From contig BK006947.3 of NCBI GenBank assembly GCA_000146045.2, positions 288,001 to 352,000 of the forward strand: DNA of 64,000 bases. The letters are read 5' to 3'. A program made the translations under genes and the position numbers. The notes below the pieces were generated by a model. It was given only the letters and a program-made list of their open reading frames with translations. It was not told where the DNA came from and did no database searches. This document shows, one piece after another, positions 1 through 64,000 of the stretch (its first letter is position 1; each line of letters opens with the position of its first letter). This stretch comes from TPA_inf: Saccharomyces. Lineage: Eukaryota.

Positions 1-1067
1 AGAAGGTAATATGTCAAGATATCTTTTGGTCATGTGATGGTACATCGTTTGTTTCTGTGCATAATGATTTTGGCATCAGACAATATTTAGTGCCGGAGGA
101 AAGTAATACGGACAAGCTAAACAGAAACCTCCTTCTACCATTTACAAGGTTTTTTAGAAACCAGTCTATTGTTTCATGTGCAATAGACCCGTTTTACACG
201 CTTTATAACGAGAATTCCGACAGGTTAGCTGGTGACAGAATCGTGGTTGGAGGAAAAAACTTCCCTCTACAACTATACTCTTTGATGGACGGGCAGTGTA
301 TCCTCAGCTATGACACGATGAACAAAATAAATGGAGAATACGAAACTGTATACAGTGTGAAAATCGATGTTGAGTCTCGTGTATACACTGGCTCATGCCG
401 TAACAAAGTGGCGATATACGACAAGAGCAGACGAGATGCCGTGTGGATGAACCAGAGTACCAAAAAAGCAAGCAAGGGAAGACAAAGCATTATATCTTGC
501 TTTGAAGAGCAACCAATGGGAGGGCAAGCTCTCTCAAGAGGATCTCTATTGTGTGGCAGTTATGCGAATGAAATGTTTCAGGTAGACTGCCGTCATCAAC
601 GACTAGAGAGACTGAACTACACCCGCACAGTTGCAGGTGGGATTGTACAAATCCTTACAAGCGATAACGGGCGTTACGTGTACGTTGTCAGACGCAACAG
701 TGACGCGATTAGTATTTACGATCGGCGAAACCTGCAGCACGAGCTTAACGTATTGCGCCTACCGTTTCGGATCCACCACAACTCTGCAAAGTTGAAGGCA
801 TATATAGATACGGCTTACGGACTAAGTATGGGGACGCCGCAGGGAACAATATTGAACTGGGGTCGAGACCTTGTGGAATTTGGAGGTGTTCCCTCACACA
901 ATAGTGTTGAAGACCCACTAATCACGTCTATCCCGCCAGAGTCAGAGTGGCGCACTAACCTTGATTCTACTATTCCTGCCACGGTAGTGAAGAATTGTCC
1001 TGGGGATCCCGAACTGTTCGCCCTATCTCATGGGGGCACAATTTCATTATGCAGGTTCGGCGGCTAA
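1..1067 (+). CDS. SWT21: 3' portion of a spliceosome-associated protein; the frame is open from the window edge and the true ATG lies a few nt upstream of the window
   Basis: The frame runs without a stop from nt 3 to the stop at 1065-1067. The track's 'M' at 57 is a GTG codon, not a real start. The gene sits immediately upstream of UBP10, as YNL187W does, and a 357-aa protein would start about 7 nt before the window. Confidence 0.6.
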   Translation, partial: KVICQDIFWSCDGTSFVSVHNDFGIRQYLVPEESNTDKLNRNLLLPFTRFFRNQSIVSCAIDPFYTLYNENSDRLAGDRIVVGGKNFPLQLYSLMDGQCILSYDTMNKINGEYETVYSVKIDVESRVYTGSCRNKVAIYDKSRRDAVWMNQSTKKASKGRQSIISCFEEQPMGGQALSRGSLLCGSYANEMFQVDCRHQRLERLNYTRTVAGGIVQILTSDNGRYVYVVRRNSDAISIYDRRNLQHELNVLRLPFRIHHNSAKLKAYIDTAYGLSMGTPQGTILNWGRDLVEFGGVPSHNSVEDPLITSIPPESEWRTNLDSTIPATVVKNCPGDPELFALSHGGTISLCRFGG

Positions 1068-1497
1068 AAACGGCAAACCCGTATTCGTGTATCACCCGGC
1101 CAGCTTTCTCCGATGAACGCGCACAAGTAAGAAGTTAAATTGCATCCCCCAGACACCACCTCTTTTGTTCACTTCTTGCCTCATGCCGTCAAAAAATTTT
1201 TTTCGCATCGAAAAAAATCCCCAAAAGAAAAGAAAAAAGTTCTTATTTTTATATAGTGCCACCATCGGGAAAAACTTCCCTGTAAAGCATTAACAGAGTC
1301 TTCCATCCCCGCTTCTGTCCTTTATTTGTTTCATAGAAGCTATTAAGCATCATATACTGCACACAGGAGCATGCATAGTGTCTGAAGCCTCTTTTGTTCT
1401 GTACTGCACATAATATTTCATAGAAAAACTAACGGAAAGAATCTACAACTCATAGTATCTGTAAATCCGTCCTATTGTCATATCACAATCACAGACT

Positions 1498-3876
1498 ATG
1501 ACCACTCAAGAATCGATCAAACCTTTGGTAGATAGAATCCTATCAAATCCCCTGCAGTTCAATGCTGCAATGATCTCTAACAAATCGAATAATAATGATA
1601 CTTCCGCCGCGCCGGAAAATAGCTCGTATATTGTGATAGGAAAACAGCATAATAACAATAGTAATAGCACAGCTATTGCTGCAACGGCCGAATCCAAGCA
1701 AATAAAAGAAAATAACTTGATAGACAGGCCAAACGGAAAGAAAACCAACACTGTTCCTAAATCTATGGCTGAAGCTTTATTGTTGTATACTTCTAAAAAT
1801 GATAAAGATGCTGCAGATGCTACTGGTGCCAAGAAGTCAGCGGAGCTTTCTACGGAGCTTTCTACGGAGCCTCCTTCCTCTTCTTCGGAAGATGACAAAG
1901 TAGGAAAAGAGGAAGAGGAAGAGGGTGAAATATTTCATGAGGCAAGAGACTATGTAGAACCCCGAAAAGCTAGTTTGAAGGAACGCGACAACGCAGATAA
2001 GGGCGATGGTGAAGACATCGGCGAAGACATCGGTGAAGACATCGGTGAAGACATCGGTGAAGACATTGGTGAAGACATTGGTGAAAACTTGGGTTCTCCA
2101 TTAGCAACCATTGATGATTCATCTAATGAGAATGAAAAGGAAAAAAGAAAGGAACTGTCTACAAGCATTAGCAGTGATGACGAAATAGAAGACGACGAGG
2201 ATGAGGATGACATGGATTATGATTCTAGTGCTATGGAAAAAGAGCTCCCTGAAGAAGAGGAGAACGATTCCAGCTCCAAAATTTCTGAAGGCGAAAAAAA
2301 GAGTTTATATCAAGATTTAATGGAAAATAGTACAGTGGAAGTAAATCGGTACGAACCAGTAAACAACACCAAAGAAAATGGAAACAGGAATCCAAAGGGA
2401 GAGGAGGAGGAAGAAGAGGAAGAAGAGCTGAAACATAAATCTAGGTCAATCACCCCTCCGGTTACAATATCAAATCTATCAAACTTTTACCAATTCAATG
2501 AAAATATCAATGATCGTGGTTCTTTAAACTCTACTAGAATTGTTAAAAATTGGGGCGACAAATTCACCAATTTGAAGCCTCGTGGCCTTTTGAATCATGG
2601 TGTTACTTGTTACACAAATGCTGCTGTACAGGCTATGTTACACATTCCTTCGATACAACATTATCTTTTTGATATACTAATGGGGAAATACGATAGCACC
2701 ATCTCAAAAAATTCCGTTTCCTATACTTTAGCTGAAACAAGTAAAAAAATGTGGTTACCGGTCTCAAAAAACCCTAGAAAGAACGTTTCAGCTTCCTACA
2801 TTAATCCAAAACATTTGATTTCCAGATTGGATGACATTAATTGTATGATGAGCGAATGGCAGCAGGAAGATTCACATGAGTACTTCATGTCTCTGATGTC
2901 AAGATTACAGGAAGATTCTGTTCCCAAGGGTCATAAACTTATAGAATCGATAATATATGACATATTCGGTGGTCTTTTAAAGCAGATCGTTACTTGCAAA
3001 TCTTGTGGCAGTATATCTAAAACAGAACAACCATTTTACGATTTATCGTTGCACTTGAAAGGGAAGAAAAAACTTGATCCAAATTCTGACCTGTCGAGTG
3101 ATAGCATTAACGGCACTTCAGCCACCACTTCTACCACTACCTCCAATGCTGCCACAAAACCATCTCTTTCATCCTCTTCATCTGTCAATTTAAACAATGG
3201 CTCACCATTTGCCGCTGCCAGTGATTTAAGTTCAGCCAACCGCAGATTTTCTATTGAAAAATCAATTAAAGATTTCTTCAATCCCGAATTAATCAAGGTT
3301 GACAAGGAGCAAAAGGGTTACGTTTGTGAGAAGTGTCACAAGACCACGAACGCCGTGAAGCATAGTTCAATATTAAGGGCTCCTGAAACTTTACTTGTGC
3401 ATCTGAAAAAATTCAGATTCAATGGCACGTCCTCATCAAAAATGAAGCAAGCTGTTTCTTATCCTATGTTTTTAGATTTGACGGAATATTGTGAGAGTAA
3501 AGAGCTACCTGTCAAATACCAACTATTAAGCGTGGTGGTTCATGAGGGCCGCTCCCTTTCTTCAGGTCACTACATTGCCCACTGCAAGCAACCAGACGGT
3601 AGCTGGGCCACTTACGACGACGAGTATATTAATATAATATCTGAAAGGGACGTTTTAAAGGAACCCAACGCATATTATCTCCTATACACGAGGCTAACTC
3701 CAAAATCGGTTCCATTGCCATTGGCGAAATCTGCCATGGCCACTGGTAATGTTACCTCTAAATCCAAACAGGAACAGGCTGTTAACGAACCAAATAACCG
3801 CCCATTGAAGATTAATAGCAAGAAAAATAACAGAAAAAAATGGAAAAAAAATAAAAAAAGGAAGTTCACCAAATGA
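1498..3876 (+). CDS. UBP10: Ubiquitin carboxyl-terminal hydrolase (USP family), 792 aa
   Basis: The translation has the Cys-box GLLNHGVTCYTNAAVQAM and the His-box SSGHYIAHCK...YDDEYI. The N-terminus is long, acidic and disordered with GEDI repeats. The 792-aa length and the position next to MRPL19 and NPR1 match UBP10/DOT4. Confidence 0.85.
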   Translation: MTTQESIKPLVDRILSNPLQFNAAMISNKSNNNDTSAAPENSSYIVIGKQHNNNSNSTAIAATAESKQIKENNLIDRPNGKKTNTVPKSMAEALLLYTSKNDKDAADATGAKKSAELSTELSTEPPSSSSEDDKVGKEEEEEGEIFHEARDYVEPRKASLKERDNADKGDGEDIGEDIGEDIGEDIGEDIGEDIGENLGSPLATIDDSSNENEKEKRKELSTSISSDDEIEDDEDEDDMDYDSSAMEKELPEEEENDSSSKISEGEKKSLYQDLMENSTVEVNRYEPVNNTKENGNRNPKGEEEEEEEEELKHKSRSITPPVTISNLSNFYQFNENINDRGSLNSTRIVKNWGDKFTNLKPRGLLNHGVTCYTNAAVQAMLHIPSIQHYLFDILMGKYDSTISKNSVSYTLAETSKKMWLPVSKNPRKNVSASYINPKHLISRLDDINCMMSEWQQEDSHEYFMSLMSRLQEDSVPKGHKLIESIIYDIFGGLLKQIVTCKSCGSISKTEQPFYDLSLHLKGKKKLDPNSDLSSDSINGTSATTSTTTSNAATKPSLSSSSSVNLNNGSPFAAASDLSSANRRFSIEKSIKDFFNPELIKVDKEQKGYVCEKCHKTTNAVKHSSILRAPETLLVHLKKFRFNGTSSSKMKQAVSYPMFLDLTEYCESKELPVKYQLLSVVVHEGRSLSSGHYIAHCKQPDGSWATYDDEYINIISERDVLKEPNAYYLLYTRLTPKSVPLPLAKSAMATGNVTSKSKQEQAVNEPNNRPLKINSKKNNRKKWKKNKKRKFTK
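2011..2082 (+). repeat. UBP10: In-frame 12-nt tandem repeat (GAAGACATCGGT/C) x6 encoding (GEDI)6 inside UBP10. A second 12-nt repeat x2.5 (ELST) lies at 1851..1881
   Basis: Read directly from the sequence: gaagacatcggc gaagacatcggt x3 gaagacattggt x2. Confidence 0.95.
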
Positions 3877-4098
3877 AAAAACTCGATATTCCTGGATTTT
3901 CCTCTTTTCATAGGCATTTTTATTAGCATTTCATTTTTATTATACCAAATCAATATATACATATAAATATCCGGTCTTTATTGACTTATAAAACAACTCT
4001 CAGTATACAGAGTTGGAGAAGCGTTTACTCAGAATAGCTTCAGTACTACCGAGCTTTGCTAACATAACGGGAGAAAGAGAATTTAAAACTTATATACA

Positions 4099-4107
4099 TA
4101 TTTACAG
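4099..4107 (-). promoter_or_regulatory. MRPL19: Puf3-binding element (CTGTAAATA on the mRNA strand) in the MRPL19 3' UTR, about 90 nt after the stop
   Basis: The plus strand reads TATTTACAG. Its reverse complement is CUGUAAAUA, the canonical Puf3 motif C[ACU]UGUA[ACU]AUA. Confidence 0.7.
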
Positions 4108-4192
4108 AATAGATCAGTAGAAAGAAGAAGGAAGGTCTGTTGAAAATTTCTCGAAATTGACGGTACTTTTTTGTCTTTTCACTACTTACAGA

Positions 4193-4669
4193 TCAAGGTA
4201 CAACCTTAATACCCATACTTTTTGCAACGCCAACTATTGATTTAACAATACCTTCCATCTCCAATAAACTATGCCTTTCATCACTCTTTTTTATCTTGGC
4301 TATTTCGTAAACGTGCTTCAGCGATAACTCTCCTAAAGCACGGGTTGGTCCCTTGGCAGGTGCACTGCCTAACATTGTCCCCACATTCGGTTGTCCATGT
4401 CCCTTGTCCATTTTAAGAGCTTTTAGCAGCAAATATCCGGTTGGTGGAGATTTCATTTCAAACGTAAATGTTCTATCAGGTTTTATTGTGATTAATACTG
4501 GAACCGGTACACCTGGCTGATAGTTTGCTGATCTTGCATTAAATTCCTTACAAAAGTCAATGGCTTTTATACCCTTGGAGCCCAATGCGGGCCCCACGGG
4601 AGGTGATGGTGCCGCTTGGCCTGCTCCTACTATTAGCTTTACTATCACGTTTTTTGCTGCCTGTGACAT
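4193..4669 (-). CDS. MRPL19: Mitochondrial ribosomal protein of the uL11 family, 158 aa
   Basis: The L11 signature [25 protein letters not shown] is present. The 158-aa length and synteny also fit. Confidence 0.85.
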
Positions 4670-5136
4670 TATGGAGACTAATAGTTCCTCTATGGTATTC
4701 GAGAGTTCGAAAGTACAACAAACAGAAATAAATACAGAAGGTTACGCTGTCGATTTGAATGTTCACGCTTTTTTTCCTTCTTATGAGTTGTAGATTTACT
4801 GCACTTTCTAAAGCTTCTTTGCTGTGAAATTTTAGAAAAGGGAATTGTCGCCTTGGTAAGACAATTAATGTTACCCGCTTCATTATTATTAATTAGTGGC
4901 GCGATATTTTAACGAACTTTTCCATTAATTATTATCATACTAAGCTTTTACATTTTTCTGATAAAATAGTAGATTATGAACAGGAGGTCAATCTATTTAG
5001 GCTTCTATAGAACGGTAAAATATGAAATTAGTTTAACAGAAGTAAATATGACATTGTATTTTAACATATACTCAAATAGGATAAAAAAAGGTTATATACA
5101 AATGCTTGGAAAAGAAATAAAAGTGGGGACGCTTAT

Positions 5137-7509
5137 TTATTGATTATTTTGCTTTTTCTTTTTCTTTTCTAGGCCTGCAATATGTGCTTCACTTTGATCC
5201 ACTTGTGTGTGATGATGGTCTTCTCCTCTAACCACTTTGAACGATAATCCATCTTCAACCAAGTGGCACATATCAATGCTACGGATCCAAGGATCTTCCA
5301 TGATTTCTTCGATATTTCCTCTGCATGCGGGCGCCAAATCAATCATACGTCCAACAATATGCTGAGTCTCTTCTGGTAATGAGTGCAACAATCTTTGTGG
5401 CCCGATATTAACATTATTAGGATCTGATACATTATTGGAAGAGCTTTCGGGTTTTTTCTTTTCTGTTGAGTGCGATTCATCGTAGGAAGGTGGATCAGGA
5501 GTTCTTGTAACCAAGCTACTTAAGGAGTCGCAATCACGTCCGGAACAAAATAGTTTGAATGAATTGTCCCTTAATTTCGGAATTTTCCATGGAAATTTCT
5601 TCAGTATCATACATGCAAAAATGATTGCAGAAGACCAAATATCTACGGGACGTGGGTCATACTTCGCAAATATACAGACTTCAGGTGCTAAATATGGATC
5701 ACTTCCAACAATTCCACTTGCTTCCACAAGATTTTTTGAGAATGGATATGAAAATACCACAGCAGCACCAAAATCGATTAATTTTACAATACCTTTTTCG
5801 TTTATAACACAATTATCTAGCTTTAGATCTCTATGAGCTAAGCCGATACTATGCAAATATTGTACACCAGTAAGTATTTGTTTGAAGCAACAACAAATCT
5901 CTTCATAGGACATTTTATTACTCATTACAATAGCAAATAAATCGTATTCACAATATTCCATAACTTGGAGAATTCTATCATTTTCATACACGATTTCAAT
6001 TGTTTCAATGATATTGGGATGATTCAAAGTTGTACCAATACAGTATTCTGATGTAATTTTCTTGACATAATCTCTTTTGGATTCATTTTCAAATTTAGTT
6101 CTAAACTCCTTCACTGCAAATATTTTGTTATCTGAAATTCTTTGAGCTAATTTGACAGAACCTCCTGCTCCAGCGCCTAAATCGGCACCGGTTTTGATGT
6201 ACCTTTTTGAGAACGGAATTCCTGAACCGCCGTGACTATGAGAATAAATAGTATCTCCATTTCCGTTATAACTAGTGGAATATGAGTTATTCCCTGCGGC
6301 AAAATGAGACGATGAATGAGAGTGTGACGGAACGGCAATTCCGCTAGAAAGAGGTGATCCGTTCGGGATCACGTTGTTACTATTCGAGGAAAGGTTACTG
6401 TTAGAACTTTTTTTGAAGAACCTCTTTAAATCACCGATGGAAGAATGTTGTGACCTTGGAACACTTTGACTTGGAGGTAAGTGGTCATGTACAGATGAGG
6501 GGGAACCGTAAAAGTTATCAGTATAGGAACCAGTTGGCTGTCTTGATGCAGAATATATGCTGCTTTGTCTTGCGCGGATAGGCTTCGGGATAGGCGTCGA
6601 ACCATTGGTAACATTGGGATTCTTAATGTTTGGAGAAGGACCATTGGAATTGGCAGAAAAAGACATGCCTGCAGAGTTAGAATTTGAAGATTCTTTTGAG
6701 TTTTTGGAAAAGAAAAAATTCCCAAGCTGTGAAGAGAATGAACCTGAACGGGATATAGATCTTGATTGAGTGGCATTTGCATTATTACTATCCATCGATG
6801 CTTTTTGGAGTTTTTGTTTGGAGATAACAAAACGTGGTTCCACGCTATCTACTTTTGGGGAGGATATAACATTTGAATCGATTGCAGAAATATTATTGGG
6901 CATACCGCCTGCATATGTTTCGAGCCACGAAGAAGACAAAGAGGAGCTGTTGCTATTCGAGCTATTGTTATCTTTGTTAGAATTTGGCACGGAGTAAGGT
7001 ATACTTGATGATAAAGAAGGAATGGCCCTTCCTGAAGTATGTGACGTGGTAGATAATCTACTTGTGATTCTGTTCTGTGCAGCAAAAGAACCACCATGTG
7101 AGGAAAGTCCTGCAGTACCTTGATCGTTTATTAAGGATCCAAATCTATCTCTACTTTGTGCACTTGTGCCGTAGAATGATGCAGTGTGAGCAAAGTTTGC
7201 ATTAAGGAAGCTGGAGGAAAACTGATTCCTATCGTCGAGAGAGGAACCGGCTGTTGATGATGAATCTTCCTCTGAGTATATTTGAGTAACAGTTGTGACA
7301 CTGCCAGGAACTGGCACGTTAGCCCTATTACGATCACTACTGCTGCTATTACTCACGCTACCAATATGACTACTACTCTTATTCCTAGAGTGAAGGTCAA
7401 GCGATTGTGACTCGGGCGTCGTGGTCAACGTATCAGCAGAAGTTCTCGGTGATGAGTTCGAAGTTTCATTTTTTCGTTTTTCCTGTAGCAATCGAGTTAA
7501 TGAAGACAT
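5137..7509 (-). CDS. NPR1: Ser/Thr protein kinase with a long S/N-rich N-terminal region, 790 aa
   Basis: The kinase motifs GAGAGGSV, HRDLKLDNCV, DFGAA and GSDPYLAPE are visible. The 790-aa length fits NPR1. Confidence 0.85.
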   Translation of the reverse strand: MSSLTRLLQEKRKNETSNSSPRTSADTLTTTPESQSLDLHSRNKSSSHIGSVSNSSSSDRNRANVPVPGSVTTVTQIYSEEDSSSTAGSSLDDRNQFSSSFLNANFAHTASFYGTSAQSRDRFGSLINDQGTAGLSSHGGSFAAQNRITSRLSTTSHTSGRAIPSLSSSIPYSVPNSNKDNNSSNSNSSSLSSSWLETYAGGMPNNISAIDSNVISSPKVDSVEPRFVISKQKLQKASMDSNNANATQSRSISRSGSFSSQLGNFFFSKNSKESSNSNSAGMSFSANSNGPSPNIKNPNVTNGSTPIPKPIRARQSSIYSASRQPTGSYTDNFYGSPSSVHDHLPPSQSVPRSQHSSIGDLKRFFKKSSNSNLSSNSNNVIPNGSPLSSGIAVPSHSHSSSHFAAGNNSYSTSYNGNGDTIYSHSHGGSGIPFSKRYIKTGADLGAGAGGSVKLAQRISDNKIFAVKEFRTKFENESKRDYVKKITSEYCIGTTLNHPNIIETIEIVYENDRILQVMEYCEYDLFAIVMSNKMSYEEICCCFKQILTGVQYLHSIGLAHRDLKLDNCVINEKGIVKLIDFGAAVVFSYPFSKNLVEASGIVGSDPYLAPEVCIFAKYDPRPVDIWSSAIIFACMILKKFPWKIPKLRDNSFKLFCSGRDCDSLSSLVTRTPDPPSYDESHSTEKKKPESSSNNVSDPNNVNIGPQRLLHSLPEETQHIVGRMIDLAPACRGNIEEIMEDPWIRSIDMCHLVEDGLSFKVVRGEDHHHTQVDQSEAHIAGLEKKKKKQNNQ

Positions 7510-7959
7510 AATGTTTCGTAGAGCTTTCCTTTTTTGTTTGAATGGGTATGAGCTGTTGGAAAATCAGAAATAGGAAAGAGTTAGACAAAAGTATTAATGA
7601 GTTCTGGTACAAGCCAACTAGTTTGTATGGGGTTGAAAATGACGCAAAGGAACGAGAACTCCTGTTTATTATTCTTTCAATAACAAAAGCAAGATTTTTA
7701 GTCACTGCCGATTGTTGCCACTAGGTACGCCACTGACTAATCCGTACTAACTCTATACAACTAAAGGCGGCCCATATTCTGAGATAAGCTATAAGGGTAG
7801 GAATTGTGGGATGCGTCATTGATAACGAAAAAATTCCGTAATAGATGATCAGTCAGATTGAGAATGAGATGTTTCGCACAAGTGATGAATTATATCTATC
7901 TATGCTGTATATTTTAATAACATTCCTATTTTATTGTACAAAATGCGCGACTATTCCGT

Positions 7960-9627
7960 TTATTGCTTGTCAAGCATCTGTTGGTGTTCCTCGTACAGCT
8001 TTTCGTGCATGTCACGTAACTCCTTGTAGGCATGAGTTAATGCTTCTATGTTGGTCTTAAGTTCTGTAATTTCCTCATCTTTAGCGGCATTGCTGTCTAA
8101 AGATGAAGTGGCGTCGATTTTATTGTCAATCACTTTTACATTGCTTGACACCTTACCGATATGTGAAAATATCGATTCTTGCGTTTTGACCTGCTCCAAA
8201 TAGGCATTAAAGTCGTTAAGTGGTAATGCGAGGTTAGGATCTGTCTCTGCTTCTGGTTCTCCTATCTGATACCAAATATCGTGTAAATGGCCTTTGTTTT
8301 TACCATCAAAGATAACTCTTTGTAAGTTTGGTATCTTCATAAAATTGTGACCATTATTATTACTAGGTTGTTTGCCTTTGGATTCTCCTTCAAAAAGTAA
8401 ATTTCCACGTTCGAGTCTGTAAGGGTTGGTTAAGAGATTGGTCACTTCTCCAACTGAATCCTGTGATGTAGTTAAAGTTTGGATAGTTCTAATGATTTGT
8501 TTTGAGTAAATTTCCGCAATAGAAACTTTCCCCTCCGTATCACCGATCAATAATAATGTACCATCCATTGATATTTCTAGGCATGACACATTTGAATTTA
8601 GGACATTCTCACAGACAAGTTGGCCCATTGCATATAGTGCATCCAAATCTTCATTTTCGCCGCCAGTTAGTGAGTTACGTTGCACTAGGGAAAAAACCCT
8701 ACCTTTTTGAACTGTGTTTACTCCGGCGGACTGTAGCAGATTAACGATAGCATTACCCTTTAGTTTATAAAATAAATTCAATGAAAAACAACCTTCCGCA
8801 GTACCAATATAGCATGCTCTGTCAGCAGGATCCAGTACAATGGATTTGATAGAATAAGGAGTTGTAAATGTCGCAAGCAATACTGGGGTCTTACCAATAC
8901 TAACGTCATTTTCGTTTGCCTTCTGCTTCTTTTTGCTGCCTATTAAACTCAAATCATAGCATCTAATGGTAGCATCTTGAGATACTGTGAAGAGTTTCGT
9001 ATCAGTACATGATAAAAATTTTCCTTGACTAGAAGAAACTTGGAAATCTGTCACGGGTAGAGTATGATCGTGAAGGATACATAAAGGCTTAGGATCATCA
9101 TTGGACGCTGATACCAAGTCAACAGTTTGCCATATAATAACTCTCGAATCGTTACCAGAAGTAATAATATACTTGCCGTTTAAAATGGACTTAATCTTGG
9201 TGATACTTTGGTAATGAGCCATAGGCTTCACGTTCAATAAAATCCCTGAATTTAACTCCCATATGTACAATTTACCCGATTCGGTGGAGCCAAGTAAAAG
9301 GTACGGAAGATTGAAGTCTGGTAAATTATGATTGACACCTTGAATTCTATCATACTGCACACCATCATTTTCAACTACTTCCAGACATTTTAGGATTTCA
9401 GGTAATGGTAAGCGCTGTTCAACAGATTCTCTTTTGAAAGAACCTGACAGATTGTAGACATTGATTAATGCTTTTTGTGCTTGAGCAATAAAAAGGTATT
9501 TATTTCCTACTTGAACACAGCTATTTCTTGATTGAGTGGAGCATTGCCTCAAATTTATCTGTTCAAATGAGTGTACAGAAGCTATTGTTCCTGAGGTATT
9601 TGTTGTAAAAATAACTTGCTCATCCAT
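7960..9627 (-). CDS. IPI3: WD40-repeat protein of the Rix1/Ipi pre-60S complex, 555 aa
   Basis: WD-repeat-like segments are present. The 555-aa length and synteny fit, and the promoter carries RRPE motifs. Confidence 0.75.
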
Positions 9628-9740
9628 TTTATCGTCCCTTGAAAGATCCTGTTTTATGAATATTGAACAATCAATCTTAACGCATATGCCCTTGTCAGAG
9701 CCGTCCTTCGAATAAGCATATTTGGAATGGGCATCGATTT

Positions 9741-9776
9741 AAAATTTTCATTTAGTGGGATGTAAAAAAAAATTTT
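9741..9776. promoter_or_regulatory. IPI3: Two RRPE-like elements (AAAATTTTC at 9741-9749; AAAAAAAAATTTT at 9764-9776) about 115-150 bp upstream of IPI3
   Basis: Matches to the AAAAATTTT RRPE core. IPI3 is a ribosome-biogenesis gene. Confidence 0.55.
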
Positions 9777-10334
9777 AGTTCGCGCGTACAGTTTTTCAAC
9801 ATTTGCCATATGATGTAGAATGGCGCTATCAAATCATCACTCTTATTACAGGTGAATCGCGCGCTAACACTTCAATTACAGACACATACTCCTGAATGGG
9901 TGCTTTCAAATCCCCTCTCCCCCAAGATCAAGTCCTATTTCAACTTCTCCTCTCAAAAACCCTCTATGTGACGCTGTGTATTCTTTGTTGTAGTTATGCT
10001 CCACGATACAGTGGCTGCTCATGAGCTTTCCTAGGAGCTCAGCACGTAAATGTATAGCGTACATGCTATAAGCGTGGCAGTTATTATAATAGTTCACACG
10101 GTATCTTACCGTATTAATTTATCAAAGTTTGCAGTTATCCATTCTGTGCCCGCGTTTCTTTTCAGTTTATAGACGCGATCGAATGTGCCTTAAAAATTTG
10201 GAAGAAGAGAGAGAAGGATGCATAAGTAATAGAACATTACGAGAAAATAGTTTACAGAAACAACTGGCTGCCCTGAAAGGCTTTTTTGGAGAGGAACAGA
10301 AACAAAGAACAAAAATTTTTAGAAAAAAAAAGAA

Positions 10335-11558
10335 ATGCCTTTGAATATTATTGGGACGGCTCTCCTAGACGGGACTGACAAGATTCCTTACTATCAAACA
10401 ATCAAAAAGGTGGCACCTTATGTGCTAGCGACTGGTGCCATTAAATATTGGTCGAGAGGGCCATCAAATACATGGGAAAGAAAGTTGCACGGTAAAGTTT
10501 ACTTGGTTACTGGCGCTACCTCTCAAGGAATGGGAACATCCGTGGCTTATAAAATGGCAGAGTTAGGTGCACAATTAATCATCTTGACTAGGGAAGTAGA
10601 TGAATGGGTTACTGAATGGTGCGAAGAATTACGTGAAAAGACAAAGAACGAGTTGATTTTTGTAGAAAAATGTGATTTGAGCAATTTGTGGGAGATTCGT
10701 AAGTTTGCCACAAGTTGGTTAGACAATTCGCCACCTAGAAGATTAGATGGCGTTATTGTCATGTCCGGTGATATGGAACCATGGGGTATCCCGAAAATAT
10801 CTTTGCCACAGAGGAGATCATCTAAGGATGGGCTGGAATTGCAAATTGCTACAAACTATGTAGCAATTTTCCATCTTTTAAACTTATTACAGCCTAGTTT
10901 CAAGGCTCAACCGCCTGATAGAGATGTAAGAATAATTCTTGCCACCTGCTGGTTACAAGTTGTTGGTGATATTAATATAGAAGATCCGTTGTGGCAAAAT
11001 GCCAAATACAAAAGCGCCTTGAAGTTTTTCGCAAGCAGCAAGCTACAATTGGGATTGAGTATGATGGAATTGCAAAGAAGACTTACCGAAGACATAAAAA
11101 ACCAAAAGACGAATGGCGCTGAAAGAACAGGAAAAAATGTTACCATTACTATGGTTCAACCTGGAACTATGAGATCAAATAGCCTACGCCGCGTCATTAG
11201 TAATGGTTCGGTGGTATTGTTAATAATACTTTACTGTATTCTGTTGTACCCCATATTGTGGCTGTTTACCAAGAGTGGTCGTCGTGGTGATCAAAGTTTC
11301 TTGTACGCTTTAATGACACCGGAATTGGAGGAAGTAAACTTAAAAGACACGAAGGTTAAGTATATCTCAGACTGTTCAATTGTGAAATTTGCTCGTAAAG
11401 AATTTGATGACGAGGAATTACAGAAGAAACTATTTGATAATACGGAAAGAGATATTTTACAATTGGAAAAGAAAGTCGCGGCAAAGAGAAATGCCAATAA
11501 GACCGGGAATCAAAATTCTAAAAAGAAGAGTCAGAACAAGAGTAGAAAAGATGATTAG
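10335..11558 (+). CDS. PBR1: Putative short-chain dehydrogenase/reductase membrane protein (YNL181W), 407 aa
   Basis: There is a Rossmann motif VTGATSQGMGTSVA, a C-terminal transmembrane segment and a K-rich tail. The 407-aa length fits. Confidence 0.7.
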   Translation: MPLNIIGTALLDGTDKIPYYQTIKKVAPYVLATGAIKYWSRGPSNTWERKLHGKVYLVTGATSQGMGTSVAYKMAELGAQLIILTREVDEWVTEWCEELREKTKNELIFVEKCDLSNLWEIRKFATSWLDNSPPRRLDGVIVMSGDMEPWGIPKISLPQRRSSKDGLELQIATNYVAIFHLLNLLQPSFKAQPPDRDVRIILATCWLQVVGDINIEDPLWQNAKYKSALKFFASSKLQLGLSMMELQRRLTEDIKNQKTNGAERTGKNVTITMVQPGTMRSNSLRRVISNGSVVLLIILYCILLYPILWLFTKSGRRGDQSFLYALMTPELEEVNLKDTKVKYISDCSIVKFARKEFDDEELQKKLFDNTERDILQLEKKVAAKRNANKTGNQNSKKKSQNKSRKDD

Positions 11559-11653
11559 AAATGAGAACGTAAATATATGTGTAGATTTCTTTTTTTCTTA
11601 TTTATGATATCGGTATATGTAATTATTTATTTACTTTTTCTGCCTCCTTGATA

Positions 11654-12649
11654 TTAAAGTATTACACACTTTGACTTCTTTTTCTTCTTGTCGTTTCTCG
11701 TCTTTGGTTTAGCTTGCTTGTTGTGATGATTATTTGAGGCAATTTTACTACCTTTGCTTTTTGATTGCTCGTGAATTTTGTCTTTTTGTCCCTTTTTTGT
11801 GGGTTTGATATTGAGAGCTTCCTTCTCCTGCTGTAAGCTTCCTTTCGGAAGAGTACTATCTGTACTATTATTATGGTGTGGTTGCTGTTTTTGTTCTCGA
11901 ATATTTTTATCTCCATTGGTGTTGGTTGTTGCAGTCGTTAATTCATCAGTTAGAGTATGATTTGCTGATTTTTGGTTAGGGGATTCTGGTTCGTAGATAG
12001 CGTACCTCACCGCCTGTTCAAAGACTTCCCGGACACCTGCTTGGGTAGCAGCTGAACATTCGGTATAGCCCATAAACCCACATCTTTGTACGAGTTCATC
12101 TATTTCCTCTTGAGACACGTAATCGGAGTTTGCTTCCTGCAATTTTTTCTGAGTTGCCGGATCATCTCTTAGGTCACTTTTGGTGCCTACCAATAGAATT
12201 GGATACTTCCCTAATTTAGTATAAAGAGAGGTACCTTCAATATTGGAAGTCTGCTTCAGTTCAGGTAGCCATTTTTCTGTGACATTGGCAAAACTAGCAT
12301 GTTCGCTTACTGAGAAACATATTAAAAAAATATCTGTTTGGGGATAACATAACGGTCTTAAACGATCGTAATCTTCCTGTCCTGCAGTGTCCCATAAATT
12401 GATTTTATATAGTTTTCTGTCCGTACTTGGTGAAGAACTGGCAGATGAAAGTGAACCTCTTTTATCATTACCATTGTCAAGCTCTAGGGGGCTACTCGCA
12501 GTTCCGTTCGGGATAGCTATCGTAGTAGAATAATTATCAAAAACCGTTGGAACATAGTCTGTTGGGAACGAATTGGTAGTATATGATATTAGAAGTGACG
12601 TTTTACCTACTGCACCATCACCAATTATCACACATTTAATAGACCTCAT
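11654..12649 (-). CDS. RHO5: Rho-family small GTPase with a long insert, polybasic tail and CaaX box (CVIL), 331 aa
   Basis: The P-loop GDGAVGKT, switch II WDTAGQEDY and C-terminal KKKKKSKCVIL are visible. Confidence 0.85.
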   Translation of the reverse strand: MRSIKCVIIGDGAVGKTSLLISYTTNSFPTDYVPTVFDNYSTTIAIPNGTASSPLELDNGNDKRGSLSSASSSPSTDRKLYKINLWDTAGQEDYDRLRPLCYPQTDIFLICFSVSEHASFANVTEKWLPELKQTSNIEGTSLYTKLGKYPILLVGTKSDLRDDPATQKKLQEANSDYVSQEEIDELVQRCGFMGYTECSAATQAGVREVFEQAVRYAIYEPESPNQKSANHTLTDELTTATTNTNGDKNIREQKQQPHHNNSTDSTLPKGSLQQEKEALNIKPTKKGQKDKIHEQSKSKGSKIASNNHHNKQAKPKTRNDKKKKKSKCVIL

Positions 12650-12929
12650 CAGACTTATTAGTATACTATATTGTATTTAATAAATATTTCGGCGTGTGCT
12701 TTGTGGGTGCCACCTGTCTTGTATTTCCTATCCAACTGAATATTCTGGATATTGTCTTGTGCAATAGACCGGAAAAAAAAAAGTGAATGTTCCAACGCTT
12801 TGGAATACAATGATGGGTCAAGGATCGTGCTTTTGTTCGTTGGTGGATCGGCCGTACGTGTTTAGTGAGGGTACTATTTAAACTTACTTTAAATAGCAAA
12901 ATAGGAAAAGCTACGAGAAACTGAAAAGT

Positions 12930-12968
12930 AAAAAAAAAAAAAAAAAATAAAAAAAAAAGAAAAAAAAA
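12930..12968. repeat. 39-nt near-pure poly(dA:dT) tract (two interruptions), about 280 bp upstream of the RHO5 start codon
   Basis: a18 t a12 g a9, read directly. Poly(dA:dT) tracts are typical nucleosome-excluding promoter elements. Confidence 0.9.
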
Positions 12969-14679
12969 GGAGAAACATGATTGCCAGTACTCGCAAGAAC
13001 TAAGATAGAGAGAAAAAGGACGATATATCAAGAAATAAAAGGGAAGGTAATTCAAGTAAGCACTGCTTAGCTGTCTGCATAGGAGCCTTCTGCAATTACT
13101 CATCTCATCGTATTCGTCATAACCCGTTACGTAACTGATTTGACCAAGAAGCGTAATGAAAATTTTGAGCGGACGCCGAAACGTTGTTTTTTTTTTGCTT
13201 TAGTCCAGATAATAACCTTTTATAATTTTCTTTTTAGGGAGGAAGACCGGTCTAAGCTCTTAGAGGTTCTCGCATACCCAAGTAAAAGCTAAGACCGAAG
13301 CAAACACGCAGGATAATTTTCCGGTTTACTCTCACTGCAGCTTTAGTATAGATGCAGATCTGGTATTGAGAGAGGGGGGCCGGAACGAAAAGATTCAGGG
13401 GAGAGAAAGGCCCGGGCGTCGGGGAACAAAACCACTTTTGCACACCTTAATTTTTTAGCTACTCTGTTTCTCCGGGCTTGTATGGCACATAAATAAAATT
13501 CTGCTACTTTCCATTATCTGGTCATCACTTACCGATGTGGAGAGCCTTGCCCTTGAAAAATAAGATAAGACCTCCGATTAGGGTATTTGAAATTAACCGC
13601 TGTAGAATGAAATAAGGACGCTTGTTTGACATTTTTTAGTTGCTTTCTCTATCTACCACCATTTGCATCTTGATTTATGTCTTGTTTGAGGAGATTTCGG
13701 ATAAATATTCTTCGAGGGGAAAATGTCGTAAAAATAAAAACAATAAAGAAACAAAACGATTAAAAGAAAAACTCAACCATCCTCAAAAGTCCTCCTCTTT
13801 TTTTTCACGTGCTGCGCTGATGTAAGCAGCAGGACATGGCAGGAAGAAAATCGGAGAATTGTGGCCGCGACACCTGACAAACAATCCTCAGGCAAATGTA
13901 AAATTGTACATGAAAGGCTGCGTAGTCAATGTCTTAGAAGGCCGGCCCGCATGATCCAGAAGCAGACCATAAAAAAAATAAAAATTCGCGGTCTGGCAGC
14001 AGGCATAAGATGCATAGCGTTATCCTAAATGACATCACGATGATAAATCCTCCGCCGCATGATGCTTTTGATTTGCCTAAGGGCCTGCCATCGTGCTGGC
14101 TCAAACTATTGAGGGTCAACATACCTTGAAAATCCAAGTAAAAGGATGGATATCGTTATACTAAAAGCAACACAGAAAAGGTCCACGTCAGTTCCACACA
14201 ATAACATTTACGTAGTGTTCACGCGAAGCAGTTACATCTCAACTAACATAATTGCTGGTGAGCCTACAACACTGCATGCGTAAACGTCAACGGGATTACG
14301 TTAGTATTTTTGGCCGCCGGTAAATTCTCTTGTTTTTTTTTCTTGATTTCACTTCTTTTCATGTTCCTTTGGAATAATCTAATTCCTCATGATTAAATGA
14401 GACTGTTTTTTGTTTCCGTAACATCCATACCTTTCCTGTATAATATTCTTGCTGTAAAGTTTGTTTTTTTTATGAAAAAAACATTTTCTTTTCTTGAGAT
14501 GAGGCGCCGCGAGCCTTTCTCCCATGGGCAGTGGTAAATTTTCCAAATCAATGCAGCTCTTTGAAATACAACAGCATTTTTCATACATTTTAAGCAATTT
14601 CTAGTTTGTAGATATTGTTAGATTAGTTTTTGAACATTGTTTTGATAACTGAAAATAAAACAGCAAACAAACTACAAAA

Positions 14680-15402
14680 ATGGTCGCTTTAATCTCTAAG
14701 AAAAGAAAGCTAGTCGCTGACGGTGTCTTCTACGCTGAATTGAACGAATTCTTCACCAGAGAATTAGCTGAAGAAGGTTACTCCGGTGTTGAAGTCCGTG
14801 TCACTCCAACCAAGACCGAAGTTATCATCAGAGCTACCAGAACTCAAGATGTTTTGGGTGAAAACGGTAGAAGAATCAACGAATTAACTTTGTTGGTTCA
14901 AAAGAGATTCAAGTACGCTCCAGGTACTATTGTCTTATATGCTGAAAGAGTTCAAGACCGTGGTTTGTCCGCTGTCGCTCAAGCTGAATCTATGAAATTC
15001 AAATTGTTGAACGGTTTGGCTATCAGAAGAGCTGCTTACGGTGTCGTCAGATACGTTATGGAATCTGGTGCTAAGGGTTGTGAAGTTGTTGTTTCCGGTA
15101 AACTAAGAGCTGCCAGAGCTAAGGCTATGAAATTTGCTGACGGTTTCTTGATTCACTCTGGTCAACCAGTCAACGACTTCATTGACACTGCTACTAGACA
15201 CGTCTTGATGAGACAAGGTGTTTTGGGTATCAAGGTTAAGATTATGAGAGACCCAGCTAAGAGCAGAACTGGTCCAAAGGCTTTGCCAGATGCTGTCACC
15301 ATCATTGAACCAAAAGAAGAAGAACCAATTCTTGCTCCATCTGTCAAGGACTACAGACCAGCTGAAGAAACTGAAGCTCAAGCTGAACCAGTTGAAGCTT
15401 AG
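14680..15402 (+). CDS. RPS3: Ribosomal protein uS3 (40S), 240 aa, intronless
   Basis: A KH domain and the conserved uS3 C-terminal domain are present. The codon bias is strong, the start context is A-rich (acaaaaATGG), and the length is 240 aa. Confidence 0.9.
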
Positions 15403-15543
15403 ATTTAATTATTAAATACATAAATAAACTATAAGTACAATAATTTCTTCTATTCTAGTGCACTTAATTGTTGCGGTTTCTTGCATATTGCCGTGTTTAG
15501 TCAGGAGGGTGCACGTTGAAGCAGTGCGTTGAAACTAGTTGTT

Positions 15544-15552
15544 ATTTACAGA
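15544..15552 (-). promoter_or_regulatory. MRPL22: Puf3-binding element (CTGTAAATA) in the MRPL22 3' UTR, about 135 nt after the stop
   Basis: The plus strand reads TATTTACAG. Confidence 0.7.
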
Positions 15553-15685
15553 ATCACAATATTATATAATCAAAAGAAAAGTTTTGTACAACACAACTGT
15601 GAATATAGGTTAAGAAGTGAGTAGCAGTTCATCTTTCTCAGCTTACAGGACGATTTCTCGGATATGAATGAGTTCGCTATCGTTT

Positions 15686-16660
<975 letters not shown>

Positions 16661-17069
16661 CTATGCGGCTCCTAATGGCGTATGTTAAAATGCCTTCCAG
16701 ATTGGATAGTTGACTTTTATTCAAAATCCCGAGTACAGTGAAGGCTTAGTTACCCCGCCCACAGAAGATTAATAGAATATCATGAGTACTGTTCAAGCAG
16801 CAAGCAGGAGAAAAGACTGAAAGAGTTTCGTATAATTTAGTATTTATTTATTTAGGAGAACTAAAATATTTTCTTTATACACAAAGAACAAAGTTTTCTT
16901 TTTTTTTCATTGCAGAATGGTATCATTGTTTTTTATGCCTTTTAAAAGGCCTTGTCGTTCTTCACTATTGGCAATAAAGATGTTTTTATGATTTTTAATA
17001 GTAGTGTTATTCAGCAAGAGCTGATTTTGCTTAATTAGTAAACATCATACTAATAGACTGAAGTCATCG

Positions 17070-18980
17070 TCATATAATTTCCCTCAAGAACCCTTGTGAA
17101 TTGTTCTGAACTGTATTTCTCTCATCATGAGAGATGTCATTATCTAAACCACGTCCGAGTCGTATCGAATTTGAAGATAAAGTAGAAAAGCCACCTTGAG
17201 TAGATGAACCCAATGACGAATATGTAAATGAAGAGCCATAGGAAAATCTGTTTTCCTGGTCCATGAAATTACTCCGCATATTTTGAAAGGAGCCATTCAT
17301 TGCGGTAACATTCCTTGGTGGTGGCACTGGAGGAGGATTTCCTCTTGCCTTAAAATTGAATTCGTTGCTGAACGGATTATTAGCAGAAGCAGTCTCGGTG
17401 TTTCGTTGCTGTGATCCCGAGTCTTGAGCTTGAAGTGACGCCTCTTTTGCTTGGGCAGTTGTTGGGAATCCCGTTCTGCGCCCAATCTCGTGACAGAAGG
17501 AATCGTTTTCCTTGAAATGCCTCTTTGCCTTCCTTTTTCTAACCAGCATGAACCAAACTACTAGTACACATATAAGAATACCACCGACGCTTCCTACCAC
17601 ACTTCCAACAATGGTACCAGTATTTGTCTTTGAAGTGCCTTGGTTTTTGTTATTATCCAAACTGCCATCAAGCCAGTGCTGATAGAAAGACATGTCAGCT
17701 GTGATCGTCGAAGATGGAGCGGAAAATGAGGTTACCTCACTTTTTGCAACTGCTATGGTCGTAGGTAATCCCGTCACGAACGTTGTAGAGGAGTCAGTAA
17801 TATCATATGTTTGGGTATAGAAATAATAAATAGTTTTTGAATCTTCGGAGCTTGAAATGGCTACCGTATTGAAGACCTGACTGGATGTTGGTATGGGAGA
17901 CGTAGAAATCGTACTAGTGCTGGGTGTTTGAGTGGTGGGTGGTATACTGCTGCTAGTAGTAGATTGTAAGGACTGAAAAGTATACGTGCTTGAGTAAGCA
18001 CTTGTTGTATCATCTGATGATGATGATGATGAAGGACGGTTTGAAGGTACTTTACTGCTGGATGAGCTAACAGAACTTGACGTTGGCACGGAAATCGTGC
18101 TTATGGAAACTGTCGAAGATGAAGCTGATGGACTGAGTTTCGATGATTTGCTTATGGTTGAAAAATCGTTCGTCGATGAAAGCGATGAACTGTAAAACGA
18201 TGTGGAAGTATTCCGACTGGAACTTGGGAATGTGGTATCTTTATTTGATATCGTAGAAGGAGAAGAAATTGTTGAGAACCAACTAGAAGAGAGTTCTGAA
18301 GTGGTACTAATTTGAAATGAAGTTGCAGATATGGAAGACAAGTATGTGTAACTAGGGGATATTACGGTGGGTGTTGATGGTGAGAAAATAGAAGATCTGC
18401 TGTCGAACGAAAACAATTTAGTGTCTGAATATGATGAAGATAGTGATAATGACAACGAGGACGATACCAGTAACGAAGATGGTGATGATAACGACGACCA
18501 TGATGATGACAGCGATGTAGCTGATGACGATAACGTTGGTGTTGTTGATGTTAACGATGACCATTCCGACGTTATTGACGACGATGATGACATTGGTGAC
18601 GTCGATGAGAAAATGGACATGGATGGTGTAATTATTGAGTATGAGGAGGTAGCTGGGTCATATTGGGAACTATACGTATCTTGCTCGCTCGATGAACTGC
18701 TGTCGGTAGATGATACTAAAGTACTTGTCGAAGATACATCAATGGATGTATGCAAAGTCTCATCATATGTTAAGCTTGTAGAATAATATGTAGGAGTAGC
18801 TGTACTAGACACGGGCGGTAATGAGGTCAGACTTCCTTGTTGGGGTACTAAAGTTGAAGTAGATGCGAAGACAACATCCGTTGATCGTGAATTCAGACTG
18901 CTACTTGGTTCACTGAATGACAGGGATATCGTATCAGATTCTCCAAGGGTGGTCCTTCCGATGGTACTATTGGAGTTCAT
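17070..18980 (-). CDS. TDA7: Ser/Thr-rich, mucin-like type I membrane protein, 636 aa
   Basis: A very long S/T-rich low-complexity ectodomain is followed by a single transmembrane segment ([24 protein letters not shown]) and a short cytoplasmic tail. Confidence 0.7.
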
Positions 18981-19228
18981 ACGATGGCCAAAATAATTAC
19001 TCTATCCAGCTTTTCTTTTAGATTTCCTTCAGATATCGACGGATGGGGATTGAAATACTAAATGTGTGTCTTAAGCGAAAGTGTGCCAACAACCAGTCCA
19101 AAAAACGGATCAGTAGTGTTTCGGTACCTGGTGAGTAGTTTAGGATTTTATGAGTGTACGGCGATTATCAGTGTATTACTAATATGCGAACCGCTCCTAA
19201 AGATCTTGTTTACCTCATTTCTTTCTTC

Positions 19229-19244
19229 TTTTTTTTTTTTTTTT
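19229..19244. repeat. 16-nt poly(dT) tract in the TDA7 promoter / NOP13 3' region
   Basis: Read directly from the sequence. Confidence 0.9.
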
Positions 19245-19400
19245 CCGTGCGTTCTCCCCGTGCCTTGATAAGCAATAATGGAAAAAATAAAAATAGCAGC
19301 AATTGGTTATACAATGTATATATAAAACATGAATGATTGAATAATTTACAAGCGAAATAATCGCATTATATACGTGGCACCTACAGTCAGTTCACGCTGA

Positions 19401-20612
19401 TTAGTCAAACTTCACTTTCTTACCTTGTGATGGGACAATAGCTGCAGAACCTCTCTGAGCAGTGGCTAAAGCTACACTGCTCTTAGTTCGGTTATTGGAA
19501 TCTACAGGTGGACGTCTGTTGGCGTTGGACCGCTTGTATTCGGGTTTGCTGCCGTTATCCTGTCCCGCACGATCGTATCCTTTGTTGTTAGAGATATCAA
19601 ATGATGAGGAATTGTTTCTGGATACATTTTCAACCTTCTTACGAACTTGTCTTTTACTTCTATCTTCACCGTATTCCATTCGCAATGGCCTTCCGGCAAT
19701 TTTTCTACAACTTTTATCCTTTAATGCATTAGTAGATCCTTCTTCATTCTTGAAGTCGATAAATGCGAATCCTTTACATTTACCACTATCTTCGAATGTT
19801 GCCATGCGGATTTTCACGATATCACCACAATGTTGGAAGTGTTTTCTTAACAGATCATCTGTGACATCGAATGACAAATTACCGACAAATAGAATCCTTG
19901 ACGGTGGATTTTTGGACATGGCAACTAAATCGTCCTTGTCTGGCCTACCTGAATAATTTTCGGAGTCCTTGATTAGCATATTCCTTCCGTTTAAATGAGA
20001 TTCAGATAATTCTAAGACCGCTTTCATCTGCTCGACGTTCTTGAAAAACATGTAGCAAAATCCCTTATTTTTCATGGCGTTAGAGTTCTTGGCAGCAACA
20101 CGAGGCATGGATAACCTGGTTATGTCTTGTTCGGTGACTCTGCTCTTTTCATCTTCGTTGTCTTTTGTTTTAGCAATAAAAAATCTTACTAAATCGTCCT
20201 TTGTGGTGTCGAAGGATAAGTTACCAATCCAAACACCATATTTATTTTCATCTTTCTTCTTCTTTTTTACAACCTCGCCAGATTCATCTCCTGTTGGAGT
20301 GTTGATTGTAGATTCTTCACCCTGGGCGTCTTTCTCAGAAGCACCAGACTTTTTCTTTTCAGCATCTTCTTTGTATTCCTCGATTGACTTAGGGTCGATA
20401 TTGTACTTCGCATTCAACTCCTCTAGAGTAACTTTACCTCTTCTCAAGAGACGTTTCTGTTTTTTTGATAGGGGAATGGAGCTTTTCAGGTCAATCTCAA
20501 TTTCATCTTCAGCTTTTCTCTTTTTTGTTGGATCGAGTAAAGCCTTCTTGACTTGTTCCTCGTTATCCTTTTTTGTAACAGCATCTTCTTTCGACAGTTC
20601 TGTTTCTGACAT
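19401..20612 (-). CDS. NOP13: Nucleolar RNA-binding protein with two RRMs, 403 aa
   Basis: The RNP1-like motifs KGFCYMFF and KGFAFIDF are present. The N-terminus is a K/E-rich nucleolar type, and the promoter carries PAC and RRPE elements. Confidence 0.8.
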   Translation of the reverse strand: MSETELSKEDAVTKKDNEEQVKKALLDPTKKRKAEDEIEIDLKSSIPLSKKQKRLLRRGKVTLEELNAKYNIDPKSIEEYKEDAEKKKSGASEKDAQGEESTINTPTGDESGEVVKKKKKDENKYGVWIGNLSFDTTKDDLVRFFIAKTKDNEDEKSRVTEQDITRLSMPRVAAKNSNAMKNKGFCYMFFKNVEQMKAVLELSESHLNGRNMLIKDSENYSGRPDKDDLVAMSKNPPSRILFVGNLSFDVTDDLLRKHFQHCGDIVKIRMATFEDSGKCKGFAFIDFKNEEGSTNALKDKSCRKIAGRPLRMEYGEDRSKRQVRKKVENVSRNNSSSFDISNNKGYDRAGQDNGSKPEYKRSNANRRPPVDSNNRTKSSVALATAQRGSAAIVPSQGKKVKFD

Positions 20613-20705
20613 TCTATCTCAAATTATAGAAAGTTGTTGGGTTTAGGTAATGTTCTGTGGGGAAAAGGATTTCTCTTTGTTGTATGGTTAAATTTATCAT
20701 CTATG

Positions 20706-20741
20706 CTCATCGCAATTTTTTCTTTCAGACTGAAAAATTTC
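20706..20741. promoter_or_regulatory. NOP13: PAC (CTCATCGC, 20706-20713) plus RRPE (TGAAAAATTTC, 20731-20741) pair about 95-130 bp upstream of NOP13
   Basis: Exact PAC octamer, with the RRPE core AAAAATTT 18 bp away. This is the canonical ribosome-biogenesis promoter arrangement. Confidence 0.7.
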
Positions 20742-20956
20742 AGGTTTTTGCATTTCAACGGGAAACGTGACTCCTACAGAATTTTCTGAGCAAAGGCGTA
20801 CAAGCGAAATACAAAGACAAGCATGTGCTTTCGGCAAAAGTGCGATCCTACATCAGAGTTTACATACAACATGGTATTGTTATTAATACATAATTAGGTT
20901 TTACATAGTTAGGTATGGCGAGTACGTCATATATTTAGGTATTCTCCTGATTGTTT

Positions 20957-22057
20957 TCACTTCAAAAGCTGGGCCAACTTTTTAAAGAACCCTCCATTCT
21001 TAGCAGGGTTCTTTTGGACACCTTTATTTGGTGTTTCTTTCGTGCCCTTAGGTTTCGAAGGTCTAGTAGCTTTCTTAGCTTCGATTTTTTTTGCGGCAGC
21101 GGTAGGAGCGCCCTGTTTCGTCTCGTAAGTTTGAGTCTCAGTCGCAACCTTGCCGGTTGGTTTCACAGAAGTCTCTTTAGCATGGCTTGTAATTGAGCTT
21201 ACAGGTACTTTTTCTTCCGGTTTTTCAAATTTAGCGGATTTACTTAATGGTTCCTTATTTTGATCTTCTGAAGCTTCAGCGTCTGCACTTGTACTGGTGT
21301 CCTTACCGCCGCCTTTATCTTCGTCCTCTTCCTCTTCTTCCTTTTCAAGATCTTCGGCCGATAGTTCATATAATCTAGACTCAGAAGATTGCGTCTTACC
21401 CAAACCGTCCGTAACATATCCTTCACTCTTAACTAGATTAACTTTGGGGTGATTCTCTTCATACGGCTTGATTGCTTTTTCCTCGTTTACACCAACATTA
21501 TTCTCAATTATCGTTGTAGTACCGCTTAAGCCATCCGCATTCTTGCCCGTTTTGTTCACCTGCTGGGTTTCATCCTCGCTATCGGGCAATTCAACCACTT
21601 CTTGGGAAAATATCGACCTTTCTCCGGTTTGTTTATTTGTCTTGATCACTCTCTTGATCTTGAACTTTCTTAATTTTTTTGCACGTTTTTCAGCTTCTGG
21701 TTCGATAAGAGGGGCATTCTTTGAAACAGCTAATCCGGCACTTTCAGGTACCAGCGTGCTAGAGCCATTTTCGCGTTGCTTTATTACGTCTTCCTCGGTA
21801 ATAAAGTTGTTTTCCACTCCCTCGTCGATGTTCACCTTGTAGTCTTTGCTTGGCAGCCATTGGCCATCAACAATAAACTTGAAATAAAACTTGCTGCTAG
21901 GGCTATCAAACGTTACTGGCAGCGTTATTTCGAAGGCGCCACTGGGGTCCTTCACCATCGGCAAAGTACCTTTCCAGTCGTCGAACGTGCCTGTCAGAAT
22001 AATTGCTTCGGGTCCTTTGGGCCATTTGAACGTAAATTGAGGTAAGCTCGATTGCAT
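20957..22057 (-). CDS. MDG1: Plasma-membrane-associated protein with an N-terminal AMPK-beta/CBM48-like domain, 366 aa
   Basis: The N-terminal glycogen-binding-like domain is FKWPKGPEAIILTGTFDDW. The rest is K/E-rich and disordered. Length is 366 aa. Confidence 0.7.
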   Translation of the reverse strand: MQSSLPQFTFKWPKGPEAIILTGTFDDWKGTLPMVKDPSGAFEITLPVTFDSPSSKFYFKFIVDGQWLPSKDYKVNIDEGVENNFITEEDVIKQRENGSSTLVPESAGLAVSKNAPLIEPEAEKRAKKLRKFKIKRVIKTNKQTGERSIFSQEVVELPDSEDETQQVNKTGKNADGLSGTTTIIENNVGVNEEKAIKPYEENHPKVNLVKSEGYVTDGLGKTQSSESRLYELSAEDLEKEEEEEDEDKGGGKDTSTSADAEASEDQNKEPLSKSAKFEKPEEKVPVSSITSHAKETSVKPTGKVATETQTYETKQGAPTAAAKKIEAKKATRPSKPKGTKETPNKGVQKNPAKNGGFFKKLAQLLK

Positions 22058-22635
22058 TCTAGAAACACTTTCCCTTTAATATTATCTTATAATGCTTAGA
22101 AAGTTAAATACCATCAAGAGAAAGAAAATTAGGTAATACAGAGGACAGAAGGACAGAAGTCGTTTCTATATTACATAAAAATCGGCCACCTTTTATTTTT
22201 TTAAACCACAAGAGAGGGGGAGAATGATGGATGTAAAACCTTAACCATGTCAATGCAAGGGCTCCCGCCCCAAAAGTTCCTATCGGGCCCCTTCGCTTCG
22301 CTGCCCCAGATATTTGCGGAAAAGGCCAGCCTCGCAGTATTTCACCAATGCCCTTACTTTGATAGTATGTATTTTGACTACTTTTTTTCATTTTTATCGC
22401 TTCTTTTTACTTTGTGCGGTGTAAACCCTACACAAAATAGGGCTTTCATTTAGTATTTACATTTGCACAAAAGTAGAGAAGATACGTAATAGTCATTGAA
22501 AGCATCGACATTTTTGGTGCTTGCTGACAAATTCACGGTGACAAAGTGAGCTAGAATATTGCTTATCGATAATCAGTGTGTTATAGCAGCGTTTTAATCT
22601 GTTTTTCCTTTCTTTAGTTTCTAGCGTTATAACTT

Positions 22636-25600
22636 ATGACTTCTAAGCCGTCTACTAGAAATGATTATTTACCAAGGGAAACTCACAATGGCGAATATAC
22701 TGGTGATTCTCCCGAATGGCAGTTGCAGATTAATATCACAAACAAAATAGGTGGTATAAATGGAGATATTTGGTTGTCAAGGGACGGAAGGAGTGTTAAA
22801 TGGTGTATTGAAGACCAGTGCTTACGTCAGTTTACTTATAATCAAAAGATCATCAAAGCTGGGTACATTGATTTTGAAAAGACACCAGATTGTTTTGTGG
22901 TAGTTCTCTCTGATATTGCGCATGTATATATGTTGAAAAATGGGGGTTCTACGACTGTATGTTTCCCATTCCAGATAGGTAATGCATTCTGGTATGCAAA
23001 TGGAGTAATTTTAGAGAGAGAGACTTCAGCGTCCTTCATGGATGGTGGCTACGATTTAAAACCCATTGAGTTCGATTTAAAACATAAATACATCACTTTG
23101 ACGGATCCGATGGCGCCTTTCGGCTTGATTTCGATCACAAATACCTTTAAAGGCGGTATAAATAGCGCTTCAGGTAACAAAACGGATATCCTGCAAGACT
23201 TTCAGCTCGTGCTCTTCCCGAGTGACAAGGACAAGTGTATAGCTGTTTTTTTAGATCGAAATTCCAAAGTGTTGCGATTTTATTACAGTAGAATTCTATC
23301 ATCAGATCAGTCACGGAAGGGAGAGCTAACAATTTCCTCGACCAAAAAAACAGGTTTGGACGCAGCAGGCAATAGCCAAAAGAGTGGCGGGATTAGCAAA
23401 GATTTGCGTAAGTTTTCACATTTGACGCGCCGGTCGACGTCTATAAACTCTAACTCTCATGATTTCAATGCAGCCGAAAGAGTACTTAGTGGCAATGTTG
23501 GCAACGCTTCAGGCAGAACAGATATTTTCGCTTTACCTTCTTCTTGTTCAAGAAGGAGCTTATCTGCGACCCTAGATAGAATGGGGAACAATATTGCCCC
23601 GACCAATAGAGCTGCACCTTCTGGATTTTTTGACTCGTCATCAGCAAATACTGCTACTCACTCTAATATAACGCCTGTATCACAACCAATGCAACAGCAA
23701 CAGCAAGAATATTTGAACCAAACAGCGACCTCTTCTAAGGATATTGTTTTGACGGAAATATCGTCTTTGAAATTACCGGATGATATCATTTTTACTTCAC
23801 GACGCTTGAGCTCTATTTTAAGTAAATTAAAGTTCCTATCGTTGAGATTTGAACGTCGAGAAGGACTTTTAATATTTCATGAGCCCACACATTTCTGCAA
23901 AATCTGGTTGATTGATCTTTTACCCGATGTTCTGGATTCTATTCCATTCAAAATATACGGGAACTCTCCGCAAAACATGATCAGACTAGAGAACTTAAAG
24001 CTTAAGGAACCCTCAAGAATACAAGCTATGTATATTCATGAACTCCTTGAAAGTTGCCTGATTTTGGTGTCGGAGGGACAGAATAAGGAAGAATACAAAG
24101 CATGTCTATATGACCCCTTCGTTAAAATTACATCCCCTTCCAAAAATATCTCCGAAGAGCTCACTAAACAAAATTCTCTTCCTTCCTTACAGAAACTATT
24201 CCCTTATCCCGAGACTAGTTTCACCAAACTGTGCTTCGAAGCCGTCAAGTATATTACTTCTCCTGCATTCAATATTTCATTTATATTTCTATGGCAATCT
24301 GCATATTCGATACTTCTTTCAAGGGCTAACGACGACGTAGTTGGGGGTTTGAAAATGGAGCACGATGCTTTTTCACTGGTTCTTTCATTGCTGATTTTAC
24401 CGATACCTAGCTCCTCTGCTCAAGAATACCAGGAGTACAAAGAAATATATGAACGCGACCTGTTTCAGCATTTAAAGCAGGACTCAGAAATAACAAGCTC
24501 TGTGCTACCAAGAATTGTTATTGGATTGCATTTAATAAGGGAGGAATATTCCCTGAATGTATTGTGTCGAAATGAGCATGCGTTGTTAGGACAGTTTCTA
24601 AGATTCGCTACTGCCGCGATGGGCTGGCCTGATCTGTGGCAATCTTACTATGTACCGAAAATGGATTCAGAATCGAAAACTTTCCTACATCCAAGGGAAC
24701 AAAATTCCACTTTTTTTCATCCCTTAGATGAACCGCCATCGATTACCAAGTCGTTATACAGCATAACTGAAAACAGTTCAATACCATTATGTCCGTTCAT
24801 TAGTTTCTCGAGACTTGTTGCAACCGATACACAGGTCGAATTACGCATTACTCCAAGAAGTTTCAAAATCTTGGGCTTGTATGAACTCGTACACTCTCCA
24901 AATTTTTTACCGGATTATGTTTTAGGCATCCTTTCCAGCTTTAAAGTGGATAAAGACGAGTTACAAACATATCCCTTAGGCATTTTGGTGCCTTTACAAA
25001 ACATTTTAAAAATTCTGGAAGATAAGCTATCTGAAGTAAGAGACAACTTGGAGTTATTAGATAGGGCCGATTTACAAAGGTGTAGTGCCATTATCAATAG
25101 TATAAGAAGTGATTCTAAAGAAGTTCTCAAAAGAGGCCAAAGAGATAGTTATATGTTATGCAAAGTGCCACTCGCCAAGAACAGAAGCTCTTTGTCTAAG
25201 AAGCCCAGTGACATATATTCAATATTATCCGAGATTGTGAAAAGTGCAAGTCAAGTTCCACTGGATGGATCAGCTATGAGGATGTCGAATATTCAGGATG
25301 ATGAAGATATTGATGAAGGTCGATCTCTCAAATTAAATGCAGGACTGATTTTTTCAGAAGATAAAAGATTTACTCATGTTGTATCACTATTAGCTTATTA
25401 CAGGCCCACAAAAACTCAATTTTTTACCACCAAGACAGAATATGCCCAGATACTAGCTCAAAAGAAATATTTCGCTAAAATCATGGCTTTGAGGACATGT
25501 ACAAATGGTGTTGGCTGGGGTGCAGTGGCATATGCAACAGAAAAACCAATATCTACCCAAAAATGGGTCATTCAACCCCTCAACTTAATTTCCGTGTTTC

Positions 25601-27882
25601 CTGATGACACAAAGATAACTGTGAAAGCTCCAGAAGATATAGCACACGATATTGTGGAGTGGGGGCAATTTCATGCCGGTGTTAGCTCCGGCCTCCGTAT
25701 CTCAAAGAAGGCAACTGGAATTACAGGTAGTTGGATTGCATTTAATAAGCCAAAAGAACTAGATGCTTATCACGGTGGTTTCCTTCTCGGACTGGGACTT
25801 AATGGGCATTTGAAGAATTTAGAGGAATGGCATATATACAATTATCTAAGCCCCAGAAATACTCACATAAGTATTGGGTTACTTTTGGGAATGAGTTCAA
25901 GTATGAAAGGTAGTATGGACTCTAAACTAATCAAAGTTATTAGTGTACACCTAGTGGCCTTTCTTCCAAGCGGATCTAGCGATTTGAATATAGATCTAAA
26001 ACTACAAACTGCTGGTATTATAGGGATGGGTATGTTATATTTAAACTCAAGGCATAAACGAATGAGCGATTCAATTTTTGCCCAGCTGGTGTCACTGCTC
26101 AATGTAAATGATGAAATGGTTGCTGACGAAGAATATCGATTAGCAGCGGGTATATCGCTGGGCCTCATAAACCTAGGGGCTGGTCAGACGAAACTGAGAA
26201 AGTGGGATTCATCATTGTTGGGCTTGGGGGACGATCTTCCGGAAGATGTTTATGACTCTAGTGATGTTGAACAAAATGTAATGTATGAAGACCTGACTAC
26301 GAAGTTATTAGAGATCGTCACAAGCACATATGATGTAGAAAACGATTGGATACCAGAGAATTCGCAAATTGGCGCAGTAATTGCAATCATGTTTTTATTT
26401 TTGAAGTCAAACAATTTTGGAATTTCCAACATGCTTAAAGTTGACTTAAAGGAAATATTAAAAGCAAATATTAACACCCGCCCTGAATTATTAATGTACC
26501 GAGAATGGGCATCCAATATGATTTTATGGGAATTTATAGGCGACGACCTATCGTTCATCATGAAAGATGTTGATATTGGAGTAAAATTTAGTGAACTTAA
26601 TACCGATTTGCTTCCTATATATTACACTATGGCGGGTAGGATCTTAGCCATGGGTATTAGATTTGCCTCTACTGGAAATTTGAAAATTCGGAATATACTG
26701 CTTTCTCTCGTTGATAAGTTTCTGCCTCTTTATCAGTACCCAGGAAAGCAGAATCTAGACTTTAGGTTGACAATTTCTGTTATTAACGTTTTAACTAATG
26801 TCATCGTTGTTTCTTTGAGCATGGTTATGTGTGCCAGTGGCGATTTAGAAGTTTTGAGGAGGGTCAAATATCTTCATGAAGTTGCATCTGGTCCATATTC
26901 AGACTTATTTCAAGAAATTCCTAGTTCTAAAAGTGATGTTTCAGGTGTAACACAGGTGACTTCAAACACTAACACGCCTGGAAATAGTGATCGTGAAAGG
27001 GTTGATGAGACCGCTGCTTCTCTCGATGACGAAAGGTCCTCAAATGGCAGTGATATTAGTGATCCAACAGCATATCTAGAAGACAAAAAGGATATAGATG
27101 ACCATTACGGTAAGTTTATTTCGACAAATCTTGCACTGGGTTTTCTTTTCCTTGGGTCTGGACAATACGCTCTCAATACTTCTACTTTAGAATCTATCGC
27201 TTTCTTAAGCATGTCCGTTTTACCCACATATACAACTCCACATCCCTTACAAGAATTGAAGCATTTCTGGAGCATGGCTGTAGAGCCTCGTTGCCTTGTT
27301 ATAAAGGACATTTCCACTGGTGACGCAGTAAACAACGTTCCTATTGAATTGGTGGTCGAGGAAGACGTCGAAAAAGAAGAAGTAATAAGAGAGATATCAA
27401 CACCTTGCCTGCTTCCTGATTTCTCCAAAATTAAATCTATTAGGGTAAAAATGCATGGTTACTTTCCACTGGAAGTAAATTTCACTAAGGACTACTCAGC
27501 TTCTGATTTTTTTAGTGGCGGTACAATTATTTATATACAAAGAAAATCCGAAAGTGTTTTCGAGAACAAAGCCTCTTTTAGGAACGTAGAAGATATTCAT
27601 GTGGCACTCAAAAGAAAGGCAGCAGAATCTAAAAATTATTCAAGATTAAACCTAAAAAATGAACAAGGAAATACCACCTCTTCGCAACTGGTTGAAAGTT
27701 TGGGTATTCAAGATTTGACAATGGTGGAACTCGATACTCTTTTGAGTGCAGGAAATAATACAGCATTAACGGATTCAGAATCTTATAATTTAGGTTTGCT
27801 GTGTTCAGATAAAAACAGTGGAGATATTTTGGATTGCCAACTCGAATTGTGGTACAAAAGCTTTGGACCACATGATGAATAA
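22636..27882 (+). CDS. APC1: Largest subunit of the anaphase-promoting complex/cyclosome, 1748 aa
   Basis: A single 1748-aa ORF with a PC-repeat region (GLLLG..GLxNLG type). The length matches APC1 exactly. Confidence 0.85.
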   Translation: MTSKPSTRNDYLPRETHNGEYTGDSPEWQLQINITNKIGGINGDIWLSRDGRSVKWCIEDQCLRQFTYNQKIIKAGYIDFEKTPDCFVVVLSDIAHVYMLKNGGSTTVCFPFQIGNAFWYANGVILERETSASFMDGGYDLKPIEFDLKHKYITLTDPMAPFGLISITNTFKGGINSASGNKTDILQDFQLVLFPSDKDKCIAVFLDRNSKVLRFYYSRILSSDQSRKGELTISSTKKTGLDAAGNSQKSGGISKDLRKFSHLTRRSTSINSNSHDFNAAERVLSGNVGNASGRTDIFALPSSCSRRSLSATLDRMGNNIAPTNRAAPSGFFDSSSANTATHSNITPVSQPMQQQQQEYLNQTATSSKDIVLTEISSLKLPDDIIFTSRRLSSILSKLKFLSLRFERREGLLIFHEPTHFCKIWLIDLLPDVLDSIPFKIYGNSPQNMIRLENLKLKEPSRIQAMYIHELLESCLILVSEGQNKEEYKACLYDPFVKITSPSKNISEELTKQNSLPSLQKLFPYPETSFTKLCFEAVKYITSPAFNISFIFLWQSAYSILLSRANDDVVGGLKMEHDAFSLVLSLLILPIPSSSAQEYQEYKEIYERDLFQHLKQDSEITSSVLPRIVIGLHLIREEYSLNVLCRNEHALLGQFLRFATAAMGWPDLWQSYYVPKMDSESKTFLHPREQNSTFFHPLDEPPSITKSLYSITENSSIPLCPFISFSRLVATDTQVELRITPRSFKILGLYELVHSPNFLPDYVLGILSSFKVDKDELQTYPLGILVPLQNILKILEDKLSEVRDNLELLDRADLQRCSAIINSIRSDSKEVLKRGQRDSYMLCKVPLAKNRSSLSKKPSDIYSILSEIVKSASQVPLDGSAMRMSNIQDDEDIDEGRSLKLNAGLIFSEDKRFTHVVSLLAYYRPTKTQFFTTKTEYAQILAQKKYFAKIMALRTCTNGVGWGAVAYATEKPISTQKWVIQPLNLISVFPDDTKITVKAPEDIAHDIVEWGQFHAGVSSGLRISKKATGITGSWIAFNKPKELDAYHGGFLLGLGLNGHLKNLEEWHIYNYLSPRNTHISIGLLLGMSSSMKGSMDSKLIKVISVHLVAFLPSGSSDLNIDLKLQTAGIIGMGMLYLNSRHKRMSDSIFAQLVSLLNVNDEMVADEEYRLAAGISLGLINLGAGQTKLRKWDSSLLGLGDDLPEDVYDSSDVEQNVMYEDLTTKLLEIVTSTYDVENDWIPENSQIGAVIAIMFLFLKSNNFGISNMLKVDLKEILKANINTRPELLMYREWASNMILWEFIGDDLSFIMKDVDIGVKFSELNTDLLPIYYTMAGRILAMGIRFASTGNLKIRNILLSLVDKFLPLYQYPGKQNLDFRLTISVINVLTNVIVVSLSMVMCASGDLEVLRRVKYLHEVASGPYSDLFQEIPSSKSDVSGVTQVTSNTNTPGNSDRERVDETAASLDDERSSNGSDISDPTAYLEDKKDIDDHYGKFISTNLALGFLFLGSGQYALNTSTLESIAFLSMSVLPTYTTPHPLQELKHFWSMAVEPRCLVIKDISTGDAVNNVPIELVVEEDVEKEEVIREISTPCLLPDFSKIKSIRVKMHGYFPLEVNFTKDYSASDFFSGGTIIYIQRKSESVFENKASFRNVEDIHVALKRKAAESKNYSRLNLKNEQGNTTSSQLVESLGIQDLTMVELDTLLSAGNNTALTDSESYNLGLLCSDKNSGDILDCQLELWYKSFGPHDE

Positions 27883-28168
27883 TGCAAAACTCAAGAATAT
27901 TTATTTGGGTATCTAAGACTAGCTTTAAAAGGTTCCAAAACTGGGGTAAGGTGTAATCTTTGTGTATAACTTGGTTTATGAAAGGGGTACATGACATGGC
28001 TAAAATTCTTCAGACGAACATCTTTAATCTAAAGTTTACATCTAACAAGTCCAATCTGAAAAATGTACAGCGTATAATTTTACATACCTCCAAAAGAAGA
28101 ATTAAATCAAAGTGTGCAGATAATACTATATACAGCAAAATAAATGCTAACTTTACATATGATTGCTT

Positions 28169-29671
28169 TCATTTTAAATCATTCTTTCCAATTATGCCTA
28201 ATTTCTGTCCCATCTTAACCTTATCACCAACCCTAACATCGAACTTAAATTCAGTGGGAGCTTCAAAACAAAGTACAACAGTGCTACCCAATTCAAAGCC
28301 ACCCATTTCTTCACCCTTAACCAAAGGCATCCCTCCCAATATTTTACTTGCATTCTCATATACTGCCTGGTAGCAGGTATGTGGTTCCAAGTGTTTGTCG
28401 CTCTTTGAATTTGTCACAAATTCTTGATCAAAATTCAACTTGATTGAACCAACATTTGTTGCACCAACAGGAGTCATGCTAAAAAATCCGTACTTCCAAC
28501 TACCCAACAAAGCAACTCTTTCATTTAGAACGAAAAGATTAGGGAAGTTACGCTGGAAATAAGGTGCCACGGAGAATAAATCACCTGGGAAATGGCGGCG
28601 AACCTTACAAACCCAGTCAACTGGAGAGTGGAAATGATGGTAATCACCGGGAGCCAAATAAATGACGGCAAAGAAAAGTTCCGTATCATGAGGCTCAGAG
28701 CACGAAAACCCATTAGAGAAGTAGTTTAAAGAAAGTTGACTTAAAAGATGTATATTTTTGGACACACTTGGTTTGAACTCTCGAACAGATTGATCGCCCT
28801 CGTTTTTAAAGTTAAGAAGAGGCTGTTCAGTGTCTTCGGAACCCGCTAATTGTATTCTATTTACCCTGGCGAATTCTCTATGCTTTTCCTCATCAGAAGT
28901 CAAATCTAGACTAGATGCACTCTTAGACATCAAGGGGTGGGAGTGAGTGCCAAGGAATTCTTTGATGGAATATGTCATTCCCTTGACTTGTTCGATTTCG
29001 CCAGTTTCAGAGTTGATTATACCAACTTGTAAAATCTTTCCATCACTTGGAGAAGCTATAACGTCTTCGCCTTGTGCTACTGGACGTGTGCCTGGTTTTA
29101 TGTTACGATAGAAAAATTCGGATAAATTTGCATAATGTGTCAAATCAGGATCTTCCATCTCGTCCAAGTTAACTCCAAAAAGGAAAGAATATAACCTGTA
29201 ACCCCATGGTCTAACCCAAATGGGTAACGTAAGAGAATTTACTTGGCCCCATAATCGAGACATCGCATTCAGCGGTAAAGTAGAATAGCAGAAAAAGAGC
29301 CAATTATTGTTAAATATTTTGATTTTTCTTGTCCTTCTCCCTTTTTTGCCCTCTGTAGCATCCTCCTCTGTACTATCATTCCTTGACACTAGTAAAATGG
29401 TTCCTAGAACAATGGTGAAACTAGTTAAAACAACCCATTTCATGGAGACCTGTTTTCTTCCGCTATTTGCGGCAGCAGCTTTGGCACGATCCACAATCTC
29501 TCCAGAACTGCGTCGTTGCTGAACGAAAAGACGCGTGGAAAACTTTCTATTCCATAGCACCGCAGTTCTATTTCTTAATTGCATTCTTGTAGAAAACTTT
29601 ACAGCAGGCATCCTCCCCATGAGGAGCGTCCTCCCTTGCGCCAAGGCGTTCTTAACTGGCATAATTGACAT
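28169..29671 (-). CDS. PSD1: Mitochondrial phosphatidylserine decarboxylase proenzyme, 500 aa
   Basis: The autocatalytic LGST cleavage motif (FELGSTVV), an N-terminal presequence and a transmembrane segment are present. Length is 500 aa. Confidence 0.9.
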   Translation of the reverse strand: MSIMPVKNALAQGRTLLMGRMPAVKFSTRMQLRNRTAVLWNRKFSTRLFVQQRRSSGEIVDRAKAAAANSGRKQVSMKWVVLTSFTIVLGTILLVSRNDSTEEDATEGKKGRRTRKIKIFNNNWLFFCYSTLPLNAMSRLWGQVNSLTLPIWVRPWGYRLYSFLFGVNLDEMEDPDLTHYANLSEFFYRNIKPGTRPVAQGEDVIASPSDGKILQVGIINSETGEIEQVKGMTYSIKEFLGTHSHPLMSKSASSLDLTSDEEKHREFARVNRIQLAGSEDTEQPLLNFKNEGDQSVREFKPSVSKNIHLLSQLSLNYFSNGFSCSEPHDTELFFAVIYLAPGDYHHFHSPVDWVCKVRRHFPGDLFSVAPYFQRNFPNLFVLNERVALLGSWKYGFFSMTPVGATNVGSIKLNFDQEFVTNSKSDKHLEPHTCYQAVYENASKILGGMPLVKGEEMGGFELGSTVVLCFEAPTEFKFDVRVGDKVKMGQKLGIIGKNDLK

Positions 29672-29905
29672 GCTGGCTTTGCTTTTCCTTCTTCTTCAAA
29701 AAATAACGACCAAGAAGGATTTGAGCGATCTGCTAACAACTGGCTGAAGAGTCCTTAAAGCGCTACGTACCTCTAGGCGTCTCTTTTGTGAGTAAGCTGT
29801 TTTATATTATAGGTGAAGAACAAATTTTCCACATGCTTGTGCCTGCTTTAGATGTCCCTTGACCTCGAGATTTGAAAAAACACCAAAAAGGTGCTGGTTA
29901 CCCTG

Positions 29906-29915
29906 CATGTGATAT
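29906..29915. promoter_or_regulatory. PSD1: UASINO/ICRE-like element (CATGTGATAT, 9/10 to CATGTGAAAT) about 235 bp upstream of PSD1
   Basis: Contains the CATGTG E-box core that Ino2/Ino4 bind. PSD1 is a phospholipid-biosynthesis gene. Confidence 0.5.
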
Positions 29916-30029
29916 GTGATTACATAGCGTAGCGTATACAGAAGCACAATTGGTCGTATATGTGCCAAGCTTGTAGGAAATTAGTAACGCATAACGTGTT
30001 ATCTGCGACAAGCGTGAATGCGACAGACA

Positions 30030-30809
30030 TTATGTTTCTCTAAATTCATATGGTCCCGGCCGATTTTCACATTCGAAGTTCATGTCGACAATATTGTCAT
30101 TATTCTGCAATAGCTCACAGTGAACACGGTCACCAGGCTTTAACTCGCCTACACCTGCAGGTGTACCAGTCAAAATGATATCACCCGGTTCCAGAGATAT
30201 CATGGTAGATATGTGTTGCAGTATTTTATGGAGTGGGTGCAACATGAGGTTAGTACCACCATCTTGTCTCAACTGTCCGTTAACAGAGCACTTGACTCTG
30301 AAAATATCCTGTAAGTTTGATTTGTAGGATGAGAACTTCTCGCGGGAGACTATAGCAGAGATTGGCATGAAGGTGTCAAAACCCTTGCTTATAGTCCAAG
30401 GTAGCCCCTTCTTTTTGGCTTCATCTTGGACATTTCTTGCTGTAAGATCCAATGCTAGAGCTACACCACTAATAGAGTCATAGACTTCTTCGGGTTTCAT
30501 CTTAGTGACATTGGACAAATGTTTGCTCACAATCAATGCCAACTCAATTTCGTGATGAACCTTCACACCGCGTGGGATAAAAATGGGCCCGGGGTTAGTT
30601 CCGTCTTCATTTAAACCATTGAAAGTCGAGTTTGCAGGTCTAGTGGTCTTGACCAATGATGAAGACAATGGTGTCACAATACTCGAGGTTGGTTTTAGGA
30701 AAAAAAACGGTTGTTTTGGAGTTGAATTGTTCAGCTCTTTGATATGCGCTGCGTAATTACGCCCAATGCATATAATTTTTCTAGCTGCCTTCAAATAATT
30801 GTAGCTCAT
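30030..30809 (-). CDS. FMP41: Fumarylacetoacetate hydrolase (FAH) family mitochondrial protein, 259 aa
   Basis: A FAH-fold C-terminal domain is present (IILTGTPAGVGELKPGD). Length is 259 aa. Confidence 0.8.
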   Translation of the reverse strand: MSYNYLKAARKIICIGRNYAAHIKELNNSTPKQPFFFLKPTSSIVTPLSSSLVKTTRPANSTFNGLNEDGTNPGPIFIPRGVKVHHEIELALIVSKHLSNVTKMKPEEVYDSISGVALALDLTARNVQDEAKKKGLPWTISKGFDTFMPISAIVSREKFSSYKSNLQDIFRVKCSVNGQLRQDGGTNLMLHPLHKILQHISTMISLEPGDIILTGTPAGVGELKPGDRVHCELLQNNDNIVDMNFECENRPGPYEFRET

Positions 30810-31415
30810 AACGTTTTGGCAATTTCCTGAGTCTTTACTCGATAGCTTTCAGAATATTTCTATATAGGAAGTTCTGGCTGAAACGTTTTTCCTTATCAGT
30901 TAGAGAACGGTGACCATCTCTTGAAAGCGAACAAAAAAACGTGAGGCTAAGGAAGCTATTTAGGAAAATAGACGAAAAAGGAATGGCAAAAGAAGGAATG
31001 GCCCTTTCAAAATAGGTATAAGCAGCACAGCTTGATACATGCTAGGGTTGCAGCAGTATAACTGTACTCTCTTTATGAGCGTAGTGAAAAGACGGTGAAA
31101 TTATAACGGTATGCTCTATGAAGAATAAATGCTGTAGGAAAATTTACGATAATAAAGCCTTTATTGTTGTTGATCAACAAAAGGAGGCTTAAGCAATTGA
31201 TAAACTTCTGAAAAGAAGAACCCTATTAAAGTTTATATCAAATATAGAAAAAAAAATCTTGAAGTTACATAAATACAGAAAAAAGCGGGAGAATAAAAGG
31301 GATTTCCTCTTAAAAGGAACTTTATAGTGGAATATTTGCAATGAGAAAAGCGGACAGGTTGAAGAGTACGAAAGCATCAGATAGAAGACTATTTAAGAAC
31401 CCCGTCGCTATCTCG

Positions 31416-33359
31416 TCAATTATTGTGAGGTAGAGTGGATAGTACATCATGCTTATTAGTATCATGGGTATCGGAATTTGCATTTATTACCAATGGATTA
31501 GTAACAGAGTAGCATGAATTGATTATATTCTGTGCACTATTTCCCACATTATTAGTAGTTGTGTTACTTTTGCTGATATTTGCTCCAGAGTTCAGTGAGT
31601 ATTTTTTATCTAGAATTATTGGTCTTGAATTAACGGAAGGATAGCCCGCATTTTCGCTTTTGACAACGTTAGTGTCCTTATTGAAGCTGTCTTCTTGGCC
31701 ATCCATGTCGTCCCTTGGGTTTTTGCCTCCCCTTCGGTAAAAATTCGTTTCACATATCAATTGCTTCATGTTTGATAATACTGACATTGCACTTGAATAA
31801 TCACTCCTTGAAATGCTACTCTCTAACAATGCTATTAAAGATGTAGATGGTGGTGATGATGATGACGGAGTTGAAACATTCACATTGAATTGGGAATTCG
31901 AGGAGCTTGAGGGTATTATGCCGCATAGCTTCCCAATGACCTGAGTTAGATCGTCATATTCAGATTCATAGAATTGTAGATCATTTTCAATTTTCTTGAT
32001 GTACTCTTTCTTTCTTTTTCTAAATTTAGATGCAGCTACTCTATTTCTTTCTAAAAACTCCTTTCTTTTTCTTTCTTGCTCTTCATTCTCATCAAGTGTT
32101 ACGTTGTTTGAAATTTTATTATTTTCAACATCATCTTTTTGTGCTGGTGCAGTCGTAACTGCTGAGTTTTTTCTTGATATGGAATTTTTTCTTGAAGCCT
32201 TAGAAGTAGAACTTGTGCTAGACATCCTTCTCTTTCTTTTTCGTGTTTTGTTATTGAACTGGTCATTGTTCTCAATTTGAGTCGTTAAATTTTCATTCTC
32301 CTTGTGATTATGAGCGGAGTGCTCGATGGCATTGAACTCTGCCGGATTATCCATTTTGACAGCCGCTTTCGTTGAAGTATTTGGGGAAAAATTGGAATTA
32401 CTGATGCTGTTGTTGACGGTACCATCTGTGGTATTTGTTGTAGGTGTTGATTTGAATACTGGATTAGCCAAAACTCCAGTAGATGGTAAGTTTAGCAGAG
32501 AACTCAATCCCGGCGTAAGTGGTGTACCATTTACAGTTGGGTGCATTATATTAACATGAGGGTGGTTTTCAATACTTCCATTCACTGTGACACTTTTGTT
32601 GACATTTTTGCTACCTGTTATAGTATTTTTATTAATTGACGGCAATACGGGATAATTGTAAGATTGCGTAAGAATACCGGGTGTCAACCCGGTCCTGATA
32701 TTGGACTCATTAGGTGTCAACCCAGATTTGGACAAGTTTAATAAAAAGCCAGGCATTTGTGAATCATTCGTGGGGAAGCCGTTACCAGAATTACTTGTGG
32801 TCACGTTCGAGTTTCGTGGCTGGCGTATAAGTGAAGTCCCTGAAGGAGAAGAGCTGTTTGGATACAGAGATCCGGAGGTAGAAGAAACGCCTATTGCACT
32901 AGGGTTTGAATTAGAGACTGAAACAGAATGTGAATTCTGACTGGGATTCGTAGTTGAATTTGCCTGATATAAAATAGAGGGAGAAAGGAGTAGAGGTGGT
33001 AATCTTTTCGACCCACCAGGTGTGAGAATAGGCGGAGATATTATAGTAGGTCTTTGTTGGCCTGGTAAAAAACTAGGTGAGTCTTTTTTTACGTCATTAT
33101 GATTACTATTATCTGTAACGGTTGAATTCCCATTTTCTTCTGGAATACTGTTCAAACTATGAGTGGAACGTTGGGAATGTTGTGTTATCGTTGAGGTAGA
33201 ATTGTTTCGTGAAAGCTCTTTTGGTAGAGACGGATGGGAGATCGTGCCTGGAAGTGACAAAGCCTTCTTGGAAGAGGCGAAGCTTTGTTCAAAAGGATTG
33301 GGTTCTAAATCGAAAGTTGAAACAGTACTTGGTTGTCTCGAGCGTTCCTCGCTTGACAT
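31416..33359 (-). CDS. SKO1: bZIP (ATF/CREB-type) transcriptional repressor/activator, 647 aa
   Basis: The basic region RNRVAASKFRKRKKEYI is followed by a leucine zipper. The 684-aa track ORF starts at an upstream hydrophobic Met, and the second Met (MSSEERS...) gives the annotated 647 aa. Confidence 0.8.
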   Translation of the reverse strand: MSSEERSRQPSTVSTFDLEPNPFEQSFASSKKALSLPGTISHPSLPKELSRNNSTSTITQHSQRSTHSLNSIPEENGNSTVTDNSNHNDVKKDSPSFLPGQQRPTIISPPILTPGGSKRLPPLLLSPSILYQANSTTNPSQNSHSVSVSNSNPSAIGVSSTSGSLYPNSSSPSGTSLIRQPRNSNVTTSNSGNGFPTNDSQMPGFLLNLSKSGLTPNESNIRTGLTPGILTQSYNYPVLPSINKNTITGSKNVNKSVTVNGSIENHPHVNIMHPTVNGTPLTPGLSSLLNLPSTGVLANPVFKSTPTTNTTDGTVNNSISNSNFSPNTSTKAAVKMDNPAEFNAIEHSAHNHKENENLTTQIENNDQFNNKTRKRKRRMSSTSSTSKASRKNSISRKNSAVTTAPAQKDDVENNKISNNVTLDENEEQERKRKEFLERNRVAASKFRKRKKEYIKKIENDLQFYESEYDDLTQVIGKLCGIIPSSSSNSQFNVNVSTPSSSSPPSTSLIALLESSISRSDYSSAMSVLSNMKQLICETNFYRRGGKNPRDDMDGQEDSFNKDTNVVKSENAGYPSVNSRPIILDKKYSLNSGANISKSNTTTNNVGNSAQNIINSCYSVTNPLVINANSDTHDTNKHDVLSTLPHNN

Positions 33360-33980
33360 AATGATTAAGCAGGGTCTAGAGACTGGGCAGGTGTATTTGG
33401 AATGCAGAAATTGAAATGAAAAGAATGAAATAAAAATAAAAATCCACGAATTGATTAAGGAACTTATCAAATAATAGAGATCGGTAAAAAGATAGGAATC
33501 TAATAAGTGGAAAACTCACTTGAATAATAAAAGAGTTTTTCTCGATAAGAAAACACAATTCACTTTTACGTTGAACCCCTTTGGTAGTAACTTTTCTGAG
33601 CTTAAAACCACTCCTGAGCGTTGGCAATGTAGCACCAAATTATTGTGTTTCTGGAGAACAAATTAGTCTCACGTATCAGTAACCAAACTTGGTCCTTTTA
33701 ACTGGAAAAATGTGCAGTTTGTTTCGAAAACCATCACCGTATGACTGAATTCATTCTATTCAGCCCAGTTAATTTTCGTGATTTTTCCCTTCGATTCTAC
33801 TTTTTTCCCTCTGCGACAAAGTTAGCAGGGTTATCGCTAGCGCGGTTAAGTACGACTTGGTTTATGAAAGTTCTTAGAGAAAAGAAGACACAACGCCATT
33901 GAAATTGAATTCTGGGTACTGTTATTGTTCCGTTTCATGTTATTACAATATAATTGACTATCTGAACATTTTGTCTTCAT

Positions 33981-33994
33981 TTTTTTTTTTTTTT
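33981..33994. repeat. 14-nt poly(dT) tract in the SKO1-BNI5 intergenic region, adjacent to an ACS-like element
   Basis: Read directly from the sequence. Confidence 0.9.
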
Positions 33995-34005
33995 ATTATC
34001 GTTTT

Positions 34006-34016
34006 GTTTACGTTTA
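34006..34016. other. ARS consensus-like element (GTTTACGTTTA, 10/11 to WTTTAYRTTTW), T-rich flank, in the SKO1-BNI5 intergenic region
   Basis: The motif sits next to a 14-nt T tract in an AT-rich spacer. It is only a candidate replication origin. Confidence 0.3.
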
Positions 34017-34218
34017 GGCGAAATACTCACCTCTTTACTATTAAAATAATAGAATTTATCAGAAAAAAAGTCAGCAACATCAAAAATAACAGATGGATGG
34101 CTCTAGGATAAAGGATTCTTATTCTCTTACGATTGTCTATGTTCTTTTGGTATTTATTTTAACTTTATATATCTGTCTTAATTTATAAATATTTATAACA
34201 ACCCTTGGCGTAATGTAA

Positions 34219-35565
34219 TCATTTAGTTCCAATCCAAAATTGGCCATTTTCGCCACGATCAATTTGCTTTCTCAGATGTCTACTTAATAACACTCCGACC
34301 TCATATTTCTCCTTCGTTTTCTTGTCAAGATATTCTTGAAGCTTCACTACGGCTCTATGTAGTCTCTTTCCGTCTTCCATAGATAAAGAACCCTGTGCAT
34401 TCATCTTGTTTAGATAGTCAATTTCCTTTTGTAACTTAATGCATTTCATGGATAAATAATCATGTCTTTTTTCCAGCTTGGCAATACTGCCCAGCTCAGA
34501 CGCTGATGTGATAGGAGAGGAGACTGGCGAATCATACTTATTTAGTGAAGATTTACGACTTCCGTTTCTTGAATTGGAATTGCTGCTCACCGAGATAACT
34601 CTGAACGGATTTGTAGGGCGTCGTGTCTCGAAATTCGCCATTTTTTTCTGTCCATCACCATCTGAATTAAAGTGATTTATATTGGTACCATCTTCTTTAG
34701 AATTCTTTTTAGGGATAAAAATTTTAGTTTGAGAATCTAAGGGAGTGCTTCCTCCAGAGCGATTGGGACAATTCTCTGAATTATCGTCATGGGGTGTTTG
34801 ATCAGCTAAACGGCTGCTCTCATGGTTGTATTCATTGTCACCTCCTACAACTATGGTTTGCGGTTGTATATCTAGATCCTTATTAGCGGAAGAAAATTTG
34901 TCTAATACAAGTTCAGCGTCTAACTTGTTCTCACCGCCCAAGGTGTTATTCTGGGGCATGGGTGATTTGAAAGATTCAATCTCACTGTTTTCCTCTGTTC
35001 CCTTATCTACTCGCCCCTCTTCAACATCCGATTTTTCATCCTCCCATTCATCATCATTATTTTCGATAATTTCAACATCAGCTTCACCCCTGTTTTGATC
35101 TATATTGACTGTACCATCTTCTTTGTTCTCAGTGCAGGAGTCCTTTGCCTTTTCATTTCCAGCGGAATTTGCGACAAATGAATTATAGGAGTCACCAATA
35201 GCAATGGCGGTGTGAGTTATCTGCTCTTTCGCTATAAAAGGTTGAGTAACCGATAGCTGGGATGGGTCATCCGTACTCTTATTCGCTTCATTCTCAGTGG
35301 GAATATGGACCTGTGCGGTTTTGTGCTCTTCAACCTGAGCTGAATCTCCTGGGTTACTATCCGCTCCATCATTGCCACTAAAAAGAGCCGTTTCTGCCAC
35401 CTTTACAGCGTCGACCACACCCGTATCCTTGACATTATCTTCGACAGCTTCGTCCTCCGCAGGTTCAACTAATTGTAAATTTTCGTCAATCATCTGGTTC
35501 ATCTGGTTGATATCTATCTCTATTTGAGAAAGCCTCTTCTTTATCTTGTCCTGGTCCAAGCCCAT
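34219..35565 (-). CDS. BNI5: Septin-associated protein, acidic with C-terminal coiled coil, 448 aa
   Basis: The 448-aa length and synteny fit. The C-terminus is coiled-coil. Confidence 0.65.
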   Translation of the reverse strand: MGLDQDKIKKRLSQIEIDINQMNQMIDENLQLVEPAEDEAVEDNVKDTGVVDAVKVAETALFSGNDGADSNPGDSAQVEEHKTAQVHIPTENEANKSTDDPSQLSVTQPFIAKEQITHTAIAIGDSYNSFVANSAGNEKAKDSCTENKEDGTVNIDQNRGEADVEIIENNDDEWEDEKSDVEEGRVDKGTEENSEIESFKSPMPQNNTLGGENKLDAELVLDKFSSANKDLDIQPQTIVVGGDNEYNHESSRLADQTPHDDNSENCPNRSGGSTPLDSQTKIFIPKKNSKEDGTNINHFNSDGDGQKKMANFETRRPTNPFRVISVSSNSNSRNGSRKSSLNKYDSPVSSPITSASELGSIAKLEKRHDYLSMKCIKLQKEIDYLNKMNAQGSLSMEDGKRLHRAVVKLQEYLDKKTKEKYEVGVLLSRHLRKQIDRGENGQFWIGTK

Positions 35566-35831
35566 CGTTTCTGTTGTTCTATTTCACACTAACATAGCAT
35601 CACCATAACAGTAAATCAAATTACAAAACTATTAATGATTTTTGTTTATTATGAAGTTTGAATTTTCAGCGCAATATTTATTTCATAACGCGTCTAAAAT
35701 GGTCTGGGTTCTGGGCATCTCTAAAGCCCTTCACTACTAGTGAAGAAGAAGAACAAGTAAGGCTTTTGGAAAAGAAAGAGCATCAAATTGAACGATAGGA
35801 GAAGTGCTACATACATTTGCCAAAGATCCGC

Positions 35832-37052
35832 ATGGATAGAGTACGCTCTTTGATTGGAAATCGCCGGGGACGCCGACATAATCGCCAACATCCTCCGTAT
35901 CCTCACAGTGGGTCTCCATCCACCGTCAATCTCTTGGGAGCTAATGGTTATGGAGACGACCAATCTACAATATTTGCACGAGAAAATGAATCTCTGGAAA
36001 CCTCTGCCAACGAGGGCGATGATAGTGCGGATGCAGCTACTTTGAATACAGCGGTATCAGAAGGCTCAACAATTGGAGACCTACAAAGACAGGGTTATGT
36101 TAACAGAGCCCCAAGATTCACGTCAGAAAGAGCCATGCCATTCGTTTCGGTGCTACTACAACGAGGGTTTTTTGCATTCCCCAGTGAAGAATCTCTCCAG
36201 CTATTTTTACACAACAAGAGGAAGCTCGATAACATTGATCCAAAGAGGGGTCTAGGACTTCCCCTATTTCACGCCATTTCTTTAAACCTGGTCAAGTCGC
36301 TTTTCAGTGATCAAAATACACCGGTAATGAGGATATATAAATACGTTATGATAGACTCCCAATGCGATAAACCTCCATTAAACTCAGAAGTGGTCTCTCG
36401 AATAAACGAAAATGTCTCCATATATAAATATGAATTCTGCACTATTCTAAAAAAAATGGAAAGCCATAATTTTTCGAGCAGGGTAGAGCACGATTTTATA
36501 TTTCATAGAAAAGATGAACCTGATGTTCATATCCCCATGATTAATTACAATCAAAGGAAAAATGCGGATACGGCAATTCATGGATTAAATCTTCGTTGGT
36601 ACGGGACAACTAGTTTAGCTTCACCTTTTGGCTCAAATAGCATCAACCTACTTGTACTCGATGATACGATGGCATCCTACATGAACCAACAAACTATTGA
36701 AGAGTTTGATTCTTACAGCCGTTCCCGTCCCACAAGACCGCTGGGTTATCTCCCAGTATGGGCCAGATACACAGATGATAAAGTTAGTGTCATACCGAAA
36801 AAAAGAACTTTGAGAGTAGCTACCTTGTACTTACAAGAAACTGATTCGTTTGATGATGGCTCTAGTTTAACATCTACCAATTATACTGAAATGGGCTCTA
36901 ATATCATTGAAAATGTGCCGTGGGATAGTCAGATACTTACTTGCATGTGCATGCTATTACATGAATATGAATCAAGAAAGGAGAAACGCCACACCGCATG
37001 GGGCAGCTCGACCACATATATGCTAAATGGACCGGCAGGATTACTGATGTAA
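35832..37052 (+). CDS. Protein of unknown function YNL165W, 406 aa from the second Met
   Basis: The track ORF is 411 aa. The Met at +6 (MDRVRSLIGN) gives the annotated 406 aa. Confidence 0.6.
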   Translation: MDRVRSLIGNRRGRRHNRQHPPYPHSGSPSTVNLLGANGYGDDQSTIFARENESLETSANEGDDSADAATLNTAVSEGSTIGDLQRQGYVNRAPRFTSERAMPFVSVLLQRGFFAFPSEESLQLFLHNKRKLDNIDPKRGLGLPLFHAISLNLVKSLFSDQNTPVMRIYKYVMIDSQCDKPPLNSEVVSRINENVSIYKYEFCTILKKMESHNFSSRVEHDFIFHRKDEPDVHIPMINYNQRKNADTAIHGLNLRWYGTTSLASPFGSNSINLLVLDDTMASYMNQQTIEEFDSYSRSRPTRPLGYLPVWARYTDDKVSVIPKKRTLRVATLYLQETDSFDDGSSLTSTNYTEMGSNIIENVPWDSQILTCMCMLLHEYESRKEKRHTAWGSSTTYMLNGPAGLLM

Positions 37053-37264
37053 ACCCATTTGCATTTACTTGTGTTTTTTCCTGTTACTATTTAGTCATAA
37101 TACCGCTAAGAAGCATATAAATATTCAAAGAGAAATATTGTCGTACACCATTAATTTTTCAATAACTCTTAAATACGTTTAGAATGTCACAAGTTTTCCT
37201 CACAAGTTTTCCTCTATTATGTAATGTTCCCTATACTACTTTATTCCTACAGTAATAATGTTGA

Positions 37265-38320
37265 CTATCTATTCCTTTTCCTACTATCTTGTTCATCTCT
37301 TGGTGGATTCGGCATACGATTGTAACCAAACGTACGATTATACCACTTTATCATGTTACGTGGTGGTTCACCAAACACCATGTAGTACTCGCAAAATAAA
37401 CACATGGGACTTGATTCGTTAACTAGGACAGAGAAATCTGGAACACGGTTTTCCGTTCTGGAAATATATTCAAAATCATGATAATAGTAGTTTCGTAGTT
37501 TGGATAAGTTTTCATAATGATGATGCGGGCAACAACTTTTATGGTCTCTAGATTCGTCATAAAAGTCATGTCGCCTTACATGCCCATTCTTTTTCGAGTT
37601 CTTTGACCTGCTGTGCTTTCTAGAAGATATGGAATGTTGACCGTCTCCATGCAAACGAGCTGCGTCAACGGTATCATGATCGATATCTGTGACTTCTTCT
37701 GCAACATCTAAATCCTCTACATTTGTTACAGTTCGCAACCCCCCCTGTTCTTCACTTCCAAACCCTCCCGGTAACACCGATTCTATCATTTGAGAAATCT
37801 TTTCCCCTATACCATCCGGTGTATCCAGTTCTTGGCTCTCATAATCGAAAATTATTTCGGCTTCTTCGCCATCCAAGTTAAGTTCTGAGTCTTTAAGATC
37901 ATCATCTAAAATATTTTGCAAGTCCTCCTCTATTATGAAGTCTGCACTATTTCTAGAAGCTATTTGGCCTATTTTACTTTCAAAGGTTTCCTTTTCCTCT
38001 GCGGAATCAATGTGGTATGCACTTTGGCCATCTATTTTCGCAAGTTCATCTTCCAAACTCAACGAGTCCATCTTAGGAAGAGCATCTTTGAGCTCTTCTA
38101 ACCGTGCATTTGATAAAGCTTTTCCTCCATTTCTTATAACGAATTGCATTGCATGAGGAGCGTTTTGAAAAGCTTGTCTGTCTTGAAGCTGATTGGAAAG
38201 AATTTTAGTCAGCGCTTTCACACCTTCTTGCATCATAACGTTTATTGGCATAGGTCCATCCTCTGAAAGTACCTCCACAGATGCATTAGTCGTTCCACTA
38301 GATTGGTTTGTAGGTGTCAT
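37265..38320 (-). CDS. IBD2: Bfa1-dependent spindle-checkpoint component, 351 aa
   Basis: The 351-aa length and synteny fit. The C-terminus is Cys/His-rich. Confidence 0.65.
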   Translation of the reverse strand: MTPTNQSSGTTNASVEVLSEDGPMPINVMMQEGVKALTKILSNQLQDRQAFQNAPHAMQFVIRNGGKALSNARLEELKDALPKMDSLSLEDELAKIDGQSAYHIDSAEEKETFESKIGQIASRNSADFIIEEDLQNILDDDLKDSELNLDGEEAEIIFDYESQELDTPDGIGEKISQMIESVLPGGFGSEEQGGLRTVTNVEDLDVAEEVTDIDHDTVDAARLHGDGQHSISSRKHSRSKNSKKNGHVRRHDFYDESRDHKSCCPHHHYENLSKLRNYYYHDFEYISRTENRVPDFSVLVNESSPMCLFCEYYMVFGEPPRNMIKWYNRTFGYNRMPNPPRDEQDSRKRNR

Positions 38321-38740
38321 TTTCTTGATGATATGGCATGAAAATAGAAGAGAAGAGAATATGATTAAAGCTATAAATTCGTCGTAAGAAGCACGATATC
38401 AGTAAATATGGATAACAAATTACCAAATATTTAGCAAAGAAATTCCTATTCAGGGTATATGCAAAAAGTGCAATCTGTAGTTCTTGCTGTAGCTCTCGCT
38501 TATTTTGCCATTCTCATCGTCCAGATCATCTCAACTTTCTTGTCCCATCGCTAAAACATTCACTCGCGCGAGAGTATGTAGTATATCATAGAATACGTAA
38601 GACTGGAAATGCTTGAAAACTGTGCTATTTCATCTCATATTCAAGTGAATATACATACATACATACATATATTTATATATATTTTCAACTAGTGAAAACT
38701 ATCTATATTAGTCTATGATTCATATAAACCCTAAAAAACC

Positions 38741-41700
38741 TTAATTCTTTTTCAAAGTACGTTGTTTTTCGGCATTTTCGACAACTTTTTCTTCAATGAA
38801 TAGACCTTTCCTTCTTCTGATGGCATTCATATGCTTACGGGCAATATTCTCTCTATCTGCTGTATCACCTAGTTCCTCCAATTCTTCTTCTGTGGTTGGG
38901 ACCCAAAATGGATCTAAATCGATACACTCGAATCCGGAAAATACCAATTGAGGTTGTGCTGCACCAGATGTTCGTTTACGAATATCTTCACTTAAACCGA
39001 ATGCTTCCACAACGGGCACATGTGCCTCAATTTGAAAAAACGGTGTACCTTCTTTCATTTCTTCAGAAATGATTTTACCATGCCTCTGTAGAATAACGGC
39101 ATACACTTTTCCAAGTACATCGACAGAGGTTTGAATATCACATGAGTAAATTGCCCACATAATTCTTGGGGACCAGTCTAAAAAGGCCTCATGTATAGCG
39201 TCCCTTGTAGAAGTTATCAACCTCCCTGATAAGTCCACAATATGTTGTTGGTAGCGCGGATCTTCAATAGATTCAATTTCGTCTTGTGACATCTTATGTA
39301 CGCTTTCAACAAGAACACACATTCCCTGTACGGGCTCATTTGCCAGAGGTCCTTCGCTAACAGCCAGTTGGAAGCCATTTTTGATGGAATCTGAATACTC
39401 AAAGGCTGCTGGAGTACCTTCAAATAGGCTTCCAAGAAGATTATCCTGCGACAGCAAAATGTTGCACCCAACTCTACTTGGCCCAAAACCTGCTAACTTT
39501 ACTTTAAACCCACTTAATAGTTCTCTGCTCTTCTCCTCCTGATTTATGACCTCTTCAAAAGCAACGAGTAAAGACTTTTTGTCTAGAAAAGAACTTCCAG
39601 TTGATTCTATGACGGGATCCATGCTTGAAGTGGACGTCTTCAAAATGTTTTTAATGCTATTTTGATGTTGAGATAAAAAGTCTGTAACTTTACCGCTTAA
39701 TGGGAACGTTCTGAATGTAATCTTGTACTGGCTCAATAGTAGTTCATGAACACCCCTTCCCAGCTGTGAATTCTGCGGTGGATTCATATCTGAGGCTGAT
39801 AAAAATGTTTCCCTATATGGAATAGCCGGTTCAGAATGTGTAATTTCTATTCCTGCAAATCTCTCTGTTAAATCTTTTAGGCATCTTTCTAAATGTAATT
39901 CACCGGCCGTACACAGAATGTGTTCACCAGTATTTTCAACGTATGTGTGCACGCAAGGATCTGCTTGATCCAACAACTTTAATCCTCGTACCAACTTGCT
40001 CATTTCCACAGGATTGGCTGGCTCCACAGCAACACGAACGATTGGCGTAAAATGGAAATTGACGCCCGCTAGATTGACGCCTTGTACGCCCTTCTCTATC
40101 AACGTACCACTCTTTAAAACTTTACCGGCCAGACCACGAATACCGACTATATTTCCTGATGGACAAACGTCCAAAGGAACCAATTCCTTACCCATAAACA
40201 AATATAAATGCGTAATAATCGCAGTTTCAATATGCTCCTCTGGACATTTTGGATCATATTTTGGACCCAATACCGAAATCTCCTGACCAACTCTTAGTGT
40301 GCCACTGTATATTCTTGCAAATGCTACCAAGCATTCTTCCTTTTCGTCAAAAATATCATCTACTTCATCGTTCACATCCTCTGAAATTTGCTTAATACTC
40401 TCCAAAAGTGGATCTTCTTCCTCATATTCAAACATTGAACTTAGAGGGTCATTTGGATCTATGTCAGTTGGTACAAAATCTAGGCCGAAGTTATCTTGAC
40501 TATCTGAATCATCCTCCCCCTCATATTCAAATTCTAAATCCAAGGCGGAAGAAGGCTCTGAAACAACACAGAAAACATCATTATTTCTTGAAGGTTTTGG
40601 CTTTGTCTGTTCTCCTACTTCGGGGGTCATAACGGTATCTTTTGCTCTTTTATATAAATCTGATGTATTTTTAGAATTGTCATTCAAATCCATCATTGCC
40701 ATATTTTCTACCATACCAGCATGTTTTGCAGCATTAAGTGCTTCCTCACGTGCCTTTCTACTTCTCTCCATCAGCTCATCCGAAGATGCTATCCTCTTAG
40801 ATTCAACAGGTAATTCTTCTCTAGGAATTGAAAGCATCTTAGATACGTATGCACTAACTGGTCCTTCTTTATCACATGTCTTCATGGCTTTCAGAAGTCT
40901 TGGATCCATGGCTGCTGTGTCGGATTCGGAGACCAAAATAGTGTTCAAACGATCGGTTTGTGATTCCAAAGGTGAAGGTAATTTTTCAATAACTGTTAAC
41001 AATACTGCTGTGCTGACGGGTAGCCATTGACCCATGATAGTTCTTAACAATTGTTTATCGTCCTTCGACCTTAGATCACGTGCAAGTAGCTTAATATTTA
41101 AAGTTTTTGCTATTTTTTCGACCATTTCAGAATCTCTCGATGTGATTATGTTTTGATAAATTTTCCATATATTTTCGAGGATTAGCGATGTGAAAAGGGG
41201 TTTCAGGGATCTTCCCTTAAGGCCTTTATTGTTAATAATTTTTTTTGTCTTGGGATCCATATAGAAATCACCCCATAAAACTTTCTGTAGGTTTTCCCTT
41301 TTAGCGCCTAATTTTTGTTCGTAAAATTTGGCCAATTGACCGATGTTGAAACCCCAACCATCAATTGCGGAAGCAAAAATAACGTTGTTATCAGTAGGGT
41401 TAAAGTAAATACCCGAATCATCCTTTTCAATATATTCCGCGTTTTCGTTCTTTTCTAATTGCTCCCTCCAAAATAAATCATCCAATTGTCTCTCGTTTGC
41501 GAAAAAGGACCCGATAACTGAGTTGACTTGTTCAATGACTTTGGACAAGTGAATATAAGCTTCTTGGGGAGTTAGTTGTAGTTCTGTGATCAATCTATCA
41601 ATCTTATTCAATACTAAAATGGGCTTCAGCTTCTCCGTCCAACATTGTCTCAACACTGTGACGGTTTGCGAGCATACCCCCTCTACGACATCAACCAGTA

Positions 41701-42073
41701 CGACAGCACCATCACATAGTCTTGAAGCTGCACTGACCTCACTTGAAAAATCAATGTGACCTGGGGAATCAATTAAGTTTACTAGATGCTCGCTTACAAG
41801 AGGCTCATCGGAACCTTCTTGTTTACGCAATACCCTAAAATATAAAGAGATAGCCGATGATTCCATTGTGATACCACGTAGTTGTTCGTCAGGCCTGGCA
41901 TCTAAGAATCGAATTTTGCCGGCAAGCCTTTGTGATATAATACCATTCGAAGCCAAAAGAGAATCTGAAAGTGAAGTTTTACCGTGATCAACATGAGCAA
42001 CAATACATATATTTCTTATACAGGAAGGGTCATTTTGCAGACGTTTGTAAGTCTCCGATTCCACTCTAGGCAT
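38741..42073 (-). CDS. RIA1: EF-2-like cytoplasmic GTPase for 60S maturation (Tif6 release), 1110 aa
   Basis: The G1 motif AHVDHGKT and G3 motif DSPGHIDF are present, with an eEF2-like domain layout and an acidic insertion. Length is 1110 aa, and the promoter carries a PAC element. Confidence 0.9.
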   Translation of the reverse strand: MPRVESETYKRLQNDPSCIRNICIVAHVDHGKTSLSDSLLASNGIISQRLAGKIRFLDARPDEQLRGITMESSAISLYFRVLRKQEGSDEPLVSEHLVNLIDSPGHIDFSSEVSAASRLCDGAVVLVDVVEGVCSQTVTVLRQCWTEKLKPILVLNKIDRLITELQLTPQEAYIHLSKVIEQVNSVIGSFFANERQLDDLFWREQLEKNENAEYIEKDDSGIYFNPTDNNVIFASAIDGWGFNIGQLAKFYEQKLGAKRENLQKVLWGDFYMDPKTKKIINNKGLKGRSLKPLFTSLILENIWKIYQNIITSRDSEMVEKIAKTLNIKLLARDLRSKDDKQLLRTIMGQWLPVSTAVLLTVIEKLPSPLESQTDRLNTILVSESDTAAMDPRLLKAMKTCDKEGPVSAYVSKMLSIPREELPVESKRIASSDELMERSRKAREEALNAAKHAGMVENMAMMDLNDNSKNTSDLYKRAKDTVMTPEVGEQTKPKPSRNNDVFCVVSEPSSALDLEFEYEGEDDSDSQDNFGLDFVPTDIDPNDPLSSMFEYEEEDPLLESIKQISEDVNDEVDDIFDEKEECLVAFARIYSGTLRVGQEISVLGPKYDPKCPEEHIETAIITHLYLFMGKELVPLDVCPSGNIVGIRGLAGKVLKSGTLIEKGVQGVNLAGVNFHFTPIVRVAVEPANPVEMSKLVRGLKLLDQADPCVHTYVENTGEHILCTAGELHLERCLKDLTERFAGIEITHSEPAIPYRETFLSASDMNPPQNSQLGRGVHELLLSQYKITFRTFPLSGKVTDFLSQHQNSIKNILKTSTSSMDPVIESTGSSFLDKKSLLVAFEEVINQEEKSRELLSGFKVKLAGFGPSRVGCNILLSQDNLLGSLFEGTPAAFEYSDSIKNGFQLAVSEGPLANEPVQGMCVLVESVHKMSQDEIESIEDPRYQQHIVDLSGRLITSTRDAIHEAFLDWSPRIMWAIYSCDIQTSVDVLGKVYAVILQRHGKIISEEMKEGTPFFQIEAHVPVVEAFGLSEDIRKRTSGAAQPQLVFSGFECIDLDPFWVPTTEEELEELGDTADRENIARKHMNAIRRRKGLFIEEKVVENAEKQRTLKKN

Positions 42074-42204
42074 ATTTGCTTATCGTGCTTAGAAAAATAA
42101 CTGAGTTTGGTTATTTTATAAACTATTTTGATAATCTTGATGATGTACAAAGATTGTATTTCGGGTGCACCTATCTATCAATATTCTTGGCTCTTAAGTT
42201 CCCA

Positions 42205-42253
42205 TTTTTCAAAATTTCTTTTCTCGTAGGAAAAAGAAAAAGGAAGCGATGAG
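42205..42253. promoter_or_regulatory. RIA1: PAC (GCGATGAG, 42246-42253) and RRPE-like (TTTTCAAAATTTC, 42205-42217) in the RIA1 / YNL162W-A divergent promoter
   Basis: Exact PAC octamer about 173 bp upstream of the RIA1 ATG. Confidence 0.65.
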
Positions 42254-42328
42254 CTGAAAATTCCACTTTACAATATATCGAATATCCAGTATACCAAAAC
42301 TACATACAAACGAACACGTCATTAAAAG

Positions 42329-42547
42329 ATGTCTGATAAGCCCGACTCCCAAGTATTTTGTCCAAATTGCAATGAAAGACTTCAAAAGTGTTTAGTACAG
42401 CAAAATTATGCCATTATAATATGTCCCAGCTTAGTCTGCGGCTACCCATTCAATCAAAGAGAAGTACTCGAAAATCTAACGTATGTAGACGATAATGACG
42501 TCTTAAAAGTTGCAAAAAAAAGATTATCTTCACGAAGCAAACCATAA
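42329..42547 (+). CDS. Small Cys-rich protein of unknown function (YNL162W-A), 72 aa
   Basis: The ORF has C11-x2-C14 and C32-x4-C37, with one further Cys between them. It lies in the divergent RIA1 promoter region. Confidence 0.6.
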   Translation: MSDKPDSQVFCPNCNERLQKCLVQQNYAIIICPSLVCGYPFNQREVLENLTYVDDNDVLKVAKKRLSSRSKP

Positions 42548-42949
42548 AATAGTTGCACTATTGCTGTTCATTATCTTTCATTATCCCTAGTAACGCCATT
42601 GCAGAGTCAAATATGAGCGATAACAATATAAAGAGCAATAACATGATAGTTGAAATTAACATAAAAGAAGCGACATAATTAAAGGTCTCAAAGAGTGAAG
42701 ATCAAGTATCCGGTTTTTACGAATAATCTACTTTCTATGTGAAACCCAAAAAAGTTCGTACAAGGAAAACTAAAAAGTGTGTAATAACTTGTCTAGCTTT
42801 GGCATTAAAACTTGTCAATTATTCATCACCAATATAGACTAATGCGTTTTGGAACGCCAAACCGCAGTGACAAATAGCAAATATGTAGCTGTCATATCGG
42901 CATATAATAACAGTTTTCTACCAAATGCTGTCCTACATTCAGAGATCTT

Positions 42950-42962
42950 ACATCCTTACATC
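42950..42962. promoter_or_regulatory. RPL42A: Rap1-like site candidate (ACATCCTTACATC vs ACACCCRYACAYM) about 370 bp upstream of RPL42A
   Basis: Two mismatches to the consensus. The position is typical for a ribosomal-protein gene promoter. This is a weak call. Confidence 0.3.
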
Positions 42963-43320
42963 TAAAGTAAAACCTAGACATTTACTTCGAGTTATACTTT
43001 TTTTTTATTTATCTATTTTTTCTCTTGCGGACATTTAACACCTGAATTCCGCCTAACGCCAGGACTGATCCTGCCAGGGAAGGGAGCTTTGTCTAGTGCC
43101 AATAGGCCGGACCAGTAGGAAGGTTACAGCAGCTGGCCCGCAGAGTGATTGGGTCACAGGAAATAGCGCAACCTTCTCTTTTGCCCGGGAAAGGCGGTTC
43201 AATCTACCTTCGAAGGGCTAGTACATGAGCGCGAAGGAGGCAGATAATAGCACCATTAAGTGGTCCAAATGCATCTTGAAATCTAATCCTTAATAGAGGA
43301 AAACAACAATTATCAGTAAA

Positions 43321-44154
43321 AATGGGTATGTTATAACCATAATTCCTAATGGTGAATAAAATCAGGACCAATAAAGAAAAGCTAATTTGATTTTTATTGT
43401 CAATGAAATTTCATAATCGTCATGAATGCATAAACAGACACACCTAGCAACTGTATAATCTGCGCCTAAAAAGGGCGTATACACAAAACTAAACGATGCG
43501 CAATAAAAGTTCAGCAGTCAGCAATGAAACCGAGATATGCAGCAACAGAGTATCATATGCATGGAGGATCCTTTCTGTTTTTCTGATAATATGCTCTGAA
43601 AAAGCTCCAAACAGCACAGTAGCCTATTTGTGAAGCTCAAAAAAGGCTTCTATTTCCCTCGCTATCTTCAGATTGTGCAGTGATATTCTTTGAGGAAGGA
43701 AACGTAGAGGGGATAAGTTGGATAACTGTTATTTCTTTTCAATATGCTAGATTTTGCTTACCACCTTACTGATTTTTTCTAATAATAAACTTTTTTACTA
43801 ACATTAGTACGATGTCTCATCTATTTCTTCTATTTAGTTAACGTTCCAAAGACCAGAAAGACCTACTGTAAGGGTAAGACCTGTCGTAAGCACACTCAAC
43901 ACAAGGTTACTCAATACAAAGCTGGTAAGGCTTCCTTGTTTGCCCAAGGTAAGAGACGTTATGACCGTAAACAATCTGGTTTCGGTGGTCAAACCAAGCC
44001 TGTTTTCCACAAGAAAGCTAAGACTACCAAGAAGGTTGTTTTGAGATTGGAATGTGTCAAATGTAAGACCAGAGCCCAATTGACCTTGAAGAGATGCAAG
44101 CACTTCGAATTGGGTGGTGAAAAGAAGCAAAAGGGTCAAGCTTTGCAATTCTGA
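43321..44154 (+). CDS. RPL42A: Ribosomal protein eL42 (L44e), 106 aa, spliced: exon 1 = 43321..43324 (ATG G), exon 2 = 43838..44154
   Basis: ATGG is followed directly by GTATGT at 43325. The branchpoint TACTAAC is at about 43796-43802, with the 3' ss TAG at 43835-43837. The joined frame encodes [15 protein letters not shown]...KGQALQF. Confidence 0.9.
43325..43837 (+). other. RPL42A: Spliceosomal intron of RPL42A (513 nt)
   Basis: GTATGT 5' ss, TACTAAC branchpoint and TAG 3' ss are all present. Confidence 0.85.
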
Positions 44155-44596
44155 ATCTCTTTATGGGTTTCGCTTTTGTATTTTCTTTGCTTTAAAATCT
44201 GATATAATTACATATTATTACAATATAAAACTTTACGATAATTCCTGCAACTAATGATGCGTTAGTACGGTTCGGGCGCTCTAGGACGCGTGTCGGTCGG
44301 GTAACCATCATTCTTATTCGACGAAAATGATTAGTTTCCAGAGAAGCAGTTGCACTCCAGTTTGATCTGCAGTCCAGCGACTATTTTTAACATTCAAAGA
44401 TCATTTTTCGTTTGAATAGTTGAGCAAGGTCATATAAATTTCTATATCACACGAATAAGGGTTCAGATATTGCTTTATTATCGGCGAACACTGATATTAC
44501 CACATAGATATCGCTCTTTTTTTGAAACGTAAGCGTAAATTTCAGTATAGGTACACGTCTGCGCTGATCCTTCTGTAATCCTCTGCAGTTTTCGCA

Positions 44597-46867
44597 ATGT
44601 ATAATAGCAGCACCAATCATCATGAGGGTGCACCTACTTCAGGACATGGCTATTATATGTCCCAACAACAAGACCAACAGCATCAACAACAACAACAATA
44701 CGCCAACGAAATGAATCCGTATCAGCAAATTCCTAGACCGCCTGCTGCAGGATTTAGTAGCAACTACATGAAAGAGCAAGGCTCTCATCAATCGTTACAA
44801 GAGCATTTACAACGTGAGACAGGTAACCTTGGCAGCGGTTTTACAGACGTTCCAGCCCTGAATTATCCAGCCACACCACCACCACATAATAATTACGCAG
44901 CTTCAAATCAGATGATCAATACCCCACCGCCGTCGATGGGTGGTCTTTATAGACATAATAATAATTCCCAGAGCATGGTTCAGAACGGTAATGGGAGTGG
45001 GAATGCACAATTACCCCAATTATCACCGGGCCAATATTCTATAGAGTCAGAGTACAATCAAAATTTAAATGGCAGTTCTTCTAGTAGTCCGTTCCACCAA
45101 CCGCAAACGCTACGGAGCAATGGGTCATATTCAAGCGGGTTAAGGAGTGTGAAAAGCTTCCAGAGGTTACAACAAGAACAGGAAAATGTCCAAGTTCAGC
45201 AACAACTTTCCCAAGCACAGCAACAAAATTCCCGGCAACAACAGCAACAACTTCAATACCAGCAGCAGCAACAACAACAACAACAACAGCAACATATGCA
45301 AATACAACAACAACAACAGCAGCAACAACAGCAGCAGCAATCACAATCTCCCGTTCAGAGCGGCTTTAATAATGGTACCATATCAAACTATATGTACTTT
45401 GAAAGACGACCAGATTTGTTGACTAAAGGAACGCAAGATAAAGCAGCAGCTGTAAAGTTGAAGATTGAGAACTTTTACCAATCCTCTGTTAAATACGCCA
45501 TTGAAAGAAATGAAAGAAGAGTGGAGTTAGAAACAGAACTAACTTCTCATAATTGGTCAGAAGAAAGGAAATCTAGGCAATTGAGTTCTTTGGGTAAAAA
45601 AGAGTCACAATTTTTAAGGCTGCGTAGAACGAGATTATCGTTAGAAGATTTCCACACTGTGAAAGTCATTGGAAAAGGGGCATTTGGTGAAGTCAGACTG
45701 GTTCAGAAGAAAGACACCGGAAAAATATATGCAATGAAAACTTTATTAAAATCCGAAATGTACAAAAAGGACCAATTAGCACACGTCAAGGCTGAAAGGG
45801 ATGTTCTGGCTGGAAGTGATTCTCCATGGGTGGTTTCGCTATATTACTCATTCCAAGATGCTCAATACTTATATTTAATCATGGAATTTTTGCCCGGTGG
45901 TGATTTGATGACCATGCTAATCAGGTGGCAACTATTTACAGAGGATGTTACTAGATTTTACATGGCTGAGTGTATTTTGGCCATCGAAACCATTCATAAA
46001 TTAGGATTCATTCACAGAGATATTAAACCAGATAATATTTTGATCGATATTAGAGGTCATATAAAATTATCTGATTTCGGGTTGTCTACGGGGTTCCATA
46101 AAACTCACGACTCAAACTACTATAAAAAGCTTTTGCAACAAGATGAGGCAACTAATGGTATTTCCAAGCCAGGTACTTACAATGCAAATACAACCGATAC
46201 TGCAAATAAAAGGCAAACAATGGTTGTGGATTCTATTAGTCTAACAATGTCAAACAGGCAACAAATTCAGACATGGAGAAAATCACGTCGTTTAATGGCA
46301 TATTCTACCGTAGGTACACCAGATTATATTGCTCCTGAGATATTTTTATACCAAGGTTATGGGCAAGAGTGTGATTGGTGGTCACTTGGAGCAATTATGT
46401 ACGAGTGTCTGATTGGTTGGCCTCCATTCTGTTCCGAAACTCCACAGGAAACGTACAGAAAAATCATGAATTTTGAGCAAACTCTACAATTTCCTGATGA
46501 TATTCATATCTCTTATGAAGCCGAAGATCTAATCCGTCGACTATTAACTCATGCAGACCAAAGACTTGGTAGACATGGTGGTGCAGATGAAATAAAAAGT
46601 CATCCATTTTTTCGCGGTGTTGATTGGAATACAATCAGACAAGTAGAAGCACCGTATATACCAAAGTTGAGCTCCATCACCGATACTAGGTTCTTCCCAA
46701 CCGATGAGTTGGAGAATGTTCCAGATTCCCCAGCTATGGCACAAGCTGCCAAACAAAGGGAACAGATGACAAAGCAAGGTGGAAGTGCGCCAGTCAAGGA
46801 AGATTTACCTTTTATTGGCTACACTTACTCCAGATTTGACTATTTGACAAGAAAAAATGCGTTGTAG
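44597..46867 (+). CDS. CBK1: NDR/LATS-family Ser/Thr kinase (RAM network), 756 aa
   Basis: The motifs [12 protein letters not shown] and DFGLSTG are present. The long activation-segment insert is typical of NDR kinases, and the N-terminal region is polyQ. Confidence 0.9.
45232..45340 (+). repeat. CBK1: CAA/CAG (polyglutamine) microsatellite in the CBK1 N-terminal region
   Basis: The translation reads [36 protein letters not shown]. The codons are mixed CAA/CAG. Confidence 0.95.
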
Positions 46868-47818
46868 GGACGCGTTAAGGACATTCCTCTTTATTCAAGT
46901 ATTTATCTATGGATGTAGAACGCACATTATGAATAAATAACTGCACTTTTTTCGGGAAAAAAATTACCAAAATAGACATCAGCTTTATCATATGTCTCCT
47001 TGAAGTATTTGAACGACCACCTTTCCGAAGACAATGTACCTAGTAACCTACAGGCTGCCCTTAATCCATACATCCACGCACAATAGCACAATCTCGGTGA
47101 TGGCTGGTTTTTTTACCTTGAAAAACAAGAAAAATGGCTGATGTAGTTGAAAAAGGTAAAAGAGATGGCAGATCAGGGGACGATTTTGTAGAGGAAGTAT
47201 CTATATATATCGACCATATTGAAAAAAATATGAAATAACATACACACGTGTAAGAATATATAATTTTTGTTATTAACACGTCGTAAAAGAGAAAAGATCG
47301 TGCTTTCATCACGCGCTTCCTCTCGGCCTTTCGAACTATAAATTATAAGATGATCCAGTCTTACAATACTGAATGAAACTCAGGGAAGACGATAGCGGAG
47401 GTTCGACAACCGATCACTGTAAAACCTACACTTTCAAGTTCATTAATCGTCGCTTGAAAGATCGTCATAACCAAATATTGCTAGAAACAAAAGCGTTCGG
47501 GATAGGTCAAACCATGATGAACTAGTTCCACACGCATATCTTAAAGCGTGCTATTTTTTAAAAAGGGCAAATTTAGGAATGTCTGACGGAATCCCTAATC
47601 ATCTTTGGCTTTTCCCTTCACTCCCTTCTTTTACCGACGATGGTTTGAAGGAAAGAGAAAAATGAGCAATAGGAAAATTCAGTAGTCGATTTCCATTTCA
47701 ATTCCCTATTGGGTAATGTGGCGGCGAGGGCTAAACATTCGGTATCATTGATTCAATGTTCTCACAATGTTCAAATTCTCGGATCGGGTATCCCTAATTG
47801 GGATCTCTTTCCAGAGGA

Positions 47819-47823
47819 AGGGG
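47819..47823. promoter_or_regulatory. YGP1: STRE (AGGGG, within GAAGGGGCC) in the YGP1 upstream region, about -725
   Basis: Read directly. A second identical GAAGGGGCC lies at 48108-48116. Confidence 0.55.
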
Positions 47824-48110
47824 CCTTGATGTGGGATTGAAGACACATGAGTTTTTTTCTCACCGTCGAAACTTTTGCTTACCCGTAAAACATCGGCCAT
47901 TCGTTGGTTTATTATGTGACTTTTTTGTGACTTTTTTTTTTGCGAAGTTTTCTCGTCATCCGCGGAAGATCCGGCGGGCGAAAAAGTCTCTCACTTTTAC
48001 CCAATCGGGGCATGTTATGTGGACATGTTATGTGTCCAAGAGACACATGAGCCCAAAAAGGGTACACTGTCTAAATAGTTTACCCTTTACGAATCGAAAC
48101 TTCTCGAAGA

Positions 48111-48115
48111 AGGGG
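48111..48115. promoter_or_regulatory. YGP1: Second STRE (AGGGG, within GAAGGGGCC) at about -435 from YGP1
   Basis: Read directly from the sequence. Confidence 0.55.
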
Positions 48116-48544
48116 CCGAAAATTAGCGCAGAAGTTGACGAAAGTTTATACTTTTCCTAATGGAGAGGCTCAGGAGCTGAAAAGGGATATATTCGTACTC
48201 TATTGCATCTTCAAACTCCGAAGAATCTCAGTAGGGAGTGAAGCCGGCTTCTCGATGCTACAGTTCAACATCGATACTTTGAAGAAAGAAAGCGCCTATT
48301 ATATCTCTTTTACCCTATTAGTAATAATTAGGAAAAAGGGAGAAAAAAGTACCTCACTAAAAAAACCATCATCTCTGAAATATAAAAAGCTTGATAGAGG
48401 GTGACATTTGCTAGAACTTCTGCTGTGTTCTCTTGGGTTATTGCTCTTATTGAATATCCCTTCTATTTCTTTCTTGCTTGTAAAAAATCAGCTCAAAAAA
48501 CATCTACAGGATTAATCGTCAGTTAAGTAATACAGTAATAGAAA

Positions 48545-49609
48545 ATGAAGTTCCAAGTTGTTTTATCTGCCCTTTTGGCATGTTCATCTGCCGTCGTCGC
48601 AAGCCCAATCGAAAACCTATTCAAATACAGGGCTGTTAAGGCATCTCACAGTAAGAATATCAACTCCACTTTGCCGGCCTGGAATGGGTCTAACTCTAGC
48701 AATGTTACCTACGCTAATGGAACAAACAGTACTACCAATACTACTACTGCCGAAAGCAGTCAATTACAAATCATTGTAACAGGTGGTCAAGTACCAATCA
48801 CCAACAGTTCTTTGACCCACACAAACTACACCAGATTATTCAACAGTTCTTCTGCTTTGAACATTACCGAATTGTACAATGTTGCCCGTGTTGTTAACGA
48901 AACGATCCAAGATAAGTCATCCGCCGGTGCCGTTGTTGTTGCCAACGCCAAATCTTTGGAAGCTGTCTCATTCTTCTTCTCTATCATTTTTGACACCGAA
49001 AAGCCTATTGTTGTCACTGAAGATTCCGCTTATGCCATTCCAGTCGCTAACAATAAGAACGCTACCAAACGTGGTGTCTTGTCCGTCACTTCTGACAAAT
49101 TAGTGTACTCCGGTGTCTTCACTCCACCTACTGCTTGTTCTTACGGTGCTGGTTTGCCTGTTGCTATCGTTGATGACCAAGACGAAGTTAAATGGTTCTT
49201 CGATGCTTCTAAGCCAACTTTAATCTCTTCTGACTCGATTATCAGAAAGGAATACAGTAACTTCACTACTCCTTATGGTCTATTAGAAAACGGTGTTCCA
49301 ATTGTTCCAATTGTCTATGACGGTGGTTACTCTTCCAGTTTGATTGACTCCTTGAGTTCTGCCGTTCAAGGTTTGGTTGTTGTTTCTTCTGGTTCTACCA
49401 ACTCAACCTCATCTACTATTGAAAGCACTGAAATCCCAGTCGTATATGCTCAAGCTAACACTCCATTAAACTTTATTGACAACAAAGATGTTCCAAAGAA
49501 CGCTGTGGGTGCTGGTTACCTATCCCCAATTAAGGCCCAAATCTTGTTGTCCATTGCTGCCGTTAATGGTGTCACCTCCAAGTCCGCTCTGGAAAGCATT
49601 TTCCCATGA
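48545..49609 (+). CDS. YGP1: Secreted, heavily N-glycosylated cell-wall glycoprotein (asparaginase-like), 354 aa
   Basis: The signal peptide MKFQVVLSALLACSSAVVAS is followed by many N-x-S/T sequons. Length is 354 aa, and the promoter is long with STRE elements. Confidence 0.85.
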   Translation: MKFQVVLSALLACSSAVVASPIENLFKYRAVKASHSKNINSTLPAWNGSNSSNVTYANGTNSTTNTTTAESSQLQIIVTGGQVPITNSSLTHTNYTRLFNSSSALNITELYNVARVVNETIQDKSSAGAVVVANAKSLEAVSFFFSIIFDTEKPIVVTEDSAYAIPVANNKNATKRGVLSVTSDKLVYSGVFTPPTACSYGAGLPVAIVDDQDEVKWFFDASKPTLISSDSIIRKEYSNFTTPYGLLENGVPIVPIVYDGGYSSSLIDSLSSAVQGLVVVSSGSTNSTSSTIESTEIPVVYAQANTPLNFIDNKDVPKNAVGAGYLSPIKAQILLSIAAVNGVTSKSALESIFP

Positions 49610-50477
49610 ACTGATAGATATTAAATCTAGCGAAGCATAGAGATTCTTTTTTTACCAGTCATCATAACCATTATTTTACAAAATTTCCACGCAACAGCTT
49701 TTATTTTCGTTCGTAATAGGAACCATACTTCCCATTAAAGCAGTATGATTGTTTTATACACCTTTTTATTGTTATTTAAGACATACCCCAAATAATTAAT
49801 TAATTAATTGATGAAAGAATCATATAAATTCTTGGCCATACATATTTTTTTATTATCTTTTGCTACATTGACCATAGGTGAATATCTTCCCGGGGTGACA
49901 CTCCACTGAAGTGGGAAAAAAAGAAAAGTTTTAAAACATTGCTCACCTTAAGTCTCGAAGGTCTAGCATTCACTACCTGTAAGTGTCAAGACCCCACATG
50001 TATACATGGATACAATAAAGAAACAATGTCCGTATAATTTGTATACATTTTACTACAGATAAGGGATCTCACCCCCTTCTTTTGTGTCTAAGTGAAATCT
50101 TCTGATATATTTAGTGTTTTATAGCGTCCATGTTTTAAACTAGAACGGCAAAATAGTAGTTGTTGTAAACGCTTATTTTCGAGACATCAGGTAAAAAGGA
50201 TAGTTAAATCTTACAATCAATGCATGTAGTGAGTGGCGTTTATCAATAGTTTTTAACAATTCCCATTTTGAAAGAAGCCCACAACAACCCTAGTAGTTCG
50301 TTAATATACGTTATGATGGTCAAGTGTCACAGTACGGAAAGCTTGCAAACAGCTCTTACATAGAGGAGTTGCTTCAAAATAAACGTCCTCTGGTGTCAAG
50401 TGTCTCATACAGCGACCACATGCGAAAGAAACTACTACAGATAAGCAAATACACAAATTATAATCGTGGATTCATCA

Positions 50478-51347
50478 TCAGAATACGCCTGGCCCTGTAA
50501 TCCTTTGGCTCACCAACATTCGATGGACACCTTTATATCTTCTAATAACAGTGAATAATAGACACAATACGAAGAAAAACCCAGCGGTAACCATGTAAAC
50601 GGTACCACTTACGCCATAAGCTAAATAGATCAGAATGGTAGAGACTTTGACAAATAGCTCGAAAGCTTTAGCGAACATTAGTCTTATCCAATTTAAGTTG
50701 GGTTCATTGCCATCTCTACTTTTCATAATATGTTTTATCACAGGTGAAGAGTAAAATACAATGATGTTATGAAACTTTCCAAGCAACCCTAATTTACCAG
50801 TATCCTTATATGCTATTAATGTCGTGCCACCAGAACCAAATATCTTGGCAAATTTCCAGTATCCCACGATTTCGATTATAAAATCATTCTCTGAAAAGGT
50901 CATTGAATTGAACCCGCTCCTTAATATGTTGTATACGGAAAATGGGAATAAAATTAGCCCAATAAAGTAATCTAAAATGAATAAATTTCTAAGAAAAGTT
51001 CTGAGAGGGCTCTGCTGCCTTGCTGTGAATGGGGAATCGGCCGTATTGGCGTTGGTGGCTCTTATAGTGTCTGCATTGATTCCTCCATTTCCGTTTGTGG
51101 TTGCATCCATATTAGCTGCTCTATTTATATTTGAAGTAGAACTCATATTCCTCCTAAGGGAGTTAAATATTCCATCGATTGCTTGCTGTACATCCTGCTG
51201 TAGTTCTTGCTGAGATTGCTCGGTTACAGGTGAAGGCTCTCTACTATGCCTCGTTTCCGATTCTTCTAGAAATCGCTGAAACAGATAATCATCATTATCG
51301 TCTCTTTCTGTCCAATTACTGCGGCGATGATTTTGAGGCCTCGCCAT
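50478..51347 (-). CDS. ASI2: Inner-nuclear-membrane Asi complex subunit, 289 aa
   Basis: The 289-aa length fits, with C-terminal transmembrane segments and matching synteny. Confidence 0.65.
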
Positions 51348-51611
51348 TTTTTCTCACTAAATGCTTGTGAGGATGTATGCGTTTGATTCGGTGTCTCTTT
51401 AATCATATTCCCGAATCGACCCTATTTGAAGGTAGAGGGAGTTGTTTCCTCTCACTATTGTTATAAAAGATCATCAATGACGGAAACTAATATGCAATGA
51501 AAAAATGAGAAGTTTACATGAATATGAAGATTAACTGCACAGCAATGTTGTTGACCCTTGGTATTCGCACACACTAAGCCAACATAGGTTCGTTCAATTT
51601 TTAAAAAGAAG

Positions 51612-52208
51612 ATGGTCCGGCCTCAGAATGTTCACTGGTTTATCGCTACAATTGTATTTTTCATCGGATTTGTACACGCTAATACAGAATCAATCTTATA
51701 TAAGGTTCCTCACAACTTTCCCCTCAAAAAACCAAGAGACAGCTCTACTTATGCAAGAGATGTAAACTTGATATCTTCCATATCACTATCGGGAGAAGCA
51801 ATGAGTCAGATCACTATCGAGGCCAATACCACTGACTTGGAGTTGCATAATACTACGTATATTGAACTGGCGGACTTACAGCGAGACGAAACATATCAGA
51901 TTAAAGTGTGTTGGTCAGCAATACATCCAATTTCCATTAATAATCTCCAAACTATCACAATACCACGTTTCACTGAATTTCAGGGAACTAAGTCAGACTA
52001 CGCGAGAATACTAGTGACTTTCCAGGTCTTGTCTGACTCGTATCCTAGTGAGCATGCCATGGTTCCAATACAAGTCTCATTAATCACCACTCGGCTAGGT
52101 ATCCCCGTGGATATTTACCCAACATTAATCGTTATGGTGCTATTAGTAGCAGGGCTTGTTGTTACCCGGGCACCACACGTATTGAACGATCTTTTGCTGA
52201 AATTTTAG
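51612..52208 (+). CDS. PGA1: ER GPI-mannosyltransferase II subunit, 198 aa
   Basis: An N-terminal signal/transmembrane segment and a C-terminal transmembrane segment are present. Length is 198 aa. Confidence 0.65.
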
Positions 52209-52351
52209 TATGGAAGCCTGAGCCCCCTTTGGCTGGATAGCTTGGCCTCATCACAACTAGAACGTAAAAAAGTCCATTAACCATCAAATGCTTCTCATTA
52301 AAGTGGGTATTTTTATCGAAAGAAAGGGACCTGAATATCTAACTCGCCGCT

Positions 52352-52858
52352 ATGTCGAATGAAAACTTATCTCCCAATAGTAGTAACCCAGATTTAACTA
52401 AACTGAATAACGGCGAAAGCGGAACTATTGATACCAGCAAATTCTCGCCCAACGAAATGAAGCTATACAAAATGTACGGAAAGCTGCCATCAAAGAAAGA
52501 TATTTTTAAGCATACCATGCAGAAAAGAAAATATTTCGACAGTGGTGATTACGCTTTGCAGAAAGCTGGCATTCAAAACAATGATCCAATAAACTATGGA
52601 AAGAATAACCTGCCATTAACAAATCCCAGCAAACTACGAGAAGATATAATAAAAAGAAGGATAAGCACTTGTCCGTCAACTGCCTCAACCGCTGGTGTAG
52701 TAGATAATGCGACGTTGATACAAAAGGAGGGAAGTATATCGAGTGGACCACCATCGTCTAATAACGGTACTATTGGAGGTGGTAGTACAAGTTCAACGCC
52801 AGTGGGGAACCACAGCTCTTCGTCGTCCAGTTTGTATACTGAATCACCCATTAGATAA
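52352..52858 (+). CDS. IGO1: Endosulfine/ARPP-19 family PP2A-B55 inhibitor, 168 aa
   Basis: The conserved endosulfine core KYFDSGDYAL, whose serine is the Rim15/Greatwall site, is present. Length is 168 aa. Confidence 0.8.
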   Translation: MSNENLSPNSSNPDLTKLNNGESGTIDTSKFSPNEMKLYKMYGKLPSKKDIFKHTMQKRKYFDSGDYALQKAGIQNNDPINYGKNNLPLTNPSKLREDIIKRRISTCPSTASTAGVVDNATLIQKEGSISSGPPSSNNGTIGGGSTSSTPVGNHSSSSSSLYTESPIR

Positions 52859-53068
52859 ATAGACAACCTGTACTTTTTTATATTTTTTTAGGGAAAGAGA
52901 AGGGTCTCTTATATTTAACGCTTATTATGTGATTTCTCGAAATGTCAAGTGTTACAGCCATATGGCTGACTGTGTTTACGTTAATTAGTTATATATAAAC
53001 GATAAGCCATTCTGATGTTATCTTCTTGTACTTCTAATTAATAATATTTACTCGTCAGAATTTCGACT

Positions 53069-53968
53069 TTAATGAGAATATAGATATCTTCCTAGTTTTC
53101 CAAACATTAGAGAACCAAGGAAATAAAAATCCATGAAATATAAAAATTGGGAACCGTCGATAATATCTTTGTAGCAAGAGATACAACAACCCACCCCAAT
53201 GCAGATGCAGCTCATTAACATGGATATTGAGCCGTCAAAAAACAACCACAGTATAATATTCAGAAGCCCCCATGCCCCTGCCGCCTGCAAAGAGGAGTTC
53301 CACTGTATTTTCCTGATCCCAAATGTGACTCCCAACATGGCATTGATACTTCTAATAACAGAGGTCAAACTGTCATGGTGGACAGAGCTCTTAACAACCT
53401 CTGTTTGAAAAATATTATCCAGAATTGGTACAACAGAACCAAATAACAGTCCTTCAACACCGTAGCCTAACCAGTTTGGCAGAACCCCATTGGATAGCCA
53501 GTTACAAAGTTTGACACCCAGTAGAAGGGGTCTCGATGCAAAATCTGGATGTAAGAGATGATTATCGTGCAAGTTTCTGGACAGTTCATGATATGCGAAA
53601 CCGCTCAATGACAAAATTAATACAGCTTGCAGGTAATGAAGAATATTTTGACGAGTTTGTCTGGTTCTTGACGGAAAGTTTTCGTGAATGGATGATGCTG
53701 ATAAAATCCTTTCCAAATTATTAGAAGATACTGTGTTCCTTGGCAGCGAGCCGCCAACCTTATGGGCCAAGTAAAAAGTCGAATCAATAGTTTGATCTCT
53801 ACTATATTTGGTAGAATCTATAGAGACAGAGCGTTTCAATTCTTCGTAAATTTCGTTATCTTCCGATCTCACGACGTCATCATCATATAATGAATAAAGC
53901 TGCGGTTTAGTCAGAGAGCAGATTGATTCGGTGCTCTTCTTTGGATCCGGTTCTCCTCTATTGGCCAT
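53069..53968 (-). CDS. NSG2: INSIG-homologous ER membrane protein, 299 aa
   Basis: A multi-transmembrane C-terminal half is present. The 299-aa length and synteny fit. Confidence 0.7.
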   Translation of the reverse strand: MANRGEPDPKKSTESICSLTKPQLYSLYDDDVVRSEDNEIYEELKRSVSIDSTKYSRDQTIDSTFYLAHKVGGSLPRNTVSSNNLERILSASSIHENFPSRTRQTRQNILHYLQAVLILSLSGFAYHELSRNLHDNHLLHPDFASRPLLLGVKLCNWLSNGVLPNWLGYGVEGLLFGSVVPILDNIFQTEVVKSSVHHDSLTSVIRSINAMLGVTFGIRKIQWNSSLQAAGAWGLLNIILWLFFDGSISMLMSCICIGVGCCISCYKDIIDGSQFLYFMDFYFLGSLMFGKLGRYLYSH

Positions 53969-54324
53969 TCTGTATGCTGTTTTCTTTGAGAAATACTTTG
54001 TCGTTTATCTTCGTCCTTGTCTTCTTTTTGGTCCTTTGTGTTTGAGTGCTTTCCAAACTTTTTCTTTACCTTTTGCACGCCAACTACTATGCCCTTTATT
54101 GCAAATAAAATAGGTACTACAATAAGCCCTATCATCAATGTTGAGCTGTCAACTAGAAGTTTAAGGAAAAGAACATCTCGAAGTTTAGTAATTTCCTTGC
54201 TTTCATATTTTAAATGTCTAGCTAATTTCGTATCTACCCTTTATCTCATGCCGATAAAAAGAAAAGTTCCCCCCTCGTGGCCAGCGACGTTCGTATATAC
54301 ATAAAACTGCCTCACCCTCCTTTC

Positions 54325-54333
54325 GGTGGCAAA
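54325..54333. promoter_or_regulatory. CUZ1: PACE (Rpn4-binding, GGTGGCAAA) about 185 bp upstream of CUZ1
   Basis: An exact 9-mer match. Confidence 0.7.
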
Positions 54334-54515
54334 AGCATGTTCTACAAATGAGTATAAAGATGTAATAAGAGCTTGTACAAGCAAGGACTCGAGCTAGGGC
54401 GGAAGTGTGACAACAGTGAGCTATAGGCACATTGTAGTGTACATCTACTGCAAGAGCTTGCATTAATTTTGATATAAAAAAAAGGACCATCAACTAATTT
54501 TTGCTATATTTAAGA

Positions 54516-55340
54516 ATGTCGGCGGCTATCGAAAAAGAAACCGGAATGTTGGATGTAGGAAAGCACTGTGCATATTGTAGACAACTAGACTTCCTACCTT
54601 TCCATTGTTCGTTTTGCAATGAAGATTTCTGCTCGAACCATAGACTTAAGGAAGATCACCACTGTAGGTGGTTGCTAGAGCATGAAGAAGTTCATAAAAC
54701 TGAAAAAAGTCCTAGCAAAAGCCGGGATGGCTCAAGTTCTAACGATGAAGCATATTTCAAGAGTCTGTTACCTGAGAGGGCCAGTGTTAGAATCCAGAGA
54801 GTAAGTGAAACAAGAGAGCCTTTGAGAGGTTCTAACACTGCCAAAGTGAGCTCTACTTTGAACTCAAAGACATTAGACAAAATATTTAAGTTCTTCCAAA
54901 GGAATGAGAAAAGAAAGAGCAATAACAAATCAAAAAAGAATTTCGGTTCCTCGTCGAATAAGATAATTCAATTGGCTAATCTCAAGAAAATTGCTAAAGG
55001 TGACCCCAAGATTCCTATGCAAAATAGGATTTACATTTGGTGTTACTTGGTGGATGGTGATGAGACGGATATAGCCAAGGAGGATACAAGAATGCCATTA
55101 TACATTAACAAAATGTGGCCTGTGGGTAGGGCCATGGACTATTTGTCTATCCAGCTAAACGTGAAATCTAGCACACTAACTAATTCAAGTTCTAATGACA
55201 AATTTCAACTATGCAAATTGAAAGAGGGTAAACAAGTTTCATTTTATAATATTGGCGCTTCCTTAAGAGTCACTAATGAGATCAAAGATCTTGATACTCT
55301 GTATTTAGTACACAATAACGCCGACGAAAAATCTAATTAA
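54516..55340 (+). CDS. CUZ1: AN1-type zinc-finger protein with C-terminal ubiquitin-like domain (Cdc48/proteasome-associated), 274 aa
   Basis: The AN1 finger is CAYCRQLDFLPFHCSFCNEDFCSNHRLKEDHHC. The true start is the second Met (MSAAIEKE), giving 274 aa. A PACE element lies upstream. Confidence 0.8.
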   Translation: MSAAIEKETGMLDVGKHCAYCRQLDFLPFHCSFCNEDFCSNHRLKEDHHCRWLLEHEEVHKTEKSPSKSRDGSSSNDEAYFKSLLPERASVRIQRVSETREPLRGSNTAKVSSTLNSKTLDKIFKFFQRNEKRKSNNKSKKNFGSSSNKIIQLANLKKIAKGDPKIPMQNRIYIWCYLVDGDETDIAKEDTRMPLYINKMWPVGRAMDYLSIQLNVKSSTLTNSSSNDKFQLCKLKEGKQVSFYNIGASLRVTNEIKDLDTLYLVHNNADEKSN

Positions 55341-55635
55341 GAAGGACACTATAAATAACAAACAATCGCGCGGAACGTCAAGCGTATATACTATATAAAA
55401 AGAAAACAAAAAAAATCAATAACCCATTAAAGATACATAATCAATAAAAAACGATATTAAAAAGCACGTAAAGTACTTAATATTTTTTTAATAATAGACA
55501 TTTTCGCCCTTACTTTTTAAATAAAAAACATAAAAAAATATCAAATGTACATCAAAATCATAATACTAGAACAAAATGTGAAGATCACTGGACGGTGGTG
55601 GGAATGATTACAAAAAACCTCCTCCGTTTTCTATT

Positions 55636-57276
55636 CTAACAGCATCCTAGCTTACTGAAAAAACCTTTCGATGATTTGTTACTATTTCTATCTTGCGCTG
55701 CGTTTTTAGCGTTTTGTTCGTCGTTCGCCGTTGGTTGCGCATTATATGGATACTTGTTAGTTTGACCATTGGCACCTGTATTGGCAAACTGTTTGGATTT
55801 CTGTTGCATTTGCTTTTGTTGTTGCTGAGCATATTTTTGTTGAGTTTGTTGCTGATATGCTTCATACGAAGTTGGATCAAGCTTCGACGCCTCTCTTTCT
55901 TCGTCATAGTGCGAGTCATCTGGTTGTAATTGATAACGATTGGCCTGTTGCTGGGCCTGGGCTTGTTGCAATTGTTGTTGCTGCACTTTGGCTTGTGCTT
56001 GAGCCTGTGCTTGAGCCTGAGCCTGCTGTTGTTGTTGCTGTTGATTGTAATGATGGTGATGATCGGGTGATGAATATTGATGGTTTTTACTTCTATGCCT
56101 TTTTGATTTTTCATTTGGTGGATTTGGGTGACCATAACCATGTAAGTTCGGCTTTTTGTTTATCGACAAATCCCAACCACGGCCACCATTCAGCTTCATC
56201 CAATCATATTGTCCATCTGCTGTTTCACCTAAATCATCCAACACAGATAAAAGTAACATGCGGTAGCCCTCATAATCAGGAGTTTCCTCAAACGATAAAT
56301 TTCTGACTATTTCCAAATACCTACCAAATTGGATTGGGAGACCCTGAGCTAAATCGTAAACATTTGTTAGTCTTTTCTTTTCGCCAATTTTTTCGTACTT
56401 TTGCTTGTTATTTGGTGCTTTCAAACCTTGCCATGGTAGCTGCCCCCTCAAGAAATAAAAGAAGACATGACCCATAGCTTCCATATCGTCTCTTCTCGAT
56501 TGTTCTCTACCCAAATGTGTATTTATCGACATGTATCTTGCTGTGCCACTTAATGATTTCTTTTCCCTGTACGGAATATGTTGTTTAGTTTTTGGATCAC
56601 GATATTGTTTGGCCATACCAAAGTCAATTAGATGAACTTTGTTAGCATCTGGTTGACCCGGTCTTCCGATCAAAAAATTATCAGGTTTAATATCACGGTA
56701 TATCAAATCATGAGCGTGCAAATCTTCAATTAAAGTTATCATTTGTACTGCGACTTGTACAACAGTTTTTACCGAAAATCTTCTTCCACACCAATCGAAT
56801 AAATCTTCTAAAGAAGGACCAAGCAGATCAATAACCAATATGTTATGTAATCCTTCCTGACCAAAGTAGTATTCTTGTGGTATACCAGGTGTTCCCGCTA
56901 AAATTTTATAGGTCCGATATTCGTCCTTTAGCTGTGGGGCTTCTGTTTTTCTTGGTTCAAACTTGATAGCAACTGGTAATCCATTGATCATGTTTGTACC
57001 TTCAAAAAGTACACCAAATGAACCTTCACCGATTTTCTTACCTATCTTATAGTGCAGCCCGACTATAGTGGAATCGTCGCGTGATTGTGAGCCAGAATAG
57101 GAGGCAGAGCTATTGCCAGTGTTGTGATTTAGGTTAGAGCTAACATGTAAGGATGGGGGTAAAGTACCATTGACCAATCTAACATTGCTACGGTTAGGCA
57201 TTTGTGAGTTCATTGTGTTATTATTGACAGCTAAACCAGAGTTCGTTGCTGTCAAAGGACTTTGCACTTGAGACAT
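55636..57276 (-). CDS. YCK2: Casein kinase I isoform, palmitoylated at the C-terminal Cys-Cys, 546 aa
   Basis: A CK1 catalytic domain (GSFG, DIKPDNFLIG) is followed by a Q-rich tail ending in GCC. The 546-aa length fits YCK2 rather than YCK1. Confidence 0.85.
   Translation of the reverse strand: MSQVQSPLTATNSGLAVNNNTMNSQMPNRSNVRLVNGTLPPSLHVSSNLNHNTGNSSASYSGSQSRDDSTIVGLHYKIGKKIGEGSFGVLFEGTNMINGLPVAIKFEPRKTEAPQLKDEYRTYKILAGTPGIPQEYYFGQEGLHNILVIDLLGPSLEDLFDWCGRRFSVKTVVQVAVQMITLIEDLHAHDLIYRDIKPDNFLIGRPGQPDANKVHLIDFGMAKQYRDPKTKQHIPYREKKSLSGTARYMSINTHLGREQSRRDDMEAMGHVFFYFLRGQLPWQGLKAPNNKQKYEKIGEKKRLTNVYDLAQGLPIQFGRYLEIVRNLSFEETPDYEGYRMLLLSVLDDLGETADGQYDWMKLNGGRGWDLSINKKPNLHGYGHPNPPNEKSKRHRSKNHQYSSPDHHHHYNQQQQQQQAQAQAQAQAQAKVQQQQLQQAQAQQQANRYQLQPDDSHYDEEREASKLDPTSYEAYQQQTQQKYAQQQQKQMQQKSKQFANTGANGQTNKYPYNAQPTANDEQNAKNAAQDRNSNKSSKGFFSKLGCC
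55941..56045 (-). repeat. YCK2: Imperfect GCT/CTG/TTG repeat encoding a Q/A-rich tract (QAQAQAQAQA, QQQQQQ) in the YCK2 C-terminal tail
   Basis: gcttgagcctgtgcttgagcctgagcctgctgttgttgttgctgttg, read on the + strand. Confidence 0.9.
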
Positions 57277-57668
57277 TTTTGGAAAACTATTTTCTTGGCT
57301 TATATGCTGTGTTCAGTAGAAACAACAAGTTTTGTCTATCAAAATGGAGAAAAAAACTTTCTAATATGATCTGCACAGAAACACGAAACACAACCACGTT
57401 CTTAAATCTCGAAAGAGAAAAACAATATCAAACGAAAGAAGTAATTTCCGTAAAGAAACTCTTTTTTTCTGTCTGAAAAAAAAGGTACTTAGGAATATAT
57501 GCGGATTACAAAGGTATACAAAAAAAACTCTATCTCATACACAATAACTTAAACTTGCTTTTTATTATCATGTTCTTTACTTTTCTTTAATTTCCCTCCT
57601 GAAAAAATTAAAAATTTTTCATTACTCATTTTGTGGAGACACCCACAGCCCACACTTTAATGAGTGTT

Positions 57669-58058
57669 CTAACGTTCAAGGTTGATATTATCACCAAATT
57701 TAGCATACAGGATCGCCTTCAGAGCATCAAGACGGGAATCAATGTCTCTTTGCTTGTCCTCTAAAGTCTCTATTTTGTTGTCGAGACGTTCTGCGTCTTT
57801 TTCGAGCTGTGCGGTAACTTTGCTCTGTTTCATGAAGATAAAGAGGTCGCCCACCTTGTATTGCACGGGCTCATCTTCGTCAATCAATTCAATTTCTAGA
57901 GACACATCATCGAGGTACTCCTTCTCCTCCCTCTGTAAACTCAATTCCTGCGCAATGGCGTCCTTACGCATAATCAACTTCGAAAACTCGTTGATCTTTT
58001 GCTGATCTTCGAACGTTACCTGAGTGTTGTTCCTTTGTCCCTGTGGTAACAGTTCCAT
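57669..58058 (-). CDS. GIM3: Prefoldin subunit 4 (beta-type), 129 aa
   Basis: A beta-prefoldin coiled-coil hairpin is present. Length is 129 aa. Confidence 0.8.
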   Translation of the reverse strand: MELLPQGQRNNTQVTFEDQQKINEFSKLIMRKDAIAQELSLQREEKEYLDDVSLEIELIDEDEPVQYKVGDLFIFMKQSKVTAQLEKDAERLDNKIETLEDKQRDIDSRLDALKAILYAKFGDNINLER

Positions 58059-58312
58059 AATGGTCCTCTGTTAGTTTCTTGGCGTTGTGTATTCTGGTAG
58101 TTTCCGCAGGACCAAACAGAGCATAAGTCCTCTAAGTACTTAGCTTCCTGTAAAATTGTATGAAAAGCCGCCTCTGCTGATCATGAATGACGGCCTAGCG
58201 TTCCTCATATGATTTAGATAAAAACATAGAAAGGTATGTTAATAGTACGAGAGAATTCGGAGACCTTAGGTTTCACAACTGGAATTGGGTTAACTCGTTG
58301 AGTCACTGTCGA

Positions 58313-59542
58313 ATGTCCGAAGAAGTATGGAATGGAAACCAAGGAATCCTCTCCGTATATGTGAGCAAAGCTAGAGACTTGCCTAATTTGAATAAACTGG
58401 ACAAGCAAAATGTAATGCTTAGGTTGCGAATAGCTCATATGACAAGAGCCAGCAACACTCTACATCGAGCAGGTCAAAACCCTGTTTTCCATTATTTAGA
58501 AAAATTTGATATTACTCCAGAGATAAAGCCTTTAATGTACGTCGAAGTTTACTGCGATAGAAGGAAAAAATCTCCGCTGCCAATTGGAAGATGTGAAATA
58601 GACCTTTTAAATGCTATTAGAGCAGACCCGAAGGAGGGTTATTGTACCTGGTACGAACTGAAAAGAAGTGGGGATGAATTTGCTGGCACTATATTCATTG
58701 AGTTGACTTTCACTCCCAAAGTACCTCGTTTAAACAGGGACGATCTTAACAAAGAAATGGACAGGTTGGATTCATCTATGGCTATGAGGCCGATACCACC
58801 ATTGCCAACAGAATCAGAGTATGACTATGTTCATGGTTCTACGATGAGACAGATTACTCCCCAGTGTGTTAGCACAAGTCACGAGGATAAGGATGAGGGA
58901 CAGCCCTACAGAAATGGCAATGTTTTCTCCATGTCATCTAAATCAGATACAGCGGTATTGGCAAATAGTAATGACCCAATAATTTTACCTCCAACTTTTT
59001 CAGCATCCATGGGTACAACGTCTACATTAGAAACTAATGATACTGCTATATCAAACACTTCGAATACAAAATTCCATTTTGCCAATTTAAGGAAATTAAA
59101 GGAGAAGATAAATATATTTAAGAATCCTGATAGTTCAACAAACAACTGCCAAAATGAATCTAACAAGGTAGATATTGAGGCACTTCAAAAGGCTATTGGT
59201 GTAACTTCGTTGTCTTACGACGAAGATGATGACGATGACGACGAAAATGACGCATTTTATTCTTCCAGCCATAGAGTCTCCCACAACTATAACCAACCGC
59301 CCTTACCTCCTATACCGACCAGAGATGATATGTCCAATTATTCAAGTTCGCGCAATACGCCGTTAGTAAGAAGAGATAGACCCTCACGCCTAGATTCCTC
59401 TTCGCCTAACTCACATCCTCATCCATCAGGCCTGAATTCTCCAAAACTACCACCTCTACCGACTACTTCGAATTCCAATTTTAATTCGAGGAAGAATTCG
59501 ATGTCTCCTACAAGAAAAAGACCACCTCCAAGGCTCAGCTAA
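58313..59542 (+). CDS. INN1: Cytokinesis protein with N-terminal C2 domain and C-terminal PxxP motifs, 409 aa
   Basis: The start is the second Met (MSEEVWNGNQGILSVYV...). A C2-like beta region is followed by proline-rich PPLPP motifs at the C-terminus. Confidence 0.75.
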   Translation: MSEEVWNGNQGILSVYVSKARDLPNLNKLDKQNVMLRLRIAHMTRASNTLHRAGQNPVFHYLEKFDITPEIKPLMYVEVYCDRRKKSPLPIGRCEIDLLNAIRADPKEGYCTWYELKRSGDEFAGTIFIELTFTPKVPRLNRDDLNKEMDRLDSSMAMRPIPPLPTESEYDYVHGSTMRQITPQCVSTSHEDKDEGQPYRNGNVFSMSSKSDTAVLANSNDPIILPPTFSASMGTTSTLETNDTAISNTSNTKFHFANLRKLKEKINIFKNPDSSTNNCQNESNKVDIEALQKAIGVTSLSYDEDDDDDDENDAFYSSSHRVSHNYNQPPLPPIPTRDDMSNYSSSRNTPLVRRDRPSRLDSSSPNSHPHPSGLNSPKLPPLPTTSNSNFNSRKNSMSPTRKRPPPRLS

Positions 59543-59765
59543 TGACAAGAGAAACATGCTGTTATTGTAATACTAATATTTAAATAGAATTAAGATTTTT
59601 AATGTTTACCAAGATTTTTTCTTTTTTAAATTTTATTATTTCAATATGTATACATAAATCTGTTGCGCCCTCACCGCCGATCTAAACCATAAAGAAAAAT
59701 GCTAATTGTACAAATTCTGCTTTGAAGAATATCCAAAAATATGGTAAAGCGGTATAAATTTTCAA

Positions 59766-60521
59766 CTAAAAGGCGGCCTCTTCATTTGGATCCTCTTCAT
59801 CACCGTAATCATCATCGTCACCATTGTTGAAATACTTTTCAGCATTATAATCATCATCATCTTCTTCGTCTTCATCTTCTTCGAAATCATCATCCGCCAA
59901 ATCATCATCTTCTCCTTCGCCTGTTTTACTTCCTTTTGCTGCCCCATCACCCGTCGACGCATCATCCACATCTTCTGCCAACTCCTTTAACTTTGCCAGC
60001 ATGGATAGTCCGATGTTTTCATCTTGTAAACCTGTACCAGTAAAAACATCATCGGCATTATTAAACTTGGAGATTGCCAATAATTTTTTCTTGTTGATCC
60101 CCATTACATTGTACAATTCATTGGGAAAGAGGTTCAAATTATACGGATGATCATCAATAGAAATACCTATTTTCCTTTTTTTCAAATATTTATCGGAATA
60201 TCTTTCAATGCCATCATTAGTATCGTCTTCGTCTAGGATTATGTTGGGTTTGCGTTTACCGCTCTTGCTGTTTTCCTGTTGATCTATTATCAAGCTCATT
60301 GATCCGGTATAAAATGGGCCATCTTTAACAGTCTTTCCAAAATTGATGTACTTTACTGCTAAAGATCTTTCCTTATTTGTTATAGGACCATTGATGGGCA
60401 ATGGGATGGATGGAAATTCCGTAATATGATTTTTGCCTACATCTCCATAACCTAATCCGAAGGGTAGATTGCTCATATAGTTGCTCCCGCCACCTCTACT
60501 GCCGCCCCTATAAGAACTCAT
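59766..60521 (-). CDS. RPC31: RNA polymerase III subunit C31 with acidic C-terminal tail, 251 aa
   Basis: The C-terminal D/E run is EGEDDDLADDDFEEDEDEEDDDDY. Length is 251 aa, and the promoter carries a PAC element. Confidence 0.8.
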   Translation of the reverse strand: MSSYRGGSRGGGSNYMSNLPFGLGYGDVGKNHITEFPSIPLPINGPITNKERSLAVKYINFGKTVKDGPFYTGSMSLIIDQQENSKSGKRKPNIILDEDDTNDGIERYSDKYLKKRKIGISIDDHPYNLNLFPNELYNVMGINKKKLLAISKFNNADDVFTGTGLQDENIGLSMLAKLKELAEDVDDASTGDGAAKGSKTGEGEDDDLADDDFEEDEDEEDDDDYNAEKYFNNGDDDDYGDEEDPNEEAAF

Positions 60522-60596
60522 GTTTGTTCGGGGTATATATGCTCGGTACTATCAAGTTACAATATCTTTCTGTCGTGTTGTTTTCTATAGGTTGCT

Positions 60597-60604
60597 GCGA
60601 TGAG
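60597..60604. promoter_or_regulatory. RPC31: PAC element (GCGATGAG) about 76 bp upstream of RPC31
   Basis: Exact octamer. Pol III subunit genes belong to the ribosome-biogenesis regulon. Confidence 0.6.
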
Positions 60605-61366
60605 GAAACTATTTTCTTCTTTGAGATTTTTTCAAATTTCTCTTCATTTTTCATGCGGCCGCACAAGAGTTGAAACCACTGACGAAAGCAATTTCAGTTC
60701 ATTGAGTTACACCTAGCGAGGCACTTCTTTGTGGAATGGTAGCCATTGTATTGAGATTTTTCTTGTCGACCATCAGCCTTTTTCTTCATAAGAGAAAAGA
60801 AGATCTCGTTCATGACTGCTAATTACTTTGAACGATCACCTCTGCAATGTGACATTTGTTCGAAAGCCGCCCATTAGTATTGAAAATAATTTATATTTTC
60901 AATTGGCTAGACTACGAAATTTGGACAAGCCATTGCTGCGTAATCCTTTCTCTTCTACGTCACAGTACATCTCTTTAAACCTTTTCGTTTCTCGGCTGTT
61001 TAAGGAAAGTATCGTCTTGCCGTATCTACATAAATCAATTCTTACCCATTTTCTTTTGCATTCTAGCCGTTAATTCACGGCTTAGTCGTTTGATATCGTG
61101 TTTGAATTGTGAATTGCATCATTCATGCGGAATGGGAATCATCGCAGTCGTTATCCGTCTCACAAACGTCGGCATTTGCTGACTATTAAGGCGACACGTA
61201 ACCTACAAACTCAATTTGAGACGCAAACGCAAGTTGATTAGACGTTGAGAATGATGCAAGTAGCAACATCGGTAATGGTTAGACTATTTTATCAGAAAAC
61301 TATAGAAAAACTAAAAACAAAACAATGTCACAATGACAAAGAGGAACCCATACATACACAGAGAGC

Positions 61367-61756
61367 CTATTCTTCCAGTAGTTCCTCAATATCAGCATCA
61401 CTATCTGGGTCCAACCCTTGGTTTCTTCTCTTAGCCTCTTCCAAAGCGTTTTCAAACAACTCCTGTTGTCTTTTAACTCTTCTTCTAGTTTTCTTACCCC
61501 AACCGAAAGAAGTTGTTTCTGCTGTTGCAGCATCATCTGGCTTGTCGATCAGGTCTTTTGATCTCTTTTCCTCTTTGTCTCGTTTGTCCTTTTCCACTTG
61601 GGCAGCCAACTGCTTCTTCGCCAATTCCCTGGATGCGATATTTCTTAAGAGTAAATAACCACCTACAATTATCACCAATCTTATAAAGTGCTTGTAGTCA
61701 TAGTTGACTAGTTTTGCCATCCAGGTATCCACCCATGTTTCCGCTACTTCAGACAT
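61367..61756 (-). CDS. PGA2: ER/nuclear-envelope membrane protein involved in protein trafficking, 129 aa
   Basis: The start is taken at MSEVAETW, giving 129 aa. A transmembrane segment is followed by a charged coiled-coil tail. Confidence 0.6.
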   Translation of the reverse strand: MSEVAETWVDTWMAKLVNYDYKHFIRLVIIVGGYLLLRNIASRELAKKQLAAQVEKDKRDKEEKRSKDLIDKPDDAATAETTSFGWGKKTRRRVKRQQELFENALEEAKRRNQGLDPDSDADIEELLEE

Positions 61757-61906
61757 CTCTTTCAATTACTCGGCAGTTTTTCTCTTCATAACATCTTTTC
61801 CTCATACAAACCGCCGAGTGCACATAAATACAACTACAAATAATAATATGTTGACATCGGATGGAGATCACTAACTAAACCGCCACCGCGCTAATTCTGC
61901 ACAAAT

Positions 61907-62671
61907 TCAAATTTCATCATCGCTCTCCACGTCATCATGGACGTCTTCCACCTCGGCGGATTCTTCGTCTTTTGATAGAATTTCCACAGCCCGCGGACGC
62001 ACAAACGATCCGTGACCCGGCGCCACAGGCCCAAACAGTGTTACCCCATTTATGCGCCCATCGTTTTTGCCTGCGGCTTCCGGGAATTCCACACCGCACC
62101 ATGTGCCCATCACGTCCAACGGTAGTGGTCCTACGTACCGTAAAATGGCCTCACGTGGAGCGCTCCCGTCTACTGTGACACGACAGTGGCGGCCGATAGC
62201 CGCCGTTAATTGCTCTCGGGCATATGCTTCGTCCTGCTTTGCCAGCGCAGCGCGCTGGCTCTGCTGTGCAGCATTAAACCTACCATAGCCGTGAGCCATC
62301 TTCCATCGTAATACGGATTGATCCCTTCGCAAATAATCCTCCTCGCTAATTACTTCCATTGAGGGGATTCCTTCCGCTTGCGTGGCCAGCTGGTTAGAGA
62401 TTGATTGGGCATTAGAGTCTGTAACAACCACAATAAGCTCCTCCTCTCCTTTTAGGAAGTTGGCATCTTCATCCTCATTTGAATAGGCACCCCCCTTTTT
62501 AGTACTATATATCTCCTTGTTGTCGTACTGTCTTTTCACAACTATTTCCATATCCTCTGGTTCCACTCCGGTAACATGGTACAATCGGTCCTTGAACTGC
62601 CTTAATTTAAGCGAATTTGGTAATTCCTTTTCTGTACGGACCAATTCACTCTCTATGACAACTCTAACCAT
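61907..62671 (-). CDS. ALF1: Tubulin-folding cofactor B with CAP-Gly domain, 254 aa
   Basis: An N-terminal ubiquitin-like domain is followed by the C-terminal CAP-Gly motif GKNDGRINGVTLFG. Length is 254 aa. Confidence 0.85.
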   Translation of the reverse strand: MVRVVIESELVRTEKELPNSLKLRQFKDRLYHVTGVEPEDMEIVVKRQYDNKEIYSTKKGGAYSNEDEDANFLKGEEELIVVVTDSNAQSISNQLATQAEGIPSMEVISEEDYLRRDQSVLRWKMAHGYGRFNAAQQSQRAALAKQDEAYAREQLTAAIGRHCRVTVDGSAPREAILRYVGPLPLDVMGTWCGVEFPEAAGKNDGRINGVTLFGPVAPGHGSFVRPRAVEILSKDEESAEVEDVHDDVESDDEI

Positions 62672-62939
62672 AGTTTTGCCATGTAATTTTTTTTTCTATC
62701 TCTTTATTTGAATTCGTTGCTCTATGTTCTTGTCGCTTGTCTTCTTCAACTGCCGTTTCCCTGCGAGCCGGAAAAAAGTACTGTTCTTTCGAACAAAGGC
62801 GAAAAAAGCTGTAGCTGAAAACAGACAACTGGGAAACGACAATTAAGAATACGCATGTACGTGTATACTACTACAGTAAAAAAGAAAGTTATTTGAGAGC
62901 AGCACTTTGTTTACTACACAGAACATTAACCAAAAAAAC

Positions 62940-63383
62940 ATGCATCAGCAACACTCCGTATGTTTCACTTCTTATTTTCTTCCGTGGCAATAACCTTCCT
63001 TTTGACTTATTTATACTAACATTATAATAACTATGTTTCCTTTTTGAACTAAGAAATCAGAGAACAAACCACAACAGCAAAGGAAAAAATTCGAAGGCCC
63101 TAAAAGAGAAGCTATTCTGGATTTAGCGAAGTATAAAGATTCTAAAATTCGCGTCAAATTAATGGGTGGTAAATTAGTTATAGGTGTCCTAAAAGGCTAT
63201 GATCAACTGATGAACTTGGTACTTGATGATACAGTAGAATATATGTCTAATCCTGATGATGAAAACAACACTGAACTGATTTCTAAAAACGCAAGAAAGC
63301 TAGGTTTGACCGTCATAAGAGGTACTATTTTGGTCTCTTTAAGTTCCGCCGAAGGTTCTGATGTACTATATATGCAAAAATAG
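62940..63383 (+). CDS. LSM7: Sm-like protein Lsm7, spliced: exon 1 = 62940..62957 (MHQQHS), exon 2 = 63054..63383; about 115 aa
   Basis: ATG CAT CAG CAA CAC TCC is followed by GTATGT at 62958. The branchpoint TACTAAC is at 63014-63020. Exon 2 is in frame only if splicing occurs after AAG at 63051-63053. The Sm fold GKLVIGVLKGYDQLMNLVLDD is present. Confidence 0.75.
62958..63053 (+). other. LSM7: Spliceosomal intron of LSM7 (96 nt) with an apparent AAG 3' splice site
   Basis: GTATGT and TACTAAC are present. No YAG lies between the branchpoint and the in-frame exon 2 start, and the first downstream CAG at 63058-63060 would frameshift. Confidence 0.6.
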
Positions 63384-63714
63384 GTTTAATAATATAATCT
63401 CATATAAACTCCCTTCCTTACAGTTGAAAACAAAATCAAATCACGGTATGGCATTTCTTTACATATTCTCAATACCTGACTGACATAGTATGCGCTACAT
63501 AGTTTTGTCCTATTTTTTTTACACCGCGATTTGAAGTCTAAAGCCAGAGAATGAGGAAAAACGAAACAAACTGAGATCATTTGTATAAGGGGAGTCACTG
63601 TACAGCTGCCAATACCAATTTTCCTTCTGCCAAATCAAAAAAGTATCCGCATACACATACACCCCTCCCTCTACAATCTTAATTATTTACTGATTCCTTT
63701 CGTATTTGTCCAGT

Positions 63715-64000
63715 ATGAGCAATACTAAGCATACCACTTCTCATCACATGGAACTCAAAAGGATCATTATCCTTACACTTTTATTCATACTCATAATGTT
63801 GATATTTCGAAACTCAGTGTCCTTCAAAATGACATTTCAAGAACTACTGCCACGATTTTACAAAAAGAATTCAAACTCAGTTAGTAATAATAACAGGCCC
63901 TCATCTATTTTCTCGGAAAACTTGGTGGATTTTGATGATGTTAACATGGTCGATAAGACCAGACTGTTTATTTTTTTATTTTTCAGTTTCATCATTACTA
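63715..64000 (+). CDS. 5' portion of a small hydrophobic protein of unknown function (probably YNL146W, about 100 aa), truncated by the window end
   Basis: An ATG at 63715 opens a frame encoding MSNTKHTTSHHMELKRIIILTLLFILIMLIF... with two hydrophobic segments. The frame is still open at 64000. Confidence 0.45.
   Translation, partial: MSNTKHTTSHHMELKRIIILTLLFILIMLIFRNSVSFKMTFQELLPRFYKKNSNSVSNNNRPSSIFSENLVDFDDVNMVDKTRLFIFLFFSFIIT

Follow-up and report, generated by a model that had tools for sequence, protein, structure and literature searches.

What does a GC-rich stretch of about 200 bp do in the intergenic DNA upstream of a ribosomal-protein gene in an otherwise AT-rich yeast genome? The question is raised by a 64-kb stretch of Saccharomyces cerevisiae chromosome XIV, the whole of which is called the window below and in which all positions are counted from the first letter. 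The initial annotation of this DNA placed the island just upstream of RPL42A and offered two explanations: a GC-rich segment of the kind that many ribosomal-protein gene promoters have between Rap1 sites and core promoter, or an unannotated small structured non-coding RNA. Only the former has held up: the RPL42A promoter very probably belongs to the Hmo1-enriched (category I) ribosomal-protein class, with the island as its G+C-rich intervening region, and this explanation is backed by the position of the island, by a conservation that concerns composition only, by IFHL-type motifs and by published ChIP-exo occupancy of Hmo1, Fhl1 and Ifh1. The genes around the island are the following.

38741-42073, minus strand: RIA1/EFL1, 100% identical to clustered Ria1p sequences from S. 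cerevisiae
42329-42547, plus strand: YNL162W-A
ATG at 43323, plus strand: RPL42A, with exon 1 (ATGG), an intron at 43327-43837 and exon 2 at 43838-44154

The spliced RPL42A product has 106 amino acids and was matched on many S. cerevisiae chromosome XIV contigs. As YNL162W-A and RPL42A are the immediate neighbours, the island falls in the 775-bp intergenic region between them, and the interval first assigned to it, 43031-43250, corresponds to -292 to -73 relative to the RPL42A ATG.

Size and composition of the island

The GC content of 43031-43250 is 0.532, and the maximum-scoring GC segment, 43049-43243 (~195 bp), reaches 0.569, while the flanks have a GC content of 31-34% (0.327 for 42731-43030 on the left and 0.340 for 43251-43550 on the right). 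The estimate originally made by eye, about 200 bp at 55-60% against about 35%, was therefore close to the computed values. Non-coding 150-bp windows across the 64 kb have a mean GC of 0.363 with a standard deviation of 0.058, and the island reaches 0.58. The windowed computation that had been proposed as a check thus finds in the island the top non-coding GC peak of the 64 kb, the runners-up being 0.533 and 0.507; only 0.3% of the non-coding windows have a GC of at least 0.55 and every one of these comes from the island. Sequence with a GC content above that of the island is found within the 64 kb in coding DNA only. The highest GC of the whole window is located at 61871-62404 (up to 0.615 per 200 bp), which is coding and not intergenic and lies inside a 254-residue ORF on the minus strand (61907-62671) whose product begins MVRVVIESEL. 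Going by its position on chromosome XIV, this ORF is probably ALF1.

The placement of the island between a Rap1-like site and the RPL42A start was also correct, as a Rap1-type sequence, ACATCCTTACATC, is located at 42950-42962 and the ATG at 43323. The "several" CCCGGG palindromes, on the other hand, come down to a single copy at 43184-43189, and a search for repeats and palindromes found the S. cerevisiae island otherwise unremarkable.

Hmo1-enriched ribosomal-protein promoters

Hmo1-enriched ribosomal-protein promoters have been described as a class, with a broad G+C-rich segment that bears IFHL motifs (Reja 2015). The segment was named intervening region (IVR) by Kasahara 2011 (PMC3105432), who reported a GC content of 48.6% for the IVRs of Hmo1-enriched genes versus 36.1% for those of Hmo1-limited genes, the enriched IVRs being about twice as long. 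According to the same study several Hmo1 molecules bind per IVR and Hmo1 masks the IVR, leading the PIC to the core promoter; an upstream shift of PIC and TSS into the IVR in hmo1-delta was reported for RPS5 and RPL27B only. Downstream of Rap1, Fhl1 and Ifh1 are found at a distance of about 100 bp and Hmo1 at about 150 bp, with multiple degenerate G-rich Hmo1 motifs (Knight 2014; PMC4117944). Moreover, a "~70-bp A/T-rich gap" separates Rap1 from Fhl1, and Hmo1-enriched genes tend towards two Rap1 sites (Reja 2015). The IFHL site itself was given as TCTAGGCAGAG, and the affinity of Hmo1 is twofold higher for an IFHL site (Malinina 2024; PMC11430298).

RPL42A is contained in these published data. 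Table S2 of Reja 2015 lists it with two Rap1 sites, an Hmo1 occupancy of 33086 (78.8th percentile of ribosomal-protein genes), Fhl1 at the 94.9th, Ifh1 at the 91.2th and Sfp1 at the 81.0th percentile, and two TATA mismatches, the ChIP-exo occupancies being summed over -400 to 0 from the TSS and hence not resolved to the island. The paralogue RPL42B has a similar Hmo1 occupancy of 33640, and RPS3 has one of 374 (Reja 2015). The published genome-wide data thus show strong occupancy of the RPL42A promoter by Hmo1, Fhl1, Ifh1 and Sfp1. RPL42A was also classified as an Hmo1-associated promoter with Rap1-dependent extended open chromatin (Ganapathi 2011; PMC3064788). Literature searches on YNL162W-A and the RPL42A promoter yielded no report of a transcript or element at the island beyond Ganapathi 2011, and RPL42A does not appear in the study of Wu et al., which deals with divergent transcription at Rap1 promoters. 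Since the promoter class has been described and the gene appears in published tables, the island counts as already known, and it is an ordinary member of its class.

Anatomy of the RPL42A promoter

From 5' to 3' the promoter contains the following features.

42950-42962, plus strand: Rap1 site 1, UAS of RPL42A, ACATCCTTACATC, one mismatch to ACAYCCRTACAYY, kept in 7/7 Saccharomyces species
42970-42982, plus strand: Rap1 site 2, AAACCTAGACATT, degenerate in S. cerevisiae, located by alignment and by a scan of the orthologous promoters
42984-43045, plus strand: A/T-rich gap that separates the island from the Rap1 sites and includes a poly(dT) tract at about 42998-43024; GC of the 50-bp bin at -350 is 0.20-0.22
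43048-43056, plus strand: IFHL-type motif TCCGCCTAA, marking the island's upstream edge, to be compared with the IFHL site TCTAGGCAGAG and its reverse complement CTCTGCCTAGA
43049-43243, no strand assigned: G+C-rich island, maximum-scoring GC segment, IVR of RPL42A and putative Hmo1/FIS platform
plus-strand starts 43105, 43193 and 43239, minus-strand spans 43049-43053 and 43071-43075: the five GGCNG copies of the island
43196-43204, plus strand: "B-box-like" string GGTTCAATC, not a functional B-box
43211-43228, plus strand: highly conserved 18-bp block CGAAGGGCTAGTACATGA at the 3' edge of the island, nearly invariant in seven species
43233-43250, plus strand: conserved GAAGGAGGCAGATAATAG, kept in seven species, containing the candidate TATA-like GATAATAG
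43243-43250, plus strand: candidate TATA-like element GATAATAG, two mismatches to TATAWAWR
43298-43326, plus strand: 5' leader and exon 1 of RPL42A, near-invariant, column identity 0.96

This layout has the traits of the Hmo1-enriched class. Tandem Rap1 sites are present and both are conserved, the second being nearer to the consensus in sister species (AGACCCATACATT in S. mikatae and S. kudriavzevii), and Table S2 of Reja 2015 likewise counts two. The expected A/T-rich poly(dA:dT) gap of about 70 bp is found at 42984-43045, and the broad G+C-rich IVR, here 195 bp at 57% GC, begins about 95 bp downstream of Rap1 site 1. An A/T-rich core promoter follows GAAGGAGGCAGATAATAG and leads into the leader, which extends up to the ATG. 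Relatives of GAAGGAGGCAGATAATAG occur as GGAGATA(C/G)AT in RPL42B and as GGATATAC and TAGATATAC in Naumovozyma castellii and Zygosaccharomyces rouxii. Judged by its sequence, GATAATAG may serve as TATA-like core element, and its mismatch count of two agrees with the TATA_mismatches value of 2 for RPL42A in Table S2 of Reja 2015.

RPS3, which is also contained in the window (ATG 14680, ORF 14680-15402, promoter 14080-14680), serves as internal control. It has one Rap1 site (14422-14433) and a single GC-rich 50-bp bin but no broad island, which matches its Hmo1-limited status (occupancy 374).

Conservation of composition rather than sequence

Is it the sequence of the island that has been maintained, or only its composition? 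Orthologous loci were compared from S. paradoxus, S. mikatae, S. kudriavzevii, S. arboricola, S. eubayanus and S. uvarum, giving seven species together with S. cerevisiae. In 50-bp bins, GC is 0.46-0.70 between -300 and -150 in 7/7 Saccharomyces species and 0.20-0.48 in the bins farther upstream. The maximum-scoring RPL42A islands of the seven species are 176-219 bp long, have a GC content of 0.55-0.62 and start 75-100 bp past the Rap1 sites. The mean pairwise column identity of the island core (43031-43190) is 0.39, the lowest value in the intergenic region, compared with 0.45-0.49 in intergenic DNA farther upstream that looks neutral, 0.59 at the two Rap1 sites, 0.68 in 43191-43250 and 0.96 in the leader, and indels occur throughout the alignment of the island. 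Within S. cerevisiae, a comparison of eleven sequences shows the island to vary, by SNPs and a 1-bp indel, as densely as its flanks.

The paralogue RPL42B was reached via its neighbour CHS7 in S. cerevisiae and S. uvarum. In both species it has tandem Rap1 sites at about -380 and -362, an A-rich gap and an island of 159-180 bp with a GC content of 0.60-0.62, and no similarity between the RPL42A and RPL42B islands was detected by BLASTN. Moreover, in Z. rouxii, which represents the pre-duplication state, RPL42 has an island of 269 bp (GC 0.59) with canonical IFHL sites including TCTAGGCAGAG, as well as a copy of TTCCGCCTAAC identical to that in S. cerevisiae. The islands of RPL42A, RPL42B and Z. 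rouxii RPL42 all start 75-100 bp after the Rap1 sites. From these comparative data it follows that the island is old and has been preserved in position, length and composition but not in sequence. The trio of RPL42A, RPL42B and Z. rouxii RPL42 may be a clean natural case of selection acting on promoter GC composition with no sequence conservation over more than 100 My.

In Z. rouxii, RPL42, CHS7 and RIA1 are adjacent (1275-7273 of locus L022), and in S. cerevisiae RPL42A lies beside RIA1 and RPL42B beside CHS7. This is what one expects of a pre-duplication arrangement that was divided between the two paralogous regions.

No comparable island was found in the RPL42 promoters of N. castellii and of a Saccharomycetaceae metagenome contig, both of which have kept the Rap1 sites; in N. 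castellii the distance from Rap1 to the ATG is only about 210 bp. RPL42 as such can therefore be expressed without this architecture, which was lost, or never gained, in some post-duplication lineages. An origin of the island from a mobile element or foreign DNA was considered as well and is ruled out by the synteny in all Saccharomyces species and in the paralogue. The possibility of a small ORF was likewise discarded: ORFs that span the island open only with TTG or GTG (in a listing made with the bacterial code), and there are indels of lengths that are not multiples of three between species and the 1-bp indel within S. cerevisiae.

Motifs inside and beside the island

The five GGCNG copies of the S. 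cerevisiae island compare with 2.8 expected from dinucleotide shuffles, an excess that lacks significance (P = 0.15). In the eight islands taken together, GGCNG is found 33 times versus 22.6 expected (P = 0.02) and YGCCTAR 10 times versus 1.5 expected (P < 0.001); in both tests related species were treated as independent, so that the pooled P values overstate independence.

The block CGAAGGGCTAGTACATGA is near-invariant in Saccharomyces although the island upstream of it varies, and it was not found in the RPL42B promoter. Within it, AGGGCTA presumably resembles IFHL/Tbf1-type motifs of other yeasts. That CGAAGGGCTAGTACATGA is a distinct, RPL42A-specific cis-element determining where the Hmo1-covered region ends and the zone of PIC assembly begins is an idea that we consider rather unlikely.

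Two observations in other species concern the motifs of this region. In the island of S. kudriavzevii ZP591 two 24-nt arms form a perfect inverted repeat around a 6-nt spacer, GCTCGCCTAGGACCTGCCTGTAAG / CTTACAGGCAGGTCCTAGGCGAGC (2420-2473 of locus L016), and each arm carries IFHL-type CGCCTAG and CTGCCTG. The repeat is missing in the other six species and appears to be a palindromic duplication of Hmo1/IFHL motifs confined to this lineage. Furthermore, S. paradoxus and S. arboricola have an Fhl1-type core GACGCA (CGACGCAWT) immediately before the island (compare 43010-43030 of the window). S. cerevisiae has TTATCTATT where GACGCA aligns, yet the published Fhl1 occupancy at RPL42A is at the 94.9th percentile.

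A platform for Hmo1 or for a nucleosome?

How might such a promoter work? The two tandem Rap1 sites (42950-42982) would open the promoter. Beyond the poly(dT)-containing A/T-rich gap of about 60 bp that comes next, the GC stretch of about 195 bp at 43049-43243 would be occupied by Fhl1-Ifh1-Sfp1 at its upstream end and by several copies of Hmo1, an HMG-box protein. The coat of Hmo1 over the island would exclude the PIC and restrict its assembly to the A/T-rich core with the TATA-like GATAATAG; in other words, it is proposed that the PIC is kept from assembling within the GC stretch because Hmo1 covers it. Such a masking role of Hmo1 at the RPL42A promoter is suggested by analogy to RPS5 and RPL27B. 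Selection would act in this case on base composition and on scattered short motifs of the GGCNG type, and not on a fixed sequence or an RNA fold.

Alternatively, the GC island could be mainly nucleosome-favouring, positioning a "fragile" MNase-sensitive nucleosome or providing a substrate for RSC, and the role of Hmo1 would be secondary. MNase-labile particles of nucleosome size do coincide with Hmo1 at category I promoters, and nucleosomes prefer these regions in vitro (Knight 2014). In addition, chromatin of the RPL42A promoter was found to be unchanged in hmo1-delta and altered in rap1-ts (Ganapathi 2011), data that indicate that Hmo1 does not create the open region at RPL42A. A conservation of composition only would also fit a constraint on a physical property. 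Against this stand the high Hmo1 occupancy at RPL42A and the frequency of YGCCTAR and GGCNG, which across the islands lies above the expectation from composition and argues for more than bulk GC. Moreover, a nucleosome at this place is compatible with the Hmo1 model and would be a variant of the same known promoter class, inseparable from it here. As the main function of the island we regard nucleosome positioning as improbable.

A structured RNA or a Pol III element?

Could either strand of the island instead encode a small structured non-coding RNA that has escaped annotation? In AT-rich genomes a high GC content is a classic pointer to genes of structured RNAs, and the 220-nt stretch folds in RNAfold to -67.2 kcal/mol on the plus strand and to -68.6 kcal/mol on the minus strand. 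However, dinucleotide shuffles average -67.25 and -64.72 kcal/mol, respectively (z = 0.01 and -0.90), and no sliding 100-nt sub-window on either strand falls below z = -1.9. The folding check proposed in the initial annotation thus left the island at the level of shuffled sequence on both strands, and the covariation check across the Saccharomyces alignment revealed no conserved structure. RNAalifold predicted for the seven species 10 pairs with an energy of -2.61 kcal/mol, and the SCI was 0.036 (plus) and 0.019 (minus) versus 0.013-0.016 in column shuffles, the maxima of which reached 0.10-0.12. Base pairs of the S. cerevisiae MFE structures are standard in the other species for 35-57% on the plus strand and 37-71% on the minus strand, compared with 22-49% in controls with a slid 3' partner. 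In the count of pairs, which includes the source sequence, 62.8% of the cells are paired, and the covariation score is 0.171, a value that the control slid by -3 matches (0.166). In addition, conservation within the intergenic region is lowest in the island core, where many indels are tolerated.

Searches with Rfam 15 covered the whole window at gathering threshold and 42700-43900 at E <= 10. The former search gave no match at all, and the latter gave none that falls in the island. The sub-threshold matches within 42700-43900 are to C/D-box families, lie in the flanking AT-rich DNA and the intron only and were judged to be chance. An example is a match to the plant C/D-box snoR72 in the RPL42A intron (43343-43426; 21.4 bits versus a gathering threshold of 43, E = 3.7), also judged to be chance. 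With no excess stability, no conserved structure and no Rfam match, an RNA gene at the island is very unlikely.

Even less credence, hardly any in fact, is given to the idea that the island is a degenerate Pol III element signalled by GGTTCAATC, be it the remnant of a tRNA gene or an extra-TFIIIC (ETC) site: the pentamer GGTTC is indeed common to GGTTCAATC and the B-box, and GGTTCRAY is found in 5/7 species, but GGTTCAATCTA is more than two mismatches away from the B-box consensus GGTTCGANTCC, matches to the B-box with up to two mismatches occur in the window at chance level (28 observed versus 34 expected from shuffles), GGTTCAATC is deleted in S. eubayanus and S. uvarum, an A-box-like partner is absent, and neither ARAGORN nor the Rfam tRNA models find a tRNA in the whole window. 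The statement that a B-box-like string is present that does not fold as a tRNA was in this way right about the tRNA and wrong about the likeness to a B-box. Given the negative results of folding, alignment, Rfam, tRNA and B-box searches, both the RNA and the Pol III readings are rejected, as far as can be judged from sequence. What the analysis does find at the RPL42A island is the layout of the promoter, a conservation of composition only and a lack of RNA structure.

Implications

The correct label for the island is promoter architecture, that is the Hmo1/FIS-bound IVR of a category I gene, and not candidate non-coding RNA. Beyond correct annotation this matters little. The comparison illustrates a promoter class that is constrained by base composition and short degenerate motifs, and screens for RNA genes in yeasts that use local GC excess should mask such regions.

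Comparison with known systems

The likeness to Pol III B-box and ETC sites is limited to the pentamer GGTTC; unlike such sites the string in the island fails the consensus, is not conserved and has no tRNA-like fold. With the GC-rich non-coding RNA genes of AT-rich yeast genomes, such as snoRNAs and candidates of the RUF type, the island shares the local excess of GC in intergenic DNA. It differs from them in lacking excess stability, conserved structure, covariation and an Rfam match, and in having the lowest conservation in the intergenic region.

With respect to the IFHL motif (TCTGCCTAG / GGCNG), RPL42A shares TCCGCCTAA and its five GGCNG copies, and Z. rouxii shares TTCCGCCTAAC and the canonical TCTAGGCAGAG. 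The individual positions of the IFHL sites in RPL42A islands are not conserved between species, and the Fhl1-type GACGCA that S. paradoxus and S. arboricola have upstream is not present in S. cerevisiae.

The closest likeness is to the IVRs of Hmo1-enriched or category I promoters, such as the RPS5-IVR and RPL27B-IVR (Kasahara 2011) and RPS11A (Knight 2014), which have the same Rap1 pair, A/T gap and broad GC stretch that bears IFHL-type motifs and extends to the core promoter. The long distance from Rap1 to the core (~290 bp) and the high published occupancy by Hmo1, Fhl1 and Ifh1 are shared with this class as well. The MNase pattern at RPL42A is unchanged in hmo1-delta, and RPL42A shows no difference in kind from the category I class; with a GC content of 53-57% its island lies at or above the mean of 48.6% of the Hmo1-enriched promoters.

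Follow-up and report, generated by a model that had tools for sequence, protein, structure and literature searches.

What does the long region upstream of YGP1 contain, and which of the repeated motifs in it take part in regulation? In the window, a 64,000-nucleotide stretch of Saccharomyces cerevisiae DNA, the gene order is CBK1–YGP1–ASI2. The CBK1 stop codon lies at 46867 and the YGP1 ATG at 48545, and the spacer between them ranks third largest among the 30 gaps between open reading frames (ORFs) of at least 150 aa, the median gap being ~425 bp. An earlier sequence-only reading of this DNA had described the YGP1 upstream region as unusually long, which its 1677 bp bear out, and had drawn attention to several motifs in and around 47800-48120. 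All of those motifs were found again at the same coordinates, and the stretch is indeed the YGP1 promoter. We consider it very probable (about 0.85) that 47800-48120 represents the upstream part of the YGP1 UAS, within a dense composite promoter extending from about -760 to -155. This is an ordinary composite promoter, largely known already; new in this analysis is the six-species motif comparison, a modest addition to the 2026 deletion study (Sato et al. 2026, PMC13450799).

The alignment comprised S. cerevisiae, S. mikatae, S. kudriavzevii, S. arboricola, S. uvarum and S. eubayanus; L006, which is S. cerevisiae itself in a noisy assembly, was left out. Chance expectations were estimated with 1000 dinucleotide-preserving shuffles, and intraspecific variation was assessed in 13 S. 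cerevisiae strains (the window and 12 others).

Conservation of the proximal spacer

In four other Saccharomyces species the spacer is between 1689 and 1757 bp long; in S. eubayanus it is ~1721 bp, and in N. glabratus, which retains synteny with CBK1, 2149 bp. Its distal half shows little conservation, and the regulatory region lies in the proximal half. Within the conserved block (Table 1), 57% of the alignment columns are identical (5 species); the YGP1 coding sequence reaches 64.5%, the distal spacer 19% and the YGP1-ASI2 spacer 20.5%. Conservation of the regulatory region therefore nearly reaches the coding level. The 13 strains vary at 56 alignment columns over the whole spacer, 17 in 47560-48420 and 11 in 47868-48390; polymorphism is reduced within the block. 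The TATA box toward its downstream end reads TATAAAT in S. arboricola. The block overlaps del5-del11 of PMC13450799; in that study, YGP1 induction was almost lost with any of the 60-bp deletions from -600 to -300.

Conservation approaching the coding level could also be expected if the block were not a promoter but a gene for a small protein or for a structured non-coding RNA, and two ORFs with TTG starts (120 and 89 aa) overlap the block. However, the block carries ~30 single-base indels, and its variability is equal over the three phases (76/74/74), showing no 3-base periodicity; it is therefore not coding. As for a structured RNA, RNAalifold gave no covariation support in the block, the covariation term being positive (penalising) with many broken pairs, and neither a permissive-threshold Rfam scan nor a tRNA scan of 46500-48900 returned a match. 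Moreover, the published constructs spare two 60-nt bins only, which contain the transcription start sites; because del1-del11 tile -960 to -300, both start sites are inferred to lie within ~300 nt of the ATG. A protein or RNA product of the block is thus highly improbable, and we retain the promoter reading.

Scans for other functions gave little. The spacer has no exact ARS consensus that would indicate a replication origin, and a bacterial-type promoter and terminator scan produced chance-level, irrelevant output. The promoters of more distant orthologues (N. glabratus, N. dairenensis and the Logan contig L009) were unalignable and gave short word matches only. Neither the tandem element, the 10-mers nor the canonical TCCGCGGA was recovered in them; single TCCGYGGA-type matches were seen in N. 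dairenensis and L009.

Table 1. Features of the CBK1–YGP1 spacer (window coordinates; negative positions are relative to the YGP1 ATG)
Feature	Position	Strand	Description
CBK1–YGP1 intergenic region	46868..48544	+	1677 bp; from the ORF map
PDS-type site (Gis1/Rph1-type)	47790..47797	-	TTAGGGAT; putative
STRE1	47817..47825	+	GAAGGGGCC; AGGGG core 47819-47823
10-mer copy 1	47842..47851	+	GACACATGAG, E-box-like CACATG; judged a chance repeat
Conserved regulatory block (UAS)	47868..48390	+	-677 to -155
Reb1-type site	47877..47890	+	in invariant 14-bp block GCTTACCCGTAAAA; identical in six species
PDRE (Pdr1/Pdr3 element)	47959..47966	.	TCCGCGGA, perfect palindrome/everted repeat; -586
CGG-N6-CGG	47963..47978	+	CGGAAGATCCGG at 47963-47974
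Mcm1-type box	48000..48009	+	CCCAATCGGG within TTACCCAATCGGG; fits CCYWWWNNRG; retained in 3/4 species
Tandem 13-mer element	48010..48035	+	four YATRT pentamers; in del8 (-540..-480)
10-mer copy 2	48042..48051	+	GACACATGAG; judged a chance repeat
Mcm1 box	48052..48061	.	CCCAAAAAGG; retained in all species
Heat-shock element	48096..48108	.	GAAacTTCtcGAA, directly adjoins STRE2; putative
STRE2	48109..48117	+	GAAGGGGCC; AGGGG core 48111-48115
Mcm1/ECB-like box	48156..48165	+	CC(T/C)AATG(G/A)AG; retained in all species
PDS-like site	48183..48188	+	AAAAGGGAT, AGGGAT core; retained in 4/5 other species
TATA box	48381..48387	+	TATAAAA; -164; present in 4/4 other species compared (S. mikatae, S. kudriavzevii, S. 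arboricola, S. uvarum)

Stress, nutrient and drug response elements

The two AGGGG sites had been read as STREs that fit the induction of YGP1 by nutrient limitation and stress. They correspond base for base to STRE1 (-729..-722) and STRE2 (-434..-430) of Sato et al. 2026 (PMC13450799), whose deletions impair Msn2/Msn4-dependent induction, in agreement with that proposal. Deletion of STRE2 abolishes the Msn2/Msn4-dependent diauxic-shift induction and deletion of STRE1 partly lowers it, and induction is nearly gone in msn2Δ msn4Δ (PMC13450799). The low-pH response of YGP1 is also driven by the STREs (Rajkumar et al. 2016), and swapping them for Nrg1 sites kills promoter output (PMC5041464). The AGGGG of STRE1 is retained within ~5 bp in four of the five other species and is absent in S. 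kudriavzevii; that of STRE2 is likewise retained in four, S. mikatae having AGGAG, and the losses are complementary. AGGGG as such is not enriched (3 occurrences versus 2.1 expected from shuffles). The 9-mer common to both STREs is improbable by chance; the flanks of STRE1 are not conserved in the other species.

The sequence-only reading had overlooked a putative PDS/STRE site, 29 bp upstream of STRE1. This site, at 47790, reads ATCCCTAA in S. cerevisiae and S. mikatae, and (A/T)CCCCTAA, equal to the STRE form TTAGGGG, in S. kudriavzevii, S. arboricola, S. uvarum and S. eubayanus. The PDS consensus T(T/A)AGGGAT has two matches, at 47591 and 47790 (shuffle P = 0.016), of which only the second is conserved. 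The PDS-like site at 48183 is GGGGAT, hence STRE-like, in S. arboricola. The heat-shock element (HSE) next to STRE2 had been missed as well. Judged by at least three alternating nGAAn units, it is a perfect three-unit element in S. cerevisiae, S. mikatae and S. kudriavzevii and has two units in the other three species; PMC13450799 (Table 6) lists motifs for Hsf1 and Skn7 in del9. On glucose exhaustion, Msn2/Msn4 induce YGP1 via STRE2 and, less strongly, STRE1, as the published experiments show; the STRE, PDS and HSE sites together would integrate stress and nutrient signals.

A Reb1 site had been proposed at TTACCCG (47879-47885), and its perfect conservation in six species, within GCTTACCCGTAAAA, argues in favor of this assignment. 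TTACCCGT, at 47879-47886, fits the Reb1 core TTACCCG(G/T), and poly(dT) tracts flank the site at 47852-47858 and 47932-47941; the T-tract near 47931 differs in length among S. cerevisiae strains. Our literature search found no published Reb1 occupancy at YGP1. Reb1 and the flanking tracts might keep the distal regulatory region nucleosome-free, and the site may stop read-through from CBK1. The Reb1, Mcm1, HSE and PDS sites are presumably bound by the factors whose consensus sequences they match, a reading that also draws on their conservation.

The PDRE TCCGCGGA is the only copy in the spacer (shuffle P = 0.013) and is invariant in the six species and the 13 strains. The CGG-N6-CGG element picked out earlier overlaps it. 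Its sequence, CGGAAGATCCGG, is present as described but survives in only two of the five other species: S. arboricola, S. uvarum and S. eubayanus have CAG or AAG in place of the second CGG, and what does not vary is the palindrome that overlaps it. Nor is it a Hap1-type direct repeat, since it has AT where TA is expected in the consensus CGGnnnTAnCGG. CGGAAGATCCGG also overlaps the Haa1 HRE CCGGCG (-574) and the 'weak Swi5 site' cGGCGGG, as assigned in PMC13450799 Table 2 and PMC5041464.

YGP1 is among the genes with a type-A PDRE under a Pdr1 CUT&RUN peak in a published data set, and published ChIP-exo found it bound by Pdr1 in acetic acid; we found no publication reporting that Pdr1/Pdr3 control YGP1 expression. 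The PDRE falls within del7 of PMC13450799, which lists the motif without testing it. In the same study, the 60 bp at -600..-540 were required for Puf5/Haa1-dependent log-phase expression. The PDRE may be behind the Puf5-dependent effect, instead of or besides the poorly conserved Haa1 site, and the comparative map makes Pdr1/Pdr3, acting through the PDRE, a candidate for the factor still missing from these Puf5-responsive 60 bp. Pdr1/Pdr3 acting there would add to the weak-acid and drug responses.

Mcm1 boxes and neighboring repeats

Boxes of the type CCYWWWNNRG are in ~five-fold excess in the spacer (8 versus 1.55 expected, P < 0.004), which had escaped the sequence-only reading, and they are also enriched in all five Saccharomyces species compared, in N. 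glabratus and in L009. No box in the spacer forms the complete 16-bp ECB palindrome. The box at 48052 reads CCTAAAAAGG in S. arboricola and CCCAAATAGG in S. eubayanus, and the highly conserved AAAGTTTATA precedes the Mcm1/ECB-like box at 48156. At 48158 the window carries T, the minor allele; C is found in 9 of the 13 strains and in the other species. Mcm1 binding evidence at YGP1 is listed in PMC13450799 (Table 3), and YGP1 has been classified as an 'Mcm cluster' and Hog1-regulated gene. The Mcm1 boxes would confer M to M/G1 periodicity. A search for literature linking YGP1 with Yox1 or a non-coding RNA retrieved nothing specific.

Two copies of GACACATGAG, exactly 200 bp apart, had been singled out for a conservation check across Saccharomyces. 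The repeat is actually an 11-mer, AGACACATGAG, with a start-to-start spacing of 200 bp, and copy 2 pairs with ATGTGTC at 48030-48036 as a 7-bp inverted repeat. The full 10-mer was retained in none of the five other species, and the spacing ranges from 189 to 203 bp between species and from 200 to 203 bp among S. cerevisiae strains, where a polymorphic T-tract accounts for the difference; the pair thus fails the conservation test that the sequence-only reading had set for it. As ~0.75 repeated 11-mers are expected per shuffle, the pair alone is not significant. We judge the two copies to be a chance, lineage-specific repeat confined to S. cerevisiae. This makes the locus a calibration case, by-eye repeat-spotting having chosen a chance pair; the elements under constraint are the STREs, the invariant Reb1 site, the Pdr1-bound PDRE, the Mcm1 boxes and the HSE.

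The same copies could be functional E-boxes gained recently, in S. cerevisiae only, and bound by bHLH factors (Tye7, Ino2/Ino4, Pho4). Both are fixed in the 13 strains, CACATG/CATGTG occurs twice versus 0.39 expected (P = 0.05), and PMC13450799 gives a Tye7 motif for del8 (Table 6) as well as YEASTRACT evidence that Ino2, Pho4 and Tye7 bind at YGP1. The del8 entry probably stems from copy 2, the sole CANNTG hexamer found in del8. However, with 56 variable columns in 1677 bp over 13 strains, fixation of 20 bp is little informative, and a canonical CACGTG at 47245 could explain the ChIP signals. In addition, each CACATG occurs in one other species only (copy 1 in S. kudriavzevii, copy 2 in S. 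mikatae) while the flanking bases are well conserved, and the spacing differs even within S. cerevisiae. The core is present twice, but its flanks, GACACATG, match neither the ICRE TTCACATG, GACAC replacing TTCAC, nor Pho4/Cbf1 CACGTG. Fixation and the bHLH evidence leave room for a species-specific function, which we nevertheless regard as improbable. Still less credible is an origin of the 199/200-bp spacings as relics of a segmental duplication or as a nucleosome-phased array, an idea prompted by two distinct motif pairs (ATCCCTAAT and AGACACATGAG, two copies each) having a common spacing of ~200 bp. Local alignment of 47580-47800 with 47801-48060 scored 20, against 17.1 ± 2.3 for shuffled sequences (P = 0.12), and the 198-202 bp diagonals are only 21-27% identical; duplication is effectively refuted, as the alignment is no better than shuffles. 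Furthermore, the upstream member of each pair is not conserved, and the spacings are species-dependent, which argues against either origin.

The units of the tandem 13-mer (48008-48020 and 48021-48033; period 13) are identical at 12 of 13 positions, and the exact 12-base tandem run is unusual (shuffle P = 0.003). The sequence-only reading was right about the two 13-mers but had placed CACATG/CATGTG in the unit; these words are found inside the 10-mers only, and the tandem has no CANNTG hexamer, hence no full E-box. The repeat is largely retained but eroded in S. eubayanus, TTATGTGTCCAAG being its best-preserved part. It is present in all six species and thus predates the genus radiation. It might be an independent cis-element with its own factor, possibly an Mcm1 cofactor, causing part of the del8 phenotype: besides its presence across the genus and the improbability of the run, it lies between two Mcm1-type boxes, and del8, which contains it, cuts induction to below 1.5-fold (PMC13450799). 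Yet its conservation (65% of columns identical in 5 species) is about the same as that of its surroundings (0.57-0.62), the repeat structure is eroded in S. arboricola as well as S. eubayanus, and the element is not found upstream of more distant orthologues. Because del8 takes out the Mcm1 box and 10-mer copy 2 as well, the 60-bp deletions cannot separate the three. An independent role is therefore doubtful.

The tandem is part of the conserved block, and the comparison confines the unexplained del8 effect to 50 bp that contain the tandem element together with an Mcm1 box. Among candidate binding sites, the consensus sequences for alpha2/a1 half-sites, Rap1, forkhead, HMG-box and Met31/32 factors showed mismatches or the wrong spacing, and Rim101 failed on TCCAAG versus GCCAAG. 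Situated between two Mcm1 boxes, the YATRT element may be the target of a factor that has so far had no connection with YGP1. The proposals that the PDRE mediates the -600..-540 Puf5 effect and that the tandem binds such a factor are tentative, and we would still bet against them.

Relation to other promoters

With AGGGG upstream of the TATA box of a stress- and starvation-induced gene, YGP1 resembles the Msn2/Msn4 STRE promoters of CTT1, HSP12 and DDR2, and as with these, its induction disappears in the msn2Δ msn4Δ mutant and when STREs are deleted (PMC13450799, PMC5041464). In contrast to them, YGP1 has only two canonical AGGGG within 960 bp, far from the ATG (-726, -434), and much of its output needs ~300 bp of other conserved sequence (del7-del11). 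It shares a perfect type-A PDRE, TCCGCGGA, with the Pdr1/Pdr3 promoters of PDR5, SNQ2 and RSB1, but has a single one at -586, and its Pdr1/Pdr3 link is one of occupancy.

Several conserved CC(N6)GG boxes are also found in the M/G1 promoters of the MCM cluster (MCM genes, CDC6, CLN3, SWI4). Those of YGP1 have similar TT(A/T)CCC left halves, and Mcm1, Fkh1 and Fkh2 binding evidence is listed; unlike in the MCM cluster, they are spread over 600 bp, mixed with stress elements, and none is a full ECB. FLO11, HO and IME1 have long, kilobase-scale promoters in which many factor sites receive nutrient, stress and cell-cycle inputs. The YGP1 upstream region is likewise kilobase-scale, with a spacer length conserved across species, but only ~700 of its 1677 bp are conserved, the distal half being largely unconstrained.

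Conservation of the CBK1–YGP1 spacer

The window is Saccharomyces cerevisiae, and its YGP1 product is 99% identical to S. cerevisiae Ygp1p. As the sequence-only reading had proposed, the upstream region of YGP1 is unusually long: the 1677-bp spacer to CBK1 ranks third in length among the 30 gaps that separate ORFs of 150 aa or more within the window (median ~425 bp). The spacer measures 1689-1757 bp in S. mikatae, S. kudriavzevii, S. arboricola and S. uvarum and ~1721 bp in S. eubayanus. In Nakaseomyces glabratus (contig L007, 1852-4000) the CBK1–YGP1 synteny is kept and the spacer, at 2149 bp, is longer than that of S. cerevisiae; despite its unalignable sequence, it contains 9 AGGGG/CCCCT sites and 10 Mcm1-type boxes. 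A further contig, L006 (ENA metagenome assembly ERZ27273419), is S. cerevisiae, with a spacer 99.3% identical to the window; indel noise splits its CBK1 into several called genes.

We fetched and aligned the orthologous spacers, the conservation check that the sequence-only reading had asked for. Spacer conservation is strongly bipartite, and polymorphism among 12 further S. cerevisiae strains clusters distally: of the 56 alignment columns that vary across the spacer, 17 are in 47560-48420 and 11 in the conserved block. The alignments show purifying selection on this ~520-bp block, which holds the STREs and invariant putative Reb1, PDRE and Mcm1 sites. Coding sequence was ruled out for the block by many 1-bp indels and absent three-base periodicity, and a structured RNA by zero covariation and zero Rfam or tRNA matches.

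Two ATGGCTG motifs (window 47100-47140), 233-326 nt 3' of the CBK1 stop, do not differ among the five Saccharomyces species compared, though the surrounding distal spacer is poorly conserved. Each starts a very short ORF whose length varies (5-34 aa; MAG..., MAD(V/I)(V/I).KG.R...), and the first also fits Swi5/Ace2-type GCTGGT. Both are missing from the N. glabratus spacer. The pair may act as a 3' element of CBK1, bind a protein or encode micro-ORFs.

Features of the locus, with window positions (offsets from the YGP1 ATG) and percentages of columns identical in five species
Feature	Position	Sequence	Conservation
CBK1 (kinase gene)	44597-46867		
Distal spacer	46868-47667		19%
ATGGCTG motifs	47100; 47134	ATGGCTGGT; ATGGCTGAT	
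E-box	47245-47250 (-1300)	CACGTG	only S. kudriavzevii, S. arboricola
Twin of PDS-type site	47591		not conserved
ECB/Mcm1 left-half motifs	47704-47716; 47997-48009; 48310-48318	TTACCCAAT-type	
PDS-type site	47790	ATCCCTAA (TTAGGGAT)	conserved; STRE (CCCCT) in four species
STRE1	47816-47823 (-729..-722); repeat 47817, AGGGG 47819	GAAGGGGCC	4/5 other species
10-mer pair	47841/47842; 48041/48042	(A)GACACATGAG	
Conserved block	47868-48390 (-677 to -155)		57%, up to 74% in 50-bp bins
Reb1 site (putative)	47879	TTACCCG	GCTTACCCGTAAAA identical in six species
Second tandem repeat	47912-47933	TTATGTGACTT/TTTTGTGACTT	not conserved
del7	47945-48005 (-600..-540)		
PDRE	47959-47966	TCCGCGGA	invariant in six species
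CGG-N6-CGG	47963	CGGAAGATCCGG	second CGG lost in three species
Tandem 13-mer	48008-48033		0.65 vs 0.57 surroundings
Inverted repeat	48030-48048	ATGTGTC-CAAGA-GACACAT	arms with 1-2 mismatches each in other species
Mcm1-type boxes	48052; 48156	CCYWWWNNRG	retained in every species
HSE, three-unit	48096-48108	GAAacTTCtcGAA	composite with STRE2 (48096-48117) conserved
STRE2	48111-48115 (-434..-430); repeat 48109, AGGGG 48111	GAAGGGGCC	4/5 other species
Forkhead-like/Mcm1-like pair	48141-48165	AAAGTTTATA, then TTTCC(T/C)AATG(G/A)AG	
19-nt repeat	48180-48198; 48334-48352	AAAAGGGA(T/G)A...GTAC	both copies, five-species alignment
TATA box	48381		
YGP1	48545-49609		64.5% (coding sequence)
YGP1–ASI2 spacer			20.5%
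ASI2 (minus strand)	50478-51347		

Stress elements and Mcm1-type boxes

The YGP1 upstream region is an ordinary composite stress promoter, already largely characterised. Sato et al. 2026 made fourteen 60-bp deletions over the 960-bp promoter and two STRE deletions (PMC13450799), and the two STREs of the sequence-only reading are exactly their STRE1 and STRE2, functional by deletion there. Diauxic induction is nearly gone in msn2Δ msn4Δ, abolished by deletion of STRE2 and weakened by that of STRE1 (PMC13450799), and Rajkumar et al. 2016 eliminated promoter output by swapping the YGP1 STREs for Nrg1 sites (PMC5041464). These published experiments show that Msn2/Msn4 act through STRE2, and more weakly through STRE1, at glucose exhaustion, and that the STREs drive the low-pH response. 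The number of AGGGG sites is at chance level (3 versus 2.1 expected from 1000 dinucleotide-preserving shuffles). The interspecies losses, of STRE1 in S. kudriavzevii and of STRE2 in S. mikatae, are complementary.

The PDS-type site, the HSE, the PDRE, the Mcm1-type boxes and the TATA box had been overlooked. The HSE is perfect and adjoins STRE2 directly. The copies of the 19-nt repeat lie 154 bp apart; together with the PDS-type site at 47790, STRE1 and STRE2, they may be the five 'STRE' positions that the ChIP design of PMC5041464 implies.

Mcm1-type boxes number 8 versus 1.55 expected; each of the five Saccharomyces species compared shows the enrichment, as does N. glabratus. YGP1 has been classed as a Mcm-cluster, Hog1-regulated gene (PMC7209309). 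S. cerevisiae carries a degenerate third TTACCCAAT-type copy (CCCTAT in the window, CCGTAT in 9/13 strains), and the 8-mer TTACCCAA is enriched in 4/5 Saccharomyces promoters (S. arboricola being borderline) and in N. glabratus. S. mikatae, S. kudriavzevii, S. arboricola and S. uvarum all conserve the forkhead-like/Mcm1-like pair, but S. eubayanus has CAGTTTCTG in place of AAAGTTTATA; the T at 48158 in the window is the minor allele. This pair is a candidate Mcm1–Fkh composite that would fit the reported M-phase periodicity. Judging from consensus sequences and conservation, Pdr1/Pdr3, Mcm1 and Hsf1-type factors might contribute responses to weak acids or drugs, the cell cycle and heat, and Reb1 with poly(dT) might open chromatin.

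The putative Reb1 site and the PDRE

All motifs of the sequence-only reading were found where it had placed them, and its STRE and Reb1 calls hold. The CGG-N6-CGG element is present, but its second CGG is lost in three species; the overlapping TCCGCGGA is invariant, and a Pdr1-bound PDRE is the better description of the element. This palindrome is a perfect canonical type-A PDRE inside del7. YGP1 is listed with a Pdr1 CUT&RUN peak containing a type-A PDRE motif (bioRxiv 10.1101/2023.08.11.553033), and ChIP-exo in acetic acid places it among Pdr1-bound genes (PMC12016514 Table S1). The motif is also listed by Sato et al., within the Puf5-responsive 60 bp. The del7 segment is needed for Puf5-dependent expression, which the authors credit in part to Haa1, and each of del7 to del11 (-600..-300) cuts induction to <1.5-fold (PMC13450799). 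Their deletions show that log-phase and Puf5-dependent expression draws on the -600..-540 segment. Unlike the invariant PDRE, the Haa1 motif CCGGCG stressed in PMC13450799 is retained in only two other species. The 'weak Swi5 site' cGGCGGG noted in the promoter (PMC5041464) sits within the CGG element.

Repeats and E-boxes

The most striking feature of the sequence-only reading, two 10-mers exactly 200 bp apart, fails the conservation test. No other species keeps either 10-mer, and each CACATG core is retained in just one. The aligned positions lie 189-203 bp apart between species; among S. cerevisiae strains they lie 200-203 bp apart, because the T-tract at ~47931 varies in length. The pair is unremarkable, since shuffled sequences hold on average 0.75 repeated 11-mers, and it is best read as chance; a 200-bp segmental duplication was looked for and left zero trace. 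A species-specific E-box role is conceivable because YEASTRACT records binding evidence for Tye7, Ino2 and Pho4 at YGP1 (PMC13450799), although we consider it improbable. The canonical E-box CACGTG in the distal spacer could account for Pho4 or other bHLH ChIP evidence at YGP1.

The tandem 13-mer is present, with an unusual 12-base exact run (P = 0.003, shuffles), but the CACATG/CATGTG hexamer attributed to its unit is absent. Every species has it in the form of YATRT-type pentamers, but those of S. arboricola and S. eubayanus are degenerate, and its conservation is no better than that of its neighbourhood. We know of no factor whose consensus fits it. The 7-bp inverted repeat joins its end to the second 10-mer copy, TTATGTGTCCAAG being the best-conserved part. 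The second tandem repeat holds an MSE-like GTCACAAAA on the minus strand and adjoins the length-polymorphic T-tract.

What the first reader, a model, noticed from the sequence alone, without database searches (positions are those of the whole stretch)
62958..63053. LSM7 intron appears to use a non-canonical AAG 3' splice site
Exon 1 (ATG CAT CAG CAA CAC TCC) is followed by a perfect GTATGT, and the branchpoint TACTAAC is at 63014-63020. Between the branchpoint and the start of the Sm-domain frame (AAA TCA GAG AAC AAA...) there is no YAG, only ctAAG at 63051-63053. The first downstream CAG (63058-63060) would put exon 2 out of frame. The intact Lsm7 reading frame therefore requires an AAG acceptor, which is rare in yeast.
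Basis: partly seen in the sequence, partly recalled or inferred. Interest (0 to 1): 0.5.

Follow-up and report, generated by a model that had tools for sequence, protein, structure and literature searches.

The report
Yeast LSM7 intron's known AAG acceptor
The small intron at the start of the baker's-yeast LSM7 gene really does end in AAG instead of the usual CAG/TAG, but this is already in the standard gene annotation and confirmed by published RNA-seq junction reads, so it is a correct but ordinary finding.

Summary
Exon 1 is 62940-62957 (MHQQHS), GTATGT is at 62958-62963 and TACTAAC at 63014-63020. The first AG anywhere in the intron is AAG at 63051-63053, 34 nt after the branch A. Splicing there gives a 115-aa protein 100% identical to S. 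cerevisiae Lsm7 as deposited in 13 PDB entries.

Published RNA-seq (Kawashima et al. 2014, Table S5) lists YNL147W with normal sites GTATGT/AAG at chrXIV 350960-351055, which is exactly window 62958-63053. It reports 240 junction reads for AAG, 8 for the frameshifting CAG 7 nt downstream and 1 for a TTG.

An in-frame GAG (+9) and an in-frame CAG (+24) also exist. Neither appears among the junctions that table lists for the gene, and the codons between are conserved as coding.

AAG is the acceptor in the three other Saccharomyces species I checked (S. paradoxus, S. kudriavzevii, S. eubayanus). Six other Saccharomycetaceae genera have TAG or CAG at the same 5'-proximal intron.

AAG is a recognised minority acceptor in yeast; TFC3 and SEC17 are other annotated cases. 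Verdict: real, interpretation supported, already known, low interest.

The parts
62940..62957 (+). LSM7 (YNL147W) exon 1 coding part: ATG CAT CAG CAA CAC TCC = MHQQHS
   Evidence: Matches residues 1-6 of PDB Lsm7.
62958..63053 (+). Spliceosomal intron, 96 nt, phase 0, containing in-frame stops
   Evidence: Equals chrXIV 350960-351055, listed as the normal junction with 240 reads in Kawashima 2014 Table S5.
62958..62963 (+). 5' splice site GTATGT (consensus)
63014..63020 (+). Branchpoint TACTAAC (consensus), branch A at 63019
   Evidence: Invariant in the alignment of three Saccharomyces species.
63036..63045 (+). Pyrimidine/U-rich tract TTTCCTTTTT just upstream of the acceptor
   Evidence: Read directly from the sequence. 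Its role is inferred from Roy et al. 2023, where strong poly(U) tracts accompany used non-YAG sites.
63051..63053 (+). 3' splice site AAG (non-YAG). It is the first AG in the intron, 34 nt after the branch A
   Evidence: RNA-seq junction reads; present in four Saccharomyces species.
63054..63383 (+). LSM7 exon 2 coding part (KSENKPQQQRKKF...YMQK plus stop). The LSM domain covers residues 29-102
63058..63060 (+). Minor alternative acceptor CAG at +7. It shifts the frame and gives a premature stop. About 3% of junction reads
   Evidence: frameshift. Kawashima 2014 Table S5 row *CAG XIV:351062 with 1/1/4/2 reads.

Best explanation
This is the single 5'-proximal spliceosomal intron of S. cerevisiae LSM7 (YNL147W, a subunit of the Lsm1-7 and Lsm2-8 rings). 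It has consensus 5' splice site and branchpoint sequences and a non-consensus AAG 3' splice site.

Shown here:
- The AAG junction is the major one in vivo.
- It yields the canonical 115-aa Lsm7.

Inferred:
- AAG is chosen because it is the first AG of any kind downstream of the branchpoint.
- It lies at a favourable distance (34 nt), follows a U-rich tract and is followed by exonic adenosines (AAA).
- No YAG lies upstream to compete with it.
- AAG is the non-YAG triplet the yeast second-step active site tolerates best.
- The consensus CAG 7 nt further on is sampled only about 3% of the time and gives a frameshifted, prematurely terminated mRNA.

The AAG appears to be a derived state shared by the genus Saccharomyces. 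Other Saccharomycetaceae have YAG at the homologous intron.
For: - Sequence anatomy.
- Protein identity: 100% over 115 aa to PDB Lsm7 and to LSM7_YEAST/S288C. Pfam LSM domain, E = 3.8e-19.
- Junction reads: 240 AAG, 8 CAG+7, 1 TTG (PMC3983031 Table S5). The coordinate offset was verified.
- No intron-less alternative: no in-frame ATG lies between the intron's last stop and M43, yet the RKKFEGPKREAILDLAKYKD segment upstream of M43 is conserved in all yeast orthologues.
- Conservation: AAG is the first AG after the branchpoint in S. paradoxus, S. kudriavzevii and S. eubayanus, 33 and 36 nt after the branch A in the latter two (S. paradoxus has two tandem TACTAAC copies, so its spacing was not computed). 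Conservation changes sharply at the AAG. The intron carries indels (88-102 nt long). From AAG onward there are only synonymous or K/R changes and no indels.
- Outgroups: six genera have TAG or CAG.
- Context from the literature: annotated AAG acceptors in TFC3 and SEC17. [quoted passage not shown] Poly(U) tracts and downstream exonic A favour non-YAG use (PMC10711555).
Against: - Nothing contradicts the AAG junction.
- The explanation of why AAG beats CAG+7 is inferred, not tested. In ECM33 (AAGCAG) the downstream CAG wins, and in TFC3 a CAG 17 nt downstream takes 27%. 'First AG wins' is therefore not a general rule, and the roughly 97:3 ratio here is not fully explained.
- A predicted hairpin that would hide CAG+7 is weak and not conserved.
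- The PDB and UniProt sequences follow the annotation, so they are not fully independent of it. The RNA-seq reads are independent.
Confidence: 0.95

Rival explanations
1. The true acceptor is an in-frame downstream site, either CAG at 63075-63077 (giving MHQQHS-QRKKF...) or GAG at 63060-63062. On this reading the AAG junction is an annotation convention.
For: Both sites keep the reading frame. CAG+24 is a consensus YAG, lies 58 nt from the branch A, and is present in all four Saccharomyces species.
Against: No junction to either site appears in Kawashima Table S5 for YNL147W, against 240 reads for AAG. The 24 nt between AAG and CAG+24 evolve like coding sequence: synonymous or K/R changes only and no indels.
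Confidence: 0.02
2. The conserved weak AAG plus the conserved out-of-frame CAG at +7 form a regulated productive/non-productive switch. Splicing to CAG+7 followed by NMD would tune Lsm7 levels, possibly as feedback from spliceosome or second-step factor status. This would resemble TFC3 or the APE2 thermosensor.
For: CAG+7 is used at a detectable level, 8 of 249 junction reads. It produces a premature stop. AAG and CAG+7 are both conserved in four species. LSM7 encodes a U6 snRNP subunit. TFC3 is a precedent, with an annotated AAG, a downstream CAG and a 27% NMD-targeted isoform.
Against: Usage is only about 3%. It is not measurably higher in NMD mutants: 1/48 in WT against 7/200 in upf strains, Fisher p = 1.0. 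Conservation of CAG+7 is explained by the Ser-Glu codons it sits in. No conserved RNA structure is evident around the two sites. LSM7 did not turn up in the two supplementary files of the Prp18 study that are held as text.
Confidence: 0.05
3. There is no functional intron. Lsm7 is translated from the internal ATG at 63162 (a 73-aa ORF), and the GTATGT/TACTAAC pair is coincidental.
For: A mechanical ORF of 73 aa starts at 63162.
Against: The conserved N-terminal part of the protein (RKKFEGPKREAILDLAKYKD, conserved in all orthologues) lies upstream of that ATG. The splice-signal pair is expected 0.06 times by chance. Junction reads show that splicing occurs. The intron is conserved in position across Saccharomycetaceae.
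Confidence: 0.01

Closest known systems
SGD/UniProt gene model of S. cerevisiae LSM7 (YNL147W; LSM7_YEAST)
   Same: Identical. The intron is the same 96 nt, the acceptor is the same AAG, and the 115-aa product is the same.
   Different: Nothing differs. The window is this locus, chrXIV at about 288003-352002.
Other S. cerevisiae introns annotated with an AAG acceptor, e.g. TFC3 (YAL001C) and SEC17 (YBL050W)
   Same: Consensus GTATGT 5' splice site, AAG as the main acceptor, and a YAG a short distance downstream that is used at a low level.
   Different: In TFC3 the downstream CAG (+17) takes about 27% of spliced product and is clearly NMD-sensitive. In LSM7 the CAG+7 takes about 3% with no measurable NMD effect.
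APE2 / DMC1 type branchpoint-proximal cryptic AAG sites (Meyer et al. 2011, as cited in PMC11585973 and PMC12262433)
   Same: An AAG lies closer to the branchpoint than a YAG, so the two compete.
   Different: In those genes the YAG is the main site and the AAG is masked by a stem-loop. In LSM7 the AAG is the main site and no significant or conserved structure is predicted.
LSM7 introns of other Saccharomycetaceae (Naumovozyma, Nakaseomyces, Zygosaccharomyces, Vanderwaltozyma, Lachancea, Kazachstania)
   Same: A single 5'-proximal phase-0 intron with GTATGT and a TACTAAC-like branchpoint (AACTAAC in Lachancea), in the same syntenic ALF1-LSM7 context.
   Different: Exon 1 is 4 codons rather than 6-7, and the acceptor is the canonical TAG or CAG.

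Membership tests
S. cerevisiae spliceosomal (GT-AG, U2-type) intron | 5' splice site matching GTATGT | tested here: met
   Exact GTATGT at 62958-62963.
S. cerevisiae spliceosomal (GT-AG, U2-type) intron | Branchpoint matching TACTAAC | tested here: met
   Exact TACTAAC at 63014-63020. The pairing with GTATGT is unique in the window, against 0.06 expected.
S. cerevisiae spliceosomal (GT-AG, U2-type) intron | 3' splice site YAG | tested here: not met
   The acceptor is AAG at 63051-63053. The AG dinucleotide is kept and only position -3 deviates. This is a recognised minority variant, not grounds for exclusion.
S. cerevisiae spliceosomal (GT-AG, U2-type) intron | Branchpoint-to-acceptor distance in the usable range (at least 10 nt, typically tens of nt) | tested here: met
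   34 nt from the branch A to the G of AAG. The shortest natural distance of 10 nt is quoted in PMC10711555.
S. cerevisiae spliceosomal (GT-AG, U2-type) intron | Removal in vivo shown by exon-exon junction reads | tested here: met
   Taken from the literature, not from my own mapping. There are 240 junction reads for XIV:350960-351055 in Kawashima 2014 Table S5.
Lsm7 (Sm-like protein, LSM domain family PF01423) | LSM domain above the Pfam gathering score | tested here: met
   68.6 bits against a cutoff of 23.4, residues 29-102.
Lsm7 (Sm-like protein, LSM domain family PF01423) | Orthology or identity to characterised Lsm7 | tested here: met
   100% identity to PDB yeast Lsm7 chains. ALF1-LSM7 synteny is seen in all relatives examined.
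NMD-coupled non-productive alternative 3' splice site (TFC3-like) | The alternative acceptor is used in vivo and creates a premature stop | tested here: met
   CAG+7 has 8 junction reads and gives a frameshift with a stop.
NMD-coupled non-productive alternative 3' splice site (TFC3-like) | The alternative isoform is stabilised in NMD mutants and forms a sizeable fraction of product | tested here: inconclusive
   1/48 in WT against 7/200 in upf mutants, Fisher p = 1.0, about 3% overall. The counts are too low to decide.

The most novel reading that the evidence does not exclude
The Saccharomyces-specific change from YAG to AAG, together with the conserved out-of-frame CAG 7 nt downstream, might make LSM7 expression sensitive to second-step fidelity (Prp18, Prp22 or Prp8 status). 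That would give a small autoregulatory link between spliceosome state and the level of a U6 snRNP subunit.
Probability: 0.05. Interest if true: 0.45.

Novelty: already known. Interest (0 to 1): 0.1.

Why it matters
It matters little beyond confirming that the first-stage reader can correctly recognise a non-consensus acceptor from raw sequence. The AAG acceptor of LSM7 is part of the reference annotation and is visible in published RNA-seq tables.

There are two modest points of value. First, the comparative result suggests that AAG is a derived state held across the genus Saccharomyces, since six other genera keep YAG. Second, it is a practical warning: automatic gene callers can mis-model this gene because of the AAG, as the S. 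eubayanus GenBank model does.

Tried and rejected
1. RNA structure hiding the CAG+7. Constrained folding of the branchpoint-to-exon-2 region predicts a hairpin in S. cerevisiae, with the U-tract pairing with UCAGAGA. It leaves AAG in the loop (accessibility about 0.8-0.9) and CAG+7 in the stem (about 0.1-0.3). The hairpin is only -4.4 kcal/mol, with z = -0.8 against shuffles. The pattern is reversed in S. paradoxus and S. eubayanus. Rejected.

2. In-frame alternative acceptors (GAG+9, CAG+24). Rejected on junction reads and the coding-type conservation pattern.

3. Intron-less 73-aa ORF from ATG 63162. Rejected.

4. NMD sensitivity of the CAG+7 isoform. The counts are too small.

5. Literature searches for an explicit discussion of the LSM7 AAG site found no paper that discusses it in the text, only the supplementary table of PMC3983031. 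Spingola 1999 and Davis 2000 are not held in the library. The two supplementary files of the Prp18 paper that are held as text do not mention LSM7.

6. I did not obtain a genome-wide percentage of AAG acceptors from a held paper. In the two parts of Table S5 that I read, my hand count gives 3 of about 98 normal junctions as AAG. The figure of roughly 5% that I recall from Spingola et al. 1999 is from memory and unverified.

Full report
OBSERVATION

Reading the window and a script confirm every coordinate in the finding.
- ATG is at 62940 and exon 1 is ATGCATCAGCAACACTCC (62940-62957, MHQQHS).
- GTATGT is at 62958-62963.
- TACTAAC is at 63014-63020, with the branch A at 63019.
- AAG is at 63051-63053.
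- The Sm-domain frame starts at 63054 (AAA TCA GAG AAC AAA...).

The intron is 96 nt. The AAG's G is 34 nt from the branch A.

The CAG at 63058-63060 would start exon 2 at 63061. That is one base out of frame and gives a stop after 27 codons.

GTATGT followed 40-70 nt later by TACTAAC occurs once in the 64-kb window, against 0.06 expected from dinucleotide shuffles. TACTAAC alone is not enriched: 9 copies against 7.0 expected.

The claim that the frame 'requires' AAG is not strictly true. GAG at 63060-63062 (+9) and CAG at 63075-63077 (+24, 58 nt from the branch A) are both in frame. The sequence alone therefore does not settle the acceptor, and outside evidence is needed.

WHAT IT IS

Splicing 62957 to 63054 gives a 115-aa protein.
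- It is 100% identical, end to end, to 'U6 snRNA-associated Sm-like protein LSm7' of S. cerevisiae in 13 PDB entries, including 3jcm, 4c8q, 4c92 and 4m75.
- It is identical to the collection's LSM7_YEAST / S288C sequence, which is seen on 297 contigs.
- Pfam finds an LSM domain at residues 29-102 (68.6 bits, cutoff 23.4).

The upstream neighbour on the minus strand (61907-62671) is a 254-aa ORF. Its positional counterpart next to LSM7 in every relative examined carries a CAP-Gly domain, as expected for ALF1/YNL148C. The order in S. kudriavzevii and S. eubayanus is PGA2, a CAP-Gly gene, LSM7, a small ORF, then MFA2. The window is therefore S. cerevisiae chromosome XIV, and the gene is LSM7/YNL147W.

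DIRECT EVIDENCE FOR THE JUNCTION

Kawashima et al. 2014 (PLoS Genet, PMC3983031) list splice-junction read counts in Table S5 for wild type and for upf1, upf2 and upf3 deletion strains. YNL147W appears as follows.

| Site | chrXIV coordinates | Reads (WT / upf1 / upf2 / upf3) |
|---|---|---|
| Normal, GTATGT / AAG | 350960-351055 | 47 / 67 / 69 / 57 |
| Alternative *CAG | 3' end at 351062 | 1 / 1 / 4 / 2 |
| Alternative *TTG | 3' end at 351048 | 0 / 1 / 0 / 0 |

The offset between chromosome and window is 288002 at both intron ends. These are therefore window 62958-63053, 63060 and 63046. In total, 240 of 249 junction reads (96%) use AAG and about 3% use the frameshifting CAG+7. The table lists no junction using GAG+9 or CAG+24 for this gene.

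COMPARATIVE EVIDENCE

A homology search and contig look-ups gave the LSM7 locus from ten other yeast assemblies.

Within Saccharomyces, all three other species examined end the intron in AAG.
- S. paradoxus: ...ctttttaaacAAAG|AAATCAGAG
- S. kudriavzevii: ...attttgaacgAAG|AAATCAGAG
- S. eubayanus: ...ttttcaaatgAAG|AGATCAGAA

In each case the AAG is the first AG after the branchpoint. It lies 33 nt (S. kudriavzevii) and 36 nt (S. eubayanus) after the branch A. S. paradoxus has two tandem TACTAAC copies, so its spacing was not computed.

In the three-species alignment the intron is riddled with substitutions and indels (lengths 88, 96 and 102 nt). From the AAG onward there are no indels and only synonymous or K/R changes. 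That places the exon boundary at the AAG and argues against CAG+24.

Outside the genus, the homologous 5'-proximal phase-0 intron follows codon 4 rather than codon 6-7 and ends in a canonical acceptor.
- TAG: Naumovozyma dairenensis, Zygosaccharomyces rouxii, Kazachstania africana.
- CAG: Nakaseomyces glabratus, Vanderwaltozyma polyspora, Lachancea dasiensis.

On this sampling, AAG is a derived state shared by the genus Saccharomyces.

HOW IT MOST LIKELY WORKS

Shown: AAG is the main acceptor and CAG+7 is a minor, non-productive one.

Inferred: the second-step spliceosome docks the first AG it can reach beyond the minimal distance from the branchpoint. Several features favour the AAG here.
- It has no upstream competitor.
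- It sits 34 nt from the branch A.
- It follows a U-rich tract (TTTCCTTTTT, 63036-63045).
- It is followed by AAA in the exon.

Roy et al. 2023 (PMC10711555) report that used non-YAG sites have stronger poly(U) tracts and are enriched for A at exon positions +1 and +2. [quoted passage not shown]

What stays unexplained is the strength of the preference over a consensus CAG only 7 nt away. In ECM33 (AAGCAG) the CAG wins, and in TFC3 a CAG 17 nt downstream takes 27%.

I tested whether structure hides CAG+7. A hairpin is predicted in S. cerevisiae. It is weak (-4.4 kcal/mol, z = -0.8) and is not conserved in S. paradoxus or S. eubayanus. I reject it.

RIVAL READINGS

- In-frame CAG+24 or GAG+9: rejected on junction reads and the coding-type conservation pattern.
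- Intron-less 73-aa ORF from ATG 63162: rejected. The conserved RKKFEGPKREAILDLAKYKD segment lies upstream of that ATG, and splicing is observed.
- A regulated AAG/CAG+7 switch coupled to NMD, on the TFC3 model: not excluded but unsupported. The alternative is 1/48 reads in wild type against 7/200 in NMD mutants (Fisher p = 1.0). Conservation of CAG+7 is explained by the Ser-Glu codons it overlaps.

COMPARISON WITH WHAT IS KNOWN

This is the reference gene model itself. AAG acceptors are a recognised minority class in yeast. TFC3 (YAL001C) and SEC17 (YBL050W) are listed with normal AAG sites in the same table. By my hand count, 3 of about 98 normal junctions in the two table parts I read are AAG. 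My recollection of Spingola et al. 1999 is roughly 5% genome-wide. That paper is not held in the library, so the number is unverified.

VERDICT

The novelty rating is 'already known' and interest is low (0.1). The only residual speculative angle, a fidelity-sensitive AAG/CAG+7 pair in a spliceosome-component gene, has about 5% probability and would be of moderate interest at most.

Noticed in passing
L003 1501-2026 (S. eubayanus GCA_001298625.1, CM003579.1): The public 138-aa S. eubayanus 'LSM7-like' model (P0004) looks mis-annotated. It starts at an upstream ATG in another frame and splices GTATGT to the CAG at +7. This gives an unrelated 32-residue N-terminus (MCLIQHGERKSY...). The orthologous ATG AAC CAG CAA TAC TCC | GTATGT ... 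AAG | AGA TCA GAA model would give MNQQYS-RSENRPQQQ, matching its relatives. The gene caller appears to have avoided the AAG acceptor.
   Followed up: partly
window 63034-63383; protein P0003: An ENA metagenome gene call (P0003, 116 aa, MFPFWTKKSENK...) starts at the ATG inside the intron. It reads W where this window has the in-frame TGA at 63046-63048, so either that source has TGG there or a code that reads TGA as Trp was used. It looks like an intron-blind ORF call, not a real isoform.
   Followed up: no
L005-L010 versus window 62940-62957: Exon 1 is 4 codons (MSE+1) in six non-Saccharomyces genera, 6 codons in S. cerevisiae, S. kudriavzevii and S. eubayanus (MHQQHS / MNQQHS / MNQQYS), and 7 in S. 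paradoxus (MHQQQHS). The N-terminal mini-exon was remodelled in the same lineage that acquired the AAG acceptor.
   Followed up: partly
L011 1001-1116 (S. paradoxus): The S. paradoxus intron carries two tandem TACTAAC boxes (ttTACTAACattaTACTAACc) where S. cerevisiae has TACTAACattaTAATAAC. The second copy is degenerate in S. cerevisiae.
   Followed up: no
window 43326-43837 (+): Using the chrXIV offset of 288002, the RPL42A (YNL162W) intron listed in Kawashima Table S5 (XIV:331328-331839, GTATGT...TAG) falls here. The TACTAAC at 43796-43802 found fits as its branchpoint. It is an ordinary ribosomal-protein-gene intron.
   Followed up: no
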